In this document: positions 1 to 64,000 of the stretch, piece by piece | Numbering within the stretch: the stretch's first letter is position 1 | How the letters are laid out: the number at the start of each line of letters is the position of its first letter | Source: Planctomycetota bacterium | Lineage (GTDB): Bacteria > Planctomycetota > UBA1135 > UBA2386 | Direction: 5' to 3' | Assembly: GCA_965228735.1 (NCBI GenBank) | Contig: OZ245838.1 | Span: 3,456,001 to 3,520,000 of the forward strand | DNA length: 64,000 nt | Program-made: the position numbers and the translations under genes | The notes under the pieces: generated by a model | The model's input: the letters and a program-made list of their open reading frames with translations, nothing else | Told to the model about the DNA's origin: nothing | Databases searched by the model: none

Positions 1-693
1 CCGGGTCAGTCCGCCGTGCACGAGTTCGCGATCCCGCTCGACGCGCAGGGCAACCCGACGATCGACCCGGTCACGGGCCGCTACGGCCCGGCGGCACCGA
101 CCTGGACGTTCACCGAACCCGGGTTCTTCTCCGCCGTGACATCGAGCGCCGAACGCCTGCCGAACGGCAACACGCTGATCTGCAGCGGCACGCAGCGTGA
201 ACTGCGGGAGGTCACGCCGGCCGGCCAGACCGTCTGGCAATTCAGCGATCCCGCCAACCCGTCGCTGCTCTTCCAGTGCAACTACGTCGATCGTTCCCTG
301 TGGCACGACACGACCGAGCTGTCCGCGGGCGTCGGTGGCACGATCGGGCTCGGTCACCTCACGGGCTCGGCGCACGCCGGCGAGCTCTACCAATTGCTCG
401 GCTCGATCTCGGGCACCGCCCCCGGCACGACGCTGCCCGGCGGCGTGCACCTGCCGCTCAACATCGACTTCCTCACGCAGAACATGGCGACGAACTACAA
501 CAACGCGCTGTTCGTCGACACGATCGGCGCGCTCGACGGCATGGGCGCCGGAACCTCCGCGATCGTCGTGCAGCCAGGCCTCGTTCCGACCGCCCTCGTC
601 GGGGTCGAACTCGACTTCGCCCACCTCGTCTGGGACGCGACGTTGTCACCCGTGCGCGCGAGCAATTCGGTGCGAGTGACGATCACGCCGTGA
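1..693 (+). CDS. C-terminal part of an arylsulfotransferase (ASST)-like beta-propeller protein with a C-terminal beta domain; 5' partial
   Basis: Frame is open from base 1. The SSAERLPNGNTLICSG...EVTPAGQTVWQF segment is typical of ASST-like propellers. Stop TGA at 691-693. Confidence 0.7.
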   Translation, partial: PGQSAVHEFAIPLDAQGNPTIDPVTGRYGPAAPTWTFTEPGFFSAVTSSAERLPNGNTLICSGTQRELREVTPAGQTVWQFSDPANPSLLFQCNYVDRSLWHDTTELSAGVGGTIGLGHLTGSAHAGELYQLLGSISGTAPGTTLPGGVHLPLNIDFLTQNMATNYNNALFVDTIGALDGMGAGTSAIVVQPGLVPTALVGVELDFAHLVWDATLSPVRASNSVRVTITP

Positions 694-800
694 TGGCGTA
701 CGGAACCTGGTTCAAACCGCAAGGCTGCTACGCGAGCCGCCTTCGGCGGCTCTCGCGTAGCAGCCTTGCGGTTTGAACCAGGTTCCGTACGCCATCACGG
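688..800. repeat. 113-bp near-perfect inverted repeat (49-bp arms 688-736 and 752-800, inner CCGCC-TTC-GGCGG hairpin) between convergent genes
   Basis: CCGTGATGGCGTACGGAACCTGGTTCAAACCGCAAGGCTGCTACGCGAG is the exact reverse complement of 752-800. Confidence 0.95.
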
Positions 801-3800
801 GGTGCGGTAGGCCAGCGTGAGCTTCGGGCGATCGGCAGCGGTGCCGTTCTGCACGGAGCCGAAGACCTTGGCCGTGCGCGTGCCGCTGATCTCGCTGCCG
901 CGCACGATCCAGCCGTGGTTGCTCGACGCCGAGTCGAGCCAGCCCTGCGCGTCCGTGACCATCGCCGAGCTGCTCCAGACATAGGCGGCCTCACCGCCGA
1001 CGACGCGCGACGCGGACTGGCCAAGGAAGTCACCACCCGCCGAGCTCCACGCCGACGTGCCAACGATCGCGCTGACCCACGTGGCGTCTCCCGTCGCCGC
1101 GGCGGTGCCACCGCCAATGTTGGAGTTCGACCCCGGAGCACCGGCTTCACCCCACTCCGTCGTCACCTCGGACAACGACACGACGACGTTGCCGATCGCG
1201 TTGCTCGGGGTGTAGACATTGGTGAGCTGCAGCGACGTCGCGAGGATCGTCGAACTCGCCGTCACGTTGCCGGCGACGTCGAACTCGAGCAACGCCCGGC
1301 GTCGACCCTGCTGCGTCCCGTTCATGAGCGCGGCATTGCCGGCCACGAGCCGTGGATGCTGGCCGTTGCTGCGCGTCGTCGCCTCCGAGTAGATGCTCGT
1401 GTCCTTGCTCGGTTCGATCGTCACGACCGTGATGTAGCTGGCCTTGAGCTCGTCGTCGGTGCCGCCTGCACCCGTCGCGGTCAGCCGCACGGAGTAGGTT
1501 CCATCCGCCGGGTAGGTATGCGTCGGGTTCTGCTGCGTCGAGTCGGTCGTACCGTCGTTGTCGAAGTCCCACTGCCACGTCGTCGGGCTCCCGGTCGTGA
1601 GATCGGTGAACTGGATCGATGAACCGTTGTTCGCGCTCGTCGTGAAGTCCGCGACGACCGCGCCCGCGACCGCGACGTAACTGAGCTTGGTCTCGTCGTC
1701 GGTGCCGCCGGGACCCGTCGCCGTCAGCTTGACGGTGTAGTTGCCGGGCGACGTGTAGGTGAAGTTCGGGTTCTGCAGGGTCGAATCGACCGTGCCGTCG
1801 TTCTCGAAGTCCCACTGCCACGCCGTCGGGCTGCCCGTCGACGAATCGGTGAAGTTCACGAGCAGCGGCGCGCCGCCCGCGAGCGGCGTGCCGGAGAAGT
1901 CGGCGACGACCGGCGGGAACACCTGCACCGCGCCCGTCTTGACCTCGGTATCCGAACCGACGGAGTTGGTCGCGACGAGACTGACGTCGTAGGTGCCCAC
2001 CGCGCTGTAGGTGAAGCTCGGGTTCTGTTCCGTCGAGTCGACCGTGCCGTCGTTCTCGAAGTCCCACGCCCAACTCGTCGCCGGACCGGTGGACGTGTCC
2101 GTGAACGTCACGTTGAGCGGCGAGCCGCCGGTCGCCGGCGTGATCGTGAAGTCCGCGGCGACCTGACCGAACGCGCTGATGAAGTCGGTCTCGGTCTTGG
2201 TGCCCTCCGTCACCGAGTTCTGCGCCGTGAGCTTGACCGAGTACGAACCGCCTGTGGTGTAGGTGTGGGTCGGGTTCTGCTCCGTCGAGTCGACGGTGCC
2301 GTCGTTGTCGAAGTCCCACGCCCACGACGTCGGGTTGCCCGACGATTCGTCGGTGAACGTGACCTCCAGGGGCACCTCGCCGGACTGCACCGACGCCGAG
2401 AAATCGACGATCACGCCCGATGTCTCCGCGAGGAACGACAGCATCACGTTCGTCGTATCCGACGTGCCGAGGTTGGTTGCGGCGGTCGAGTAGGCCACGA
2501 AGCCCGTGCCGTAGGTCGCGCTGGCCAGGAACCCACCGAGCACCGGCCCGGTGGACGCGCCGTTGCCGTCCCCGCTCTCGCTCGCCGTCACGTTGGCGCG
2601 GAACGGCAGCACGAGATCGCCGTCGAGCTGGCTGACCTCGAGCAGGTAGATGTCGGTCTCACCGTTGGTATCGTCCCGCAGGACGTCGAGGTTGGTCGAG
2701 TCCGACTCGAACGCGATCGTCGCGCCAGAACCGGAGATCACGGGCGCGCGCGCATCGCCGTCGCCGATCGTCGGCGACGTGCTGTCGGGCGTGATGACCT
2801 GATTGAGCAGCTTGGTGAACCCCGTCGCGCTGTCGAACAGGAAGGCGTTCGTCGTCGCGGTGACCGTCGTGAGATCGGTCTTGTCGGACTGGAACACCGC
2901 GAGGATGCGGCCGCTGCCGTTCTCGTAGACGCTCACCGCGGAGCTCGCGCCGCCGCTGCCCTCGGCCCCGGCCGAGGACACGCTGGCGCGCGACCGGGTG
3001 TACGGCGGCACGGCGCTGACGGGCGTGACGAACACGTCGCGCACGGAGTTGGTATCGCTGCCGACCTGGTCCGTCGCGTCGGACTCGTAACCGACCGCGA
3101 CGCCGTTGCTGCTGACGCTCGGCGCCTCGGACGAACCGTCGCCGCCCGTTGCCTGGTTCGAGACCGAGTGGCTCACGAGATCCGTCGTGTTGGCATCGAC
3201 GTCACGCACGAAGATGTCCGTGCCGCTGCCGTTGTTGTCCGTGAACGAGGTGATGAGATTGGTCGCGGCGGAGGCGAACGCGACGATCTCGCCGTTGCTG
3301 CCGCCGATCGACGGCGCGGTGGACGCCGCGTCGCCCTCGGTCGTCGTGGTGCCGGTGCGCGCGCTCACGAGCACGGGCGTCGACGAATCGACCGCGAGGT
3401 TGAGCCCGCCGGTCTCCGCGCCGCCCGTCGCGTTCTCTTCGGCCCGCAGCTCGACCGCGACGCGGAACACGTCGGTCGCGCTGTTCGTGTCGCCGGCGAC
3501 GAGATTGGTCGCATCGCTCTGGAACGCCACGTAGATCGTGCCGATCGGGTTGGTCGCCGCCGCGTTGGCAGCATCGAACGTCGGGTTGGCCACGTAGACG
3601 ACGGCGGGCGCGTTCGACGCGCCATTGCCCGCGGCCGTCGAACTCTGCACGCGACTGACCAGCGTGACATCCTTCACCGCATCCGCGTTGCCCGTGACCA
3701 TGCCGCCATCGTGCCACGCCTCGATGTCGCGGAAGAACGCCGACGAACCACCCGGCACCGTGCGAATGACACCGTCCGTGTCCTCGGGCTCGAGCACCCC

Positions 3801-4595
3801 ATCGTGATCGTCGTCGGCGATCCCGTTGCGGCCACCGACCTGCGGCAGGATGCCCGAATCGAGCGCCCAGAGGACGCGCTTGTCCGTGACGAAGTGCTCG
3901 AGTTCGTCGGCCGGAACACCCTGCGCCGCGGCCGCGAGCTCGGCGACCGTCCTGTTGCGGAAGTCGAACGACGCGGCCGGCGCCTGCCAGCCTTCGACGG
4001 GGAACGTCGAACTCGTGACGTGGCAGGCAGCGCACTGCTCCGGATCATTGTTCGGAAAACCCGTGCCCGGCGGCGGCCCCGCGTGGGGCAGCGGCGACGA
4101 CACGAATGCCTGGGTGTCCGCAGCCGCCATGCTGTGGCAGGTCGCGCAGCGCGGATGCCGGAACTTGCCGGCCAGCGACTGCGAGAACGCCGACGTATCG
4201 ATGTCCTGCGCCGTGACGATCGCGAGGAAAACGTCCGCGGCCGAATTGCCGTCCGTCGTCGTGTCGCGCGCGAGCTGCGTGCCCGAACCATCGCCGTCGT
4301 CCGCCGCCGCCGTGGTCGTGAACGCCAGGATCATCACCTCGCGCGCCGCCGTCGCCCCGATCGCCGGCACCTCGACGCCCGCGACTGCGAGTTCGCCCAG
4401 CGCCCCCGTCGGCGTCAGCCCGATATCGAATCCGACCGGCAGATTGGCGCTCGCCGTCGACGCCGAGGACGAGCTCCCCGGCAGATTGTTGCCGATTCCG
4501 GGCGAACACGCCGTGACGGTCAGGAACGCGGTGGCGGCGAGCAGGCCGAGGAGAGCGGCGCGGGGGCAGGCGCCCTGGCAGTGGCTGCGATTCAT
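795..4595 (-). CDS. Large lipoprotein: di-heme c domain, TolB-like beta-propeller repeats, four PKD domains and a C-terminal DNRLRE-like domain
   Basis: Lipobox-like VTAC; CATCH and CAACH motifs; AFxSDATNL..DTN..DVF repeats; four copies of W.WDF.NDGT.DST.QNP; C-terminal RRALLEFD...NHGWIV...RPKL. Confidence 0.85.
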   Translation of the reverse strand: MNRSHCQGACPRAALLGLLAATAFLTVTACSPGIGNNLPGSSSSASTASANLPVGFDIGLTPTGALGELAVAGVEVPAIGATAAREVMILAFTTTAAADDGDGSGTQLARDTTTDGNSAADVFLAIVTAQDIDTSAFSQSLAGKFRHPRCATCHSMAAADTQAFVSSPLPHAGPPPGTGFPNNDPEQCAACHVTSSTFPVEGWQAPAASFDFRNRTVAELAAAAQGVPADELEHFVTDKRVLWALDSGILPQVGGRNGIADDDHDGVLEPEDTDGVIRTVPGGSSAFFRDIEAWHDGGMVTGNADAVKDVTLVSRVQSSTAAGNGASNAPAVVYVANPTFDAANAAATNPIGTIYVAFQSDATNLVAGDTNSATDVFRVAVELRAEENATGGAETGGLNLAVDSSTPVLVSARTGTTTTEGDAASTAPSIGGSNGEIVAFASAATNLITSFTDNNGSGTDIFVRDVDANTTDLVSHSVSNQATGGDGSSEAPSVSSNGVAVGYESDATDQVGSDTNSVRDVFVTPVSAVPPYTRSRASVSSAGAEGSGGASSAVSVYENGSGRILAVFQSDKTDLTTVTATTNAFLFDSATGFTKLLNQVITPDSTSPTIGDGDARAPVISGSGATIAFESDSTNLDVLRDDTNGETDIYLLEVSQLDGDLVLPFRANVTASESGDGNGASTGPVLGGFLASATYGTGFVAYSTAATNLGTSDTTNVMLSFLAETSGVIVDFSASVQSGEVPLEVTFTDESSGNPTSWAWDFDNDGTVDSTEQNPTHTYTTGGSYSVKLTAQNSVTEGTKTETDFISAFGQVAADFTITPATGGSPLNVTFTDTSTGPATSWAWDFENDGTVDSTEQNPSFTYSAVGTYDVSLVATNSVGSDTEVKTGAVQVFPPVVADFSGTPLAGGAPLLVNFTDSSTGSPTAWQWDFENDGTVDSTLQNPNFTYTSPGNYTVKLTATGPGGTDDETKLSYVAVAGAVVADFTTSANNGSSIQFTDLTTGSPTTWQWDFDNDGTTDSTQQNPTHTYPADGTYSVRLTATGAGGTDDELKASYITVVTIEPSKDTSIYSEATTRSNGQHPRLVAGNAALMNGTQQGRRRALLEFDVAGNVTASSTILATSLQLTNVYTPSNAIGNVVVSLSEVTTEWGEAGAPGSNSNIGGGTAAATGDATWVSAIVGTSAWSSAGGDFLGQSASRVVGGEAAYVWSSSAMVTDAQGWLDSASSNHGWIVRGSEISGTRTAKVFGSVQNGTAADRPKLTLAYRTP

Positions 4596-4725
4596 GGAGT
4601 GCTGGTCGAGGCGAACGCTCGTTCGGAGGCGGCCGAGAGGCTATCCGGAACGACCCTATCGGACCATGGCATGGGGTCTTGGTAGCACATTGCGGGTTTC
4701 CTGCCGATACTGCGCATCCGACCAC

Positions 4726-6441
4726 ATGCGACCGACCACCCGACTCGCTCTTCTGCTCGGCGCGCTTCTCGCAACCGCGCCAGCCTGCAAGTTCCTCGCC
4801 CGCAAGATCGCGGTCATGTACCGCGATGCGTGGGACAACGGCCTGACCAAGAAGGAAGGGCCGGTCGAGGACGGCCTGCAGGAAGGCGACTGGACCTACT
4901 ACTACGAGTCCGGTCAGCGCCGCGCCCGCGGCCGCTACCACGAGGACAAGCGGATCGGGCCGTGGACCTATTACTACGAGACCGGCATCGTCGAATGGCA
5001 CGGCGAGTTCGACGCGGACGGCCACCGCACGGGCGAGTGGAGCATGAACTATCCCGACGAGACGCTCCGCGCGCGCGGCACCTACGTCGCGGACGCGGAG
5101 GACGGCGAGTGGGAGTTCTTCTATCCCGATGGGACGCTGCAACGCCGCGGCAGCTTCGACGGCGGGCGCCTCTCTGGACTCTGGCGCTACTACCACGAAG
5201 ACGGCGCGCTCAAGGCCGAGGGCGTCTGCCATCGCGGGCAACGGATCGGCATGTGGCGGTTGTTCGATGCCGAAGGCCGCGAGGGCAGCAAGGAGTTTCG
5301 CACGCGCGCCGGGATCACGGTCGTCGACGAACGCTGGCCGAACGGCAACCGCCGGCGCGTCGGTGTGCAGCAGAACGGCACGCCCGTCGGTTGCTGGGCC
5401 ACGTTCCACGAGAGCGGTGAGCCGCGCCTCATGAGCACGTTCCGCGGCGGCGAACCGGCCGGCCCGTTCCGCGTTCACGACACGGACGGCAACCGGCTCG
5501 CGCAGGGCACGATCGAGGACGGCAAGTTCGCTCCTGGTGGTGAAGAGTACGCGGTCGGCAGCGCGCGCCCGTTGCCGGCCGATCCGCTGCCGCCGATCCG
5601 CCCGCGCGACAGCGGTGATTGGCTCGACGACCAGGCCATGCGCGACCGCAAGCTGCCGGCGACCGTGGCCGCGCTCATCGGCGAGACGATCGCCCCGCCG
5701 GACCCCACGGCCGCGCCGGCCAAACCCGCGGGCGAACCGAGCAACCCGCTGCCGACCGCCGCGACGACGGCCGTGGCCCAGCAGATCGAGACGACACCGC
5801 GGCGCGAGCCCGCGCCGATGCAGCCCGACTGGACCGTGACCGAACAGGAAGAGCTCGACAGCTACGTCATGCGCTACCTCGAAGGGCCGGGCAAGGCGCG
5901 CGCGTCGCGCAAGAAGTACGGCCCGCCCGGATCGAAGCAGAGCCGCGGCCCGGGTCGGCGCAGCGAACTCGAAGGCAAGCAGCTCCCGCAGCAGGTGTTC
6001 GAGAGCGCCTCCGGCAAGCAGCTCGACCTGCAAACGCTGCGCGGCAACAAGCGCGTGCTCATGGTGATCCTGCGCGGCTTCGTCGGCGAGGTGTGCGTCT
6101 ACTGCGTCGCCCAGACCGAGGCGCTCGCGCAGTGCCAGAAGCAGCTCGAGCAGCTCGACATCGAGGTCGTCGTCGTCTACCCCGGCCCGCGCGAGAACCA
6201 GGCGTCGTTCCTGCGCGCCTACGAGATGACGTTCGGCAAGGGCGCGCCGCCCTACCAGGTCTACTACGACGACGATCTCTCGTTCGTCGACAAGCTCGGC
6301 ATCGCGGGTGACCTCGCGTTCCCCACGACGCTCGTGATCGACAAGCAGGGCGTCGTCGAATACGCGTTCGTCGGCGCGCACCGCGCGGACCGGCCCGCGG
6401 CGAAGAAGCTCATCCAGCTGATCGAGGGCATGAAGCAGTGA
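4726..6441 (+). CDS. Exported MORN-variant (YwqK-like) repeat protein fused to a C-terminal AhpC/TSA redoxin domain
   Basis: ATG 4726 (MRPTTRLALLLGALLATAPAC). Many G.W.YYYE.G repeats; C-terminal LRGFVGEVCVYC...FPTTLVIDKQGVV thioredoxin fold. Confidence 0.85.
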   Translation: MRPTTRLALLLGALLATAPACKFLARKIAVMYRDAWDNGLTKKEGPVEDGLQEGDWTYYYESGQRRARGRYHEDKRIGPWTYYYETGIVEWHGEFDADGHRTGEWSMNYPDETLRARGTYVADAEDGEWEFFYPDGTLQRRGSFDGGRLSGLWRYYHEDGALKAEGVCHRGQRIGMWRLFDAEGREGSKEFRTRAGITVVDERWPNGNRRRVGVQQNGTPVGCWATFHESGEPRLMSTFRGGEPAGPFRVHDTDGNRLAQGTIEDGKFAPGGEEYAVGSARPLPADPLPPIRPRDSGDWLDDQAMRDRKLPATVAALIGETIAPPDPTAAPAKPAGEPSNPLPTAATTAVAQQIETTPRREPAPMQPDWTVTEQEELDSYVMRYLEGPGKARASRKKYGPPGSKQSRGPGRRSELEGKQLPQQVFESASGKQLDLQTLRGNKRVLMVILRGFVGEVCVYCVAQTEALAQCQKQLEQLDIEVVVVYPGPRENQASFLRAYEMTFGKGAPPYQVYYDDDLSFVDKLGIAGDLAFPTTLVIDKQGVVEYAFVGAHRADRPAAKKLIQLIEGMKQ

Positions 6442-8912
6442 GCGGCAACCCCCGCAACGACGACGACCGACCGATCGAGGATCGCACGATCCCGATCGGG
6501 ATGCCGAGCGGCCAGGGGCAGCCCGGGCAGCCCGACGCGCAGCCGACCGATGACGGCGGCACCTGCAGCGCGGACGATGTCGAGGGCGCCGGCCCGCCGC
6601 TACCGATGGTGCCCGGCGTGACGCTCAGTCGCGAGCTCGCGCGCGGTGGCATGGGCGTCGTCTACGTCGGGTGCCAGGACTTCCTCGACCGGACCGTCGC
6701 GGTCAAGCTGCTGTCGATCGACCTGCAGAGCGATCAGTTCGCCGCGCGCTTCCACCGCGAGGCCAAGCTGCTCGCGGGCATCAAGCACGCCAACATCGTC
6801 GCGTGTCACGACGCGGGGGTCACCGACGAGGGGCTCTACTACCTCGTGATGGAATACATCGACGGCCCCAACCTCAAGAGCTGGATCGCGCAGAACGGGC
6901 CGTTCCCGGTGCCCGTCGCGCTCGACATGTGCAAGGCCGCGGCGCGCGCGCTCGACCACGCGCACGGTCTCGGCGTGATCCACCGCGACGTCAAGCCGGA
7001 GAACATCCTGCTCGAGACGGCGACGTCGACGCAGCTCAACGCGATGACGCCGTTCATCCCCAAGCTCGTGGACCTCGGCCTCGCGCGCATGCAGACCGAG
7101 AGCGCGGAGCTCGGGCTCACGTCGCCGGGCGCGGTGATGGGCACGCCCACGACGATGTCGCCGGAGCAGTTCGACGACCCGGACTCGGTCGACTTCCGCA
7201 CCGACATCTACGGTCTCGGTTGCGTGCTCTACGAGATGCTCACGGGGCAGCAGGCGTATCCGTCGGGCAAGCTCACGGACCTCGTCGTCAAGAAGCGCGA
7301 ACCGCTCGGCCCCAACCCGTGCGCGACGCTCGACTGGCTGTCGCAGCGGGTCGGCGACCTCGTCGCGCGCATGCTCGCCGCGGATCGCGAGCAGCGGCCC
7401 GCGAGTTATGCGGCGCTGATCGAGGAGATCGACGCGCTCGCGACGGAGTTCACGGGCAGCGTCGACAAGCCGGCGCCGGATTCGGCCGGCAGCGGCGCCG
7501 CCGCGACCGGTTCGGGCCCCGCCGACGGCGGCGCCGGCCCCGGCGATCCGGGTTTCGATCCGAACGTCACCCGCGGCATCCTGCGGTCCACGGAGCTGAA
7601 CTTCCTGGCCCAGGAACTCGGCGGCGGCGGCGAGAGCCCGGCCGGCGAACCGTCGTCTCCGTTCCGCGACGGCAGCGAGTCGAGCCCGTTCCAGGAAACG
7701 CCGGCGGCGAACGCGGGCACGGGTCAGACGGTGGCGATGGCGCCCGGCCAGGCGGCGCCCGAGCCGGCCTCGAAGTCCGGCAACAAGACGCCGATGCTCG
7801 TCGGCCTCGGCGTCGTGCTTGCCGGCCTGATCGGGGTCGGGATCTGGCAGGCGACGACGGGTGCCGACGATCCCGGCGGCGGCGATGGCGATCGCGTGGC
7901 GAACCGGAACGACAACGGCAACGACGGCAGCGACTCGGGCAACGCAACCGACCCTGGCCAAGCCTCTGGGTCGACCGGCGGCCAGAACACCTCACCGCCA
8001 CAGCCACAGCCCACGAACCGCCCGCCGACGCCGCCGGAGATCAGCGGCGCCGACGAGTTCGCGCTGCTGCAACCGCAGACGTTGCGCGCGACGGCGAGCG
8101 ACCCCGACGGCGACGAGCTGACCTACGAATGGAGCTCGCCACAGAACGACTGGACGCCCGGCAAGCCGGCCGTGGTGTTCACGGCGCAGGGCAACGCGGC
8201 GACCCCGGTGATGCTCGTCGAGGGCCTGCCCGGCGAACGCTTCACGGTGCAGGTCCGGGTCGCGGACGAACGCGGCAACTCGGTGTCCGGCACGCGGCAG
8301 ATCACGGTCGCGGACTACGACCCGAAACCGTTCCTCGCGGGCGCCGTGCTCGACGGCACCGCGTGGACGATCGACGACGCGTCGGCGTGGACGCAGAACA
8401 TCGAGACCGGCGCGGTGACCTGTCGCGTGCGTGACGACGCGCGCCGCATGTCGAAGAGCCTCGGCACCGACGGTTACTGGCACGTGATCGGCTTCCTCGA
8501 AGGCACCCCCTACCGCGTCGCCGACACGTTCGGCAACCCGGGTGTCCGACTCGAGGTCGGCGACCGCGCGTGGCACGTGCAGAGCAACCGCTCGCGCGAA
8601 GCCGGCAGTGAGACCGACCTGTGGTCCGCCGAGCTCACCGAACTCGAGCGCCCGAACGCCGACGCCGCGTGGCAACCCGCCGGCTCACCGCCCGTGAGAC
8701 TCGACTGGCGCGACGACACCGGCGAATGCCGCGGCGCGCTCGTCTCGCTGAAGCGCCGCCGCGACAGCATCACGGTGCAGTTCGGCTGCGCCGAGCACCG
8801 CGAGTTCCGCGAACTCACGATCGCCGACGCCGTCCCCGCCGACACCGAGGTCCGCCTGACGCTCTGCGTCGACCAGGCCCGCGGCGTCTTCAAGGACTTC
8901 TCGATCTACTGA
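6438..8912 (+). CDS. Membrane Ser/Thr protein kinase with an extracytoplasmic Ig/PKD-like domain
   Basis: LARGGMGVVY, VAVK, HRDVKPEN, DLG and SPEQ motifs; TM helix; ASDPDGDELTYEW Ig-like motif; GTGA overlap with the upstream gene. Confidence 0.92.
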   Translation: MSGNPRNDDDRPIEDRTIPIGMPSGQGQPGQPDAQPTDDGGTCSADDVEGAGPPLPMVPGVTLSRELARGGMGVVYVGCQDFLDRTVAVKLLSIDLQSDQFAARFHREAKLLAGIKHANIVACHDAGVTDEGLYYLVMEYIDGPNLKSWIAQNGPFPVPVALDMCKAAARALDHAHGLGVIHRDVKPENILLETATSTQLNAMTPFIPKLVDLGLARMQTESAELGLTSPGAVMGTPTTMSPEQFDDPDSVDFRTDIYGLGCVLYEMLTGQQAYPSGKLTDLVVKKREPLGPNPCATLDWLSQRVGDLVARMLAADREQRPASYAALIEEIDALATEFTGSVDKPAPDSAGSGAAATGSGPADGGAGPGDPGFDPNVTRGILRSTELNFLAQELGGGGESPAGEPSSPFRDGSESSPFQETPAANAGTGQTVAMAPGQAAPEPASKSGNKTPMLVGLGVVLAGLIGVGIWQATTGADDPGGGDGDRVANRNDNGNDGSDSGNATDPGQASGSTGGQNTSPPQPQPTNRPPTPPEISGADEFALLQPQTLRATASDPDGDELTYEWSSPQNDWTPGKPAVVFTAQGNAATPVMLVEGLPGERFTVQVRVADERGNSVSGTRQITVADYDPKPFLAGAVLDGTAWTIDDASAWTQNIETGAVTCRVRDDARRMSKSLGTDGYWHVIGFLEGTPYRVADTFGNPGVRLEVGDRAWHVQSNRSREAGSETDLWSAELTELERPNADAAWQPAGSPPVRLDWRDDTGECRGALVSLKRRRDSITVQFGCAEHREFRELTIADAVPADTEVRLTLCVDQARGVFKDFSIY

Positions 8913-8947
8913 CGCAGTGGCGAGGCGCGGCCGCGGGCACCCTCACG

Positions 8948-8987
8948 AGCCCCCCCGTACGGTACCCAGCCCCCCCGTACGGTACCC
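8948..8987. repeat. Perfect 20-bp tandem duplication AGCCCCCCCGTACGGTACCC x2
   Basis: Copies at 8948-8967 and 8968-8987, in the gap between convergent genes. Confidence 0.85.
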
Positions 8988-9031
8988 GGTTCAGACTGCC
9001 GGAACCTGCACGGGCCCCGGGAACAGCCGAG

Positions 9032-9838
9032 CTAGAACGACCAGTTCACGCCGACCGTGAGCCACCACGGGTCGTCGTCGATGCCGAGCTGGCTGAACCA
9101 GTCGTCGAGCGTGCTGTCCATGATCGCGGAGCCGTGCAGGCCGCCGCTGATCGTCGTGCGTTCGTCGTAGGCGTAGGCGACGGTGAGCGACGCCTGCAGG
9201 TTGGTGAAGCTCGACTCGTCCAGCCCGTAGAGCCACGCCGCCTGGCTGCTGCCCGCGTACGACAGGTTGCCGTCCGCCGTGAGCGTCCAGCCTTCCGCGA
9301 GTTCGAAGTCCTCCTGCATGCCGGCCGTGAAGTACGACGACCGCACCTCGTCGAAGTCGTAGCGGTAGGACACGTATGGCACCGCGCCGAGCAGCTCGGT
9401 GCTCGCGTTGACGAAGACCTCCGTCGTGCCGCCGCGCTCGCCGTTGGGGAACTCGAGGCCGTTGGGCAGGTTGTAGCTGTGGATGCCGCCGCTCACGGAG
9501 AACTCGCCGAGCTGCTGCGTCCAGTCGGCGATGTACTCCATCTGCGTGAACCGCCCGGCGTGACCGTCGGGGAACCACGCCGCGCCGACGTTGTTCGTCA
9601 GGTCCATGCTGGCTTCGGCCCGCACGCCGAGCTGCCCGCCTTCGACCGTCGTCGGGAACACGACGTCGAGGTGCGGCTGCAGCACGGGGCGATTGACCTG
9701 CGTCATGCCGCGGTGGATGAACCGATCCGCGAGCCGCGCGCCGATGCCGACGGTCGGCGCCTGATCCGGCGGAACGAAGCACCCGGATGCCAGGGCGCAG
9801 ACGAGAAGCAACGGAACGAGACGGAGTGAGCGTGGCAA
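9032..9838 (-). CDS. Outer-membrane beta-barrel protein (TorF/TIGR02001-like), possibly lipidated
   Basis: Likely TTG start at 9838 with signal ...VCALASGC; FIHRGMTQ..PVLQP motif; amphipathic strands; C-terminal VNWSF. Confidence 0.7.
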   Translation of the reverse strand: MPRSLRLVPLLLVCALASGCFVPPDQAPTVGIGARLADRFIHRGMTQVNRPVLQPHLDVVFPTTVEGGQLGVRAEASMDLTNNVGAAWFPDGHAGRFTQMEYIADWTQQLGEFSVSGGIHSYNLPNGLEFPNGERGGTTEVFVNASTELLGAVPYVSYRYDFDEVRSSYFTAGMQEDFELAEGWTLTADGNLSYAGSSQAAWLYGLDESSFTNLQASLTVAYAYDERTTISGGLHGSAIMDSTLDDWFSQLGIDDDPWWLTVGVNWSF

Positions 9839-9954
9839 GCGGATCCTCGGGCGCGGGTTTGCCTCGGCAGAGGCGGGCCGCGGCAGTGTCGAGAACCAGC
9901 AGCCGCAATGCAACGCGGAAGCCGGTTCGTCGCCGGGCATCCGCATCCAACGGT

Positions 9955-11334
9955 TCAGAAGTCGAAGCGCAGCGCGACGAGGACGTTCGAGTTGTTGGGG
10001 AACAAGGCGAAGAAGCCCGGCTCGCTGCGGTCGATCTCGAACCAGCGCAGCCCGACCTCGAGCTGGAGGTCGCGGTGGATCATGCGCAGCTGTCGCTCGA
10101 AGATTCCCTCCGCGAACCACTCCTCGCCGCTGGCATCGACGACCGCGCGCAGTTCGAAGCTCGTCCGGTCGAAGTCGTTCGCCTCCCAGAACGCGCGCAC
10201 CACGAGGTCGTCGGAGAACGGCCGGAACCGCGACGTCGGGTCGTTCGCGCCCGTCTCCCCCACCCACTCGACCGTCGCCGTGATCTGGTCCTTGTCGGTG
10301 AAGACGTTGGGGAACAGCCGGTCGAACCCGAACGCGTACTGCAGGTACTCGTCGGCGAGCATCGCGGGCCGGCCGTCGAACCGGTACGGGATCTTGTAGA
10401 CGACCTCGGCCTTGAGCGTGTACTCGGCCAGCGACTCGAGGTTGGGCACCGCGCGGAAGCCGCCGCCGACGGTCCAGACGCCGTAGTAGACCGGCGTGAG
10501 ATCGACGCCGCCGCCCGCGTTCGGCGTGACCCCGAAGTCGGGGAAGCGCTCGGGGCCGCGCGCGACGACGAACTGCAGATCGGCGTTGGCCGGCGTCGTC
10601 GTCAGCGTGTTCTGCGTGCGCAGCGCGAAGAACCAGCGATCGAGCCCACCGGGTCGCAGGCCGTCCTCGTCGCGCAGCTCGTTCGGCGGCGTCGCGAGCG
10701 AGAAGCGGTTCTCGTCGGTCGGGAAGCGCGCCGTCTGCAGCACGGGGATCGCGTAGAGCGAGACGATCGGCTCGCCGACGACGTCGCCACCGGGCAGTCG
10801 CCAGCGCCACCGAACGCCGAGCTCGCCGAGCCGCGCCGGATCGAGCGGGTCCTCCGCGAGGTCGCGCCGATTGAGCACGTCGACGGGATTGAACGTGTCC
10901 GCGATGCCCCAGTTCTCGACGAACTGCCCGACGCGCAGGTCCGTGGTCTCGCCCGTCCACGTCGCGTAGGCCTCGAGCGGCAGCGTGCGGACGAGGTCGT
11001 CGTCGAGCGCGTCGATGAGGAAGCGCGGGCGGAAGTAGGCGCCGATCGAACGGGTGATCTCGAGGTCGAACTCCACCTCGAGCTCCTGCACCCATTGCGC
11101 GTCCCGGCGACCGTCGCCGCTGCGGCGATCCTTCACGAACAGCCGCGCGCGCGACTCGAGGAAGCCGCGGATGCCGGTGACGCGCAGGCCGCCGGATTCC
11201 TGGCCCGTGGCCGCGGGATCGTCGAGTCCCTCGAGGTCGTCGAAGCCCTCGAGCCCCTCCAGCGGGTCCTGGGCGATCGCGGCGCCCAGGCTCGCCGCGA
11301 CCAGCCCGGCAACCACGCGCGCGCCGACGGTCAT
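9955..11334 (-). CDS. Outer-membrane beta-barrel protein (DUF1302-like) of the MMPL operon
   Basis: ATG 11334 overlaps the upstream stop; signal peptide; DLRVGQFVENWG.AD.FNPVD motif; C-terminal LRFDF. Confidence 0.8.
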   Translation of the reverse strand: MTVGARVVAGLVAASLGAAIAQDPLEGLEGFDDLEGLDDPAATGQESGGLRVTGIRGFLESRARLFVKDRRSGDGRRDAQWVQELEVEFDLEITRSIGAYFRPRFLIDALDDDLVRTLPLEAYATWTGETTDLRVGQFVENWGIADTFNPVDVLNRRDLAEDPLDPARLGELGVRWRWRLPGGDVVGEPIVSLYAIPVLQTARFPTDENRFSLATPPNELRDEDGLRPGGLDRWFFALRTQNTLTTTPANADLQFVVARGPERFPDFGVTPNAGGGVDLTPVYYGVWTVGGGFRAVPNLESLAEYTLKAEVVYKIPYRFDGRPAMLADEYLQYAFGFDRLFPNVFTDKDQITATVEWVGETGANDPTSRFRPFSDDLVVRAFWEANDFDRTSFELRAVVDASGEEWFAEGIFERQLRMIHRDLQLEVGLRWFEIDRSEPGFFALFPNNSNVLVALRFDF

Positions 11335-12242
11335 CGGCCGCCCGAGATCGCGTCCGTCGTGAACTGCGCGTCGCTGAGGTTGGGGCGCGGCTTGCCGGTG
11401 CGCGGGTTCTCGTAGAGCGCCATGTTCAGCAGCTGGTTGGTCGACTGGATCACCGTGCGCTTCTTGGTCTGCTCGTTGCGCATCTCGAGCTTCATCGGCC
11501 GCCAGAACCGACCATGACGGTGCTTCCACTCGTCGTTCTCGAGCACTTTCAGCAGCCGGTCCGCCTTGTCGAAGAACTCGATGCGTTCCTGCCGCCACAG
11601 CTCGCGATGCAGGTAGATCACGAGGCGCGAGTAACCCGTGTCGGCGTAGCGCGGCCGGGCCTCGAGCGCATACACCGGCGCCTCGCCGGCGGCCGCGTCG
11701 ATCGTCTTCTCCTCGAGGAAGCGCCAGTCGTACTTCGACACGATGCGGTTGCTGAGGTCCTCGTAGGTGAACTCGGTGCCCTGGAAGCTCGCGGTCTTGT
11801 TCGCGCCGGAGATGCGGCGCGTGCGCTTCGTCGCGGGCAGGTAGAGCCAGTTGTCGTCGGTCGCGTCGGGGTGCTCGTGGGTGAGCGCCGCGACGCCCTT
11901 GATCTCGGCGGGCGACAGGAAGCGAACGATCGACTTGTCGCCGTCCGGCTTCTCGAGCACGAGCTGCACCGTCCGGCGCTGGACGGAGTCGCCGCTGCTG
12001 TCGAACAACGTCATGTTCGACACCGCGTACGAGTCCTTCCAACCGGAGTCGAAGAGATCGGCGTAATCGGCGAGCTGGCGGCCGTAGACCGCCGGGTCGC
12101 TCTTGTCGAAGTCGGGCAATGCGGGCACGGGCACGCCGGCGGTGTTCTTCACGTCCTGCGCGGACAGGAACGTGGCGGGCACGGCCGCCATCGCCGCGAC
12201 CGCGACGAAACCGGCGAGAACGGAGCGATTCGAGGGGATCAT
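11331..12242 (-). CDS. Outer-membrane lipoprotein-sorting protein (LolA-like)
   Basis: Signal peptide; F.SPA.IKG.A.L...D.NWLYLPA.KR.RRIS....SF.GTEFTYEDL family motif. Confidence 0.9.
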   Translation of the reverse strand: MIPSNRSVLAGFVAVAAMAAVPATFLSAQDVKNTAGVPVPALPDFDKSDPAVYGRQLADYADLFDSGWKDSYAVSNMTLFDSSGDSVQRRTVQLVLEKPDGDKSIVRFLSPAEIKGVAALTHEHPDATDDNWLYLPATKRTRRISGANKTASFQGTEFTYEDLSNRIVSKYDWRFLEEKTIDAAAGEAPVYALEARPRYADTGYSRLVIYLHRELWRQERIEFFDKADRLLKVLENDEWKHRHGRFWRPMKLEMRNEQTKKRTVIQSTNQLLNMALYENPRTGKPRPNLSDAQFTTDAISGGR

Positions 12243-12252
12243 GATCGTTTCT

Positions 12253-15213
12253 CTAGGTCAGCGCGGCGCTCTGCGAGCCGCTCGTCGCGGAGTCGGTTGC
12301 AGCCGTGCGGGCCGCACGGTTGGGGTCAGGCAGCAGCGCGAGCACGGCCGGCGTCACGACGAAGTCCGCGACCCAGGCGAGGCCGATCATCACGGCCGCG
12401 AGCTTGCCCATCATGGAGTTCGGCGCGAACTCACTGAAGATCAGAACAGCGAATCCGAGCACGAGCGTCAGCGTCGTGAACGTGAGCGCGTTGCCGATCG
12501 TGTAGAGCGCCTCGCGCACGGCCGCGATCGTGTCGGCCCCCTTCCGACGCGCGCGGGTGAACTTCGTCAGCAGGTGGATCGTGTCGTCGACCGCCACGCC
12601 GAGCGCAACGGACGAGACGAACACCGCGGGCCCGTCGACGGGGACGCCGAAGAGTCCGAACATGCCGATCGGCACGAAGATCGGCAGCACGTTGGGGATG
12701 ATGCTGACGAGCCCGAGCACGACCGAACGGAAGATCACCATGATGACGAGCACGATCAGGACGAGCGCGATCGACATCGACAGGATGAAGGAGTAGGAGA
12801 ACTTCTCCGTCATGCCGGCGTAGAGCAGCGCCTTGCCCGACAGGGTCATCGACGCGAGCGCCTCGCCGTTCTCCACCTGCGCCGGCGTGCCGGTGAGGAG
12901 CGGAAACTCCGTCTCCGCGATCGTCCGGATGCGATCGAACGCCGCCTGCTGCGACTTGCTCGCCCCCTGGCGCACGCGGCCCTGGTAGCGCACCGTGCGC
13001 CGATCCGGACTCACGAGCGTCGACAGGTTCTCCGCCGGCTTGGCGCCGTTCTCGTATTGCAGGAAGTACTGCGCCGCGAGCGTCGAGGCGTTCTGACCCG
13101 GGATCCACTCGAGGTCCCCGAGCACTTCGTCGACGTAGAGGCGGGGCTGCTGCGCGTCCGCCGGCACGTCGGCCTGCACCGGCGGCCGGTAGAACGCGGC
13201 GTCGCTCTGATTCTGCACCTGGTTCATCTTGCGCAGCACGTCGAGCGCGCCGTCGAGCCGGGTGATCATCCGCAGGTCCGATTCGGGCTCCGCCATCTCG
13301 TCCCGCAGCCGGTCGGTGAAGCGTTCGAGCTCCGTGAGGAACCCCGCGGACACGGCGATACGGCGGCGCTGGAAGTCGGCTTCGGCGCTCGCGAGCTCGG
13401 CCAGTTCGCTCCGCTCCGCAGCCGTCAACGGCGTGGCGAGATCGCGCTCGGCACCGAGCTGGCGCGCCCGGAGCTCGCCGATGCGCTGCTGGCGTGCGAG
13501 CTGGACCGCGTCACTCTCCGGGCGAGCGGGCGCCTCGAACACGATCTCGAGGTCGCCCGATCCGCCGAGCCGCGACTCGATCCAGGTCATGTCGACCATC
13601 GTCACGTTGTCGTCGGGGAACATCGTCCGGAAGTCGGAGTCGAGCTCGATGCGCAGGACGCCGATCACGGCGAGCACGACGACGAGCGCGCTGACCGCGG
13701 TCACGGTGACGCGGCGGCGGATCACGACGTCGACGAAGCGCGTCGCCCAGTTCCGGGAGGGCATCGGCTCGGCAGACGGAGACCCGGAATCTGCCGGGTC
13801 CGCCGCGACGTTCGCCGCCACCTTCGGCAACGGCACGAGCGACAGCAACGCCGGCACGAGCGTCATCGAGGTGAGCCACGCGAAGATCGCACCGACCCCC
13901 GCCGTGTAGCCGAGCATCTGCAGCGGAATGATGTTGCCCGCCGTCAGCGAGTAGAAGCCGATCGCGGTCGTGAGCGTCGTGAGGAACACGGGCAGCGCGT
14001 TGATCCGGATCACGTCCGTGATCAGGGCCCGCTTGTCGGTGTAGCTGCCGCGCAGCATGAAGTAGGAGGCCACGAGGTGGATCGCATCGGCGATCGACAC
14101 GGCCGTGATCATGTTCGGCGCGCCCGCGGTGATGTTGTTGAGCAGGTCACCCCAGAGGAACACCGTCGCCACCATCCCGAAGATCGACGAGAACACGACG
14201 ATCATCGGCGCCGTCACGCCGACCACGCGGCGGAACAGCAGGGCCATCACGAGCACGATCGCGAGGAACATCCAGGCGACCATGCCCATGTCCTCCTCGC
14301 CGGTGACCATGAAGTTGCGTTCGATCGTCGGCATGCCGGCGATGTGGAACTCGCGGCCGTCGCCCGCCTCCGCGAGCGCGGTCTCGATCCCCGACAGGGC
14401 CGACCACTGCGCGTGGTTGCCGTGCATCGCGCCGCCGACGATCTGCGCGTTCTCGTCGTCGCCGAACGCCGCGAGCAGCTCGTCCTCGTCGATGCGCGGC
14501 CGCAGCACCTGCACCTGCAGAGCGGTCGTGCGGCCGTCCTCGCTGATCACGTTGCCGATCAGCCGTGGCTCGCCGATGTGATCCGCGAGCGCGCCGTCGC
14601 TCCCGACGATGTCACGAACGCGCGCCTCGCCGACGACGGCCGCCGCGCGTTCGCCGCCGAGCACCGCGATCATCCGCCGCACGATCTCGCGTTCGTCGTA
14701 GCTCGCAACGTCGCCGGCGAACAGGTCGGTGATGATCAGCCCTTCCTCGGCGGCCGCGCCGCCGACATCCTCGATCGTGCCCCAGCGGATCCACGGGTTG
14801 CTCGTGAGACTGCGCACGTGGCGCACGAACGGCACCTGCTCGATCCGCTCCGTCAGCCGCGCGATCGTCTGCAGCGCCGCGGGCGAGAACGCGCCGAGCT
14901 CGTGGTCGGGGACCTCGAACGCGACGAGCACGAAGTCCTCCGCCGCGAACTTGTCCTCGATCTCCTGGTAGAGCTGCAGCCCCGGATCCTCGGGGTCGAA
15001 CCAGATGTCGTAGCGCGCGTCGAAGACCTTGGGCTGCACGACCTCGGGCGGGTCGACCCGGAGCTGGTCGACCTGGGCCGAGAACTCACCGATCCGGCCG
15101 AAACCCGCGAACACCAGTGCAGCGATCGCGGCGAGCACGGCGAGCGTGGCCGGCCATCGCCAGCGGTAGAGCAGGTCCGCTGCGGCGGACGATTCGGTCT
15201 CGGGAGGGGTCAT
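12253..15213 (-). CDS. MMPL/RND-family transporter
   Basis: ATG 15213; two TM bundles with AVSIADAIHL and GVAVDDTIHL motifs and two large periplasmic domains. Confidence 0.92.
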   Translation of the reverse strand: MTPPETESSAAADLLYRWRWPATLAVLAAIAALVFAGFGRIGEFSAQVDQLRVDPPEVVQPKVFDARYDIWFDPEDPGLQLYQEIEDKFAAEDFVLVAFEVPDHELGAFSPAALQTIARLTERIEQVPFVRHVRSLTSNPWIRWGTIEDVGGAAAEEGLIITDLFAGDVASYDEREIVRRMIAVLGGERAAAVVGEARVRDIVGSDGALADHIGEPRLIGNVISEDGRTTALQVQVLRPRIDEDELLAAFGDDENAQIVGGAMHGNHAQWSALSGIETALAEAGDGREFHIAGMPTIERNFMVTGEEDMGMVAWMFLAIVLVMALLFRRVVGVTAPMIVVFSSIFGMVATVFLWGDLLNNITAGAPNMITAVSIADAIHLVASYFMLRGSYTDKRALITDVIRINALPVFLTTLTTAIGFYSLTAGNIIPLQMLGYTAGVGAIFAWLTSMTLVPALLSLVPLPKVAANVAADPADSGSPSAEPMPSRNWATRFVDVVIRRRVTVTAVSALVVVLAVIGVLRIELDSDFRTMFPDDNVTMVDMTWIESRLGGSGDLEIVFEAPARPESDAVQLARQQRIGELRARQLGAERDLATPLTAAERSELAELASAEADFQRRRIAVSAGFLTELERFTDRLRDEMAEPESDLRMITRLDGALDVLRKMNQVQNQSDAAFYRPPVQADVPADAQQPRLYVDEVLGDLEWIPGQNASTLAAQYFLQYENGAKPAENLSTLVSPDRRTVRYQGRVRQGASKSQQAAFDRIRTIAETEFPLLTGTPAQVENGEALASMTLSGKALLYAGMTEKFSYSFILSMSIALVLIVLVIMVIFRSVVLGLVSIIPNVLPIFVPIGMFGLFGVPVDGPAVFVSSVALGVAVDDTIHLLTKFTRARRKGADTIAAVREALYTIGNALTFTTLTLVLGFAVLIFSEFAPNSMMGKLAAVMIGLAWVADFVVTPAVLALLPDPNRAARTAATDSATSGSQSAALT

Positions 15214-15217
15214 CGAG

Positions 15218-15235
15218 CTACCTATCAGTAGGAAG
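15218..15235. promoter_or_regulatory. Putative TetR operator, copy 2 (CTACCTATCAGTAGGAAG), just upstream of the MMPL start
   Basis: Imperfect palindrome; 14/18 identical to the copy at 15877-15894. Confidence 0.7.
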
Positions 15236-15298
15236 GCTGGGTGAGGAGCGCGGTTCGGTCGTTCGGAGGGTAGAGGCGTGGATCGCAGGCCAATCCGG

Positions 15299-15865
15299 TC
15301 AGAGGCCGAGCGTGCGGCGCAGCTGGCGCACCACGCCACGGAAGAACTCGCGACCGAGCACGGGCTCGGCCTGGCGGGCCCCCTGCAGCGCGGCCATGAG
15401 CATCGCGGCCTGCTCCTGGGCCGCGCCGCGGAACGTGACCTCGCCCGCGGCGCGCGCCGCCTGCAGCAGCTCCGCGAGCTGGTCGCGGAACGCGGTCTTC
15501 TCGGCGGCAAGGGCGGTTCGGACCCGTTCGGACAGGTGCTCGACGTCGACCTCGAACGCGCCCGCCGGGCAGATCTGGTTGCCGAGGTCGAGCAGCACGT
15601 GCTCGGCGAGCTCGAGAATCCGGTCCAGGCCGTGCCCAGGACTCTGGGCCGAGCCGATCACGTCCTGCAGCATCGTATCGCTGCGCTCCCGCCAGAACTC
15701 CAGCAGGGCGACCCCGAGGTCGTCCTTGGTTGCGAAGTGATGGTGGATACTCGCTTTACGAATCTCTAGTTCGTTGGCCAAATCCTGATAGCTGAAGGCA
15801 GCAAAGCTCTTGTGGGAAAGGAGCTCGGCCGCGGTCTCGAGGATCTGGCGCTTGCGGTCGGTCAC
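15299..15865 (-). CDS. TetR/AcrR-family transcriptional regulator
   Basis: N-terminal HTH: RKRQILETAAELL...FSYQDLANELEIRKASIHHHFATKDDL. Confidence 0.95.
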   Translation of the reverse strand: MTDRKRQILETAAELLSHKSFAAFSYQDLANELEIRKASIHHHFATKDDLGVALLEFWRERSDTMLQDVIGSAQSPGHGLDRILELAEHVLLDLGNQICPAGAFEVDVEHLSERVRTALAAEKTAFRDQLAELLQAARAAGEVTFRGAAQEQAAMLMAALQGARQAEPVLGREFFRGVVRQLRRTLGL

Positions 15866-15876
15866 GAGCGGTCAAC

Positions 15877-15894
15877 CTACCTACTGGTAGGGAG
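15877..15894. promoter_or_regulatory. Putative TetR operator, copy 1 (CTACCTACTGGTAGGGAG), upstream of tetR
   Basis: Palindromic core CCTAC-TG-GTAGG; 11 nt upstream of the tetR GTG start; a second copy lies before the MMPL gene. Confidence 0.72.
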
Positions 15895-15967
15895 GCGCAC
15901 AACCCCGCGGCCATGAAATCTCGCGGAAGCCGGATGCAATCGGCCGAATCCGGTCTACTCCCCCGCC

Positions 15968-16750
15968 ATGAAGACCGGACTGCCCGCTCGCCCGTTCTGC
16001 ACCGTGGCAAGAGCCGCGCTCCTCGGCCTGACGTTCGGCATCGCGAGTGGCTGCGCCTACCTCCGCAGTCCCGTCGTGCCGATGCCAACCATGACGTTCG
16101 CGAGCCCGAATGGCGCCGCGGACACGCTGATCGTGCTGCTGCCGGGACTCGGCGACGTGCCGCAGACGTTCGTCGATCGCGGGCTCGTCGACCTCGTGCG
16201 CCAGGCCGTCCCCGACGCCGACATCGTCGCCGCCGATGCGCACATCAACTACTACCGCGAACGCTCGGTGCTCGACCGGCTCCATCACGACGTGATCACA
16301 CCGCGGTCCGCGCGATACGAGAACGTGTGGCTCGTCGGCATCTCGCTCGGCGGCCTCGGCGCGACGCTCTACGCGACCGCGCATCCCGACACCGTCGCCG
16401 GCATCATCCTGCTCGCGCCGTTCCTGGGCGAAGGCGAAGCCCTCACGGAGATCACGGCGGCCGGCGGGTTGGCGGACTGGACACCGCCCGAGGCAACGGC
16501 GATCGCAGCCATGCCCGAGACGCTCGAACGCCGCACGTACGAACTCTGGAGCGGACTGCAGCGCTGGACGGCAAGGGAACGCGACCCCCAGGTCTACGTC
16601 GGCTGGGGCACGGCCGACGACTTCGCGGCCACGAACGCACTGCTCGCCGACGCGCTGCCGAAGGGCCACCACACTTCCCAACCGGGCGGCCACACGTGGG
16701 GCGTATGGCGACCGCTGCTGTCACGACTGCTCGAGACCGCCCAACCCTGA
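15968..16750 (+). CDS. Alpha/beta-hydrolase lipoprotein (esterase-like)
   Basis: Lipobox ASGC; GISLGG nucleophile elbow; G.ADDF acid and GGHTW His. Confidence 0.88.
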   Translation: MKTGLPARPFCTVARAALLGLTFGIASGCAYLRSPVVPMPTMTFASPNGAADTLIVLLPGLGDVPQTFVDRGLVDLVRQAVPDADIVAADAHINYYRERSVLDRLHHDVITPRSARYENVWLVGISLGGLGATLYATAHPDTVAGIILLAPFLGEGEALTEITAAGGLADWTPPEATAIAAMPETLERRTYELWSGLQRWTARERDPQVYVGWGTADDFAATNALLADALPKGHHTSQPGGHTWGVWRPLLSRLLETAQP

Positions 16751-16813
16751 ACGTTACGAACGGCCTGAACAGACGAACCCCCTGAACAGACGAACCCCCT
16801 GAACAACGAACCC
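16746..16813. repeat. 17-bp tandem repeat CCTGAACAGACGAACCC (2 perfect and 2 degenerate copies)
   Basis: Perfect copies at 16764-16780 and 16781-16797, a 1-nt deletion copy at 16798-16813, and a degenerate copy at 16746-16763 containing the hydrolase stop. Confidence 0.85.
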
Positions 16814-16826
16814 TGGGAGCGGGCGA

Positions 16827-19607
16827 TCAGCGGCTGAGTTCCGACCAGCGCTCGTGCTCTCGGAGCAGCGTGTAGGTGCGCGACTCGGGATCGAACTCGG
16901 CACCTGCTGCCTGCGCGGCCAGCGCGTATTCCATCGCGAGGTCGAGCACGCCCGGGGCGCGTTCGGCCGTGACATTGGGCAGGCAGCGCAGCAGTTCGCG
17001 CGCGACGCGGAGCCTCGTCGCGGCGTCGAGTTGCAAACTGCCGAACTCGCGCGCGGCGAGCTCGAGCGCGGACCACTGCACCGTGCGCCGCAGCAACCAG
17101 CACAGCGACTTGTACTGCGACACGAGGAAGCGGTGCGCCCGCGCATCGGTCGGCGACTTCTCGAGGCGCAGCTGCAGGTGGTGGATCGCCGCGCGCAGTT
17201 CGACCTCGGCCTCCGCAAGGCGATCGAGCCCGATCAGCACGAGCGCGAGATTGCCCGACACCGCGCCACGGCGCCGGCGCAGATCCGCGGCATCGGGATA
17301 GATCCGCAGCAGACGGTCGTAGGCGTCCTTGACGCCCGCGCTCAGTTCGAGCGCACCCGCCCGATCCTTCTCGTAGTAGCGACAGAGAAAGCGCTCCTCG
17401 AGCGCCTTGGCGTACATCACGCTCGGCGTCGGCCAACCGATCTCCTCGGGCGGCATCCGGCTCGCTCCGGCGATCACGTCCTCGGCGATGACCCTCGCCT
17501 CGTCGAACCGCCCGCGCCGGCGAAGCTGCTGCGCGAGGTTGAGCTGCATGAGGTGCTTGAGCACGGCCCGCTCGGGCCCGAGTCCACCGCTCTCGAGCAG
17601 CTGGGTGAGCTCGTCGATGCCGCGCCGCAGCGCGCCCTCGGCGGCCTGAGGATCGTCCTCGGCCTGGTGCACCATCGCCTCCTGCGTGCCGAGCAGCGCG
17701 ATCTCCTTCGCCGCCGAGATGCGCCACCCGCTCGGCTCCTCGAGCAATCCACGGAACGTGGCGCGGGCCTCCGCGATGCGGCTCCGAGCGACCTCGAGCT
17801 CGCCGTCATCGACCGCCTGGTTGGCCTGCGCCGCGAGCGACTGACCACAGAGGAACACCACGAACGGGTCGCGGCCGGCTCGGAGGAACGCGCGCCCGAG
17901 GTCGAGGATCAGCTGGCCCGACTCGCGCGCCGCGGCGTCCTGACCGAGGCTCGTCTGCAGCTCGGCGATCTGTGACCATGCGCGCAACCGCAGCAGCTCG
18001 GCGCGCCGCGCGAACTTCTCGTCCAACACGAGCTGGTCGAACAGGGAGGTCGCGTCGTACAGGATTTGCAACGCGACCTCCTGCGTCGCCGGCGAGTTGC
18101 GCAGCCGTTTCTGCGCGACCCGGCTCAGCAACGACTCGACCGCGTCGATGCTGATCTGCACGCTGCGATCGGATCGCCCGATCTGGTCCACGAGCTCCTT
18201 GTTGGCCACATCGGCGCGCTCGACCTCTTCCGCGAGCCGCGCGTTCGCGACCTTCTGCTGCCAGAGCAGCAGCACGGGCAGCAGCACGAGGAACCCGGCA
18301 GCGACGCCGAGCCCGACGGCCAACGGGCGATGCCGCTGCAAGAACCGGCGCACGCGCACGCCGACCGGCAACCGGCGCGCGGTGATCGGCGTGCCGTCGA
18401 GCACGGCCTGCAGGTCGTCCGCGAACAGTCGCGCCGACGAATACCGGCGGGCGCGTTCGACGTCGAGCGCGCAGTCGACGACGATCGCGAGCTCGGGCGG
18501 GATGCCGGCGCGGTCCGGCAGTTCCTGCCTGGAGCCAGCGAGGATCTCATGCCGCAGCAGCTCGGCGTTCTTGGCGACGAACGGCGGCCGCAACGCGAGC
18601 AGCGACGCGAGCAACGCGCCGAGCCCGTAAACGTCGGTGCGTTCGTCGCTCGGCTCGCCGCGGACCTGCTCGGGCGCCATGTATGCCGGCGAACCGGCCG
18701 CCGTGCCGCTGCGCGTCAGCTCCGGGTGCTCGCGCACCTCGGCGAGCCCGAAGTCGAGGACCACGGCGCGCCCGTCCGAGCTGAGCATCACGTTGGACGG
18801 CTTGAGATCGCGATGCAGGATGCCGCGCGTGTGCGCGTGCTCGATACCGAGCGCCACGAAACGAACGAGCCGGACGACCGCCTGCCACCACGAGCCGTGG
18901 AACGTGTGATCGACGTTCGACGCGGTGTCGTCCTCCTGCCCGCCGAGCACGGTCCGCAGGTCGTCGCCCGTGAGTGTCGCAGGATCGCGATCGGAGCACT
19001 GCTTGATCAGGGCCTCGCCGCTGCAGCCGCGCAGCCGCGGCATCGCGTAGAACGGCACGCCATCGGCGTTGCCGGTCGCGAGGATCGGCACGATGGCCGG
19101 GTGCTCGAGCCGCGCAACCGCGTCGATCTCGCGGCGGAAGCGTTCGCGCGCGCCCTCGAACACCAGCAGTTCGGGCCGCACGACCTTGAGCGCGACCTCG
19201 CGCCCGAGCGAGGACTGCTCGGCGAGGTAGACGACCCCCATGCCGCCGGCGCCGAGCTCGCGCTTGATGCGGAAGTCTCCGAGGACCGTGGGCGCGACGG
19301 GCGCGACCGGCGCCTGCTGGGTCAGCAGGTCGACGCTGCGGAGCCCCGCGAGCGCCTCGCGCAGGTCGGGCGGCAGCCGTTCGGGGTCACCGAGGTGCTG
19401 TTCGAGGGCGTCGACCCCGTCGCGGTCGGCGATCTCGAGGGCCTCGGCGAGGCGGGTCTCGAGTTCGGCCGGGGTCGGCTCATGCGGCACCGGGTCGCTC
19501 ATCGGGTCAGCCGCATCGGCGCCGTTCTCGTGATCGGGAGCAGGCGACGCCGTCGGCTCGACAGGATCGGGTGGATCGGATTCGGAATTGTCGGAGGCGT
19601 GACTCAA
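16827..19607 (-). CDS. Ser/Thr protein kinase with a TM segment and C-terminal TPR-like helical repeats (start may be ATG 19502)
   Basis: [25 protein letters not shown] and APEQ motifs; TM helix; helical repeats. Confidence 0.92.
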   Translation of the reverse strand: MSHASDNSESDPPDPVEPTASPAPDHENGADAADPMSDPVPHEPTPAELETRLAEALEIADRDGVDALEQHLGDPERLPPDLREALAGLRSVDLLTQQAPVAPVAPTVLGDFRIKRELGAGGMGVVYLAEQSSLGREVALKVVRPELLVFEGARERFRREIDAVARLEHPAIVPILATGNADGVPFYAMPRLRGCSGEALIKQCSDRDPATLTGDDLRTVLGGQEDDTASNVDHTFHGSWWQAVVRLVRFVALGIEHAHTRGILHRDLKPSNVMLSSDGRAVVLDFGLAEVREHPELTRSGTAAGSPAYMAPEQVRGEPSDERTDVYGLGALLASLLALRPPFVAKNAELLRHEILAGSRQELPDRAGIPPELAIVVDCALDVERARRYSSARLFADDLQAVLDGTPITARRLPVGVRVRRFLQRHRPLAVGLGVAAGFLVLLPVLLLWQQKVANARLAEEVERADVANKELVDQIGRSDRSVQISIDAVESLLSRVAQKRLRNSPATQEVALQILYDATSLFDQLVLDEKFARRAELLRLRAWSQIAELQTSLGQDAAARESGQLILDLGRAFLRAGRDPFVVFLCGQSLAAQANQAVDDGELEVARSRIAEARATFRGLLEEPSGWRISAAKEIALLGTQEAMVHQAEDDPQAAEGALRRGIDELTQLLESGGLGPERAVLKHLMQLNLAQQLRRRGRFDEARVIAEDVIAGASRMPPEEIGWPTPSVMYAKALEERFLCRYYEKDRAGALELSAGVKDAYDRLLRIYPDAADLRRRRGAVSGNLALVLIGLDRLAEAEVELRAAIHHLQLRLEKSPTDARAHRFLVSQYKSLCWLLRRTVQWSALELAAREFGSLQLDAATRLRVARELLRCLPNVTAERAPGVLDLAMEYALAAQAAGAEFDPESRTYTLLREHERWSELSR

Positions 19608-19640
19608 CGTCGGGACCGCAATGAGGATACCCTACGGCAC

Positions 19641-20270
19641 ATGGACGGCTCACCGCCCGACCACATGAGCGAATCCAGCCTGCCGCTCGTCTCACTCGCC
19701 CGGGACAATGATCGCGCCGCGGTCGAGAAGCTGCTCGTCCGCCACCTCCCCGGTCTGCAGGGCTGGCTGCGCCTGCGCATGGGCGCGCAACTGCGCCGTC
19801 GCGAGACCGAAGAGGACCTCGTGCAGTCGATCGCGCGCGAGGTGCTCGGCGATCTGACGGACTTCGAGTGGCGCGGCGAGGCCGCGTTCCGCCACTGGCT
19901 CTACATCAAGGCCCAGCGCAAGCTCGTCGACAAGGCACGCCATACGGGTGCGGCGCGACGCAACCCGGCGCGCGAAGAGCCGATGCACGATCGTTCGGCG
20001 GAGCACGCGATCGTCGGTGACCTGCTGTCGCCGAGCGCCGCGGCGATCGGTCAGGAAGAAGCCGAACGCATCGAAGCCGCGTTCCGCGAACTGCCGACCG
20101 ATTACCAGGACGCGATCAGCATGCAGCGCCTCTGCGGCCTCGACTTCCACGAGATCGGCGAACGCATGGGCCGCACACCGAGCGCGGTGCGCAACCTCGT
20201 CTATCGTGGGTTGTCACGACTGGCGCTGCGCATCGCGGCGCTCAAGCGCGAGTCCGAGTCGACGCAGTAG
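19641..20270 (+). CDS. ECF-type sigma-70 factor (start ATG 19641 or 19665)
   Basis: Region 2 EDLVQS...FRHWLY; region 4 LPTDYQDAI...EIGERMGRTPSAVRNLVYRGL. Confidence 0.92.
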   Translation: MDGSPPDHMSESSLPLVSLARDNDRAAVEKLLVRHLPGLQGWLRLRMGAQLRRRETEEDLVQSIAREVLGDLTDFEWRGEAAFRHWLYIKAQRKLVDKARHTGAARRNPAREEPMHDRSAEHAIVGDLLSPSAAAIGQEEAERIEAAFRELPTDYQDAISMQRLCGLDFHEIGERMGRTPSAVRNLVYRGLSRLALRIAALKRESESTQ

Positions 20271-20304
20271 GTGGCGAAGAAGCAGGCCCGGCCGCAGCCT
20301 GGCG

Positions 20305-20533
20305 TCACGCCGACCGGAAGAGGCGACGGGCCGTCAACAAGACCAGCAGGAACAGCCCGCTGCTGACCAGGAACAAGCCGCCGCCGACGATCGGATACAG
20401 CAATCCGCCGATCGACAGGCCGAGGATCGACACGAGCGACCCCGCGCTCGACATGCTGCCTTGCACCGCGCCCTGCGCCGCCGCCGGCGGGGCGGCTCCC
20501 GCGAACTCGGAAAAGTCGTGCGAGGAAGCGAGG
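20305..20533 (-). pseudogene. Remnant of the C-terminus of an MFS (TetA-like) transporter
   Basis: QGAVQGSMSSAGSLVSILGLSIGGLLY...GGGLFL resembles MFS TM11-12. There is no N-terminal part or plausible start, and an apparent 1-nt frameshift at the A-run 20511-20514. Confidence 0.5.
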
Positions 20534-20595
20534 ACTTCGGCGCGCGCTGGCACTGCTGACGGACAGACGCAGTCCCGTTTCCCCGATCTCGAACG

Positions 20596-23016
20596 ATGCT
20601 CCGCACCTTCCTCACATTCACTCTCTCCGCGACCGCTCTGCTGGCTCAGCGGCCGCCATCCGAGGCCGCCGCACCGCTGCCGTCGTCGCCCGCCATCGGC
20701 CAGGACGTCGCAGCCCGGCACGCGGCGCTCACCCAGCAGGATGGAACCGGTCCGATCGCCGGCGAATCGGGCTGGACGCCGCCGCCCGTCGGTGTCGAGA
20801 TCCACACGGCCGACGCCGATCCGGTCGGCGGTGAGTACGGCATCTGGGCCGCGGGTCAGGACTACAAGGTCTCGTTCCACGACGGCGCGACGTACGTCCC
20901 GTATCTCGGGCGGGACTACCCGCACAACCAGCCGTTCCGGTGGTCCACGACCTCGGTCACGGTCGGCGAGCACGAACTCGTGACCCGGGCAGCACCGCGG
21001 CAACGCCGCATGAGCGCGACGCGCTACGAGTACGACCACGGCGGCGTCGTCGAAGCCTACGACGTGCTGCTCGAGGGCCTCGAGCAGACGTTCGTCATCG
21101 CCGAACGGCCGACGACCACCGGCGATCTCGTCGTCCGCGGCACCGTCGGCACCCAGCTCACGGCCCAGCTAGTCGAGAACGCACACACGGATGTCCGCTT
21201 CTTCGATCACAACGGGGACCCGATCCTGACCTACGGCAAGGCCACGGCGCTCGATGCGGCCGGCAGCTCGATGCCGATGACGACGACGTTCCATGACGGT
21301 GCGTTCGAGCTGCGGCTCGACGGACAGTGGCTGCAGAGCGCGACGTATCCGGTCGTCGTCGATCCGCTGATGTTCAGCAACGTGCTGCTCAACACCTGGG
21401 GTCAGCCGTTCGGCTACTCGATCGCACTCGACGTCCTGCGGGAAGAAGAACGCAGCACGGACAACGTCTGGATCTGCTACACGCGCCAGGTCTCCGCGAC
21501 CGACGAGGACGTCTGGGTCATGCGGACCAACGACGATCTCCCGAGCTCGCTGTTCGTCGTCGCGTTCACGGACATCACGACGAGCTGGGGCAACGAGTCG
21601 TGCGCCCTCGCCACCGCCGACTCGCGCGTCGTCTGCGCGTTCGTCCGCAACATGGGCAACTTCCGCCACGTGCGCTGGCACACCCATCAGGTGAACGATC
21701 TCAACTTCCGTTCCGGCGTCGGCTACTTCAACACGTCGAACAAGGCGTGGCGGGTCGACGTCGGCGGCAACCGCGGCAACACGCCGGGGCAGCGCGTGCT
21801 CGTGGTCTACCAGCACGAGCAGGACACCGGCGGCGCGTTCGCGAACACGAGCGAGAGCGAGAGCCGCGGCTTCTACATCGACCTCGCCGGCATCAGCGGG
21901 CAACTCGGCCAGGGCAATGACGTCGACCCGTTCACGATCCTCGCCGCTTCGAACAACGACTGCGAACGCCCCCGCGTGAACCAGGTCGCCGACGGCTACG
22001 GCGGCAACCACTGGTGCGTGACGCATCAGTACGTCGAATCCAACGATCCGACCGACGACTGGGACGCCTACATCGACATCTGGGGCGAATCCGGCAACCT
22101 GCTCGCCTACGCCGACCTCGCGCCGAACAACGGCAAGCACAAGCTCGGGCCGATCCCGGCCGGCAGTCGCGGCCGCTACCTCGTCGTCTACGGCGGCGCC
22201 GACGCGACGCTCGGACCGCAGACCACGATCGTCGGGTTCGAGATCAACACCCAGCGCATCGACTTCTCCACGACCGCCGGCATCACGTTCCCGCACCCCG
22301 AGCATCGCCTCCTGACGAGCTCGAGCCGACGCCTCGAGACCAAGGCGATCGCGTTCGACCACAACTCGCGCAGCCACTGGCTCGTGGTCAACCGCTCGAG
22401 CAACATCCTGTTCGCCGACCAACTCGGATACCGCGGCGCCTACGAGGAGTTCGACAACTTCATCCAAGGGCCGAGCAACGTCACCACCGTCCGTCAGGCC
22501 GCGATCGGGTTCAACGACGACGACGACACCTACATCCTCGTCGGCTCCGAGTTCGCGACCGGCAGCCACCCGATCCGCGGCAACATCTGGAGCAACCCGA
22601 CGATCCCCGGGCCGACGACCGCGGGCATCGCGTGCAGCTCCGCGAGCCCGATGTGGGAGCCGACCGGGTTCAACCCCAACCTGCAGCGCATCGGCTACGA
22701 GTTCGGCGGCGTCACGGTCTACGGGGTTCCGAGCAACGGCCTCGTCGTGCTCGGAGCCTCGCTCAACACGGCGAACATCTCGATCGGCAACATTCCCGGC
22801 GTCGGGTCGGGTTGCACCCAGCTGATCTCCAACACCGCGGGCTTCCTCGGCTTCCTGCCGATCCGCATCGCCGGCCCGCTCAATGCCGTGCGCTGGAACC
22901 TGCCGCTCGCCGAGAACTTCTTCCCGACGACGCTGCACTTCCAGGCGTTCCATCTCGACGCGTCGTCCTCCGTGTTCCTCAGCACGAAGCGCCTGTCGGT
23001 TCCCATCAACTACTGA
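20596..23016 (+). CDS. Large secreted hypothetical protein (806 aa) with a Cys-pair C-terminal domain
   Basis: Signal peptide MLRTFLTFTLSATALLAQ; GLEQTFVI..RP and YPVVVDP motifs seen in DUF7948-like N-terminal domains; strong GC3 bias. Confidence 0.8.
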   Translation: MLRTFLTFTLSATALLAQRPPSEAAAPLPSSPAIGQDVAARHAALTQQDGTGPIAGESGWTPPPVGVEIHTADADPVGGEYGIWAAGQDYKVSFHDGATYVPYLGRDYPHNQPFRWSTTSVTVGEHELVTRAAPRQRRMSATRYEYDHGGVVEAYDVLLEGLEQTFVIAERPTTTGDLVVRGTVGTQLTAQLVENAHTDVRFFDHNGDPILTYGKATALDAAGSSMPMTTTFHDGAFELRLDGQWLQSATYPVVVDPLMFSNVLLNTWGQPFGYSIALDVLREEERSTDNVWICYTRQVSATDEDVWVMRTNDDLPSSLFVVAFTDITTSWGNESCALATADSRVVCAFVRNMGNFRHVRWHTHQVNDLNFRSGVGYFNTSNKAWRVDVGGNRGNTPGQRVLVVYQHEQDTGGAFANTSESESRGFYIDLAGISGQLGQGNDVDPFTILAASNNDCERPRVNQVADGYGGNHWCVTHQYVESNDPTDDWDAYIDIWGESGNLLAYADLAPNNGKHKLGPIPAGSRGRYLVVYGGADATLGPQTTIVGFEINTQRIDFSTTAGITFPHPEHRLLTSSSRRLETKAIAFDHNSRSHWLVVNRSSNILFADQLGYRGAYEEFDNFIQGPSNVTTVRQAAIGFNDDDDTYILVGSEFATGSHPIRGNIWSNPTIPGPTTAGIACSSASPMWEPTGFNPNLQRIGYEFGGVTVYGVPSNGLVVLGASLNTANISIGNIPGVGSGCTQLISNTAGFLGFLPIRIAGPLNAVRWNLPLAENFFPTTLHFQAFHLDASSSVFLSTKRLSVPINY

Positions 23017-23030
23017 TCGGCGCTGCGGCC

Positions 23031-23606
23031 CTACGCGTCGGGCGGCGGGTTCATCAGCAGGCCGAGCTTGGTGATGGCCCGCCCGAGCACGTTGCGCACG
23101 GCCGAGACCGTGCGCCCGAGGTGCTCGGCGATGTCGCTGTGCGGCATCCCGACGATGCGCGCGAGGACGACGATCTCGCGATAGTCCTCCGGCAGTTCGG
23201 CGAGCGCCGCCTCCAGCCTCTCGACCTCCTCCTGCCCCATGACCTCACGACTCGGTGACAGCCCCTCGTACAGCGCGCCCGACGGCAGCTCGGCCTCGCG
23301 CCGGACGTCGCGCTTCTCGCGGCCGAAGAAGCGGGCGCGCTCGCGCAGCTTGTTCATCGCCGCGGTGAGCAGCCAGCTCAGGAACGGGCCTTCGCCGCGG
23401 AACTCGAACCGGTCGCGTTCTTCGAGGACCTCGCGACACACCGACTGCACGACGTCGACGGAGGCTTCGCGCCGGCGCAAACCCGGCCCCATGTTGACCC
23501 GCACGTACGCGTGCAGCCGCGGCAGGAAGCGCGCGACCATCCGGTCGACGGCGTCCTCGTCACCCGCCGTCGCGCTGCGTTGCAGATCCTCGAACTCCTC
23601 GGCCAC
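23031..23606 (-). CDS. ECF-type sigma-70 factor
   Basis: GTG 23606; VDVVQS...[17 protein letters not shown]...[19 protein letters not shown]. Confidence 0.9.
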
Positions 23607-23657
23607 GCTATCAGCGTAGCTCGATACGATCGTGCGGGAACCGGAATCGGCGCCGCG

Positions 23658-26873
<3,216 letters not shown>

Positions 26874-26932
26874 GTCGCGAACCGCGATCGCCAGTGACCC
26901 CCGATCGCCCATGAACCGCGATCGAGGGGCGC

Positions 26933-28414
26933 TCAGCGCCGCGGCCGTTGCTGCAGCAGGTAGAACAGCAGGTTGTTGGTGAACAGCGGATTGCTCGTCA
27001 GGCCGATGTGGTCGTCGGCGAGGAACGTCACGCTGTCCCAGTCGACCGGCGAATCGATGAAGCCCTGGCCCATGATCTTCATGTTGGCGAGCGCGCTGAA
27101 CCGCGGCACGGTGCCGTCGCCGAACTCGTAGACGTCGCCGGAGAAAAGCGGCCGCAGGCGGTCGCCGTCGCGCGCCATCCGAACCCGAGCGAGCGTCGGA
27201 ATCGTGTCCGAGGCGAACAACCGCATCTCGACCGGGCTCGGCGTCGGCGGCACGACGTCCAACGCGCGATGGAACCGCGCGGCGACGTCGAGGTTGCGCG
27301 CCAGCAGCCCGCGCGCGCGGTCTCGGCGCGCGGCCGGATCCGGCTCGTCCGGCATGAGCCACTCGAGGTATCGCGCGGAATCGGGATCGAGCAGCCCCCA
27401 CCCGTTGTCGTCCCAGGTCGCGACGTCGAAGAGATCCAGCGCGAGCGGCGCGCCGTTCTCGTCGACCACGAGCCCCATGCCGTTGCGCGGCAGCAACTCG
27501 TAGATCGAGGTCATCGTGCCGAGCAACGCGCGGTCGTAGTGCGGCAACAGTGTCGCGGGCTGGAACCCGTTCAACAGGTTGGCCAGCGACTCCATCGAAC
27601 CGAGGTTGGGCGTGCCGACCATCACGAGCCGGTCGACCTGTTCGGCGCCGGCCCAGGTCACCTCGGGTGCTGCGCCGGCGGCGGGCAGCGGCGCGTCGCC
27701 GTAGCGCAGGTAGTAGCGCGCGACGAGCCCGCCCATCGAGTGCGCGACGAGATCGAACTTCCAGTCGCTCGCGAGCCACGCCTCGATCTCGGCGGCCTCC
27801 TGCAGCGCCGCGGCGTCACCACGTTCGCGCAGCGTATCGACCCGCCCCTGCGCGGACTGGTTGATCTTCGCGCGCGTCGCCGTGAGGTAGTCGTGCAGCG
27901 CGAGCGCGTTGTCCGCGCAGTCACGCCGCCAGTCGTAGAAGAACGTCCAGCACGTGTAGTGGTCCTCGTTGTAGGCCGGAGTCCCCGGATCGAGGAGCAC
28001 CTTGTCGGTGAAGCCGCCGACGCCGAGCGAGCGCAGGATGTTGGCGTAGACGCTGACGTTGATGACGGTGAAGAACAGATCGAGCTCGATCGCGCCGAGC
28101 GGCCCGGACGGATAGACGTCGTAGTCGAGCTCGTCGAGCGCCGGCGTCATCGGCAGCGCGAGAGCGCGTGCGCCCGCCGGTGTCGCCGGGTCGATCGATT
28201 CGCCCGTGAACGCGCCCCAGACCGTCTTGCCCGTCGACCGCTGCTCGAGCCTGGAGCCGAGGATGCCGTGCATCACGATCACCGGGTTGCGAACGTAGGT
28301 GTGCGCCGCGGATTCGTAGATCTCCTGGATCGCTGGCTCGGCGTCGCGGAACGAGCTGCAGCCGCCGGCGACGACCAGCGGAACGAACGACAGGGACAGG
28401 ACGAGGCGCTTCAT
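26933..28414 (-). CDS. Lipoprotein lipase/acyltransferase (LCAT/PGAP1-like alpha/beta hydrolase)
   Basis: ATG 28414; lipobox AGGC; HGILGS, YDWRR, AHSMGG, GTPNLGS, GDGTVP and C-terminal His. Confidence 0.9.
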   Translation of the reverse strand: MKRLVLSLSFVPLVVAGGCSSFRDAEPAIQEIYESAAHTYVRNPVIVMHGILGSRLEQRSTGKTVWGAFTGESIDPATPAGARALALPMTPALDELDYDVYPSGPLGAIELDLFFTVINVSVYANILRSLGVGGFTDKVLLDPGTPAYNEDHYTCWTFFYDWRRDCADNALALHDYLTATRAKINQSAQGRVDTLRERGDAAALQEAAEIEAWLASDWKFDLVAHSMGGLVARYYLRYGDAPLPAAGAAPEVTWAGAEQVDRLVMVGTPNLGSMESLANLLNGFQPATLLPHYDRALLGTMTSIYELLPRNGMGLVVDENGAPLALDLFDVATWDDNGWGLLDPDSARYLEWLMPDEPDPAARRDRARGLLARNLDVAARFHRALDVVPPTPSPVEMRLFASDTIPTLARVRMARDGDRLRPLFSGDVYEFGDGTVPRFSALANMKIMGQGFIDSPVDWDSVTFLADDHIGLTSNPLFTNNLLFYLLQQRPRR

Positions 28415-28440
28415 CGGGCTGGAATGTAGCATTACGACCG

Positions 28441-29697
28441 ATGCTGACCGTGGTGCCCATTCTCCTGACTTCGGCCCTCGCGGTGCCCACGCCGCAGGGA
28501 CCGTCACAGGGACCGTCGCAGGCGAGCCCGGATCCACAGTTCGTCGCCTGGCGGGATCACATCGTGCCAACGGTCGCGGAGTGGCGCTGGCAGCAGATCG
28601 ACTGGCGGCCGACGCTCGGGGCCGGCCTGCGCGCCGCCGCGGCAGCCAGGAAGCCGCTGTTGCTCTGGCTCATGAACGGCCACCCGCTCGGCTGCACTTG
28701 AGGCAACGGAGTCCGGGACCGGCGGGTCTGGTCCGACGAACGACTGCAGGAGCTGGCCACGAACTTCGTGCCCGCGGCCGACGAGGTGTGGCGGCTGCAG
28801 CGCGACGACGAACCGGAGTGCCGCTGGTTCCGCGAAGCCGTGCGCGGTGACCGCTTGCCGAGCCGCGGCTCGATGCAGGGCACCTACGTGCTCACGCCGG
28901 GCGGCGAATGCCTCGGCCGGATCAACTCGGGTGATCCGGAGAAGGTCGCCAGCATGCTCACGGCGGCGCTGACGAAGTGGCGCGCGCGACCGGCGCCCGA
29001 CGATGCCGACGCTGCGGCACCACCGCCGGCCCCGGGTCATCGCTGGGAGCAGAGCTACCCCTCGGACGGTCTCGTGCTCGAACGCTTCGCGCGCGACGTC
29101 GGCGCGGCCCCCACCGAGGAACCGCGTCGCCCGGTGAATCGCGACGCCGTGTGGTTCAGTGCCGAGGAAGCGACCGGCTGGCTGCCCGGCGAGCCCGAGG
29201 TCGGGCAGAAGGGCAAGGTCGCGCCGATCGTCGTCCTGCGTCTCGCACGCACCGCGTTCGTCGACAACGTGCGCGGCCAGACGCTACCGTTCGCCGCCGC
29301 CGAGATCGATCGCGCCGATCTGCTCTACACGGTGCGCGCGGTGGACGACGAGCACGTCGCGTTCGAACTGCGCGGCACCACCCGGGCGGAGGCCGGGGGT
29401 CCGTGGCTCGGCGGCGAGTCCTACTGGCGACCCAAGCGCGAGTGGCCACGATCGCTCGCCACGGGCATGCGCGGTCACGCCATCTGGGATCGCACCGCGC
29501 GCCGGTTCGTCGCGTTCGAGCTCGTCGCGCTCGGCACGCGCCGCGGCCGCACGGCGTTCAACGGTCGCGCGCGCGAAGAGGCCGCGAGCATGCACCGCAT
29601 CGGGTTCGCGCTCCGACTCGCGCCGGCAGAGTTCCGCGTCGCACCGACGTTCGTGAACGTCTACGACGCGGACTGGGTCACGCACCCGGCGAAGTAG
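28441..29697 (+). CDS. Predicted selenoprotein (418 aa, Sec87 at TGA 28699-28701) with an N-terminal thioredoxin-like domain, C-T-U motif
   Basis: ORFs 28441-28701 and 28768-29697 are in the same frame, separated only by one TGA. Read-through gives KPLLLWLMNGHPLGCT-U-GNGVRDRRVWSDERLQELATNFVP; a SECIS-like hairpin follows. Confidence 0.85.
28711..28737 (+). promoter_or_regulatory. Putative bacterial SECIS element
   Basis: GTC-(CG bulge)-GGACCGG-[CGGGT]-CTGGTCC-GAC; the apical loop starts at +22 after UGA with G at loop position 2. Confidence 0.72.
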
Positions 29698-29734
29698 TCC
29701 AACGCCGGGTGGCACCCGCCAGGCATCGACCGCC

Positions 29735-30151
29735 TCAGCGGCCGAGCACCTGTTGGATCGCCTTGGTCACACCAGCCTCGGTCTGGTTGTGACCCGACTC
29801 CTTCCACAGCAACTTCCCCTCGGCGTCGGTAATCACCATCCCGTGGATGTTGAGCTCGTGCTTGGCGATCAACGCCTGCGACTCGTCGGTGTAGTGCTCG
29901 AGCACCTGGAACTTCATGGCATCACCGAACTGCGTTTCGAGCCCATTCACGATGGGCACCACTGCACCGCAGCGCGGTCAATTCTCCATGTTGATGTAGG
30001 TGAGGATCGGCATCGCGCCGGCCTTCGGCTTCTCGCCGGCCTCCGCGATGTTGGAACCGGCATCCGCCGGGTCGGACTTCGGCGTCTCGCTCGTGCAGCC
30101 GAATGTCACGGCACAGAGCGCGGTCAACGCCAGGATGAGGATGAGTCGCAT
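29735..30151 (-). CDS. Predicted selenoprotein: thioredoxin-like lipoprotein (138 aa) with a UxxC motif (Sec58 at TGA 29980-29978)
   Basis: ATG 30151 (MRLILILALTALCAVTFGC). The in-frame TGA gives ILTYINMEN-U-PRC-GAVVPIVNGLETQF...MVITDAEGKLLWKESG, a complete Trx fold. Confidence 0.92.
29929..29974 (-). promoter_or_regulatory. Putative bacterial SECIS element
   Basis: On the mRNA: upper stem GCCCAU-[CGUGA]-AUGGGC (29957-29941), lower stem GCUGCG/CGCAGU; the loop starts at +27 after UGA with G at loop position 2. Confidence 0.72.
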
Positions 30152-30340
30152 GGGAGAGACGATAGGTGGCGACGCGGGCGAACGCCAACCGTGGTCACCC
30201 TGCGACCGTCGAGCAATTCGACGATTCCGCGTTCGGACCGAGGGTTTGCTCAAGTGACTCCGGTTCCCTCCCGATAGTGCCAGGTGGCGGCGACAGCTGC
30301 CGGCGATCGGCGACGATCGTCAACACAGGGAGGGACCGTC

Positions 30341-31741
30341 ATGGTCGTTGAAGCAACCTGGGCGCGAACAGCGCATGGTGTGCTGTTCATCTTCGTGACC
30401 ACGCCCCTGCTCGCGCAGGGCACGTGGAGCTCGGACCCCACGGCCGGCGCGCCGCAGTCGCTCGCGCGACATGCGGCGGCGTATGACCTGCAGCGCCAGA
30501 TGATGGTGCTGTTCGGCGGCCACGACCAGCAATACCAGGTGCTGGCCTCGACGTGGGAGTTCGATGGCGTGACCTGGACGCCGCGCTTCTCGTTCGTCAC
30601 ACCCCCGGCCCGACAGGCCGCCGCGATGGTCTATGACGCGATCCGCGGCCGAATGCTCTTGTTCGGCGGCGCACCGACGACGCAGGTCAACGGTCCGCTC
30701 GACGACACGTGGGAGTACGACGGCAACACGTGGACGCAGCTCGCACCGGCGACCACCCCACCACCGCGATACTCGCACGCCATGTGCTATGACCTCGCGC
30801 AGGGCGTGACCGTCATGTTCGGCGGCCGCATGGCGAGCAACATGATCAGTGGTGACACGTGGTTGTGGGACGGTTCGAACTGGCAGCAGCAAGCCGGTCC
30901 GGGACCGTCCCCACGAACGCGGCACGCGATCGCCTACGATCTCAATCGCAACCGCAGCGTGCTCTTCGGCGGCTACGACGGCGGGACGACACTCGGGGAC
31001 ACCTGGGAGTGGAACGGCGCGAGCTGGAGCCAGCACGCGACGACCGCAGTCGTGGCACCACCCGCGCGCTCGGGACACGGCATGGCCGCCGACCTGTCAC
31101 GTTCGGTGATCGTCATGCACGGCGGCATGCCGGGCGGCACCGACACCTGGGAGTGGGATGGCACGACGTGGAGCCAGCACGGCTCGACGGCGACGCCCAA
31201 GACGGACCACTCGATCATCTACGACGCCCGACTGCAGCGCACGACGCTGTACGGCGGCATGCATCCGCTGCCGCCGATGGCGCTCGCATCGGAGACCGCG
31301 ACCTACGGGCAGCCAGTGCCCGGCACGTTCACGCCGCGCGGCGGCAGCTGCCCGGCGTCCTTTGGCACACCGCAGCTCGCCGCACCGACGACCGGGGTGA
31401 CGGGCCCCGTCATGGGCCAGTCCGCGAACGTGTTCGTCACGAGCACGTGGCTGCACACGTGGTTCGTGCTCGGCTGGTCCGAATCGTTCGACGGCACGAC
31501 CCCGCTGCCACTCAACCTCGCGGGCCACGGCATGCCGGGTTGCGAGCTGCAGGTCAGTCAGGACTCGATCACGAGCGTGCCGCCGCAGAACGGCGTCAGC
31601 ACGCTGACGATCCACGTGCCGTCGAACCCGTTCCTGGTGGGGCTGCGGTTCTACGTCCAGGGGTTCGTCCTCGACCCCGCGGCCAATCCGCGGGGCTTCG
31701 CGACGACGAATCGCCTCGCGGCATTCATCGGCCGCAACTGA
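30341..31741 (+). CDS. Secreted Kelch-like beta-propeller protein with a Cys-pair C-terminal domain
   Basis: GGAGG RBS before ATG 30341; six repeats of P.R..HAM.YD......LFGG....DTWEWDG..W. Confidence 0.88.
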   Translation: MVVEATWARTAHGVLFIFVTTPLLAQGTWSSDPTAGAPQSLARHAAAYDLQRQMMVLFGGHDQQYQVLASTWEFDGVTWTPRFSFVTPPARQAAAMVYDAIRGRMLLFGGAPTTQVNGPLDDTWEYDGNTWTQLAPATTPPPRYSHAMCYDLAQGVTVMFGGRMASNMISGDTWLWDGSNWQQQAGPGPSPRTRHAIAYDLNRNRSVLFGGYDGGTTLGDTWEWNGASWSQHATTAVVAPPARSGHGMAADLSRSVIVMHGGMPGGTDTWEWDGTTWSQHGSTATPKTDHSIIYDARLQRTTLYGGMHPLPPMALASETATYGQPVPGTFTPRGGSCPASFGTPQLAAPTTGVTGPVMGQSANVFVTSTWLHTWFVLGWSESFDGTTPLPLNLAGHGMPGCELQVSQDSITSVPPQNGVSTLTIHVPSNPFLVGLRFYVQGFVLDPAANPRGFATTNRLAAFIGRN

Positions 31742-31784
31742 GAACGCGGTTGTCGCATGCGCCGCCGCCTTGTTGGATGCGGCC

Positions 31785-33011
31785 ATGCGCTTCCTGACCC
31801 ACCTCGAGGCGACGAGCGACGGCACGCGCCTGCCGCCCGACACGCTGCAGACCAACCACGACGGGCAGCCGATCGCCGCCCGCTACGACCTCGCGGCGAT
31901 CCGTGACCGCGTCGACCGCGACGCGCTCGCGCGGCGGCCGGCGACGATGTGGCGCTATCGCGAGTTGTTGCCGTACGCGAGCGAGGACGACATCGTCTCG
32001 CTCGGCGAGAACACGACACCGCTCCTGCCGTGCCCGCGCCTCGGACAGCACCTCGGTGTGTCCAACCTGCGCGTCAAGGACGAGAGCATGCTGCCCACCG
32101 GCTCGTTCAAGGCACGCGGCATGGCGATGGCCGTGACGATGGCGAGGGCGCTCGGGGTCGAGCACGTCGGCACGCCGACGGCCGGCAACGCGGGTGGTGC
32201 GCTCGCGGCGTATGCGGCGCGCGCCGGCATGCGCTGCACGGTGCTCATGCCCGACGACACGCCGATCGTCAATCAGCGCGAAGCGGCGTGGTACGGCGCG
32301 CGCGCGTTCGTCGTCGACGGTCTGATTCACCAGTGCGGCGCGATCGTCGGCGAGGGCGCCCGGCGCGGCCTCTGGTTCGACATGAGCACGATGAAGGAGC
32401 CGTATCGTCTCGAGGGCAAGAAGACGATGGGGCTCGAACTCGCCGATCAGCTCGGCTGGCGGCTGCCGGACGCGATCTTCTATCCGACGGGCGGCGGCAC
32501 GGGACTCGTCGGCATGCACAAGGCGTTCGCCGAGCTGCGCGAGATCGGCTGGCTCGATCGCAGCGCGCCGCTGCCCAAGTTGTTCGCCTGTCAGGCGAGC
32601 GGCTGCGCGCCCGTCGTGCGCGCCGTCGAACAGGGGCGCGATACCGCGGAGCTCGTCGAGAACGCGCACACCGCGGCGTCCGGGCTGCGCGTGCCGAAGC
32701 CGTTCGCCGACCGCATGATCCTGACGGCGCTGCGCGAGTCGGGCGGCACCGCGATCGCCGCGGACGAGGCTCGACTGCCGGAGTTCGCCGAGGCCGCGAT
32801 GCGACTCGAGGGCCTCGCGCTATGCCCCGAGACCGCGGCGTGCCTCGTCGCCGTGCAGGAAGCGCTCGCGGCGGGTCAGATCACGAAGGACGCCGAGGTC
32901 GTCGTGTTCAACACGGGCGCGATGCAGAAGTACGTGGAGTTCATGGCCCGCGACCTGCCGAGCCTGCAGCGCGACGCGATCGACTGGGAACGGCTGGCTG
33001 CCGCCGATTGA
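31785..33011 (+). CDS. thrC: Threonine synthase (PLP-dependent)
   Basis: MWRYRELLP, SLGE..TPL, PTGSFKARG (PLP Lys), TAGNAG, EGKKT, PTGGGTG. Confidence 0.85.
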   Translation: MRFLTHLEATSDGTRLPPDTLQTNHDGQPIAARYDLAAIRDRVDRDALARRPATMWRYRELLPYASEDDIVSLGENTTPLLPCPRLGQHLGVSNLRVKDESMLPTGSFKARGMAMAVTMARALGVEHVGTPTAGNAGGALAAYAARAGMRCTVLMPDDTPIVNQREAAWYGARAFVVDGLIHQCGAIVGEGARRGLWFDMSTMKEPYRLEGKKTMGLELADQLGWRLPDAIFYPTGGGTGLVGMHKAFAELREIGWLDRSAPLPKLFACQASGCAPVVRAVEQGRDTAELVENAHTAASGLRVPKPFADRMILTALRESGGTAIAADEARLPEFAEAAMRLEGLALCPETAACLVAVQEALAAGQITKDAEVVVFNTGAMQKYVEFMARDLPSLQRDAIDWERLAAAD

Positions 33012-33192
33012 AGATCGCGCGAGATCCACGTCAGGACTCCTTAATCACCTGCAATAAATCGACTTGAGGCCGACCGACCGGTGACGACGCTCGCTAGATG
33101 ACCACTCCGCCAAGCCCCCCGAAAGGGTTAGATACTCTCGGGTATCGTATTCGTCTGAAACGCCCGAACGACCTATGGTGTTCGCCCCTGCG

Positions 33193-34125
33193 ATGGCGAT
33201 CACCGACGGCAAACGCATCACCCCGGGCGAGAAGCCGAGCTGGCTCAAGGTCCCGATCCCGGCCGGGCCGACCGTTGCGCGGCTGAGCAAGACGCTGCGC
33301 GATCGCGGCCTGCACACGGTGTGCGAGGAGGCCCGCTGCCCCAACATGGGCGAGTGCTGGGACGGCGGCACGGCCACGTTCATGGTGCTCGGCGATACGT
33401 GCACCCGCGGCTGTCGGTTCTGCGCGGTCAAGACGCACGCGCAGGGCAACCCCGTCGATGCCGAAGAACCGGAAAAGGTCGCCGAAGCGTCGGTCGCGAT
33501 GGGCCTCAAGTACGTCGTGCTGACGATGGTCGATCGCGACGACCTGCCCGACGGCGGCGCCGGTCACGTCGCGGCCACGATTCGCGCGATCAAGCAGCGC
33601 AATCCCGAGATCCTCGTCGAGGCGCTCGTCGGCGACATGGACGGCGGTCGCCCGGGACGGAACGACCGCATCCAGACGATCCTCGACGGTGGCCCCGACG
33701 TCTACGCGCACAACATCGAAACGGTGCTGCGGCTCACGCCGCGCGTGCGCGATCACCGCTGCAGCTACGTGACCTCACTCGACACGCTGCGCACGGCCAA
33801 GCAACTCCGGCCCGATGTCGTGACGAAGTCGTCGCTGATGCTCGGCCTCGGCGAGAGCGAGCGTGAGATCGAGCAGGCGATGAACGACCTGCGCGAACAC
33901 GACGTCGACGTCGTGACGTTCGGCCAGTACCTGCGCCCGACGCTCAAGCACCTGCCGGTCAAGGAGCACGTCACACCCGCGCGCTTCAAGGCGCTGGAGC
34001 AACGCGCCCAGCAGAAGGGTTTCCTCTACGTCGCCTCGGGGCCGCTCGTCCGGTCGAGCTACAAGGCCGCCGAGTTCTACATCGCCGGCATGCTGAAGGA
34101 ACGGCGGTCGGAGCAGAGCCGGTGA
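33193..34125 (+). CDS. lipA: Lipoyl synthase (start ATG 33193 or 33175)
   Basis: CEEARCPNMGEC and CTRGCRFC clusters; C-terminal RSSY. Confidence 0.97.
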   Translation: MAITDGKRITPGEKPSWLKVPIPAGPTVARLSKTLRDRGLHTVCEEARCPNMGECWDGGTATFMVLGDTCTRGCRFCAVKTHAQGNPVDAEEPEKVAEASVAMGLKYVVLTMVDRDDLPDGGAGHVAATIRAIKQRNPEILVEALVGDMDGGRPGRNDRIQTILDGGPDVYAHNIETVLRLTPRVRDHRCSYVTSLDTLRTAKQLRPDVVTKSSLMLGLGESEREIEQAMNDLREHDVDVVTFGQYLRPTLKHLPVKEHVTPARFKALEQRAQQKGFLYVASGPLVRSSYKAAEFYIAGMLKERRSEQSR

Positions 34126-35135
34126 ACGAACCGGTCTCGATCCTCGACGCGGACGGCAACGCGCCGCGCGGCGCGGCGCCGAACCTGACGGCGGCGGAGT
34201 TGCGCCGGCTGTTCACCGCGATGCTGCGCACGCGCCTGCTCGACGAGCACGCCCGGGCGCTGCGAACGGCAGGGCGAATCGAACGTCCGATCGGGGAGCA
34301 GACCGGCGATCCGGATGCGGCGGCCGGCCGCGAGGCGACGCACGTCGGCGCGGCCTCGGCGCTCGACGACTTCGACTGGGTCTTCCCCGGCCACCATCAG
34401 CCCGGCGTCCTCGTCCTGCGCGGTGTGCCGTTCGAGGAGATCGTCAGCGAGTGGTTCGGCGCGGCCCACGAGCCGGCCAAGGGGCGGCAGCAGCCCGGGC
34501 GATACTCGTTCCGGCGCGCCAACTTCGTGAGCGCGAGCGGCCTGCCGGGCACCCAGCTCAACCAGGCGACCGGCGCGGCGATGGCCGCGCGCGCTCGGGG
34601 CGAGGACGCGGCGTTCCTGACGTTCTGCGACGACGCCGGGGTGGCGAGCAGCGACTTCCACGCGGGCCTCAACTTCGCCGCGGTCTACAAGACGCCGCTC
34701 GTCGTCGTCGTCGAACGCGAGGCGACCGCCGCGGACGCGACGACCGATCGGGCCACCGCGTACGGGCTGCCGAGCGTCGTCGTCGACGGCAACGACGTGC
34801 TCGCCGTGCACCGCGTGTGCCGCGAGGCCGTCGATCGCGCGCGGCGCGGCGACGGCGCCACGCTCGTCGAGGCCGTCACGAGCTTCGGCGCCGGCGACGG
34901 GAACGGGGATTGGCGCAGCGAAGATCCGATCGCGCGCTGCCGCCGCTACCTGCAACGGCGCGAGCTCTGGGACGAAACGTTCGAGGCCGAGTGTCGCGAA
35001 CAGGCTGCGACCGAGCTTCTGGCCGCGACCGAGCACGCGGCGCAGGCCGCCCCCCCGACCCCGGCGTCGATGTTCGACGACGTCTTCATGAATCTGTCGC
35101 CGCAGCTGCGCGAGCAGCGCGCGACCCTGACCTGA
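34122..35135 (+). CDS. Degenerate 2-oxoacid dehydrogenase E1 alpha-like protein
   Basis: Clear E1a homology (KGRQ, DFHAGLNFAAVYK.P, VDGNDVLAV, EAVT, DPI.R), but GDG is replaced by CDD and the NN and GHS motifs are missing. Confidence 0.8.
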   Translation: MNEPVSILDADGNAPRGAAPNLTAAELRRLFTAMLRTRLLDEHARALRTAGRIERPIGEQTGDPDAAAGREATHVGAASALDDFDWVFPGHHQPGVLVLRGVPFEEIVSEWFGAAHEPAKGRQQPGRYSFRRANFVSASGLPGTQLNQATGAAMAARARGEDAAFLTFCDDAGVASSDFHAGLNFAAVYKTPLVVVVEREATAADATTDRATAYGLPSVVVDGNDVLAVHRVCREAVDRARRGDGATLVEAVTSFGAGDGNGDWRSEDPIARCRRYLQRRELWDETFEAECREQAATELLAATEHAAQAAPPTPASMFDDVFMNLSPQLREQRATLT

Positions 35136-35178
35136 GATCGCGCGATCCAGCGCACCCGAGCGACCAGCGACCCGAACG

Positions 35179-36192
35179 ATGACCGCAGCCGAGACCCCCG
35201 AGCAGACCCGCGCCGGCGTGCAGGTGATGACGATGATCGAAGCGATCAACGACGCCCTGCACACCGAGATGAAGAACGACGACCGCGTGCTCGTGTTCGG
35301 CGAGGACGTCGGCCCGAAGGGCGGCGTGTTCGGCGCGACGGCCGGGTTGTTCGACACGTTCGGCGAGCAGCGCTGCTTCGACACGCCGCTGTCGGAGTGC
35401 GGCATCGTCGGCACGGGCATCGGCATGGCGCTCTACGGCATGCGGCCCGTCGCCGAGATCCAGTTCCTCGACTTCATCTACCCGGCGTTCGACCAGATCG
35501 TCAGCGAGGCCGCCAAGATGCGCTACCGCAGCGGCGGCGAGTACACGTGCCCGATGGTGATCCGTTCGCCGTACGGCGGCGGCATCCGCGGCGGCCACTA
35601 CCACAGCCAGTCGAGCGAGGCCTACTTCTGCCACACGCCGGGGCTCAAGGTCGTGATCCCGAGCACGCCGGCCGACGCCAAGGGGCTGCTGATCAGCTCG
35701 ATCCGGGACGAGGATCCCGTGATGTTCCTCGAGCCGAAGAAGATCTACCGCCACGGCAAGGGCGAGGTGCCGCTCGGTGAACACACCGTGCCGCTCGGCA
35801 AGGCCCGCATCGCGCGCGAGGGCACCGACGTCACGCTGCTCGCCTACGGCGCGATGGTGCCCGTGTGCGAACAGGCCGCCGCGACCGCCGCCGAGAACGG
35901 CCGCAGCATCGAGGTCGTCGACCTGCGCACGCTCGTGCCGCTCGACGAGGCGACGATCCTCGAGTCGGTGAAGAAGACCGGCCGTTGCGTCGTCGTCTAC
36001 GAAGCGCCCAAGACCTGCGGCTTCGGCGCCGAACTCGCGGCACTGCTCGCGGAGAAGTGCATCGAATACCTCGAAGGCCCCGTCGTGCGCGTCGCGGGCT
36101 TCGACACCCCGTTCCCCTACACCCTCGAACACCTCTACATGCCCGACGAAAAGCGAGTGCTCGCGGGCATCGACAAGACCTTCGCCTGGTAG
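35179..36192 (+). CDS. 2-oxoacid (branched-chain/pyruvate) dehydrogenase E1 beta subunit
   Basis: GEDVG..GGVF, DTPLSE.GI, EIQF.DF, HSQS.EA, FLEPKKIY. Confidence 0.96.
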   Translation: MTAAETPEQTRAGVQVMTMIEAINDALHTEMKNDDRVLVFGEDVGPKGGVFGATAGLFDTFGEQRCFDTPLSECGIVGTGIGMALYGMRPVAEIQFLDFIYPAFDQIVSEAAKMRYRSGGEYTCPMVIRSPYGGGIRGGHYHSQSSEAYFCHTPGLKVVIPSTPADAKGLLISSIRDEDPVMFLEPKKIYRHGKGEVPLGEHTVPLGKARIAREGTDVTLLAYGAMVPVCEQAAATAAENGRSIEVVDLRTLVPLDEATILESVKKTGRCVVVYEAPKTCGFGAELAALLAEKCIEYLEGPVVRVAGFDTPFPYTLEHLYMPDEKRVLAGIDKTFAW

Positions 36193-36244
36193 CCCGTCCC
36201 GAACGACGGCTATCGGGCAACCGCACCCCCACCACCGAAGAATC

Positions 36245-37612
36245 ATGGCACTGAAAGAGTTCAAGCTCCCCGACATCGGCGAAGGCATCGCCGAAGGCGA
36301 GATCGTCAGCTGGAAGGTCGAAGCCGGCCAGTCCGTCAAGGAAGAGGACGAGTTCGTCGAAGTCATGACGGACAAGGCGACGGTGACGATCACCGTGCCG
36401 TTCACCGGCAAGATCGCCGAGCTCAAGGCCGGCGAAGGTGACGTCGTGCCCGTCGGCTCCGTGATCGCGACGATCGACGCCGGCGCCGGCGGCGACGCCG
36501 CCGAGCCGGCCAAGGAAGACGCGAAGGCCGACGCCAAGGCGGAGAGCAAGCCCGAGCCCGAGGCGGAGAGCAAGGCCGAGCCGAAGGCCGAGGGCAAGGC
36601 CCAGAGCAAGCCCGCGCCGGCCGCCGCCGCATCGAGCAGCAGCAGCGGCAGCGGCAATGGCACGGCCGCGCCGGCCGCGCCTCAGAACTTCGTGCAGAGC
36701 AGCCCCGGCAAGGTCCTCGCCGCGCCGGCCACGCGCCGCCGCGCCCGCGAGCTGGGCATCGACCTGTCGCAGATCGACCCGAGCGGGCCGCGCGGGCGCA
36801 TCACCAACGACGACCTCGCCGCATTCTCGGGCGGCGGCGCGGCGGCACCGGCGGCAGCCGGCGGCGGCGGCGCCCAGCGCTTCACGCCGATCGCGATCCC
36901 GGCCGATCCGCATGGCCGCGAGGAGCGCGTCGGTTTCCGCGGGCTGCGCCGCAAGATCGCCGAGGCGATGACGCGGTCGAAGTTCACGGCCACGCACTTC
37001 ACCTACGTCGACGATGTCGACGTGACCGACCTCTACAAGATCCGCAAGGAGGCCAAGGCGGCCTACGCGGACAAGGGCGTCAACGTCACGTATCTGCCGT
37101 TCATCATGAAGGCGATCGTGCAGGCCATGCGCGAGTTCCCGATGATGAACAGCTCGCTCGACGAGACGACGAACGAGCTCGTCATCAAGAAGTACTACAA
37201 CTTCGGCATCGCGACGGACACCGACAACGGGCTCATCGTGCCGGTCATCAAGGACGTCGATCAGAAGTCGGTCGGCGAGCTCGCGGCCGACCTGCAGGAG
37301 CTGGCCAAGCGCACGCGCGAGGGCTCGGTCACGGTCGACGACCTCACGGGCGGCTCGTTCACGATCACCAACGCGGGTAACATCGGCGGCCTCTTCGCGA
37401 CGCCGGTCATCAACTTCCCCGAGGTCGCGATCTGCGGCGTGCACGCGATCAAGGACACGCCAGTCGTGCGTGACGGCGAGATCGTCGTCGGCAAGAAGAT
37501 GTACCTGTCGGTCTCGATCGACCACCGCATCGTCGACGGCGCCACCGGCGCGCGCTGGATGAACATCGTCAAGGACTGCCTCGAGCAGCCGTACCGGCTG
37601 CTGCTCGGCTGA
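36245..37612 (+). CDS. Dihydrolipoamide acyltransferase (E2)
   Basis: Lipoyl domain VMTDKA, E3-binding domain PATRRRARELG, catalytic DHRIVDGA. Confidence 0.97.
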   Translation: MALKEFKLPDIGEGIAEGEIVSWKVEAGQSVKEEDEFVEVMTDKATVTITVPFTGKIAELKAGEGDVVPVGSVIATIDAGAGGDAAEPAKEDAKADAKAESKPEPEAESKAEPKAEGKAQSKPAPAAAASSSSSGSGNGTAAPAAPQNFVQSSPGKVLAAPATRRRARELGIDLSQIDPSGPRGRITNDDLAAFSGGGAAAPAAAGGGGAQRFTPIAIPADPHGREERVGFRGLRRKIAEAMTRSKFTATHFTYVDDVDVTDLYKIRKEAKAAYADKGVNVTYLPFIMKAIVQAMREFPMMNSSLDETTNELVIKKYYNFGIATDTDNGLIVPVIKDVDQKSVGELAADLQELAKRTREGSVTVDDLTGGSFTITNAGNIGGLFATPVINFPEVAICGVHAIKDTPVVRDGEIVVGKKMYLSVSIDHRIVDGATGARWMNIVKDCLEQPYRLLLG

Positions 37613-38970
37613 TGGCAGCGCGCAGGAAAGCGGCGAAGAAGGCGACCCGTAAGCCGGTCGCGAAGAAGGGCGCCAAGAAGAGCGCGGCCGGCGCCCGTTC
37701 GTCGGCCGGCCGCAAGAAGGCCGCTCCGAAGAAGGCGGCCCGCAAGCAGGCCGCGAAGAAGCTCCCCCAAGAGAAGGGCAGCCCGAAGAAGGGCGCCAAG
37801 AAGGCCGGCGCGAAGACCCGCCCCACGGCGCGTCGCGCACCGTCACCGAACGGCGCGGTCACGCCCACGGGCTCCGGTCTCGTGCGCCTGCTCGAGGACG
37901 ACGGCACCGTGCAGAAGGGCAAGGATCCCGGGCTGTCGCCCGAGACCCTGCTTTTCCTCTACGAGCAGATGGTGCAGGTGCGCGAGTTCGACCGCCGCAT
38001 GCTCATGCTGCAGCGTCAGGGTCGGATCGGGTTCTACGGCCCGATCCTCGGTCAGGAGGCCGCGACGGTCGGCTCGATCGCCGCGCTCGAAGATCGCGAC
38101 TGGATCTTCCCGGCCCTCCGCGAAGGCGCGGCCGCGATGATGCGCGGACTCTCGCTGACGGAGGCGATCAACCAGCTCGTCGGCAACGGCGCCGACCGCT
38201 GCAAGGGTCGCCAGATGCCGTGCCACTACACCTACAAGGAAGGCAACTACTACGGCATGTCGTCGGTGATCGGCACCCAGATCAGCCACGCCGTGGGCGC
38301 CGCGATGGCAGCGCGCATCAAGGGCGACGACGTCGTCGTGCTCGGCTACATGGGTGACGGCGCGACGAGCGCGAACGACTTCCATGCGGGGATGAACTTC
38401 GCCGCGGTCTACCGGAGCCCGTGCGTCTTGTTCTGTCAGAACAACCACTGGGCGATCTCGGTGCCGATCAGCAAGCAGAGCGCGTCGGAGACCATCGCCC
38501 AGAAGGGCAAGTCCTACGGCATGCCCTACGTGCGGGTCGACGGCAACGACGTGCTCGCGGTTTACTCCGCAACGAAGGAAGCGGCCGAACGCGCCCGCCG
38601 CGGTGACGGCCCGACGTTCGTCGAAGCCGTGACCTACCGCCGACTCGGCCACAGCTCGAGCGACGATCCGACGCGGTATCGCGACGAGGCCGAGGTGCGC
38701 GCATGGGAGGAGAAGGACCCGATCGATCGGTTCCGCACCTACCTCGAGAAGCGCTCTCTCTGGGACGAGGACCGCGAGGTCGCGTTCAAAGAGGAGATCG
38801 CGGCGCGCGTCAACGAGGCGATCGCCGCGGCGGAGGCCAACGGCCCGCCGGACGACGAGACGTTGATCACCGACGTGTTCGCCGACGTTCCCGAACCGCT
38901 CAAGGAACAGCTCCGCGACGTTCTCGCGCTCGAAGGGCGCGGCGTCAACGAGGGCGCGTTCCCGCTCTGA
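37612..38970 (+). CDS. 2-oxoacid dehydrogenase E1 alpha subunit with a Lys/Ala-rich N-terminal extension
   Basis: QRQGRIGFY, GDGATS...QNNHWAIS ThDP motif, GHSSSDDP loop; TGATG overlap with E2. Confidence 0.95.
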   Translation: MAARRKAAKKATRKPVAKKGAKKSAAGARSSAGRKKAAPKKAARKQAAKKLPQEKGSPKKGAKKAGAKTRPTARRAPSPNGAVTPTGSGLVRLLEDDGTVQKGKDPGLSPETLLFLYEQMVQVREFDRRMLMLQRQGRIGFYGPILGQEAATVGSIAALEDRDWIFPALREGAAAMMRGLSLTEAINQLVGNGADRCKGRQMPCHYTYKEGNYYGMSSVIGTQISHAVGAAMAARIKGDDVVVLGYMGDGATSANDFHAGMNFAAVYRSPCVLFCQNNHWAISVPISKQSASETIAQKGKSYGMPYVRVDGNDVLAVYSATKEAAERARRGDGPTFVEAVTYRRLGHSSSDDPTRYRDEAEVRAWEEKDPIDRFRTYLEKRSLWDEDREVAFKEEIAARVNEAIAAAEANGPPDDETLITDVFADVPEPLKEQLRDVLALEGRGVNEGAFPL

Positions 38971-38991
38971 GCCCGTCCGGCCGGCACCGCG

Positions 38992-40926
38992 ATGAACTGG
39001 CACTCGAAGGCAACCCCGCTCCTCGTGCTGCTGGCGCTCGTCGCCCTCGCCTACTGGCCCGCGATCGACTGCGGGTTCATCTGGGACGACGACGACTACG
39101 TCACCCAGAACCCCGTGCTGCGCACGTGGGGCGGGATCTTGAGCGTGTGGTTCGAGCCGACGTCACTGCCGCAGTACTACCCGCTCGTCCACACGACGTT
39201 CTGGCTCGAGTACCGTCTCTGGGGTCCGGAGCCGGCCGGCTACCACGTCGTCAATCTCCTGCTGCACTTCCTGGCCTGCTGCGGCCTGCTCGCGCTGCTG
39301 CGCCGCCTCGCGGTCCCCGGCGCGTTCTTCGCCGCCGCGCTGTTCGCCGTGCACCCCGTGATGGTCGAATCCGTCGCGTGGGTGACCGAACGCAAGAACG
39401 TGCTGTCCCTGCTCTGCGCGGTCCTCGCCGCCAACGCGTGGCTGGGCTGGCGCGACGGCGACCGCACCATGCGCAGCCGCGGCTGGATGCTGGCGACGCT
39501 GTGGTTCGTGTTCGCGCTGCTCAGCAAGACGGTGACGGCGTCGACACCGGGCGCGCTGCTCGTGATCCAGTGGTGGCGGCACGGCCGACTCGAGCGGCGC
39601 GACTGGCTCGGCCTCCTGCCGTGGATCGGGCTCGGCCTGTTCTTCGGACTGCTCACGGCGTGGCTCGAAGCGACCCACGTCGGCGCCGGCGGTGAAGCGT
39701 GGCAGCTGCAGGGCGGCGAACGGTTGCTCGTCGCCGGTCGGGCGCCGTGGTTCTACCTTTCGACGCTGCTGTGGCCCGCGGAACTGTGCTTCAACTACGC
39801 GCGCTGGGAGCTCGACACCGGCAGCTTCATACAGTGGCTCCCGGTCGTCGGCACGGTGGCGACGGTCGTCGTGCTGGTGCTCCTCCGGAACCGCATCGGC
39901 CGCGGCCCCGCCGCCGTCGTGCTGCTCTTCGGCGGGATGCTCGTGCCAGCGCTCGGGTTCTTCGACGTCTATCCGTTCCGGTTCAGCTACGTCGCGGATC
40001 ACTTCCAGTATCACGCGGCGACCGCGATGCTCGCCGGCATCGCCGCGGGACTCACTCTCGTTGTTGGCCGGACCCGACTGACCGCACCGGTCCGGCTCGC
40101 GGCCGCGGGGCTCGTTCTCCTGCCGCTCGGCGTGCTCACCAACCTGCACACGCGCAACTACCGCGACCTCGAGACGCTGTGGCGCGCGACGCTCGACACG
40201 CAACCGGACTCGGCGCTGGCGACGATCAACCTCGCCGGCCTGCTCATGAACGAGCAGCAGCTCGACGAGGCGGAGGCGATGTACCACCGCAGCCTCGAGC
40301 TGATGCCGGACAGCCACGAGGCGTTCGCCAATCTCGCCGTGATCGCGCACCAGCGTCGCGACCTGGCCGAGGCCGAGCGGCTCTACGAGCGGACCCTTGC
40401 ATTGCGGCGCAAGCAACCGATCACGCTCGTGAACTACGGGCACTGGCATCTCGAACAGGGCCGGAACCGCGCCGCGTTCGACCTCGCGCGCGAAGCCCTC
40501 GACCTCAATCCGGACCTGATGCAGGGCCACCGGTTGCGGCTCACCGCCGGGGTGCGCATCGGCCGCTGGTCGGACGCGGTGGCGAGCGCCGACTACATCC
40601 TGAAGCGCCTGCCCGCGGACCTCGACGTGCGCGTCGCCGCCGCCGAGGCGCTCGCCGGCAGCGGCAACCACGAGAGCGCGATTCAGAACGCTCACGCCGC
40701 GCTGCAACGACAGCCGGAGAACGATCGCGCCCGCAGCGTGTTCGTCGCCGCGCTCGCGGTCATCCTGAGCAAGCGCCCGGCCGCCGGTGCGGCCAGCGAG
40801 GCCCGCCGCATGTGCGCGAGCGGCAAGCTCGACGCCGAGCCGTTGCTGCCCGCCCTCGCCGCGGAACTTCGCCGCATCGGCGCCCTCGCCCACGCCGAGG
40901 TCGTCGCGCGCGCCGCCGGCGGGTGA
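38992..40926 (+). CDS. TMTC-like membrane glycosyltransferase (GT-C) with C-terminal TPRs
   Basis: FIWDDDDYV..NP, YHVVNLLLH, LFAVHPV.VESVAWVTERK, ALLSK, ADHFQY; TPR repeats. Confidence 0.88.
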   Translation: MNWHSKATPLLVLLALVALAYWPAIDCGFIWDDDDYVTQNPVLRTWGGILSVWFEPTSLPQYYPLVHTTFWLEYRLWGPEPAGYHVVNLLLHFLACCGLLALLRRLAVPGAFFAAALFAVHPVMVESVAWVTERKNVLSLLCAVLAANAWLGWRDGDRTMRSRGWMLATLWFVFALLSKTVTASTPGALLVIQWWRHGRLERRDWLGLLPWIGLGLFFGLLTAWLEATHVGAGGEAWQLQGGERLLVAGRAPWFYLSTLLWPAELCFNYARWELDTGSFIQWLPVVGTVATVVVLVLLRNRIGRGPAAVVLLFGGMLVPALGFFDVYPFRFSYVADHFQYHAATAMLAGIAAGLTLVVGRTRLTAPVRLAAAGLVLLPLGVLTNLHTRNYRDLETLWRATLDTQPDSALATINLAGLLMNEQQLDEAEAMYHRSLELMPDSHEAFANLAVIAHQRRDLAEAERLYERTLALRRKQPITLVNYGHWHLEQGRNRAAFDLAREALDLNPDLMQGHRLRLTAGVRIGRWSDAVASADYILKRLPADLDVRVAAAEALAGSGNHESAIQNAHAALQRQPENDRARSVFVAALAVILSKRPAAGAASEARRMCASGKLDAEPLLPALAAELRRIGALAHAEVVARAAGG

Positions 40927-40963
40927 TTCCCGACTGCGCGAACCCGGGGTACAACGGCGGGGC

Positions 40964-42877
40964 ATGACCGGCCACCCGTCGCATCTCAAGACCGCCATCT
41001 CGAGCTTCGCCGCCGTCGTGACCACGGCGACCGTCGCGTCCACCCTGCCCGCGCAGGAGTGGCAGCGCCACGTCGAGAACCTCGGCGCGGAAGGCGAGGC
41101 CGGCACCACGGCCGAGCTCGCGCTGATCGAACTCGGCGCCTACGCGCTGCCTCCGCTGCAGGACGTTCTGCAGCGCCGCGACTTCGCCGACCAGCGTGAG
41201 TGCCGACGGCTGGTCGCTGCGCTGCGTGTGATCGACGTGCTCGGGCCGAAGGTCGCGGAGCTGCAGCCCGACCTCGGGGCGATTCTCGTCGATCGGCAGG
41301 GCAAGCTGCGGGCTCCCGACAAGTCGACGCTCGCGCCGGAGTTCCTGCGCGCGATCGGCAGCACGACCCCGTGGAACCGCGAGACCGAGTTCCACAACGT
41401 GTTCCACTTCGGCGTGACGGGCGGGACCGACGACGAGAAGGCGATCGTCATGCCGCTCCTGTATCGCTTCAACGACCGCCGCAGCGCCAAGGTCTCGGAC
41501 CTCGAGCAGGCGCGGGAGGAGCTCGCGCGCGACCGGGTCTACCGGCGCGAAGCGGCAGCCGAGGTCCTCGGTCGCGACGGCGGTCGCGAGGACGCCGAGC
41601 GGCTGCGCACCCGCCTGCTCGACCGGGAGAAGCAGCCCGATGGCTGGAACGAACTCCGCAACAACGGCTTCGTCGTACCGGTCACGGATCGATTCGCGCT
41701 CTACGCCGCGCGCGCGCTCGTGGCCCTCGCACCCGACGATGCGATCAGCGCGATCGGCTACGCGCTCGTCGCCCGCGACGATCCGTATCGCACGAACCGT
41801 GTGGCGGCGATCAAGCAGCTCGCGCGGTTCGGTCCCGACTGCAAGGACGCGGTGCCCGAACTCGTCGCGATCGCCGAGGGCACCGACGGCGCGCTCGCCT
41901 CGGAAGCGATCAAGATCCTGGGCATGTGCGGCAGAGCGGCGGGCGCTCACTTCGGTGCGATCGAGAAGCTCACGAGGGCGCCCGACGAGCAGGTAAGGAA
42001 ACGCGCCGGTGCTCTCACGCGAATGCTCGGCGCGATGGGATTCGAGGCCGCGGCCGAGCCGGCTGCCGACCCCGACGACGCCCCGCAGCGCAAGGCGGCG
42101 AACGCCGCCGTCGCAACCCTCGCCGACCGCAGCGTGGACGATGGCGACCCCGCGATCGGCGCGGCCGAAGCGGTGCTCGCGGAGCTGGGCAAGCCGGCGT
42201 TTCGGGCGCTGTGCCGGCGCTTCCAGGCCGACGGTCACGAGTGCCACGACCGCGTGCTCCGCTGGATCGGCCGTCTCGGCCGCGACCTGCCGCGGCCCGA
42301 ACGCGTCGATCTCACCTATTCGCTCGGCACCGCCGGCACGACCTGGTCAGGACCGAGCTTCTCGTCCATGTCCGGCGGCCAACCACCCAGCCGGGCGCGG
42401 AAGCTCGCGTATGCGCGGCTCGTGATCGGCCAACCGAGCTCGCTCGACGAGTTGGTCGATCACCTCGACCACGAGAACGCTGCCGTTCGACTCATCGCCG
42501 CGCTCGACCTGGCAGCGCGCGCGGCCGAGGTTGCAGAGAGCGAGTCCGCGCGGTCGGCGTTGTGGAGCGCCGTGACCGGCGACCACCCGAAGCGGAGTCC
42601 GTTCCAACGCGACAAGCATTCGACGAGCGAGCACCCGACCCGCTTCGACTCGGAGATCCGCCTCCACGCGGCGGCCGCACTGCTCGAGACGACGCAGCCG
42701 CGCGAACGACACGCGCGCCTGTTCACGGCGGTTCGCGACCATCCGGCCGCCGCCACGGTCGTCGCGGCGATCGCGGCCTGGGGCGCGGGCGCGGATGCCG
42801 CGACGCTGACCGAGCTGAGCCGGGACGAGCGCGCCGACGTCGCCGCGGCCGCGCGCGCCGCCCTCGCCCAACGCTGA
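40964..42877 (+). CDS. Exported HEAT-repeat-like hypothetical protein
   Basis: ATG 40964; signal-like N-terminus; HEAT-like helices (AVPELVAIAE, VRKRA, VRLIAA). Confidence 0.7.
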   Translation: MTGHPSHLKTAISSFAAVVTTATVASTLPAQEWQRHVENLGAEGEAGTTAELALIELGAYALPPLQDVLQRRDFADQRECRRLVAALRVIDVLGPKVAELQPDLGAILVDRQGKLRAPDKSTLAPEFLRAIGSTTPWNRETEFHNVFHFGVTGGTDDEKAIVMPLLYRFNDRRSAKVSDLEQAREELARDRVYRREAAAEVLGRDGGREDAERLRTRLLDREKQPDGWNELRNNGFVVPVTDRFALYAARALVALAPDDAISAIGYALVARDDPYRTNRVAAIKQLARFGPDCKDAVPELVAIAEGTDGALASEAIKILGMCGRAAGAHFGAIEKLTRAPDEQVRKRAGALTRMLGAMGFEAAAEPAADPDDAPQRKAANAAVATLADRSVDDGDPAIGAAEAVLAELGKPAFRALCRRFQADGHECHDRVLRWIGRLGRDLPRPERVDLTYSLGTAGTTWSGPSFSSMSGGQPPSRARKLAYARLVIGQPSSLDELVDHLDHENAAVRLIAALDLAARAAEVAESESARSALWSAVTGDHPKRSPFQRDKHSTSEHPTRFDSEIRLHAAAALLETTQPRERHARLFTAVRDHPAAATVVAAIAAWGAGADAATLTELSRDERADVAAAARAALAQR

Positions 42878-43034
42878 CCCGCCTCGCTGGCCCAACCGAC
42901 CGTCCCAGCGGGCGATCCGACGTTCGCAATCCGGCGGGGAAAAACGAATTCGCAATTATCGCCGACCGCCGCGCAACACCCGGGAACCCGCCGCGCTCTG
43001 GCCCCATCCGCCTCCTCGACCAACCGGACCATCC

Positions 43035-44810
43035 ATGCGTTCTGCCTTCCTGCTCTCGATCTCGCTGGTTCTCGCGGCCTGCAGCAGCGGCGCCGGCAAC
43101 GGCGCTTCCACCACCGCCGACACCGGCCAGCTCAGCGTCGTGCTGACCGAGACCCCCGCCGAGGATCTCGCCCGCTTCGAGGTCGACGTCGGCGGCATCA
43201 CGCTGACGAAGCGGAACGGCAACACCGTGACGGTGATGCCACGCCGCACGCGCATCGACTTCGTCGAACTCGACAACGTCGGTGAGCTCGTCGCGGGTCT
43301 CGCGCTCGAGGCCGGCGTCTATACCACCCTCACGATGGACCTCGACTTCGGCAGCGCCGAGGTGTTCATCGCCGGTTCCTCGACCAAGGCCACGATCCAG
43401 GACCAGAACGGTCGCCCGCTGACCGGCATCGAACCGGTCGAGCTCGAGTTCGCCGAAGGCGCGCGGCCGCTCGTCGGAGCGCGGCGCCACAACCTGTTCG
43501 TGCTCGACCTCGACCTCGCGCAGAGCGTCGCGGTCGACGGCTCCACGAACACGGTGACGTTCACGCCCGTGCTGTCGGCCGAGGTCGATCCGCAGAACCC
43601 GCGACCGGTCGTCGGCAAGGGCTGGCTCCAGAGCGTCGACCTCGACGATCTGACGTTCACGCTGCAGCGCCGCGCGCCCGATGGCTCGACGCTTGGCGAG
43701 TTCGTCGTGCAGACCGGCAGCGGCACGGTGTTCCAGCTCGACGGTCGGAACGGCGTCGGCGCGACCGCGTTCGGCGACCTCCGTGGTCACATCGGACAGT
43801 GCGTGTGGGTGCAGGGCACGATGTCACGCGATTCGCGCGCCCTCGTCGCCGTCGCCGTCGAATCGGGCCACGGCGTGCCGGGGAACGGCCAGGACTGGGT
43901 GCTCGGCCACGTCGTCGCCCGTTCGGGCGGGGCGGGCCAGGACGCGACCCTGACGGTGCTCGGCCGGTCGCGCGACGTGACGACCGGCACGCGGCACTTC
44001 AACACCGCCCACACGGTCGAGGTGTCGTTCACGAACACCAACGTGCTGCGCCGCGGTTTCGGCAACACGCTCGACACCGACGCGATCAACATCGGTCAGC
44101 GCGTCTGGATCTTCGGCGACGTCAGCGGCACGACGCTCACGGCCAGCGATCAGGACGGCGTCGCGCGACTGCTGCCCACCGCGATCTTCGGGGTCGCGAA
44201 CGATGCTCCGGCCAACGCCACGATCGCGGTCGACCTCGTGCGGTTCGGCCACCGCGACGTCACCGAGTTCGACTTCGAAGTGAGCGGCCAGAGCCAGGCC
44301 GACCCCGACGACTTCACGATCGACGTGACCGGCCTCGGGACGACCGGCATCGGAGCCGGCGCCAAACTGCGCGTGCTCGGCTGGATCGAAGGCGTCGGTT
44401 CGACCGGGCCGAACGCCACCGCCGCCGCCATCACCAACCGCACGACCACGGCGCGGGTGCTCTTCTGCCAGTGGCTCACGCCATCCACGGCCGCGATCGC
44501 GAGCAACCCGCCGAACGGCCGCATCGAGCTCGACGTCGATCAGGCCTTCATCCGCGCGGTCGCCGACGGCTTCGGCGTCGTCAACCTCGCGACCACCCCC
44601 GCGCCGTCGATCCAGCCGCTGCTGCCGATCGGCGGCTACCGGATCGTTCAAGACCGGGCGATCGAGCACAACGTCGACTTCGCGGTCTTCCGCGAGTCCC
44701 TGCTCGCGCGGACCGCGACGACGCCCGTGCTCCGGGTGACCGCGCTCGGCACGTTCGACGAGGGCAGCCAGGAGTTCACAGCACTCACGGTCACGGTCAT
44801 CCTCGACTGA
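43035..44810 (+). CDS. Lipoprotein with a DUF4382-like N-terminal domain
   Basis: Lipobox LAAC; GQLSVVLTE.P...F.VDV..I.L, AGVYT and LDLDLAQS motifs; beta-rich. Confidence 0.75.
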   Translation: MRSAFLLSISLVLAACSSGAGNGASTTADTGQLSVVLTETPAEDLARFEVDVGGITLTKRNGNTVTVMPRRTRIDFVELDNVGELVAGLALEAGVYTTLTMDLDFGSAEVFIAGSSTKATIQDQNGRPLTGIEPVELEFAEGARPLVGARRHNLFVLDLDLAQSVAVDGSTNTVTFTPVLSAEVDPQNPRPVVGKGWLQSVDLDDLTFTLQRRAPDGSTLGEFVVQTGSGTVFQLDGRNGVGATAFGDLRGHIGQCVWVQGTMSRDSRALVAVAVESGHGVPGNGQDWVLGHVVARSGGAGQDATLTVLGRSRDVTTGTRHFNTAHTVEVSFTNTNVLRRGFGNTLDTDAINIGQRVWIFGDVSGTTLTASDQDGVARLLPTAIFGVANDAPANATIAVDLVRFGHRDVTEFDFEVSGQSQADPDDFTIDVTGLGTTGIGAGAKLRVLGWIEGVGSTGPNATAAAITNRTTTARVLFCQWLTPSTAAIASNPPNGRIELDVDQAFIRAVADGFGVVNLATTPAPSIQPLLPIGGYRIVQDRAIEHNVDFAVFRESLLARTATTPVLRVTALGTFDEGSQEFTALTVTVILD

Positions 44811-44823
44811 TTCGCCCGCCCGC

Positions 44824-44847
44824 GGGGCCGGCCCGGCGGCTGGCCCC
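44824..44847 (+). terminator. GC-rich hairpin after the lipoprotein gene (possible terminator, no U-tract)
   Basis: GGGGCCGGCC-CGGC-GGCTGGCCCC, a 10-bp stem with one GU pair. Confidence 0.35.
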
Positions 44848-44898
44848 CGATCGCCTGGAAAGCGTGGCTCCGGGGGCTATTCTACTCGCCCCAAAATC

Positions 44899-46302
44899 AT
44901 GAGCTACGACGTCGTTGTCATCGGTGCCGGCCCCGCCGGCTACGTCTGCGCCATCCGCTGCGCCCAGCTCGGCCTCAAGGCCGCGGTCGTCGAGCGCGAG
45001 AACCTCGGCGGCGTCTGCCTCAACGTCGGCTGCATCCCGAGCAAGGCGCTGATCGCGGCGGCCAAGCTCGTGGACAAGATCAAGCACGCCGACCTCATGG
45101 GCATCCAGGCCAAGGTCGAGGGTCTCGACGTCGACAAGCTCGTCGCCTGGAAGGCCGGCATCGTCGACAAGCTCACGGGCGGCGTCGGCGGCCTGCTCAA
45201 GAACCACAAGATCGACACGTTCATGGGCGACGCGCAGGTCACGTCCAAGACGACGATCGAGGTGAAGGGCAAGAAGGGCACCGAGAAGCTCGAGGCCAAG
45301 AACATCGTGGTCGCGACCGGCAGCACGCCGATCGAGGTGCCGGGCTTCGACTTCGACGGCAAGAACGTGTGGTCGTCGACCGACGCGCTCGCGCCGAAGG
45401 AGCTGCCGAAGCGCATGGTCGTGATCGGCGGCGGCTACATCGGGCTCGAGCTCGGCCTCGTCTACCACAAGCTCGGCACCGAGGTGACCGTGCTCGAGTT
45501 CATGGACCGGGTGCTGCCCGGCATGGAAGCGGACCTCAGCAAGGAGATGGGCCGCTCGCTCAAGAAGAAGAAGGTCGACGTCCGGCTCAAGACGAAGGCG
45601 AAGGGCTACAAGAAGGGCAAGAAGGGCCTGACGGTCACCGCCGAGGTCAACGGCAAGGAGCAGACCTTCGAGACCGACGTCGTGCTGTCCTGCGTCGGCC
45701 GCCGCCCCAACGGCAAGGGGATCGGGCTCGAGGCGATCGGCGTGAAGGTCGACGACAAGGGCTTCATCGAGGTCGACCACCGCCGTCAGACCGCGGTCGA
45801 AGGCATCTACGCCATCGGCGACGTCGCGGGTCAGCCGATGCTCGCGCACAAGGGCTCGCACGAGGGCCTGATCGCCGCGTCGGCGATCGCCGGCGACAAG
45901 GGCGCCGCGTACGACCCGGCCTGCATCCCGGCCGTCATCTTCACCGATCCGGAGATCGCCTCGGTCGGGCTGTCCGCCGACGAGGCCAAGGAGGCGGGCT
46001 TCGAACCCGTCGAAGGCAAATTTCCGTTCGGCGCGAGCGGCCGCGCGATGTCACTCAACGAGACCGAGGGCTGGGTCAAGATCGTCGCGGACAAGAACAC
46101 CGACAAGGTGCTCGGCCTGCACATGATCGGCCCCGAGGTCACGGAGCTGATCGCCGAGGGTGCCCTCGCGATCGAGATGGGCGCCACGATCGGCGACCTG
46201 ACCAACACGATCCACGCGCACCCGACGCTGCCCGAGACGATCATGGAAGCGGCCGAAGCCGTGCACAGCATGGCCGTGCACATCTTCCAGAAGCCGAAGT
46301 AG
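44899..46302 (+). CDS. lpdA: Dihydrolipoyl dehydrogenase (E3)
   Basis: GAGPAG, GGVCLNVGCIPSK, GGGYIG, HAHPTLPE. Confidence 0.97.
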   Translation: MSYDVVVIGAGPAGYVCAIRCAQLGLKAAVVERENLGGVCLNVGCIPSKALIAAAKLVDKIKHADLMGIQAKVEGLDVDKLVAWKAGIVDKLTGGVGGLLKNHKIDTFMGDAQVTSKTTIEVKGKKGTEKLEAKNIVVATGSTPIEVPGFDFDGKNVWSSTDALAPKELPKRMVVIGGGYIGLELGLVYHKLGTEVTVLEFMDRVLPGMEADLSKEMGRSLKKKKVDVRLKTKAKGYKKGKKGLTVTAEVNGKEQTFETDVVLSCVGRRPNGKGIGLEAIGVKVDDKGFIEVDHRRQTAVEGIYAIGDVAGQPMLAHKGSHEGLIAASAIAGDKGAAYDPACIPAVIFTDPEIASVGLSADEAKEAGFEPVEGKFPFGASGRAMSLNETEGWVKIVADKNTDKVLGLHMIGPEVTELIAEGALAIEMGATIGDLTNTIHAHPTLPETIMEAAEAVHSMAVHIFQKPK

Positions 46303-46356
46303 CAGCGGCGTCACAAGCGCGCTGGACGAGCGCCACCGGCACGCTACCTTCGCGCC

Positions 46357-48753
46357 GTGACTGCCACGATCCAGCGCATCGCGAACGAACTCTCGGTCCG
46401 ACCAGAACAGGTCGAGGCCACCGTGAAGCTCATCGACGACGGCGCGACCGTGCCGTTCATCGCCCGCTATCGCAAGGAGGCGACGGGCGGACTCGACGAC
46501 ACGCAGTTGCGCACGCTCGAAGAACGGCTCGGCTACCTGCGCGAGCTCGACGAGCGCCGCGCGACGATCCTCGCGAGCATCACCGAGCAGGGCAAGCTGA
46601 CGCCCGAGCTGCAGCGCGCGATCGAGGGCGCACTCACGAAGCAGGCGCTCGAGGACCTCTACCTGCCGTACCGGCAGAAGCGCCGCACGAAGGCCATGAT
46701 CGCGCGCGAGGCCGGCCTCGAGCCGCTCGCTCACGGGCTGTTGAACGACCCGATGCAGGATCCCCTCACGGTCGCCGCGGGCTACGTGGCTGCCGACAAG
46801 GACGTGCCCGACGTGGACGCCGCGCTCACGGGCGCGCGCCACATCCTGGCCGAGGAGTTCGCCGAGGACGCCGCGCTGATCGGCAACGTCCGGGCGTGGG
46901 TGCAGCAGAGCGGCCATGTCGTCACGAAGGTCAAGAAGGGCAAGGACGAGGACCCCGAAGCGCAGCGCTACCGCGACTACTTCGCCCACGACGAGCTGCT
47001 CGCGAACATGCCGGGCCACCGCGCGCTCGCGATCCTGCGCGCCACGAAAGAGGGCTACCTCGATACCCGTGTCGCGCAGCCGACCGAGGAGGCGGGCGAC
47101 GAACCGCCGGCGCCGATCACCGACGACCCGACCGGCCGCGGTCAGCTCCTCGTGATGGAACGCTTCGCCATCCGCGACGAGGGCCGGCCGGCCGATCGCT
47201 GGCTCAGCGACACGGCGCGCATCGCCTACCGCGCACGCGTCGCGACGCACGTCGAGTCCGACCTCATGGGTGAACTCCGGCAGCGCGCCGAAGCCGAGGC
47301 GATCACGGTCTTCGCGGCCAACCTGCGCGACCTGCTGCTCGCCGCACCGGCCGGCCCGAAGGCGATCCTCGGCCTCGACCCCGGGCTCCGAACGGGCTGC
47401 AAGGTCGCCGTCGTCGACCGCACGGGCAAGCTGCTCGACACCGCGACGATCTACCCGCACGCGCCGCGGAACGATTGGCAGGGTTCGCTCGCGATCCTGC
47501 GCGCGCTGTGCGAGAAGCACGGCGTCGCGCTGCTGTCGATCGGCAACGGCACCGCCTCGCGCGAGACCGACAAGCTCGCGGCCGAACTGCTCCGCGCGCA
47601 TCCCGAGCTCGGGCTGCAGAAGCTCGTCGTGAGCGAGGCCGGCGCGTCCGTTTACTCCGCGAGCGAACTCGCGGCCAAGGAGTTCCCCGACGTCGACGTG
47701 ACGCTGCGCGGCGCCGCGTCGATCGCGCGCCGCCTGCAGGATCCGCTCGCCGAGCTCGTGAAGATCGAGCCCAAGGCGATCGGGGTCGGCCAGTACCAGC
47801 ACGACGTCAACCAGACGCGGCTCGGGCGCAGCCTCGACGCCGTCGTCGAGGACTGCGTGAACCTCGTCGGGGTCGACCTCAACACCGCGAGCGCGGCGCT
47901 GCTCGGTCGCGTCGCGGGACTGTCGCCGACGCTCGCGGGCAACATCGTGCAGCATCGCGACGACAACGGCCCGTTCCTCACGCGCCGCCAGCTGCTGAAG
48001 GTGTCGCGCCTCGGGCCGAAGGCGTTCGAGCAGTGCGCCGGCTTCCTGCGCATCCCGGGCGGCAGTGACCCGCTCGATCGCAGCGCGGTCCACCCCGAGG
48101 CCTACCCCGTCGTCGAGCGCATCGTGCAGCAGGTCGGTCGCCCGATCGACGAGATCGTCGGCAACGCCGAACTGCTGCGGAGCCTGCGACCCGAGGACTT
48201 CGTCGACGAAACGTTCGGCGTGCCGACCGTCACCGACATCCTGCAGGAGCTCGAGAAGCCCGGGCGCGATCCGCGACCCGAGTTCAAGACGGCGACGTTC
48301 CAGGACGGTGTGCAGGAGCTCACGGATCTGCAGCCCGACATGGTGCTCGAGGGCGTCGTATCGAACGTCACCGCGTTCGGCGCGTTCGTCGACGTCGGCG
48401 TCCACCAGGACGGCCTCGTGCACATCAGTCAGCTCGCGGATCGGTTCGTCGAGGACCCGCGCGAGATCGTGAAGGCCGGGCAGGTCGTCAAGGTCAAGGT
48501 GCTGAGCGTCGACGTCGACCGCCGCCGCATCGCGCTCACGATGAAGCTGCACGAGCGCGCCCAGGGCACGGGCGATCGGGACGCCGGAGATCGGGTTGGG
48601 GGACGCCGCGGCGATTCGCGGCCTCGCGGTCCGCGGCCATCCGGGCGCAGCGGTTCGCGCCAGCCGAACGGTCCGCAGCAGCGCGAGGCCGGCGCCGCGC
48701 CCGCGAATCCGCTCGCCGCGCAGCTCGCGAAGCTCAATCTGCGAAAGAACTGA
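46357..48753 (+). CDS. tex: Tex-family RNA-binding transcription accessory protein
   Basis: [46 protein letters not shown]-terminal S1 domain. Confidence 0.96.
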
Positions 48754-48861
48754 CGCCGCGGGCGCGAAACGTCGATGACACGGTGACCTGCGCCCCCGGC
48801 CAACGCGCCCCGGGGTTGACCCCGCCCGGGCACCGCGGGGTATGCTGCTGCACGCGATCCC

Positions 48862-49062
48862 ATGACCCTGCGACGGAATCCAACCGACCCGGCCGCCCAA
48901 GGCGCCGAGCCGCAGAACCCCGAGCTCACGCTCCAGCGGTTCGCGCTGCGCTCGCTGCTGCCGATCATGGCGTGCCTGCTCCTCGCGCTGACGCCGCTCA
49001 TCGGCCCCTACGGCTTCGCCGCCGCGGTCGTCGGCTGGTGGTTCGTGCAACGCAAGTTCTGA
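48862..49062 (+). CDS. Small membrane protein (66 aa)
   Basis: ATG start, two short hydrophobic segments, coding-like codon usage, co-oriented with the desaturase. Confidence 0.55.
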   Translation: MTLRRNPTDPAAQGAEPQNPELTLQRFALRSLLPIMACLLLALTPLIGPYGFAAAVVGWWFVQRKF

Positions 49063-49088
49063 GACGCGAGTCCTGAGGCAACGGAGCG

Positions 49089-50003
49089 ATGGCCGAGAGC
49101 ACGGGTAAGAGGAGCGAATCGAGACTCCTCGGGCGCATGGAGGACTGGCACTGCGTCATCTTCCACTCGTTCGTGATGCTCGCCTACGCGCTCGCGTTCT
49201 GGCTCTGGCTCAACCCCGAGATCTCCGGCATCGACGATGTCTGGAGCAAGATCGTGTTCGTGCTGTTCGCAGCGCCGCTGCTCGGCTGGGTCAGCGGCAT
49301 CGACATCGGCCTCGGCTACCACAACCACACCCACCGCCCGATCTTCCGGGCGAAGTGGCTCAACACGTGGTACGAGCGCATCTGGTCGCCGTTCAACGGC
49401 TGGCCGGCGAAGTACTGGGCCTACTACCACGTGAACGTGCACCACGGTCGCCTCATGGCCGAGGGCGAGTGGCCGGACTGGACCGTGCGGCAGCGCAAGC
49501 CCGACGGTGAGTTCGAGAGCTGCCTGCGCTACCAGATGCGGCTCTGGCCGTGGCGCAGCCTCAAGCACATCCCGCGCGAGATCGCGGCCGGCAAGTTCGA
49601 CCGCAAGACCGCCTTCACCGAGCTGTTCTGGTTCGTCGTCGTCTACTCGATCCCGTTCCTCATCGACCCGATCATGGGCCTCGGCCTCTGGCTGCTGCCC
49701 CACTGGTGCGGCAACAGCATCACGATGGGCCGCGGGATGTACATCCAGCACGCGGGTTGCGAGCCGTGGGTGCACGACAAGAGCCACCCGCACTCGGTGA
49801 ACATCCCGATCTTCTTCTTCAACGCGACGATGTTCAACATCGGCTACCACGCCGAGCACCACGACTTCCCGGGCCGGCACTGGACCGACCTGCCGGCCCT
49901 GCACGAGAAGATCAAGTTCGCGCAGCAACGGCGGGCGGAGCGCGCGGCGGAAGCCGCGGAGCAGCCGGAGCAGAACGCGGATTCGGCGAACGCGCCGGCC
50001 TGA
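49089..50003 (+). CDS. Fatty acid desaturase-family protein
   Basis: His boxes HNHTH, HVNVHH and HAEHH; TM helices. Confidence 0.92.
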   Translation: MAESTGKRSESRLLGRMEDWHCVIFHSFVMLAYALAFWLWLNPEISGIDDVWSKIVFVLFAAPLLGWVSGIDIGLGYHNHTHRPIFRAKWLNTWYERIWSPFNGWPAKYWAYYHVNVHHGRLMAEGEWPDWTVRQRKPDGEFESCLRYQMRLWPWRSLKHIPREIAAGKFDRKTAFTELFWFVVVYSIPFLIDPIMGLGLWLLPHWCGNSITMGRGMYIQHAGCEPWVHDKSHPHSVNIPIFFFNATMFNIGYHAEHHDFPGRHWTDLPALHEKIKFAQQRRAERAAEAAEQPEQNADSANAPA

Positions 50004-50009
50004 CCTGAA

Positions 50010-50468
50010 CTAGCCGGATCCGCTGTCGCCGCGAGGCGCGCGATCGACGGCGAAGCCGACGCGCAGCGCCGCGATCAGCAGCAGCACCGCGCCGACCGGC
50101 ACGAGCAGCACGCCGACGCCAGGGTCACCGCTCTGCACGCCGATGCCACCGAGCAGGAAGCCGCCGGGCAGCGCGACCGTCGCGCCGGTCAGGCACGCCG
50201 CCGCGAGCCGCGGTGCGAACCGTCGGGCGCACGGCAACGTCACGGCGAACGCGACGTGCACCAACGCGAGGAACGTGCCGTGCGCGTGCGCGAGGCGCCA
50301 CATCAGCCGTCGGGTCTCGTTCCCGACCGCGAGGTACCAATCGACCTTGAAGCCGTGCATGCCCTCGAGCACCGCGCCGAGCGCGAGGAACAGCGCGAGC
50401 AGGATCCAACCGAGCCACAGATGACGTTGGCGATATGCCTGGATGTCGCTGTCGGAAGCCGCGGCCAT
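50010..50468 (-). CDS. Four-TM membrane protein with an HAHG motif
   Basis: Four hydrophobic helices; RLMWRLAHAHG. Confidence 0.75.
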   Translation of the reverse strand: MAAASDSDIQAYRQRHLWLGWILLALFLALGAVLEGMHGFKVDWYLAVGNETRRLMWRLAHAHGTFLALVHVAFAVTLPCARRFAPRLAAACLTGATVALPGGFLLGGIGVQSGDPGVGVLLVPVGAVLLLIAALRVGFAVDRAPRGDSGSG

Positions 50469-50491
50469 GACGCGGAAGGTAGAGTCTCGGC

Positions 50492-51865
50492 ATGGTCATG
50501 CCCAGACTCGCACGGACCGTTCTTGCCGCCCTTGTCCTCGCCCTCGCCGGCTCCGCCACGCTCGCGGCGCAGGACGAAGGGTCGAAGACGAACGGCGGCC
50601 GCAAACTCGCGACGATCCCCGACGACCTCGAGTTGTCACAGACCTCGCGCGGGCCCGACGGCACCGCCTACACGACGTACACCCGATTCGTGTTCGGCCG
50701 TGACGGCGCGTTCGTGGCCTACTCGGGGTTCCGCGGCGGCAAGGGCGTCGCGATGGCCAGCGAGGAGGAGCTCGGCGAATTCGACTTCCTGCACCAGCCC
50801 GTGACCGATGCGGCGCACACGCACTTCGCGTTCCGCGCGGGCAGCCGCAAGAGCCCGACGAAGGAGCAATGGTGGGCGATCGTCGACGGCAAGAAGGGCA
50901 AGAGCTACGCGTGGATCAGCTCGGTCGCGGTCAACGGGGACGGCGAGGCGGCGTTCTGGGAACAGCCGGGCGCGAAGGTGCAGCAGAGCGACGGGGCCTA
51001 CAACCGCAGCTCCGTCGTGTTCCACGCCGGCAGGAAGACGAGCAAGAAGTTCGACGACGTGCCGATGTTCGACCCGGTCTGGAGCGCGGACGGCAAGACC
51101 GCGCTGACCGCCGCACAGAAGGGCCGGGAGTGGGTGCCGATCACCGTGACACGCCGCGGCGCCAAGGCCGACAAGCGCGGGCACCCGATGATCGACGACG
51201 CGGTGCTCGCCCCCGACGGCAAGCGCTTCGCTCTCGTCGTCACGGTCGGCGGCATGCCGCTGCCCCCCGGCGTGCCCGCCCCACCCGGCCAGGCCGCGGG
51301 CAAGCCGCAGGTCTTCGTCGACGGCAAGGCCTACGGCGACGACACGGACGGCGCGGGTGGCCCCGTGTTCGCACCGCGCGGCAAGCGCTTCGCCTATCGC
51401 TATCTCGACGACGCCAAGATGGGTCTCGCGTTCGACACGGGCAAGCAGACCAAGGCCGACTGGGACTACGTCGGCGAGGTCACGTTCGACGGCAAGGGCA
51501 AGCAGGTCGCGTTCACCGCGAACGTCGGCGGCAAGGTCAACCCGTACTTCCGCCTGCGCAACGTCGACAACCCGCTCGAGCTCGCCCCCGGCGGCACGTG
51601 GTCACTCCATACCTGGTCGGGCAAGGGCGACGCCGAGGCCATCGTCGAAGGCGTCGAAGCCGCGCGGTTCCCGACCTTCGGGCCGACGGGTGAGCTCGCG
51701 TTCGTGCAACGGGCCAAGGGGCGGTGGTACGTGACCGTCGCGGGCCGGCGCTCCGAGGGCTACGACGACATCGATCAGCCGTTCTGGGGCGACCAGGGCA
51801 AGTCGATCGCGTTCGGCGCGCGCCGCGATCGCGACCTGCTGTGGCAGGTGCTCGAACTGCAGTAG
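50492..51865 (+). CDS. Secreted WD40/TolB-like beta-propeller protein
   Basis: Signal peptide; repeated P.F..DG...AY / VDGK motifs. Confidence 0.78.
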   Translation: MVMPRLARTVLAALVLALAGSATLAAQDEGSKTNGGRKLATIPDDLELSQTSRGPDGTAYTTYTRFVFGRDGAFVAYSGFRGGKGVAMASEEELGEFDFLHQPVTDAAHTHFAFRAGSRKSPTKEQWWAIVDGKKGKSYAWISSVAVNGDGEAAFWEQPGAKVQQSDGAYNRSSVVFHAGRKTSKKFDDVPMFDPVWSADGKTALTAAQKGREWVPITVTRRGAKADKRGHPMIDDAVLAPDGKRFALVVTVGGMPLPPGVPAPPGQAAGKPQVFVDGKAYGDDTDGAGGPVFAPRGKRFAYRYLDDAKMGLAFDTGKQTKADWDYVGEVTFDGKGKQVAFTANVGGKVNPYFRLRNVDNPLELAPGGTWSLHTWSGKGDAEAIVEGVEAARFPTFGPTGELAFVQRAKGRWYVTVAGRRSEGYDDIDQPFWGDQGKSIAFGARRDRDLLWQVLELQ

Positions 51866-51873
51866 CGGCCGAG

Positions 51874-53796
51874 TCATTCGGCGAGATACACCGGCCGGTC
51901 ATCGCGCCGGGCGTAGAGCTTCGCGAACGCCGGCAGCAGACTGCCGTCCTCGGCGACCAGAACGGCCGGCACGGCGCCCCCGCCATAGCCGCGGCTCCAT
52001 GCCGCGTGCACCCGCTCGCCGATCCGCCGCGCATCGGCCTGCGGCGCGAGGAAGTCGTAGCCCTCGAGTTCGCCTTCGGCGCCGAGCGTGCGCAACGAGC
52101 GCGCGGCGTTGAAGCGCACGACGTAGTAGGGATCGTCGAGCAACCGCGCGAGGTACGGCGCGAGCCAGTTGCTGCCGGACGCCCGCTGCGCGGGTTCCCA
52201 GCCAGCGCTCCACGCCGCGAGTACGCGCTGGCCGGCGTCACCCGTCAGCAGCCAACGTGCGCCGGCCGCGACCTCGCGCTGCTCCTCGTCGAGCTCGGGA
52301 GCCGCGACTCCCCACCGTTCCTGCAGGTGCCGCGCCGTCCAACCGAGCGGCTTGTCGAGGTGACACTGGTTGCACGCGTTGGGCCGCCCCGTGCGCAACT
52401 CGACAGCGACGTCGGGCGACGTGATCTCGTGGCTGCGTTCGGCCTTCATGAGCCCGAACGACGTGTGGCTCATGTGGCAGTTGTAGCAGTTGCTGCCCGT
52501 CGATCCGGCCTCGTGGTGCGTGTGTGCCGTCAGCGCGCCATCTTCCGCGAGCTCGCCGTGACACTGGGTGCACGCCGCGTTGCCGCGCATTCCCGGCTTC
52601 AGCTGGTCGTCACGCCACGCCGCCAGGTCGCCCTCGTCGGGGTGCAGTTCGTGACACGACGTGCAGTCGATCTGGCGTTCGGCGTCACCGTGGGTGTAGC
52701 ACGGCGAACTCACCATGCCGTTGTACTCGCGCCCCGACACCCGCACCTGACCGTCGGGCCAGAACGAGCTCTCGAAGAAGTGCGGGTTGTTCTGCAGCGT
52801 CCGCCGCAGTTCGGGCGCATCGCGCGTGGCCGCGGTGATGACGAGATTCGTCTGCCGCAGCTCCTCGCCGGGCCGGTAGCGCAACCCGTCCTCGCGCCAC
52901 GAGTCGAAGAACTCGTGCCGCAGGATGTTCACGGAGTGACACTGCCCGCAGACCTGCGCCGACCGCGCGCGGTTGAGCCGATCCGGATTGACGATCGTGT
53001 CGTCGCCGCCGTCCGTCAGCCACTGCGAGTAGCGTCTCGCGGGGTTCTTGTTGGCGGCGACGTGGTCCAGGCCAGGGCCGTGGCACGCCTCGCACGCGAT
53101 GCCGAGCTCGCTGACGTGCGTATCGCTGCGGTCGAGGTCGACGCGCGGCCGCACGTGCGTCGCGTGGCACATGTGACAGTTGCGATTCCACGCGCCCGGC
53201 TCGGGCGGATCGCGGAACTCCGGCGGCAACACGAACACGGCCGTGAGCGGCAGCCAAATGCGTTCTTCGAGCTTGTAGCACAGCGGCACGGGCGCGAGCT
53301 CGCGCTGGTTGCCCGTCGAGTACCAGAACACGTGGAAGTGATGGCTCCCCGTGAGCTGCTCGACCGGCCGCACGATGTGCCGCGGATCCCGACCCTTGCG
53401 ATGGAAGTCGACCCACAACCGGTCGCCCCGCCATTCGAAGACGACGGGCTCGCCGAACCAGTCGAGCTCGAGCCGATCGAACTCGACCTGGATCGCGGCG
53501 CGCGTCGCGACCTGCGTCATCGTGCGATGGAACGACCCGTGCCAGGTCGCGTGCTCGTGCGGATGGCACGATCGACAGTGCGCCGAGCCGACGTAGCCGT
53601 CGGCCGGCTCGATGAGCGGCCGCGCCCGCGTCGGCACGTCTCGGCGCGGCTCGTCGGTGAAGCTCAGGATCCCGACACTGATCACCATGCCCGTCGCGAG
53701 GACCGCGACGACGACCGCTCCGAGCGTGCGCGCCGCGCGCCACAGCGGCACGATCGCGAGCAGGCCGAGACAGATCGTGAGCAGGGCGGCGATCAC
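51874..53796 (-). CDS. Membrane-anchored octaheme c-type cytochrome (c554/c3-like) with a C-terminal HEAT-like segment
   Basis: Eight CxxCH motifs: CRSCH, CHMCH, CEACH, CGQCH, CTSCH, CTQCH, CYNCH, CNQCH; two N-terminal TM helices. Confidence 0.92.
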   Translation of the reverse strand: MIAALLTICLGLLAIVPLWRAARTLGAVVVAVLATGMVISVGILSFTDEPRRDVPTRARPLIEPADGYVGSAHCRSCHPHEHATWHGSFHRTMTQVATRAAIQVEFDRLELDWFGEPVVFEWRGDRLWVDFHRKGRDPRHIVRPVEQLTGSHHFHVFWYSTGNQRELAPVPLCYKLEERIWLPLTAVFVLPPEFRDPPEPGAWNRNCHMCHATHVRPRVDLDRSDTHVSELGIACEACHGPGLDHVAANKNPARRYSQWLTDGGDDTIVNPDRLNRARSAQVCGQCHSVNILRHEFFDSWREDGLRYRPGEELRQTNLVITAATRDAPELRRTLQNNPHFFESSFWPDGQVRVSGREYNGMVSSPCYTHGDAERQIDCTSCHELHPDEGDLAAWRDDQLKPGMRGNAACTQCHGELAEDGALTAHTHHEAGSTGSNCYNCHMSHTSFGLMKAERSHEITSPDVAVELRTGRPNACNQCHLDKPLGWTARHLQERWGVAAPELDEEQREVAAGARWLLTGDAGQRVLAAWSAGWEPAQRASGSNWLAPYLARLLDDPYYVVRFNAARSLRTLGAEGELEGYDFLAPQADARRIGERVHAAWSRGYGGGAVPAVLVAEDGSLLPAFAKLYARRDDRPVYLAE

Positions 53797-53845
53797 GGCA
53801 TCAACCTAGTCGAGACCCCGGCCGAGGCCGAACCGTTCAGCCAGA

Positions 53846-54616
53846 TCACTCCGCCGCCGACTCGCTCGACTCGGCGCGCTCCGCCTCGGCCGCTTCGGCA
53901 TCACGTTCGTCGCGAATACGTTGCCGCTCGGCAGCCATGAGCTCCGTCGTGTGCCGCTGAACGAGACCGAACGCCGTGCCGATGCCGAGCAGGGCGAACA
54001 GGATGTCGAACGGATGGAAGTCGTCGGTGAGGTAGTCGGTGAACGAGTACTCCGACTTGATCAGCTGCGCTTCCTCGGCGCGCAGATCCTCCAGCGACGG
54101 TTGCTTGGCAGCGAATTCTGCCAACCGCGGCCCCTGTTCGGCGAAGTACGCCTCGAGCTGATCCGGCGGCACCTCGTAGCCGTGATTCGTGGCGAACTCC
54201 GCGATCTGCTCTGCGGTCGGCGCATCGCCGAGCGCGACCCAGCCCTTCGCGTCGCGCTGCAGCTCGTCGTAGTGGTCCTGGGAGATGTTCTCTTCGACGT
54301 AGTCCGAGATCGAAACCTGGTACGAGATGTTCTTGCCCGTGGCGATCGAGAGCAGGGCGAGGATGCCGGCACTTGCGGCGAGCATCGTGCCGTGCCCGCC
54401 CGCCTTGACGACGGCGAAGCCGACCAGCGCTCCGATACCCCAGGCGATCCAGCCGCTCTCGAAGTTGATCGCGATGACGACCGCGGCCCACACGCCGGCG
54501 CCGACGAACGCGGCGACGGCGCCGGCAATCAGCGCCCGCCCGAGCGGCGGCGCCGGCAGCAGGTCTTCGGTCCGGACATGGCGGCTGGCGCGCCCACGAG
54601 TGTCTCCTTCGGTCAT
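53846..54616 (-). CDS. Hypothetical membrane protein
   Basis: GA.VWA...ESGWIAWGIGALVG TM cluster; C-terminal DILFALLG helix. Confidence 0.75.
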   Translation of the reverse strand: MTEGDTRGRASRHVRTEDLLPAPPLGRALIAGAVAAFVGAGVWAAVVIAINFESGWIAWGIGALVGFAVVKAGGHGTMLAASAGILALLSIATGKNISYQVSISDYVEENISQDHYDELQRDAKGWVALGDAPTAEQIAEFATNHGYEVPPDQLEAYFAEQGPRLAEFAAKQPSLEDLRAEEAQLIKSEYSFTDYLTDDFHPFDILFALLGIGTAFGLVQRHTTELMAAERQRIRDERDAEAAEAERAESSESAAE

Positions 54617-54695
54617 CCGGGCACTCTACCTCGGGGACGGGGAGACGCGAACGCTCGATCCTCCACGACCCCTCAGGGCCGCCTCCGGGTGGGCG

Positions 54696-56873
54696 TCAGT
54701 GCCCGACGAGAACCTCGACCGCGTCCGAGTTGACCGCGCCGAGCGCGTTCTGGCCCGGGTCCGGCACGAACGCCTGCTGGTAGAACAAGAGGCCGACGAA
54801 GCTCGGGTCGTTCGGGATCGCGAGTTCGTACTCGGCCGCCGTTCCCGCGCCGACGATGACGAACGCGACATCGGCCCGCACGCGCGCGAAGCAGCCGGGC
54901 ATGCCGATGGCCGTGAGGTTGTTCGGCAGCGGGCCCGACGTCCCGTTCGTGTTGCTGAAGCCCGTGAGCAGGAATGCGAGGCCGAGCGGCAGGTCGACGA
55001 CCCGCACGCGCATCGTCGCACCGATCTGCGGCAGGTCGATCGGCAGGAGCCGCGCGGCCGGCAGCGACCCCGCGCAGCCCGCGCCGAACGGGCGATACCA
55101 GCTCGGCCCGCCGACGCGCGCGATCGTGTGTGAGAACCCGCAGACGACATCGGCATAGCCGCTTCCTGCGGGCAGCTGCGGCACGCTCGCCTCGCCGTAG
55201 GCGCCCGCCCCCCACGCGATCACCGCTCCGTCACTGCGCCGGGCCACCGTGTGGCGCGCGCCGGCCGAGACCGACACGTAGGTCAGACCCGAAGGCAGAG
55301 CCGGCACGTTGCACTGCCCGAACAGGTTCTGGCCGAAGCACAGCACGGCACCGTCCGAGCGCCGGATCGCGGAGTGCCCGATGCCCGCCGCGATCCCGAC
55401 GTAGGTCAGCCCGGCCGGCAGCGCCGGCACGTTGCACTGGCCCTCGAAGTTGCGACCCCAAGCCACGCATTCGCCGTCACTGCGCAGCGCGAGCGAGTGT
55501 TCGCCGCCCGCCGACATCTCGGTGTAGGTCACGCCCGCGGGCAGGGCCGGCACGGCGCACTGGTTGTAGCCGTTGAACCCCCAGCACCGGATCTCGCCAT
55601 CGGAGCGCCGGCCGAGCGTGTGCTCGCCGCCCGCCCGAACCTCGACCCACGTCGTGCCCGGCAGGAGCTGCGGCACGATCGTCACACCGGAGAAGTCGTA
55701 GCCCCACGCGACGATCGACCCGTCGGAACGCAACCCCGCAGCGTGCGCGTAGCCCGCCGACATCTGCGTATAGGTCAGCCCCGGCGGCAACGCCGGCACC
55801 GCCGCCTGGCCGTCGAAGTTGTCGCCGAACCCGACCGCCGAGCCGTCCGAGTACCGGACGAGGTTGTAGCCACCGCCGGCCGTGACCTCGACGACGCGTT
55901 CGCCGTTCGGCACCGGCGGCGCGTGCAGTGCGCCCCAATGGTTGTAGCCCCACACCCGGATCACGCCATCGCTGCGTAAGGCCGCGCTGTGGTACTGCCC
56001 CGCCCCGAGGGCGGTGTAGACGACCCCCGCGGGCAGCGCCGGAACTCCCGACACCTCACGGTAGTAGTCGTAGCCCCAGGCGACGACCAAGCCGTCCGAT
56101 CGCCGCGCGGTCGTGTGGAAGACGCCAGCCGCAACCTCGGCGTACGTGAGCCCCGGCGGCAACGGCAGGACGTCGAGCACCCGGAACGCGTTGTCGCCCC
56201 AGGCGAGCAGTTCGCCGTCCGATCGCACCGCGGCCGTATGGAACCGACCGGCGCTGACCTGCGTCCACGTCGTTCCGCTCGGCAATGCCGGCACGTTCAA
56301 CTGCAGCCACGTGTTGTCGCCGAACGCGATCACCTCGCCATCGCTGCGCAACAGCGCGGTGTGCGAGTCGCCGGCCGTGAGTTGCAACCAGCTCATCCCC
56401 GTCGGCAGCGCCGGCACGTTGCATTGCCCGTATGCGTTGCCGCCGAACGCGACGACCACACCGTCCGACCGCCGCAGCAGCGTGTGCGCGCGCCCGGCCG
56501 CGACCTCGACGTAGGTCACACCCGCGGGCAGTGCAGGCACGTTGCATTGTCCGGCATCGTTGCGCCCCCACGCGATGGCCGCGCCGTCCGACCGCAGCGC
56601 CGCGCAGTGCTCGTCGCCGACCGCGAGACCGACGTAATCGACGCCGCTCGGCAACGCCGGAACGTCACACTGCCGACGACCGTTCCAGCCCCACGCCGCG
56701 ATCGTGCCGTCCTGTCGCAGCGCGGCCATGTGCGCGATACCCGCGCCGAGCGCGACGTTGTCGCTGCGCTCGGCGAGGGTCGAGTCGATGACGAACTGCC
56801 CGAACGAGCGCAACGACTCCTGAGCCGCGAGACCGGTGGCGAGAGCACAGACGACGAGAACGCGGCGGAGCAT
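54696..56873 (-). CDS. Secreted RCC1-repeat beta-propeller protein with a Cys-pair C-terminal domain
   Basis: ATG 56873 with signal peptide; about 14 repeats of AG..H...RSDG....WG.N..GQC.VPALP. Confidence 0.92.
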   Translation of the reverse strand: MLRRVLVVCALATGLAAQESLRSFGQFVIDSTLAERSDNVALGAGIAHMAALRQDGTIAAWGWNGRRQCDVPALPSGVDYVGLAVGDEHCAALRSDGAAIAWGRNDAGQCNVPALPAGVTYVEVAAGRAHTLLRRSDGVVVAFGGNAYGQCNVPALPTGMSWLQLTAGDSHTALLRSDGEVIAFGDNTWLQLNVPALPSGTTWTQVSAGRFHTAAVRSDGELLAWGDNAFRVLDVLPLPPGLTYAEVAAGVFHTTARRSDGLVVAWGYDYYREVSGVPALPAGVVYTALGAGQYHSAALRSDGVIRVWGYNHWGALHAPPVPNGERVVEVTAGGGYNLVRYSDGSAVGFGDNFDGQAAVPALPPGLTYTQMSAGYAHAAGLRSDGSIVAWGYDFSGVTIVPQLLPGTTWVEVRAGGEHTLGRRSDGEIRCWGFNGYNQCAVPALPAGVTYTEMSAGGEHSLALRSDGECVAWGRNFEGQCNVPALPAGLTYVGIAAGIGHSAIRRSDGAVLCFGQNLFGQCNVPALPSGLTYVSVSAGARHTVARRSDGAVIAWGAGAYGEASVPQLPAGSGYADVVCGFSHTIARVGGPSWYRPFGAGCAGSLPAARLLPIDLPQIGATMRVRVVDLPLGLAFLLTGFSNTNGTSGPLPNNLTAIGMPGCFARVRADVAFVIVGAGTAAEYELAIPNDPSFVGLLFYQQAFVPDPGQNALGAVNSDAVEVLVGH

Positions 56874-56978
56874 CACCTGGAACGACAACACGACCCGGGT
56901 GGTCCTGCAAGCGCCCCCGCCGGCCGCGGCCCGGTTCGTGCCGCCGGCCAGCCGACGGCATGGCGCCGACAGCACGGG

Positions 56979-58625
56979 CTACTTGCCAGCGAGGACCCGC
57001 TCCGCGAGCAGCTCGCCGAGCGCGACCACACCGTCGGTCGTCAGCACGAGTTGCTGTTCGCGCCCCGGCAGGCCGAACGCCTTGACGTGGATCAGGTGCT
57101 CGTCGGCCGCGGCGATCGCTTCGATCGGTGCCACCGCGTCCACGGCGTTGACCCGGTCGTCGTCGGTCGGCTCCTGCTGGCTCACGAACCAGCGCAGGTC
57201 GGCGCGTTGGAGATCGCGCCGGCTGGCTTCGACGAGCGCCTGCATGCGCGTGGCGGACTCGCGGCGGCACGGCGTCCACGACATGTCGTTCTCGCCGAGG
57301 TGGTAGCAGATCCCGGCGAGTTCGACCTCGTGGCCGCGGGCTTCGAGCTCTGCGATCGATTCGCGCACGAACGCGAGGAACGCCGGGTACAGGTTGCGCG
57401 ACCTCGCGACGCTGCCCGCGGGCGTCCAGTCGATGATCTGACTGCCGCTGTGCGTGAACTTCGCGACCGCGATGTGCTCCGGCCGCTTGCCGGCGCGCCC
57501 CCGCAGCAGCCGCGCGACGAAACCGAGTTCCGGCCCGAACGTGTCGTAGCAGCCGGCGGGGCCGAGCGGCTCCCAACCGTCGGACTCGAGGTAGCCACCG
57601 CCGAGGCTGTAGCGATATGCCACCGCCGGCACGTCGCGCAGCAGCTTCTTGTTGCGGCCCCTCTCGAGGTCCTGCACGAACGCGCGCTCCCCTTCCATGT
57701 TGCGATGGCCGGCGAGCACGTAGAGCGTGACCTTGCCGTTCTTCGGATACGGCCACTTCGGCAACGGGCGCGACCTGGCTGGCAGCGCGTCGACGTTCTG
57801 CAGGTAGGCGTGGGCGTAGTTCACGCCGTGTTCGAGCTGCCCGAGCGTGCCGTAGTGGTAGTGCAGTCCGACGCCATCGCCGATCTCCACGCCGACATGC
57901 GACGTCGGAACGTACTGCGCCAGGGGATCGGCATCGGTGACCTCGCGCTGTCCGAGGCTGATCGCGTACATCCGCGGCCGCAGGTCCATTCCCCAGATCG
58001 TCTTCGTGCAGAGTTCGCCGATGTAGAACCGCAGCTTCGGCGCCTCGAGGTCACGGCGCCACGCCGCCAGGTAGCCGCGCAGGTTGCGCCCGTAGTTCTG
58101 CTGGTAGTCGGCGTTGAACATGTCGTTCTCGCCCTGGTGCCAGACGAACCCTTCGAGGCGATACCGGATCTTCTTGCGATCGAGCGCCGCGAGCGCATCG
58201 CGCACGGTCTGCAGCGCGAGCGGGTACATCTCGAAGCCGCTCGGCTCGACGGGATTCCAGTCACCGCCCAGGTGCGTGCCACCGGCCGCCACCTTGATGA
58301 TCGCGACATCGGCGTCGATGTGCCGCGTCACCTCACGCGCGAAGCTGAGCTCGGGTCCGACGATCCCGTTCACGGGCGCGAGCGGTTCCCAGCCGTCCGA
58401 GCGCGTCTTGTTCTCGCGCCCGATGCAGTACCAGAACCGCACCTTCTTCTGCGGTTGGTCGAGACCGGAGAACGGCGGGAATCGGTCGATGTCGGCGACC
58501 TTCGAGTCCGACCCGACCATGTTGGACTGGCCCGCGAAGACGAAGACGCGCACCGCGCGGTCGTCCTGCGCGCTCGAAGAGCCGGCCAGGATCAGGCAGA
58601 GAACGGCGAGGACGCAATTCGGCAT
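56979..58625 (-). CDS. Sialate O-acetylesterase (SASA/SGNH) family protein with two tandem domains
   Basis: AGQSNM, GPELSF, WHQGEND in domain 1; AGHRNM, GPELGF, YHLGEND in domain 2. Confidence 0.85.
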   Translation of the reverse strand: MPNCVLAVLCLILAGSSSAQDDRAVRVFVFAGQSNMVGSDSKVADIDRFPPFSGLDQPQKKVRFWYCIGRENKTRSDGWEPLAPVNGIVGPELSFAREVTRHIDADVAIIKVAAGGTHLGGDWNPVEPSGFEMYPLALQTVRDALAALDRKKIRYRLEGFVWHQGENDMFNADYQQNYGRNLRGYLAAWRRDLEAPKLRFYIGELCTKTIWGMDLRPRMYAISLGQREVTDADPLAQYVPTSHVGVEIGDGVGLHYHYGTLGQLEHGVNYAHAYLQNVDALPARSRPLPKWPYPKNGKVTLYVLAGHRNMEGERAFVQDLERGRNKKLLRDVPAVAYRYSLGGGYLESDGWEPLGPAGCYDTFGPELGFVARLLRGRAGKRPEHIAVAKFTHSGSQIIDWTPAGSVARSRNLYPAFLAFVRESIAELEARGHEVELAGICYHLGENDMSWTPCRRESATRMQALVEASRRDLQRADLRWFVSQQEPTDDDRVNAVDAVAPIEAIAAADEHLIHVKAFGLPGREQQLVLTTDGVVALGELLAERVLAGK

Positions 58626-58628
58626 GGT

Positions 58629-60917
58629 TCAGCGGACGGCCGCGGCACGGCGCAGTCGGAAGGCGTCGCCGAGCACGATCGTGCGCACGAGGTCACGGAT
58701 CGTGACCGGGCCGCGCTCCAGCATCATGGCTGCCGCGAGATCGAGGCGCAGCTCATCGACGGGCCGCGGCGCGCGCCCGACGCCGAACACGAACAGCTTC
58801 CTGAGGAGGGTGCGCACGAACGCCGGGTCCGCGCGCAGCACCGCCTTGAGGTCAGTGATCCCGTCGACGACGACGCCGCCCGGCAGCTCGCCCGAACAGT
58901 CGATGACGCCACCGGCATCCGACTCGCGAAAGCGGCCGATCGCGTCGAAGCGCTCGAGCGCGAGACCGAGCGCGTCCATGCGATCGTGACACACGGCGCA
59001 CTTGCTGTCCTCGCGATGCTGCGCGAGCTGCTCGCGGAAGGACTGGCTGCTGTCGATCGCCTCCTCGTTGCTGAGTGAGTCGTTGCCCGGCGGTGGCGGC
59101 GGCGGCGGCTCACCGACGATGTTCTCGAGGATCCACTTGCCGCGTTTGACCGGCGACGTGCGCGTCGGATTGGAGGTGACCGCGAGGATGCTGCCGTGTC
59201 CGAGCACGCCGCCGCGGCGCCGGTGCGAAGCCGGCAGGGGCACGCGAACGAACTCGTCCGCCGCCGCATCCGCGGGTCGTTCGATCCCGTAGAGCGCGGC
59301 GAGCCGCGCATCGAGGTGCGTGAAGTCGCAGTCCAGCAGCGTGCGCACGTCCAGGTCGTCGCGCATCACCGCGACGAACAGCAGCTCCGTCTCGCGCCGC
59401 AGCGACGCCCGCAGCGCGTCGTCGAAGACGGGGAAACGTTCCGGATCAGGGGTCGTGTCGCGCAGGTTGCGCAGCTCGAGCCACTGCGCCGCGAACTCCG
59501 TCGCGAGCGCATCGGCGCGCGGGTCGGCGAGCAGCCGATCGACTTCGGCAAGCAACACGGCCGGATCGGCGAACGCGCCGGTCGATCCGAGCTCGAGCAG
59601 CCGCGCATCCGGCGTACTCGACCACAGGAAGTACGACAGGCGCGAAGCGAGCGCGAGGCCCGGCACGGCGCCGCCACCGCCGGCCATCCCTTCGCCGCGG
59701 AACAGGAAGTTGGGCGACGTGAGCGCCGCCTGCAACACGCGCCGCGCAGTCGTGACTTCGACGGGCTCGGTCGTCGAGTCGGCGAGCGCCGCGCGGGCGA
59801 AGTCCACGTAGCGTTCGCGCTCCGCCGCCGTCACGGGCCGCCGCCACAACCGCGGCAACAGAGCGGCGACGAAAGACGTGAGGCGGTCGATCGGCGATTC
59901 ACCGCCGGCGAGCGCATCGTGCACCCACCGCTGCTCCGCCGGGATCGGTGCCGGATCGAGCGGCCCCACGACCTCCGCCCAATCGATGTAGAGGTTGCGG
60001 TCGCGCCGCGACTTGTCGGGGTTCTTCGGGTCGTAGTAGTCGTTCGTGAACGCGAGCCCGAGACGGTGCGAACCGGCGGCGAGCGGCAGCTCGATCTCGA
60101 CCTCGCGATAGCGCCGCGCAGGCACGCGCCAGCGCTCGATCACCTCGCGGTCCCACGTCACGCGCATCTCGGCGAGCTCGTCGCCCGCCCGCGAAGCCCC
60201 CGCCGACACGATGATGCGGTAGCGCCCCGCGCGCGGCAGTTCGACCTGCTGCGCGAGCTCGGCGCGGGTGTAGAGGTTGACGTAGTCCCCGTACATGGTC
60301 GCGCCGCGATCGCCAACGAGTGTCATCGCCTCGGCCTCGAACCGCCGCTTGGTCGGGTTGTCCGGATCCTCACCCGTGATGACGGCCGCGGCCACCTCGC
60401 CCGCCGCGGCGAGATACTTCTCGAGGTGCAGCGTCGAGAACGCCATCGCGTCGCCGACCGTGTCGAAGCCGTAGCCGAGGTCGTCGGCCGGAAACCCGCT
60501 CGTGTCGGCACCGACACCGAACAGGTCCATCACCGTGCGTTCCCACTGCGCCGAGTTGAGCCGCCGCACGGTCACGCGACCCGGCGACGGCGGCAGCTCG
60601 GGCACCTCGCGCCGCAACGTATCGTCGATCCACGCGACGAACGCGCCGCGTTCGGCCGCCGCGGGCTGCTCGGCGTCGCGCGGGGGCATCTCGTGCGAGC
60701 CACTGCGCGCCCGCAGCCGGCTCAGGCGGTGCAGTCGCGCCGCGGGATCACCGAGCGCGACGGACAGGTCGAGTTCGCCCTTCACGACATCGCCGCCGTG
60801 ACAGTCGAAGCAGTAGAACGCGACGAACTCCTGCTGCGCGCCGAACTCGGCCACGAGACGGTCCTGCGCCATCGAACCGGACGCGAGCAGCAGCGAGACG
60901 AGAGCGGCGCGGAGCAT
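58629..60917 (-). CDS. Planctomycete cytochrome c / DUF1587-1595-1592-1588-1585 protein with an inserted carbohydrate-binding-like module
   Basis: CFDCH...MPP, RRLN, GFD, SP.FLFR, LASRLSYFLWSS.PD, RTSPVKRGKWIL, CAVCH; insert FTNDYY...DRNLYID. Confidence 0.92.
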   Translation of the reverse strand: MLRAALVSLLLASGSMAQDRLVAEFGAQQEFVAFYCFDCHGGDVVKGELDLSVALGDPAARLHRLSRLRARSGSHEMPPRDAEQPAAAERGAFVAWIDDTLRREVPELPPSPGRVTVRRLNSAQWERTVMDLFGVGADTSGFPADDLGYGFDTVGDAMAFSTLHLEKYLAAAGEVAAAVITGEDPDNPTKRRFEAEAMTLVGDRGATMYGDYVNLYTRAELAQQVELPRAGRYRIIVSAGASRAGDELAEMRVTWDREVIERWRVPARRYREVEIELPLAAGSHRLGLAFTNDYYDPKNPDKSRRDRNLYIDWAEVVGPLDPAPIPAEQRWVHDALAGGESPIDRLTSFVAALLPRLWRRPVTAAERERYVDFARAALADSTTEPVEVTTARRVLQAALTSPNFLFRGEGMAGGGGAVPGLALASRLSYFLWSSTPDARLLELGSTGAFADPAVLLAEVDRLLADPRADALATEFAAQWLELRNLRDTTPDPERFPVFDDALRASLRRETELLFVAVMRDDLDVRTLLDCDFTHLDARLAALYGIERPADAAADEFVRVPLPASHRRRGGVLGHGSILAVTSNPTRTSPVKRGKWILENIVGEPPPPPPPGNDSLSNEEAIDSSQSFREQLAQHREDSKCAVCHDRMDALGLALERFDAIGRFRESDAGGVIDCSGELPGGVVVDGITDLKAVLRADPAFVRTLLRKLFVFGVGRAPRPVDELRLDLAAAMMLERGPVTIRDLVRTIVLGDAFRLRRAAAVR

Positions 60918-61026
60918 GGTGAGCCGCAGGGTAATGACCGAGGCATGACACAGCCAACCCGGTAGGACGTGTAGCGTTCGTAATGGCATCCGGCATGGCC
61001 TCACCCCGCCGGTGTCCTAAACTCCC

Positions 61027-62013
61027 ATGGTGCGGCGAACGAGTTCGATCCTGTTCGGGCTGATCCTCGGCCTGTCCCTCGCGTTCGTGGTCTGGTGGAC
61101 GATCTTCCAGGCCATGGCGAGCGGCGAGCTCGCCGCCGCGGCGGACGCGATCCTCGCGGGCGAGCCCGAGCGGGTGGCCGCGGCGTTCGGCGTGGCGGAT
61201 GTCGCCGCCGTGCACGACCTCGCCGAGTCGCGCTACTGGATGTTCCTCAGCGAAGGCGCCGTCTTCGTCGCCGTGCTCCTCGTGTCCGGCGTGCTGTTCG
61301 CCTCGTCGGTTCGCCGCGAGGCCGCGACGCGGCAGCAGCAGGACCGCTTCCTCGCCGGCGCGACGCACGAGCTCAAGACCCCGCTCGCGACGATCTCGCT
61401 GCTGCTCGAGTCGCTGCGCGACGACCGCCTCGCGCCGGAGAAGCGGGCCCACTACCTGCAGATGGGGCTGCTCGAGACCGACCGGCTCGAACGCGGCCTC
61501 ACCAACGTTCTCGTCGCCGCCGGGCTGCGCACGACGCGCGAGGCCGACCGCCGCATCGACGGCGACCTCGCGACGGACGTGCGCGCCGTGCTCGACCGCG
61601 TCGCCGCCCGCGCTGCCGCCGCCGAGATCGCGATCGAGAGCCACATCGACGGCGCGGTCGAAGCGCGCCGCGATCCCGAAGCGGTGCAGCTGATCGTGCA
61701 CAACCTGCTCGAGAACGCGATCAAGTACTCGCCGCGCGGTAGCACGGTCGAGATGGCGCTCGCCGTCGAACCGCAGAACGCGCGCATCACCGTGCGCGAC
61801 CGCGGCCGCGGCCTCGACGACCAGGAGCTGCGCCGCGCGTTCGAACCGTTCTGGCGCGGCAACGACATCGCGAGCGGCGGGTCGGGCCTCGGCCTGCATC
61901 TCGTACGCCAGCTCACGGAGGCCCACGGCGGCACCGTCGAAGCCAGGAGCGCCGGCCGCGATGCGGGCGCCGAGTTCGTCGTTCGCCTGCCGCGCAAGGA
62001 GATCAGCAAGTGA
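61027..62013 (+). CDS. Sensor histidine kinase
   Basis: Two TM helices; THELKTPL, NLLENAIKYS, DRGRG, GSGLGL. Confidence 0.95.
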   Translation: MVRRTSSILFGLILGLSLAFVVWWTIFQAMASGELAAAADAILAGEPERVAAAFGVADVAAVHDLAESRYWMFLSEGAVFVAVLLVSGVLFASSVRREAATRQQQDRFLAGATHELKTPLATISLLLESLRDDRLAPEKRAHYLQMGLLETDRLERGLTNVLVAAGLRTTREADRRIDGDLATDVRAVLDRVAARAAAAEIAIESHIDGAVEARRDPEAVQLIVHNLLENAIKYSPRGSTVEMALAVEPQNARITVRDRGRGLDDQELRRAFEPFWRGNDIASGGSGLGLHLVRQLTEAHGGTVEARSAGRDAGAEFVVRLPRKEISK

Positions 62014-62696
62014 GCCGCTGGATCCTGGTCGCCGAGGACGAGGTCACGCTCGGCGAGATGGTCTGCGACAACCTGCGGCACGAGTCGCACAACGCCGAGC
62101 ACGTCACGACCGGCCCGGCCGCGCTCGAACGGATGCAGCAGGGCGGCATCGACCTGCTCGTGCTCGACATCATGTTGCCGGGCCTCGACGGCTTCGAGGT
62201 GCTGAAGCAGCTGCGTGACCGCGGTGACACGACGCCCGTGCTCGTGCTCAGCGCGCGCAGCGCCGACGCGGACCGCATCAAGGGTCTCGAACTGCTCGCC
62301 GACGACTACCTGACCAAACCGTTCAACCTGCGCGAACTGCTGCTGCGCGTCGACGCGTTGCTGCGCCGCCAGCCGGTGCCCGAACCGAGCACCGATGCGC
62401 TCGAGTTCGGCGGCCACCGCGTCGAGTTCCGCGCCCAGCGCGCCCACTGCAAGAACGGCGAGACGATCGATCTCACGGCGACGGAGACGAAGCTCCTGCG
62501 CCTGCTGTCATCGCACGCCGGCACGGTCGTCGCGCGCCGCACGATCGTCGAGCACCTGTTCGGCAGCACCGCGCCGGCGACGGTGCGGACGCTCGACAAC
62601 ATCGTGCTGCGCCTGCGCAAGCTCTTCGAAGCCGATCCGTCGCAGCCGCGCCATCTCGTCACGGTGCGCGGCGTCGGGTTGCGATTCGACGGCTGA
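62010..62696 (+). CDS. OmpR-family response regulator
   Basis: AEDE, LDIMLP, KPF, winged-HTH ending TVRGVG; GTGA overlap with the kinase. Confidence 0.95.
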   Translation: MSRWILVAEDEVTLGEMVCDNLRHESHNAEHVTTGPAALERMQQGGIDLLVLDIMLPGLDGFEVLKQLRDRGDTTPVLVLSARSADADRIKGLELLADDYLTKPFNLRELLLRVDALLRRQPVPEPSTDALEFGGHRVEFRAQRAHCKNGETIDLTATETKLLRLLSSHAGTVVARRTIVEHLFGSTAPATVRTLDNIVLRLRKLFEADPSQPRHLVTVRGVGLRFDG

Positions 62697-62808
62697 GGTC
62701 GTGTGGGCCCCACGGGCCAGAGCGTGGGGCTCGGATCGCCGAGGGCAACGCGATACCATCATGGGTCGTGCGCGGCACCCCGCCGCCGCGAGGAAGAAGG
62801 AGCCAGCC

Positions 62809-63531
62809 ATGTCCAACGATCCAATCGCATCGGCGACGCACGCCCAGGTCCAACCGCTGGTCGTGCCGCCCAACGACGACGACATCTCCGGCCACCTGCA
62901 TCGCCAGGTGATCGGCGTGCTCGGCGCGACGATGCCGTTCGCCGTCGCGTGGCTGCATCGCATGCGCCCGCTGGAGACGTTGCCGCCCGAGGCGCTGACG
63001 TCGATCAGCGCGTACTACTACACCGACGCCGTCGCCGTGTTTGCCGGCGTGCTTTCGGTGCTCGCGGTCTACCTGTTCACGTATCGCGGCTATCGCAATC
63101 CGGGCCAGTACCTCGATCGCACGACGACGATCATCGCGGGCTTCGCCGCGGTCGGTGTCGCGTGTTTCCCCACCAGGTCACCGCTCGAGCCGCCGCAGTG
63201 GTGGCAACCGTGGGTCGGTCACGTCCACATCGGCAGCGCGATCGTGCTGTTCGCCGCGTTCGCCGTGTTCGCGCTGTTCCTGTTCCCGCGGTCCCCGTCG
63301 CCGCTCCGCGCGCTGTCGGCCGGCAAGCTCTGCCGGCGGGCCATCTACCTCACGTGCGGGCTCGGGATCGTGGCGTGCCTGATCTGGGCCGCGCTCGTGG
63401 ACGACATCTTCTGGCCCGAGACGATCGCGCTCGAGTTCTTCGCCGTGTCCTGGCTCGTGAAGGGCAAGGCCGATCAGACCGCGATCCGGCTGGCGCAGCG
63501 GGGGCTCCGGGTGTTCGGGGGCGGCAGCTGA
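62809..63531 (+). CDS. Multi-pass membrane protein (DUF998-like)
   Basis: AAGGAG RBS before ATG 62809; SISAYYYT motif; about six TM helices. Confidence 0.78.
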   Translation: MSNDPIASATHAQVQPLVVPPNDDDISGHLHRQVIGVLGATMPFAVAWLHRMRPLETLPPEALTSISAYYYTDAVAVFAGVLSVLAVYLFTYRGYRNPGQYLDRTTTIIAGFAAVGVACFPTRSPLEPPQWWQPWVGHVHIGSAIVLFAAFAVFALFLFPRSPSPLRALSAGKLCRRAIYLTCGLGIVACLIWAALVDDIFWPETIALEFFAVSWLVKGKADQTAIRLAQRGLRVFGGGS

Positions 63532-63550
63532 CCCGCGTCCTCGGACCGGA

Positions 63551-63640
63551 TCAATCGCAATCGCCGTTCATGTGCACTGTCCCGCAGTGTCGGCAGACGA
63601 ACTTGTAGAACGCCGGACAATCGAGGCCGGTCGCCGGGCA
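63551..63640 (-). pseudogene. Possible remnant of a CbrC/UPF0167-like gene (C-terminus only)
   Basis: Reads ...PAFYKFVCRHCGTVHMNGDCD-stop, like the recalled family C-terminus Y.F.C.HCG......D.D. Upstream sequence does not look coding. Confidence 0.4.
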
Positions 63641-63819
63641 TGGCGCATCGGACGATATCGTGCCGGCGCGGGGCCGGGCAACGAGACCGCAGGTTCGCGG
63701 TCTGCGGCCGGATCCGCCCGCCTTCGCCTGTATTCGCCGATCCAGGCGACATACGCTGCGCCGCCCCGGCCACTGAGGACCGCCCCCCGACCCCGATCCC
63801 TCCGGATCCCGCACTACCA

Positions 63820-64000
63820 ATGATGATTCGCACGACGCTCGCCCTGTCCCTCGCCCTTCCCCTGGTCCTCGCCCCCGTCACCGCGCAGGGTGACGACGCG
63901 CAGAAGCACGAGCTCGCGATGACCGCGCGGCCGGGCAACTCGGTCTGGCTCCGGCAGACGACCAAGACGGTCCAGGAGATCGACATGGGGATCCAGCAGG
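63820..64000 (+). CDS. Secreted hypothetical protein, 3' partial
   Basis: MMIRTTLALSLALPLVLAPVTAQGDDAQKHEL...; signal peptide; frame open to the window end. Confidence 0.7.
   Translation, partial: MMIRTTLALSLALPLVLAPVTAQGDDAQKHELAMTARPGNSVWLRQTTKTVQEIDMGIQQ

Follow-up and report, generated by a model that had tools for sequence, protein, structure and literature searches.

Two convergent genes, here called A and B, lie within the window (the whole 64,000-nucleotide stretch of Planctomycetota DNA that was analyzed), and each is interrupted by a single in-frame TGA that, judged from sequence, is almost certainly read as selenocysteine (Sec). Their products are probably exported thioredoxin-fold selenoproteins that act independently of each other within an extensive cell-envelope selenium redox network. 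The four gene fragments called at this locus are all present in the open reading frame list and, as proposed in the earlier note, join into two genes with one TGA each. Gene A runs on the plus strand from an ATG at 28441 through the TGA at 28699-28701 to a TAG stop at 29695-29697, and gene B runs on the minus strand from an ATG at 30151 through the TGA at 29980-29978 to a TGA stop at 29737-29735. The features of the locus, in window coordinates, are:

28441..29697, plus strand: gene A, predicted exported selenoprotein of 418 aa when read through, with a signal peptide, a thioredoxin-fold domain and a beta-rich C-terminal domain
28441..28482, plus strand: predicted signal peptide of A, ~14 aa, from a hydrophobicity script and similar N-termini in relatives
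28582..28995, plus strand: thioredoxin-fold domain of A, DsbD-gamma / DsbH / AGR (Thioredoxin_7) type, residues ~48-185
28693..28695, plus strand: Cys85 of A, two residues ahead of Sec, a possible resolving residue
28699..28701, plus strand: in-frame TGA of A, putative Sec87, motif C-T-U
28716..28734, plus strand: SECIS-like hairpin of A, loop CGGGU at +22, with an alternative register that has its loop at +19
29032..29694, plus strand: C-terminal beta-rich domain of A, without a Pfam family, whose profile weakly matches the region ahead of the thioredoxin domain in SELENON-like proteins
29698..29734, no strand: 37-base gap between the convergent stop codons, in which no intrinsic terminator was found
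29735..30151, minus strand: gene B, predicted lipoprotein of 138 aa with a single thioredoxin domain and a U-x-x-C motif
29789..29845, minus strand: His103 (ahead of Gly104) and His121 of B, both invariant
29941..29957, minus strand: SECIS-like hairpin of B, loop CGUGA at +27
29969..29971, minus strand: Cys61 of B, resolving position, invariant (28/28)
29978..29980, minus strand: in-frame TGA of B, putative Sec58, first position of the CxxC-type motif U-P-R-C
30095..30151, minus strand: predicted lipoprotein signal of B, up to Cys19, from sequence and the N-termini of relatives

The Sec reading draws on frames that stay open upstream and downstream of each TGA, four Sec genes in the same genome, conservation of the TGAs and hairpin pairing at the level of the families. 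The genome is a single contig of 7.19 Mb, and a search for selA, selB, selD and tRNA-Sec, as recommended in the earlier note, returned all four above curated cut-offs, with selD containing an in-frame TGA of its own. Across the class, selB scored above cut-off in 196/201 sampled genomes. TGA was kept at the site in 80/80 fetched loci of A relatives, and a family B profile gave 47 matches in 45/201 class genomes, all 47 with the TGA inside. When B loci were inspected, 29/30 had TGA at the site and the remaining one (L067) was a generic CxxC thioredoxin. Cys homologues at the aligned position, a selenoprotein criterion, were found for A (19 of 54 full-length homologues spanning the site), while for B this line of evidence is weaker, as that generic thioredoxin was the sole Cys match and no true Cys form was present among the matches. 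The proposal that relatives should carry TGA or Cys was therefore borne out for TGA in both families and for Cys in A, and failed for a Cys form of B.

The other 35 of the 54 A homologues lacked both Sec and Cys at the site; among them were one Trp and two Arg, residues that had been named beforehand as counting against Sec. These three sequences favor a reading of the TGAs as genuine stops, as lesions of pseudogenes, as errors of assembly or as Trp/Gly codons, to which we give hardly any credence. Against it stand the occurrence of the codon at one and the same place across the phylum, the complete Sec machinery and the 2808 ordinary long frames that TGA terminates in this genome, where a tRNA-Trp(CCA) of the normal type is also present. 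The concern that the TGAs might be assembly errors was settled by 4/4 sequencing runs (four study codes), which gave single contigs across 28300-30300 with no other letters and no gaps, although these near-identical contigs may include the source itself. No RNA run was listed among those carrying this DNA.

A hairpin just downstream of the UGA with a G early in its loop, as is typical of bacterial SECIS elements, was predicted at both genes, in agreement with the two hairpins described previously. The conserved loop of family A begins at +19; the window gene is one codon shorter there and is able to fold either the +19 or the +22 hairpin. In family B the inner three pairs form in 28/28 sequences, with double-sided changes in 10 and 12, which largely track two subfamilies and so represent few events. 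Pairing at the family level exceeded 500/500 shuffles and all slid controls, both in cells paired and in covariation score; related sequences can, however, beat a shuffle control, and the loop G, although invariant, is held in place by the Arg or Val codon it belongs to as well. Support for the A and B hairpins comes from these families, since individual hairpins were not clearly more stable than their shuffles (z +1.07, +0.02, -1.19 and -1.80).

AlphaFold models of A (pLDDT 94.0) and B (pLDDT 93.7) were matched in fold searches to thioredoxin folds and to a plain thioredoxin, respectively. Both models place the TGA position after the first core strand, where it caps the active-site helix, in agreement with its earlier assignment to the redox position of the fold. 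Export signals had also been claimed for both proteins and were predicted here by eye and with the hydrophobicity script; the cleavage site of A was placed by eye, and the lipobox of B is non-canonical in the window protein and canonical in several relatives. Cys85 of A is nearly invariant across 35 TGA-type members and is replaced by Gln or Pro in 2/37.

Family A is common across Planctomycetota, and protein databases carry it as split genes. Profile searches matched 99/201 genomes of the class and 93/301 of the phylum, most records of relatives belong to Planctomycetota, and four TGA-type copies are found in this genome alone. The best 120 database matches each span 56-78% of A at 235-358 aa, about the size of the downstream piece, indicating that callers split such genes and confirming that standard annotation misses them.

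The closest known folds to A are those of the Thioredoxin_7 (PF13899)/DsbH/DsbD-gamma/AGR2-AGR3 group (PDB 3f9u, 2ju5, 3ph9 and 3ira), from which A differs by its C-x-U motif without Cys at +3 and by an extra beta domain of ~220 aa. Pfam searches with 47 A members gave a best E of 0.0034 (matches in 8/47), with the window protein at 14.2 bits for a cut-off of 27, and NCBIfam returned no family at E <= 0.01 for the same members. A PDB sequence search with A gave nothing at E <= 1 and profiles gave only matches at E > 1, while the A profile aligns Sec with the leading Cys in the motifs of AGR2 and 3ira (E ~1, informative for register only). Like catalogued thioredoxin-fold selenoproteins, A and B combine a UGA and a coding-region hairpin with Sec at the thioredoxin active site. 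The catalogued set, as far as Table 1 of PMC13188914 gives it, includes Trx UxxC, SaoT (NF040730), TsoC (NF045708), TsoX (NF045809), VPGUxxT (NF041383), Trx7/PDZ (NF041199) and Sec.1 (CxU, PF13192). That table (2026; 119 prokaryotic selenoprotein families) has no row recognizable as A or B, and the term 'planctomyc' is absent from the portion of the article covered. Similar motif spacing suggested that A might be TsoC (NEPxGxxU), which was rejected as the TsoC model misses A in this genome. Overall, A is an uncatalogued, widespread variant of known thioredoxin-fold selenoproteins, with no model above cut-off in NCBIfam 20.0 or Pfam. Neither family was described in the literature searched, and an earlier description elsewhere is possible. 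In the part of PMC4807772 covered, Sec use in planctomycetes is reported, along with one split 'hypothetical' candidate that may or may not belong to family A.

The residue at the Sec position of A varies in some lineages. Ten family A copies (L081-L090), all from one taxonomic family, carry a different residue there, Ser in seven, Thr in one and Asp in two, and the nearby Cys is also absent from 9/10 of them. As selB is retained in 9/10 of the genomes bearing these copies, the A fold is maintained also without Sec or Cys chemistry. When 24 proteins were scanned for additional domains, the A module was found C-terminal to a Ser/Thr kinase in five, a FecR domain in seven and sigma-70 regions in one, often without Cys or Sec. 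These arrangements would suit a protein A that is mainly a sensor or ligand-binding module, with Sec serving as a redox switch and not in a turnover enzyme. We consider this unlikely, because the stand-alone TGA form dominates the genomes with Sec kept at every fetched locus, and no signaling gene recurs beside that form. Neighborhoods of A contained no recurrent neighbor family apart from close relatives, and hence no substrate is indicated. In one genome (G184), a family A gene (L029) is fused to a C-terminal M28 peptidase domain.

Fold and motif mark protein B as a UxxC thioredoxin, and its lipoprotein signal and two invariant His distinguish it from the catalogued set. NCBIfam matches were weak (best E 3e-6; window protein 25.7 bits, cut-off 140), and aligned members share 22-48% identity with the window protein and an invariant U-x-x-C (28/28). 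B is a small new subfamily. In classical thioredoxins a cis-proline opposite the active site impedes the binding of metals; SCO proteins, which combine a thioredoxin fold with His, bind copper. The cis-proline is missing in B, where an invariant His-Gly is found instead and Gly104 falls on the usual cis-proline position, with the register coming from a weak thioredoxin alignment (E 0.55). Together, the missing cis-proline and the two invariant His in the sequence hint at metal binding. It is accordingly conceivable, though doubtful, that B is a lipoprotein that binds a metal such as copper, zinc or mercury through Sec58, Cys61, His103 and His121 and is not an electron carrier. Both His are retained in 28/28 members despite their low identity, and the Gly at the cis-proline position and the precedent of SCO point the same way; against this, the fold of B best matches ordinary thioredoxins, and a role in electron transfer is preferred here.

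Genes A and B belong to a larger set. When 37,724 TGAs in this genome were scanned by coding score, 189 and 173 rows resulted, from which 47 candidate Sec codons in 44 genes were chosen by eye. Visual inspection removed the remaining rows, most of them taken for gene boundaries or shadow frames, and candidates at 1750195 and 4384168 were dropped as unconvincing (40 scanned further). A hairpin with the loop N-G-(G/U), a strict rule written after the candidates had been seen, was present at 41/47 candidates compared to 201/2808 terminal TGAs and 490/5606 Cys codons. Export was predicted for 28 of the 44 genes by the hydrophobicity script and for 32 by eye. Family scans identified peroxiredoxins, four TlpA/ResA-like proteins, DsbD, MsrA, AhpD, deiodinase-like, HMA and SelW-like proteins, and others; the TGA was kept in relatives of the three unclassified candidates that were checked, and a scan for Sec close to the C-termini of this genome's genes gave no convincing case. 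The total comes close to the top-ten BSepDB genomes in Table 2 of PMC13326102, which range from 46 to 63 selenoprotein genes. The genome is probably aerobic, as a full-length match to cytochrome c oxidase subunit I (644.5 bits; cut-off 670.75) suggests aerobic respiration. According to the part of PMC13188914 covered, aerobic bacteria rarely retain selenoproteins, a statement that would be contradicted if some 44 mostly exported selenoprotein genes are real in an aerobe.

Several individual candidates were recorded. The DsbD gene (4263499, L201) has its in-frame TGA in the U-x-x-C of the outer thioredoxin domain, without a hairpin by the strict rule. A cobalamin-independent methionine synthase-like gene (1761498-1762646; L187, L225) also has an in-frame TGA, with TGA and hairpin in 6/6 close loci and Cys in 6/6 more distant homologues; Table 1 of PMC13188914 has no row for this family. 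Three exported FG-GAP repeat proteins carry U-C (3065085, L194; 406817, L181; 5872224, L214), with relatives in 35/41 genomes of the family and one TGA in 46/47 matches, and ASPIC/UnbV FG-GAP candidates resembling the one at 5458926 in this genome are listed in S9 Table of PMC4807772, as far as that source was covered. Two in-frame TGAs each were found in an unclassified exported protein (1929-2561, L179), a tandem HMA protein (583169-583819, L182) and a VPGUxxT type 2 protein that scored above cut-off (6693398-6694873, L216).

Against this background, we assessed whether A and B form a pair. The earlier note had grouped them as one redox module, and the most specific form of that idea, that the two proteins are a dedicated module with lipoprotein B as the reductant of A, is improbable. 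The genes are adjacent here and in the same-genus genome G154 and are separated by one gene in G039, from another family; both proteins are predicted to be exported and their motifs are complementary. However, the genes converge and are not co-transcribed, and A and B lay within 5 kb of each other in only these 3 of the 28 class genomes having both, many of the other 25 being drafts with A and B on different contigs. The remaining same-contig distances were 61 kb, 163 kb and 2.3 Mb. Linkage beyond close relatives was not obtained. B was within 4 kb of A in 1/80 further loci, which was not counted as an extra case. Moreover, A was unmatched in 17/45 of the genomes with B, and B in 71/99 of those with A. 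For 44 candidates among 5,200-6,400 genes, the chance of some adjacent pair is 0.26-0.30. Convergent orientation, poor linkage and this chance level led us to reject the module, and A and B are likely neighbors by chance, as members of the genome-wide exported selenoprotein set; their pairing adds little. No promoter or terminator was found in a scan of the locus. The surrounding genes encode a kinase-WD40 protein (23511-26873, plus strand), an alpha/beta hydrolase-type protein divergent from A (26933-28414, minus strand), which also lies beside A in a same-genus genome, and a Kelch-repeat protein divergent from B (30341-31741, plus strand).

For A and B as independent parts of an envelope network, the following course can be proposed. 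SelB would bind the hairpin 19-31 bases downstream of the UGA, leading to Sec insertion. Protein A would then be exported, with Sec87 at the attacking-cysteine position, where it may reduce or rearrange oxidized cysteines of envelope proteins; Cys85 would serve as an optional resolving residue and the beta domain likely binds the target. Protein B would act as a membrane-anchored U-x-x-C thioredoxin that passes electrons on, and both proteins could receive cytoplasmic electrons through DsbD.

Family A also bears a likeness to selenoprotein N (SELENON). A natural Cys homologue of A (29% identity, 245 aa) retrieved a 'Selenoprotein N' cluster at rank 2 with a score of 0.90, although a score of 0.9 is also reached by 4-10% of shuffled proteins. 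A metagenome motif scan yielded eukaryote-type and bacteria-type SELENON-like sequences with Sec ~290-480 residues from the start, and a profile of these retrieves named Selenoprotein N. When thioredoxin profiles were compared, A and the SELENON-like sequences matched at 94% with Sec in register; as A also matched ordinary Thioredoxin_7 proteins at 96%, this match is not specific. The beta domain of A matched the SELENON-like pre-thioredoxin region over 110 columns (55.7%, E 1.2e-4; reversed control 0.3%, best of 49 null families 4.7%), whereas the reverse direction gave 5.9% (null 4.5%), eukaryotes alone 0.4% and a first, shallow profile comparison only 3.7%. When HMMs of the SELENON-type N-part were run over the 61,526 frames of this genome, the A copies were not ranked, and a pool of A homologues reached only E >= 0.016. 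With the C-terminal portion of a Cys homologue as query, the three matches listed in an atlas search were unnamed clusters, and when the complete A model was used in fold searches its thioredoxin domain took up the results. SELENON is further characterized by calcium sensing through an EF-hand and by a target of the SERCA type; no EF-hand was matched by Pfam in the window protein A, the SELENON-type profile A6 had no match in this genome, and PDB searches showed no entry for SELENON, a human muscle-disease protein.

Both SELENON and A are predicted to lie outside the cytosol and have a Cys close to Sec. In contrast, the SELENON motif is S-C-U-G (PMC12839072, from the part covered) and that of A is C-T-U-G, and the thioredoxin domain of SELENON is C-terminal behind ~290-480 residues whereas that of A comes first. 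A was consequently rejected as a SELENON member on motif and domain order. With the weak reverse and eukaryote-only scores and no HMM detection, the swapped order is only a lead. We tentatively suggest that family A may be a domain-swapped bacterial relative of human SELENON, with the thioredoxin domain leading and the orphan beta domain of SELENON behind it. It would belong to a large exported selenoproteome (~44 genes in this genome) in a probably aerobic class with near-universal Sec use that also has full-length SELENON-like genes. If this link is true, Planctomycetes would hold the family from which SELENON derives, and small soluble bacterial models could help define the SELENON fold and its chemistry.

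Full-length bacterial SELENON-like genes in the SELENON order were also collected (L244-L361, with L362 and L363 from G001 and G060), mostly matching eukaryote-type sequences at E 1e-22 to 1e-47. A literature search found no paper describing a bacterial SELENON, and a thesis is said to deal with a SELENON orthologue in Poribacteria. Within the class, such genes occurred in 8/101 genomes, which do not include this one, and TGA was confirmed in 2/4 fetched. In this genome, 2546238 (L191) and 5497385 (L212) mark exported C-U and A-U thioredoxin-fold proteins without a Pfam or NCBIfam match; the protein at 2546238 reaches 97% to the SELENON thioredoxin profile, closer than family A, and TGA was present in 6/6 matches (41 genomes).

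Follow-up and report, generated by a model that had tools for sequence, protein, structure and literature searches.

Sco proteins join a membrane-tethered, extracytoplasmic thioredoxin fold to a Cys pair and a conserved His, and in these respects they resemble the protein family described below. The family differs from Sco1/SenC (PF02630) in having two His and no Sco hairpin insertion, and membership was rejected on the basis of UxxC in place of CxxxC and the lack of a PF02630 match for the family gene. Thioredoxin-like proteins with a UxxC motif are the commonest kind of bacterial selenoprotein, which makes one more such gene ordinary, and a 2026 catalogue of 119 families contains many UxxC thioredoxin-like entries in the portion of its text that was available (PMC13188914). 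The bacterial Sec-thioredoxin (PF00085, GOS 'Trx-like 1') has in common with the family the fold, a UxxC that opens helix 1, and an in-gene SECIS element; in contrast to it, the family lacks W-x-G-P-C, the cis-Pro, and the first strand and helix, and has a predicted lipoprotein signal and two invariant His, with scores of 24-26 bits for NF047697, whose cut-off is 140. SaoT (NF040730), also a small thioredoxin-like domain with UxxC, is the model with the best E-values (26 of 28 members match at E ≤ 0.1). However, the family does not have the CPCC/CxUC forms, no sao operon was recognised, and SaoT, given as ~85 aa in all in the excerpted preprint, leaves no room for a signal and a linker (bioRxiv 2022.07.06.499078). 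The GOS 'Trx-like 3' or thiol-disulfide isomerase-like UxxC selenoprotein shares UxxC, a membrane-associated N-terminus, and the thioredoxin fold, whereas the cis-Pro (YTPTY) is retained, and the HG and GH signature of the family is absent, in its two supplement sequences (PMC2398784). Peroxiredoxins (PF00578) likewise have the cis-Pro replaced by a residue that is polar or cationic, Arg in their case according to the sections seen of PMC2757866, and His in the family; unlike them, the family lacks PxxxTxxC/U and the peroxiredoxin insertions and keeps UxxC. The nearest relatives found with a cis-Pro are lipoproteins of the CxPC...IPT type (P0044, P0045, L032, and L088), with which the family shares the lipobox, the linker, and a D-x-x-G-K-x-L-W hairpin. 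These proteins retain the cis-Pro, have neither His, and separate from the family in an 86-row tree (79 family rows versus 7 cis-Pro relatives; 100/96 support, from few columns and with the bootstrap not settled).

Compared with Pfam and NCBIfam, the query falls into no Pfam family and gives a weak TrxA match alone, and none of the NCBIfam release 20 cut-offs is reached by the query or by the 12 Sec members and 9 Cys-form proteins that were scored. Candidate assignments that were rejected include canonical TrxA (NF047697 at most 27.5 of 140 bits; TIGR01068 at most 23.7 of 96.8), the TrxA/TlpA-CcmG-ResA group (cis-Pro before the third core strand absent, His103-Gly104 present in 61/61 Sec members), SaoT (best member 33 bits versus a cut-off of 65, the query without a match), and TsoX (NF045809; best 24 bits versus a cut-off of 52, HSGNPxU motif absent). 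The NF045500 (GOS_C) profile has no match in the genome, and none in the controls either.

The locus and its reading frame

The window analysed here is a stretch of 64,000 nucleotides from a planctomycete genome of 7.19 Mb and 69% GC (assembly GCA_965228735.1, contig OZ245838.1), and all coordinates without a contig label refer to it. The gene and its two active-site positions are as follows.

29735..30151, minus strand: gene for a predicted UxxC thioredoxin-fold lipoprotein, 138 aa with TGA read as Sec (sequence and homologs)
29978..29980, minus strand: putative Sec codon UGA, residue 58, opening UPRC (TGA in 61 of 65 distinct domain sequences, a Cys codon in the other four)
29969..29971, minus strand: Cys61, the predicted resolving cysteine (kept in 61 of 61 Sec members)

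From the start ATG at 30151, the frame runs through 57 codons to a TGA at 29980-29978 and then through 80 more codons to the stop TGA at 29737-29735. The codons ATG GAG AAT TGA CCG CGC TGC give M-E-N-U58-P-R-C61, and the 138-aa product has, in order, TFG-C19, ILTYINMEN-U58-PR-C61, and NIHG at 101-104. The frame, the coordinates, and all of these motifs agree with the initial annotation of this DNA.

The in-frame TGA is not an assembly error. Positions 28400-30300 show 0 differences in contigs of three other public runs (which may themselves be the source of this DNA), and positions 29298-30076 show 0 differences in a contig of a fourth run. Database records hold a split gene, with a 57-aa N-terminal piece (P0005) and C-terminal pieces of 70-80 aa. 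Since database entries divide these genes at the UGA, word-index protein searches returned just 1 and 7 proteins, mostly fragments. Searched without a profile, 1.84 billion representatives yielded 45 matches: split halves, misreads with W, Cys forms of full length, and a small number of ordinary thioredoxins.

Predicted selenocysteine at residue 58

The initial annotation had proposed a selenoprotein, and conservation of the TGA, Cys orthologs, a SECIS element, and the Sec machinery now bear this out: residue 58 is almost certainly selenocysteine, a prediction made from comparative sequence data. The genome carries SelA, SelB, SelD (with 1 in-frame TGA), and tRNA-Sec, all over the curated cut-offs. 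On the same genome, selA is directly followed by the Sec-containing selD (SG-U-AAK; G000:C1:121367-123694, plus strand).

A domain search of 301 genomes of the class found matches in 39 genomes, and all 22 of the non-self class matches at E<1e-12 contain one TGA each, always in the first position of UxxC. When a 28-row profile was run against 401 genomes of the phylum, 43 of its 47 matches contained one TGA and 4 did not. Thirty of these 47 loci were read, yielding 28 UxxC and 2 CxxC forms; the remaining two TGA-less matches are a canonical cis-Pro thioredoxin and a protein without both cysteines. Of the 42 genomes that carry the TGA form, 41 have SelA, versus 288 of the 401 in the phylum sample (a comparison by eye amongst relatives that are not independent), and the 42nd genome, without a SelA match, has SelB over the cut-off. 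Homologs span both halves of the gene, and the aligned family members have Sec or Cys at position 58. The CxxC homologs anticipated by the initial annotation do exist, with the codon TGT in L060 and TGC in L062, as CFLC lipoproteins on three metagenome contigs read with table 11 (L104, L106, and L107), and amongst the database proteins.

It could be argued instead that the TGA is a true stop (through a pseudogene, a split gene, or a sequencing error) or is read as Trp. TGA is indeed the main stop of this genome (889 of 1497 long ORFs), the two halves are stored as separate database proteins, and W stands at this codon in P0013 and P0043. The prevalence of TGA as a stop also excludes its general reassignment, however, and the retention of TGA at one column throughout the phylum, the alignment of Cys in orthologs with the TGA, the complete Sec machinery, the identical contigs from other runs, and a SECIS element under synonymous-site selection (see below) all speak against a stop or Trp. 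Such a reading has a negligible chance of being correct and may be considered effectively refuted by the sequence comparisons.

The SECIS hairpin

Downstream of the UGA and within the coding sequence lies a candidate SECIS element.

29941..29957, minus strand: predicted SECIS upper stem-loop GCCCAU-CGUGA-AUGGGC (consensus model and covariation, 61 genes)

The hairpin consists of a 6-bp stem and a 5-nt loop, CGUGA, with G in second position; the loop starts 26 nt after the UGA, and the folding energy is -9.5 kcal/mol. The bSECIS model, as set out in the section of PMC13188914 that was available, calls for a loop of 3-9 nt, a stem of 4-16 bp, G in loop positions 1-2, a spacing of 16-37 nt, and an MFE ≤ -7.5, and the hairpin satisfies all of these constraints. 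In the selD hairpin of this genome, the loop lies equally far from the UGA and again has G in second position, and the family hairpin is missing from the two Cys-form genes that were checked.

Covariation was first scored in 28 genes, where 85.7% of cells pair, changes on both sides occur at 5 of the 6 pairs, and alignments slid by 1-3 columns pair in 12-49%. The larger set derives from the parsed loci L005-L088 (84 loci, of which 83 have the motif, representing 65 distinct domains and 61 TGA genes; the 4 Cys forms were left out of the counts). Amongst these 61 genes, the top pairs 27-37, 28-36, and 29-35 form in 61, 61, and 60, respectively, and loop positions 2-3 are GU in 60. Position 36, the synonymous third base of a codon, is U in all 32 genes that have A28 and C in 27 of the 28 that have G28; elsewhere in the same genes, NAT makes up 64 of 524 comparable codons, in contrast to the 32/32 for U36 with A28. 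All three top pairs are found together in 60/61 genes, versus 12.0±2.8 (maximum 22) in 1000 synonymous recodings. The lower three stem pairs are weaker (34-44 of 61 genes), and the RNAalifold consensus of 28 sequences keeps the top three pairs alone (-0.53 kcal/mol), with a variable lower stem.

Distribution of the family

The sequence comparisons delineate a family of predicted lipoproteins spread across the planctomycetes, found in 46 of the 401 sampled genomes of the phylum and mostly in Sec form; the closest loci are mostly Planctomycetota. Within the tree, Cys forms are interspersed among Sec forms, and 7 label changes are needed, at least 3 of which are forced by well-supported branches. 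No match was found on plasmids or in phages, and no longer, fused forms were found among 7989 candidates (weak evidence). Two TGA-bearing family copies lie ~3 kb apart on one contig (G008:C10:166153-166530 and 169411-169743, plus strand). A family gene in a record assigned to Luminiphilus (L077) has planctomycete ileS/pnp synteny and probably reflects a mis-binned contig, not transfer.

Protein architecture

The product can be divided into three predicted parts, and the domain contains two further conserved sites.

30095..30151, minus strand: lipoprotein-type signal peptide, residues 1-19, TFG-C19, with the predicted lipidated Cys at 30097-30095 (sequence, simple rule)
30011..30094, minus strand: putative flexible linker, residues 20-47 (low pLDDT, variable length among members)
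29738..30010, minus strand: compact predicted thioredoxin domain, residues 48-138, beta-alpha-beta-alpha-beta-beta-alpha (AF2, Foldseek, VIA)
29840..29845, minus strand: His103-Gly104, in the register of the thioredoxin cis-Pro (61/61 Sec members)
29789..29794, minus strand: Gly120-His121, aligned to the V-G-A loop that follows the last strand in thioredoxins (His121 in 61/61, Gly120 in 58/61)

The lipoprotein signal with lipobox Cys19, the linker, and the thioredoxin fold had each been proposed from the letters of this gene, and all three predictions hold up in the wider comparison. A lipobox-like Cys follows a hydrophobic stretch in 56 of the 61 Sec members (by a home-made rule, not SignalP), and the distance from this Cys to Sec varies from 18 to 96 residues among members. 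AlphaFold (AF2) gives a pLDDT of ~60 for residues 1-40 and of 96.2 for the 91-aa domain. The predicted fold is that of a thioredoxin, a core of four strands and three helices in which UxxC opens the first helix: the best Foldseek match is 2e0q (TM 0.80), VIA aligns 86 residues to 7q3j (Z 13.6, rmsd 1.7), the 22 sequences matched in the PDB by a sequence profile are thioredoxins, and an ESM Atlas look-up with a Cys ortholog leads to generic thioredoxin clusters alone (0.90-0.94).

Loss of the cis-proline and a two-histidine signature

The initial annotation had remarked that NIHG is atypical for the cis-Pro site. It is, although not as an oddity of one gene, since His103-Gly104 together with His121 is invariant and forms a signature of the family. 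Besides Sec58, only Cys61, His103, Gly104, and His121 are invariant in 61/61 members, whose identity to the query ranges from 19 to 53%, and part of the His invariance reflects ascertainment because members were found with His-bearing queries. Neither column of His103-Gly104 contains a Pro among the 61 Sec members. Counting from the beta-hairpin, Gly stands at +9 of His103 in 40/61 and Asp in 17/61, and Gly stands at +9 of the cis-Pro in 4 of the 4 canonical relatives scored; in a profile alignment to solved thioredoxins, His103 corresponds to the residue before the cis-Pro and Gly104 to the Pro. The Cys-to-His spacing is 42 in 32/61 (range 40-46), versus 43 from Cys to Pro. Under either register, the alignments indicate that the cis-Pro is lost and place a His in the loop beside the predicted nucleophile. 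The second His, His121, is matched to Ala in the V-G-A loop of thioredoxins, which borders the active site.

Cys-form members add some variation to this picture. His103 is present in 13 of 14 Cys-form database proteins, which were picked by eye for the signature, and is replaced by Lys in the other (P0025); Cys-form L062 has Lys at position 103 as well. One Cys-form subgroup carries further His residues (DYH, GHHG). Locus L087 (G318:C43:8360-8686, minus strand) keeps the lipobox and NHG and has lost both cysteines and His121. The retention of NHG without both cysteines means that His103-Gly104 may be partly structural.

As the main alternative to redox chemistry, though a less likely one, Sec58, Cys61, His103, and His121 could be viewed as a site for Cu, Zn, Ni, or Hg in a Sco-like periplasmic chaperone, scavenger, or sensor that would deliver metal on its flexible tether. 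These are exactly the four invariant metal-capable side chains of the domain (61/61), and the Cys-form subgroup has its further His as well. Sco itself binds copper with two Cys and a His near the loop at the cis-Pro position. The loss of the cis-Pro is also relevant, since excerpts of two sources report that the cis-Pro prevents metal binding by CxxC (PMC2757866, PMC6210436) and that the P75S/T/A variants of human TRX1 allow a [2Fe-2S] cluster (Su et al. 2007, via the same two sources). A precedent may be found in SaoT, for which the excerpted preprint proposes a shift to metal binding (bioRxiv 2022.07.06.499078). On the other hand, two Cys-form members have Lys for His103, the best fold matches are ordinary thioredoxins, and inspection of the recurring neighbour clusters by eye revealed no gene for a metal transporter, a cytochrome oxidase, or a Sco-type protein. 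The second Cys of a thioredoxin fold is normally buried, which also counts against a metal site. Additionally, the genome has a separate SCO1-SenC gene, its only PF02630 match, which lies at another locus and adjoins an oxidase-subunit-like ORF.

A tethered Sec oxidoreductase as the leading interpretation

The leading interpretation is that of a tethered extracytoplasmic Sec oxidoreductase, and the chance that its whole mechanism is right, including a His103 that stabilises the selenolate as Arg does in peroxiredoxins, appears roughly even. In this mechanism, SelB acting on the SECIS element would insert Sec58, and the protein would be exported, lipidated at Cys19, and left to swing on a linker of variable length. 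The Sec58 selenolate would then attack an oxidised sulfur or oxygen substrate, Cys61 would resolve the intermediate to a selenenylsulfide, His103, at the position of the thiolate-activating Arg of peroxiredoxins, would stabilise the selenolate or the leaving group, and His121 would serve as a second polar or acid-base partner. Re-reduction might proceed through the DsbD-type membrane protein of the genome, itself apparently UxxC: the frame of the DsbD_TM gene runs on as NFTGFN-TGA-GSC. This DsbD-type gene (G000:C1:4263914-4264540, minus strand, and downstream) is likely to encode a Sec thiol:disulfide interchange protein, and its best-folding hairpin is without the loop G.

A redox catalyst is suggested by the N-terminal Sec of UxxC, the closeness of the His-bearing loop to the reactive Cys, and the His-to-Lys variants. 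The available parts of two sources state that the Arg at the cis-Pro position of peroxiredoxins lowers the pKa of the cysteine (PMC2757866), that the residue before the cis-Pro position lies within ~4 Å of the reactive Cys, and that the cis-Pro loop controls redox properties (both PMC2665069). Lys at position 103 in two Cys-form members fits a cationic or hydrogen-bonding role better than that of a metal ligand. Unfolded polypeptides are bound by the cis-Pro loop, and since this loop is lost, a small oxidant or a single dedicated partner is a likelier substrate than protein disulfides in general. Among the points that weigh against this mechanism, a His pair predicted beside Sec and Cys without a cis-Pro is also metal-site-like, and the cis-Pro register of His103 is not unique in the alignments.

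The invariant His pair beside Sec could also be taken to indicate His catalysis on a non-protein substrate, as in a reductive dehalogenase or a hypohalite detoxifier resembling the Sec/His deiodinases. Deiodinases use Sec and His, and coral-type habitats are rich in halogenated compounds; the identical gene occurs in one run labelled as a coral metagenome. Given that no PF00837 (deiodinase) match is listed for any of the 28 members and that the family spans many planctomycete families, this idea is improbable and amounts to speculation.

Genomic context

The gene stands by itself on its strand, flanked on one side by a Kelch-repeat gene and on the other by a convergent ORF, a second candidate selenoprotein gene.

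28441..29697, plus strand: convergent neighbour, candidate selenoprotein of 418 aa with GHPLGCTU, TGA at 28699-28701 (sequence, homologs)

This neighbour has a signal-like N-terminus, GHPLGCT-U87, and a SECIS-like hairpin with the loop CGGGU. It belongs to no NCBIfam family and gives a faint Thioredoxin_7 match alone. Its homologs occur in 30 of 61 relatives, with one TGA in 46 of 47 matches and four copies in this genome, and it may represent another uncatalogued family. The adjacency of the two candidate selenoprotein genes recurs only in a same-genus genome, and any functional link between them is hypothetical. Neither a sigma-70 promoter nor an intrinsic terminator was matched in 28300-30500. 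Among the sequencing runs listed as containing the gene, none is of RNA, which carries no information on expression.

Amongst the family loci, clusters of neighbours within 1.5 or 6 kb flanks include ileS (17 loci), rpsO/pnp (8-10), sirtuin-like (7), AhpD-like (5), and FG-GAP-like genes (5); all names except AhpD were assigned by eye, and several loci represent one genome twice. Because the synteny is limited to clades and the neighbours are housekeeping genes, no function can be derived from operons, and because the neighbourhood is not conserved, it indicates no substrate or partner. The AhpD-like genes lie near the family gene in L057, L066, L069, L073, and L074, and AhpD-like proteins are often selenoproteins.

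The initial annotation had suggested a possible role in disulfide or cytochrome c maturation, prompted by the many c-type cytochromes in this genome. Their abundance is roughly right for the genome, in which a crude filter finds 82 CxxCH ORFs, 14 of them with 3 or more motifs. Within the window, an ORF at 51877-53805 (minus strand) has 8 CxxCH motifs and is likely a multiheme cytochrome. A CcmG/ResA-like reductase serving cytochrome c maturation, or else a general periplasmic disulfide reductase or isomerase, would suit a lipoprotein thioredoxin with UxxC in a genome that has CcsA-type and DsbD-type genes as well as these CxxCH ORFs. Such a role is nonetheless improbable, and the suggestion of cytochrome c maturation found no support. 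No ccm/ccs, dsbD, or cytochrome gene could be recognised by eye among the recurring neighbour clusters, no linkage to biogenesis genes was recognised, and the CcsA-type gene is ~2.7 Mb away. The 91-aa domain has an uninterrupted thioredoxin topology without the TlpA insertion, and it lacks the cis-Pro that, in the sections available of PMC2757866, is common to CMPs and thioredoxins. Moreover, the genome already encodes nine conventional W-[C/U]-G-P-C proteins, which include cis-Pro thioredoxin/TlpA proteins; several are TlpA-like and two contain Sec. TlpA/redoxin-like ORFs with WGDW-U-GPC near G000:C1 6546690 (plus strand) and 3714233 (minus strand) are likely further selenoproteins of a known kind. 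Explanations beyond the oxidoreductase, metal-site, cytochrome c, dehalogenase, and true-stop readings have, in our estimation, a very small chance of being correct.

Novelty and significance

The two-His Sec thioredoxin-like lipoprotein family is seemingly uncatalogued, judging from comparisons of sequences and published descriptions. In the accessible part of the 2026 catalogue (PMC13188914), no entry is described with a two-His signature, a comparison that goes by description and in which a number of the entries are broad bins from Pfam/CDD. Neither 'planctomyc' nor 'lipoprotein' occurs in the text of the catalogue. A motif look-up (HGMV, HGLV, HGIV, HGVV, and ESGH), which is not a homology search, in the portion used of GOS supplement 3 (PMC2398784) gave 15 matches, none of the family. 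No such family is named in the parts covered of deep-Sep (PMC12013277), the Sargasso study (PMC1088965), and the Sao preprint (bioRxiv 2022.07.06.499078). The literature search found no paper on the family, with Haft & Tolstoy 2025, Deng et al. 2026, and the supplements of the Sao preprint, any of which could hold it, lying outside its scope.

The active-site surroundings predicted for this family differ in a fixed way from those of thioredoxins, peroxiredoxins, and Sco, with a His at the cis-Pro site and another at position 121. At 91 residues, and with Sec, Cys, and His-to-Lys variants that occur naturally, the domain would be an easy system for studying what replaces the cis-proline, and for asking whether selenium serves extracytoplasmic redox chemistry or a metal site. 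If the four side chains did bind a metal, the protein would be a selenium-based counterpart of the Sco chaperones, trafficking copper or another metal, and would put to a natural test the rule by which the cis-proline keeps metals off CxxC. With SelA in 288 of the 401 phylum genomes, the use of Sec appears to be very common amongst these bacteria and their selenoproteome is likely to be under-annotated, an under-annotation that is also suggested by the several further selenoprotein candidates in this planctomycete genome.
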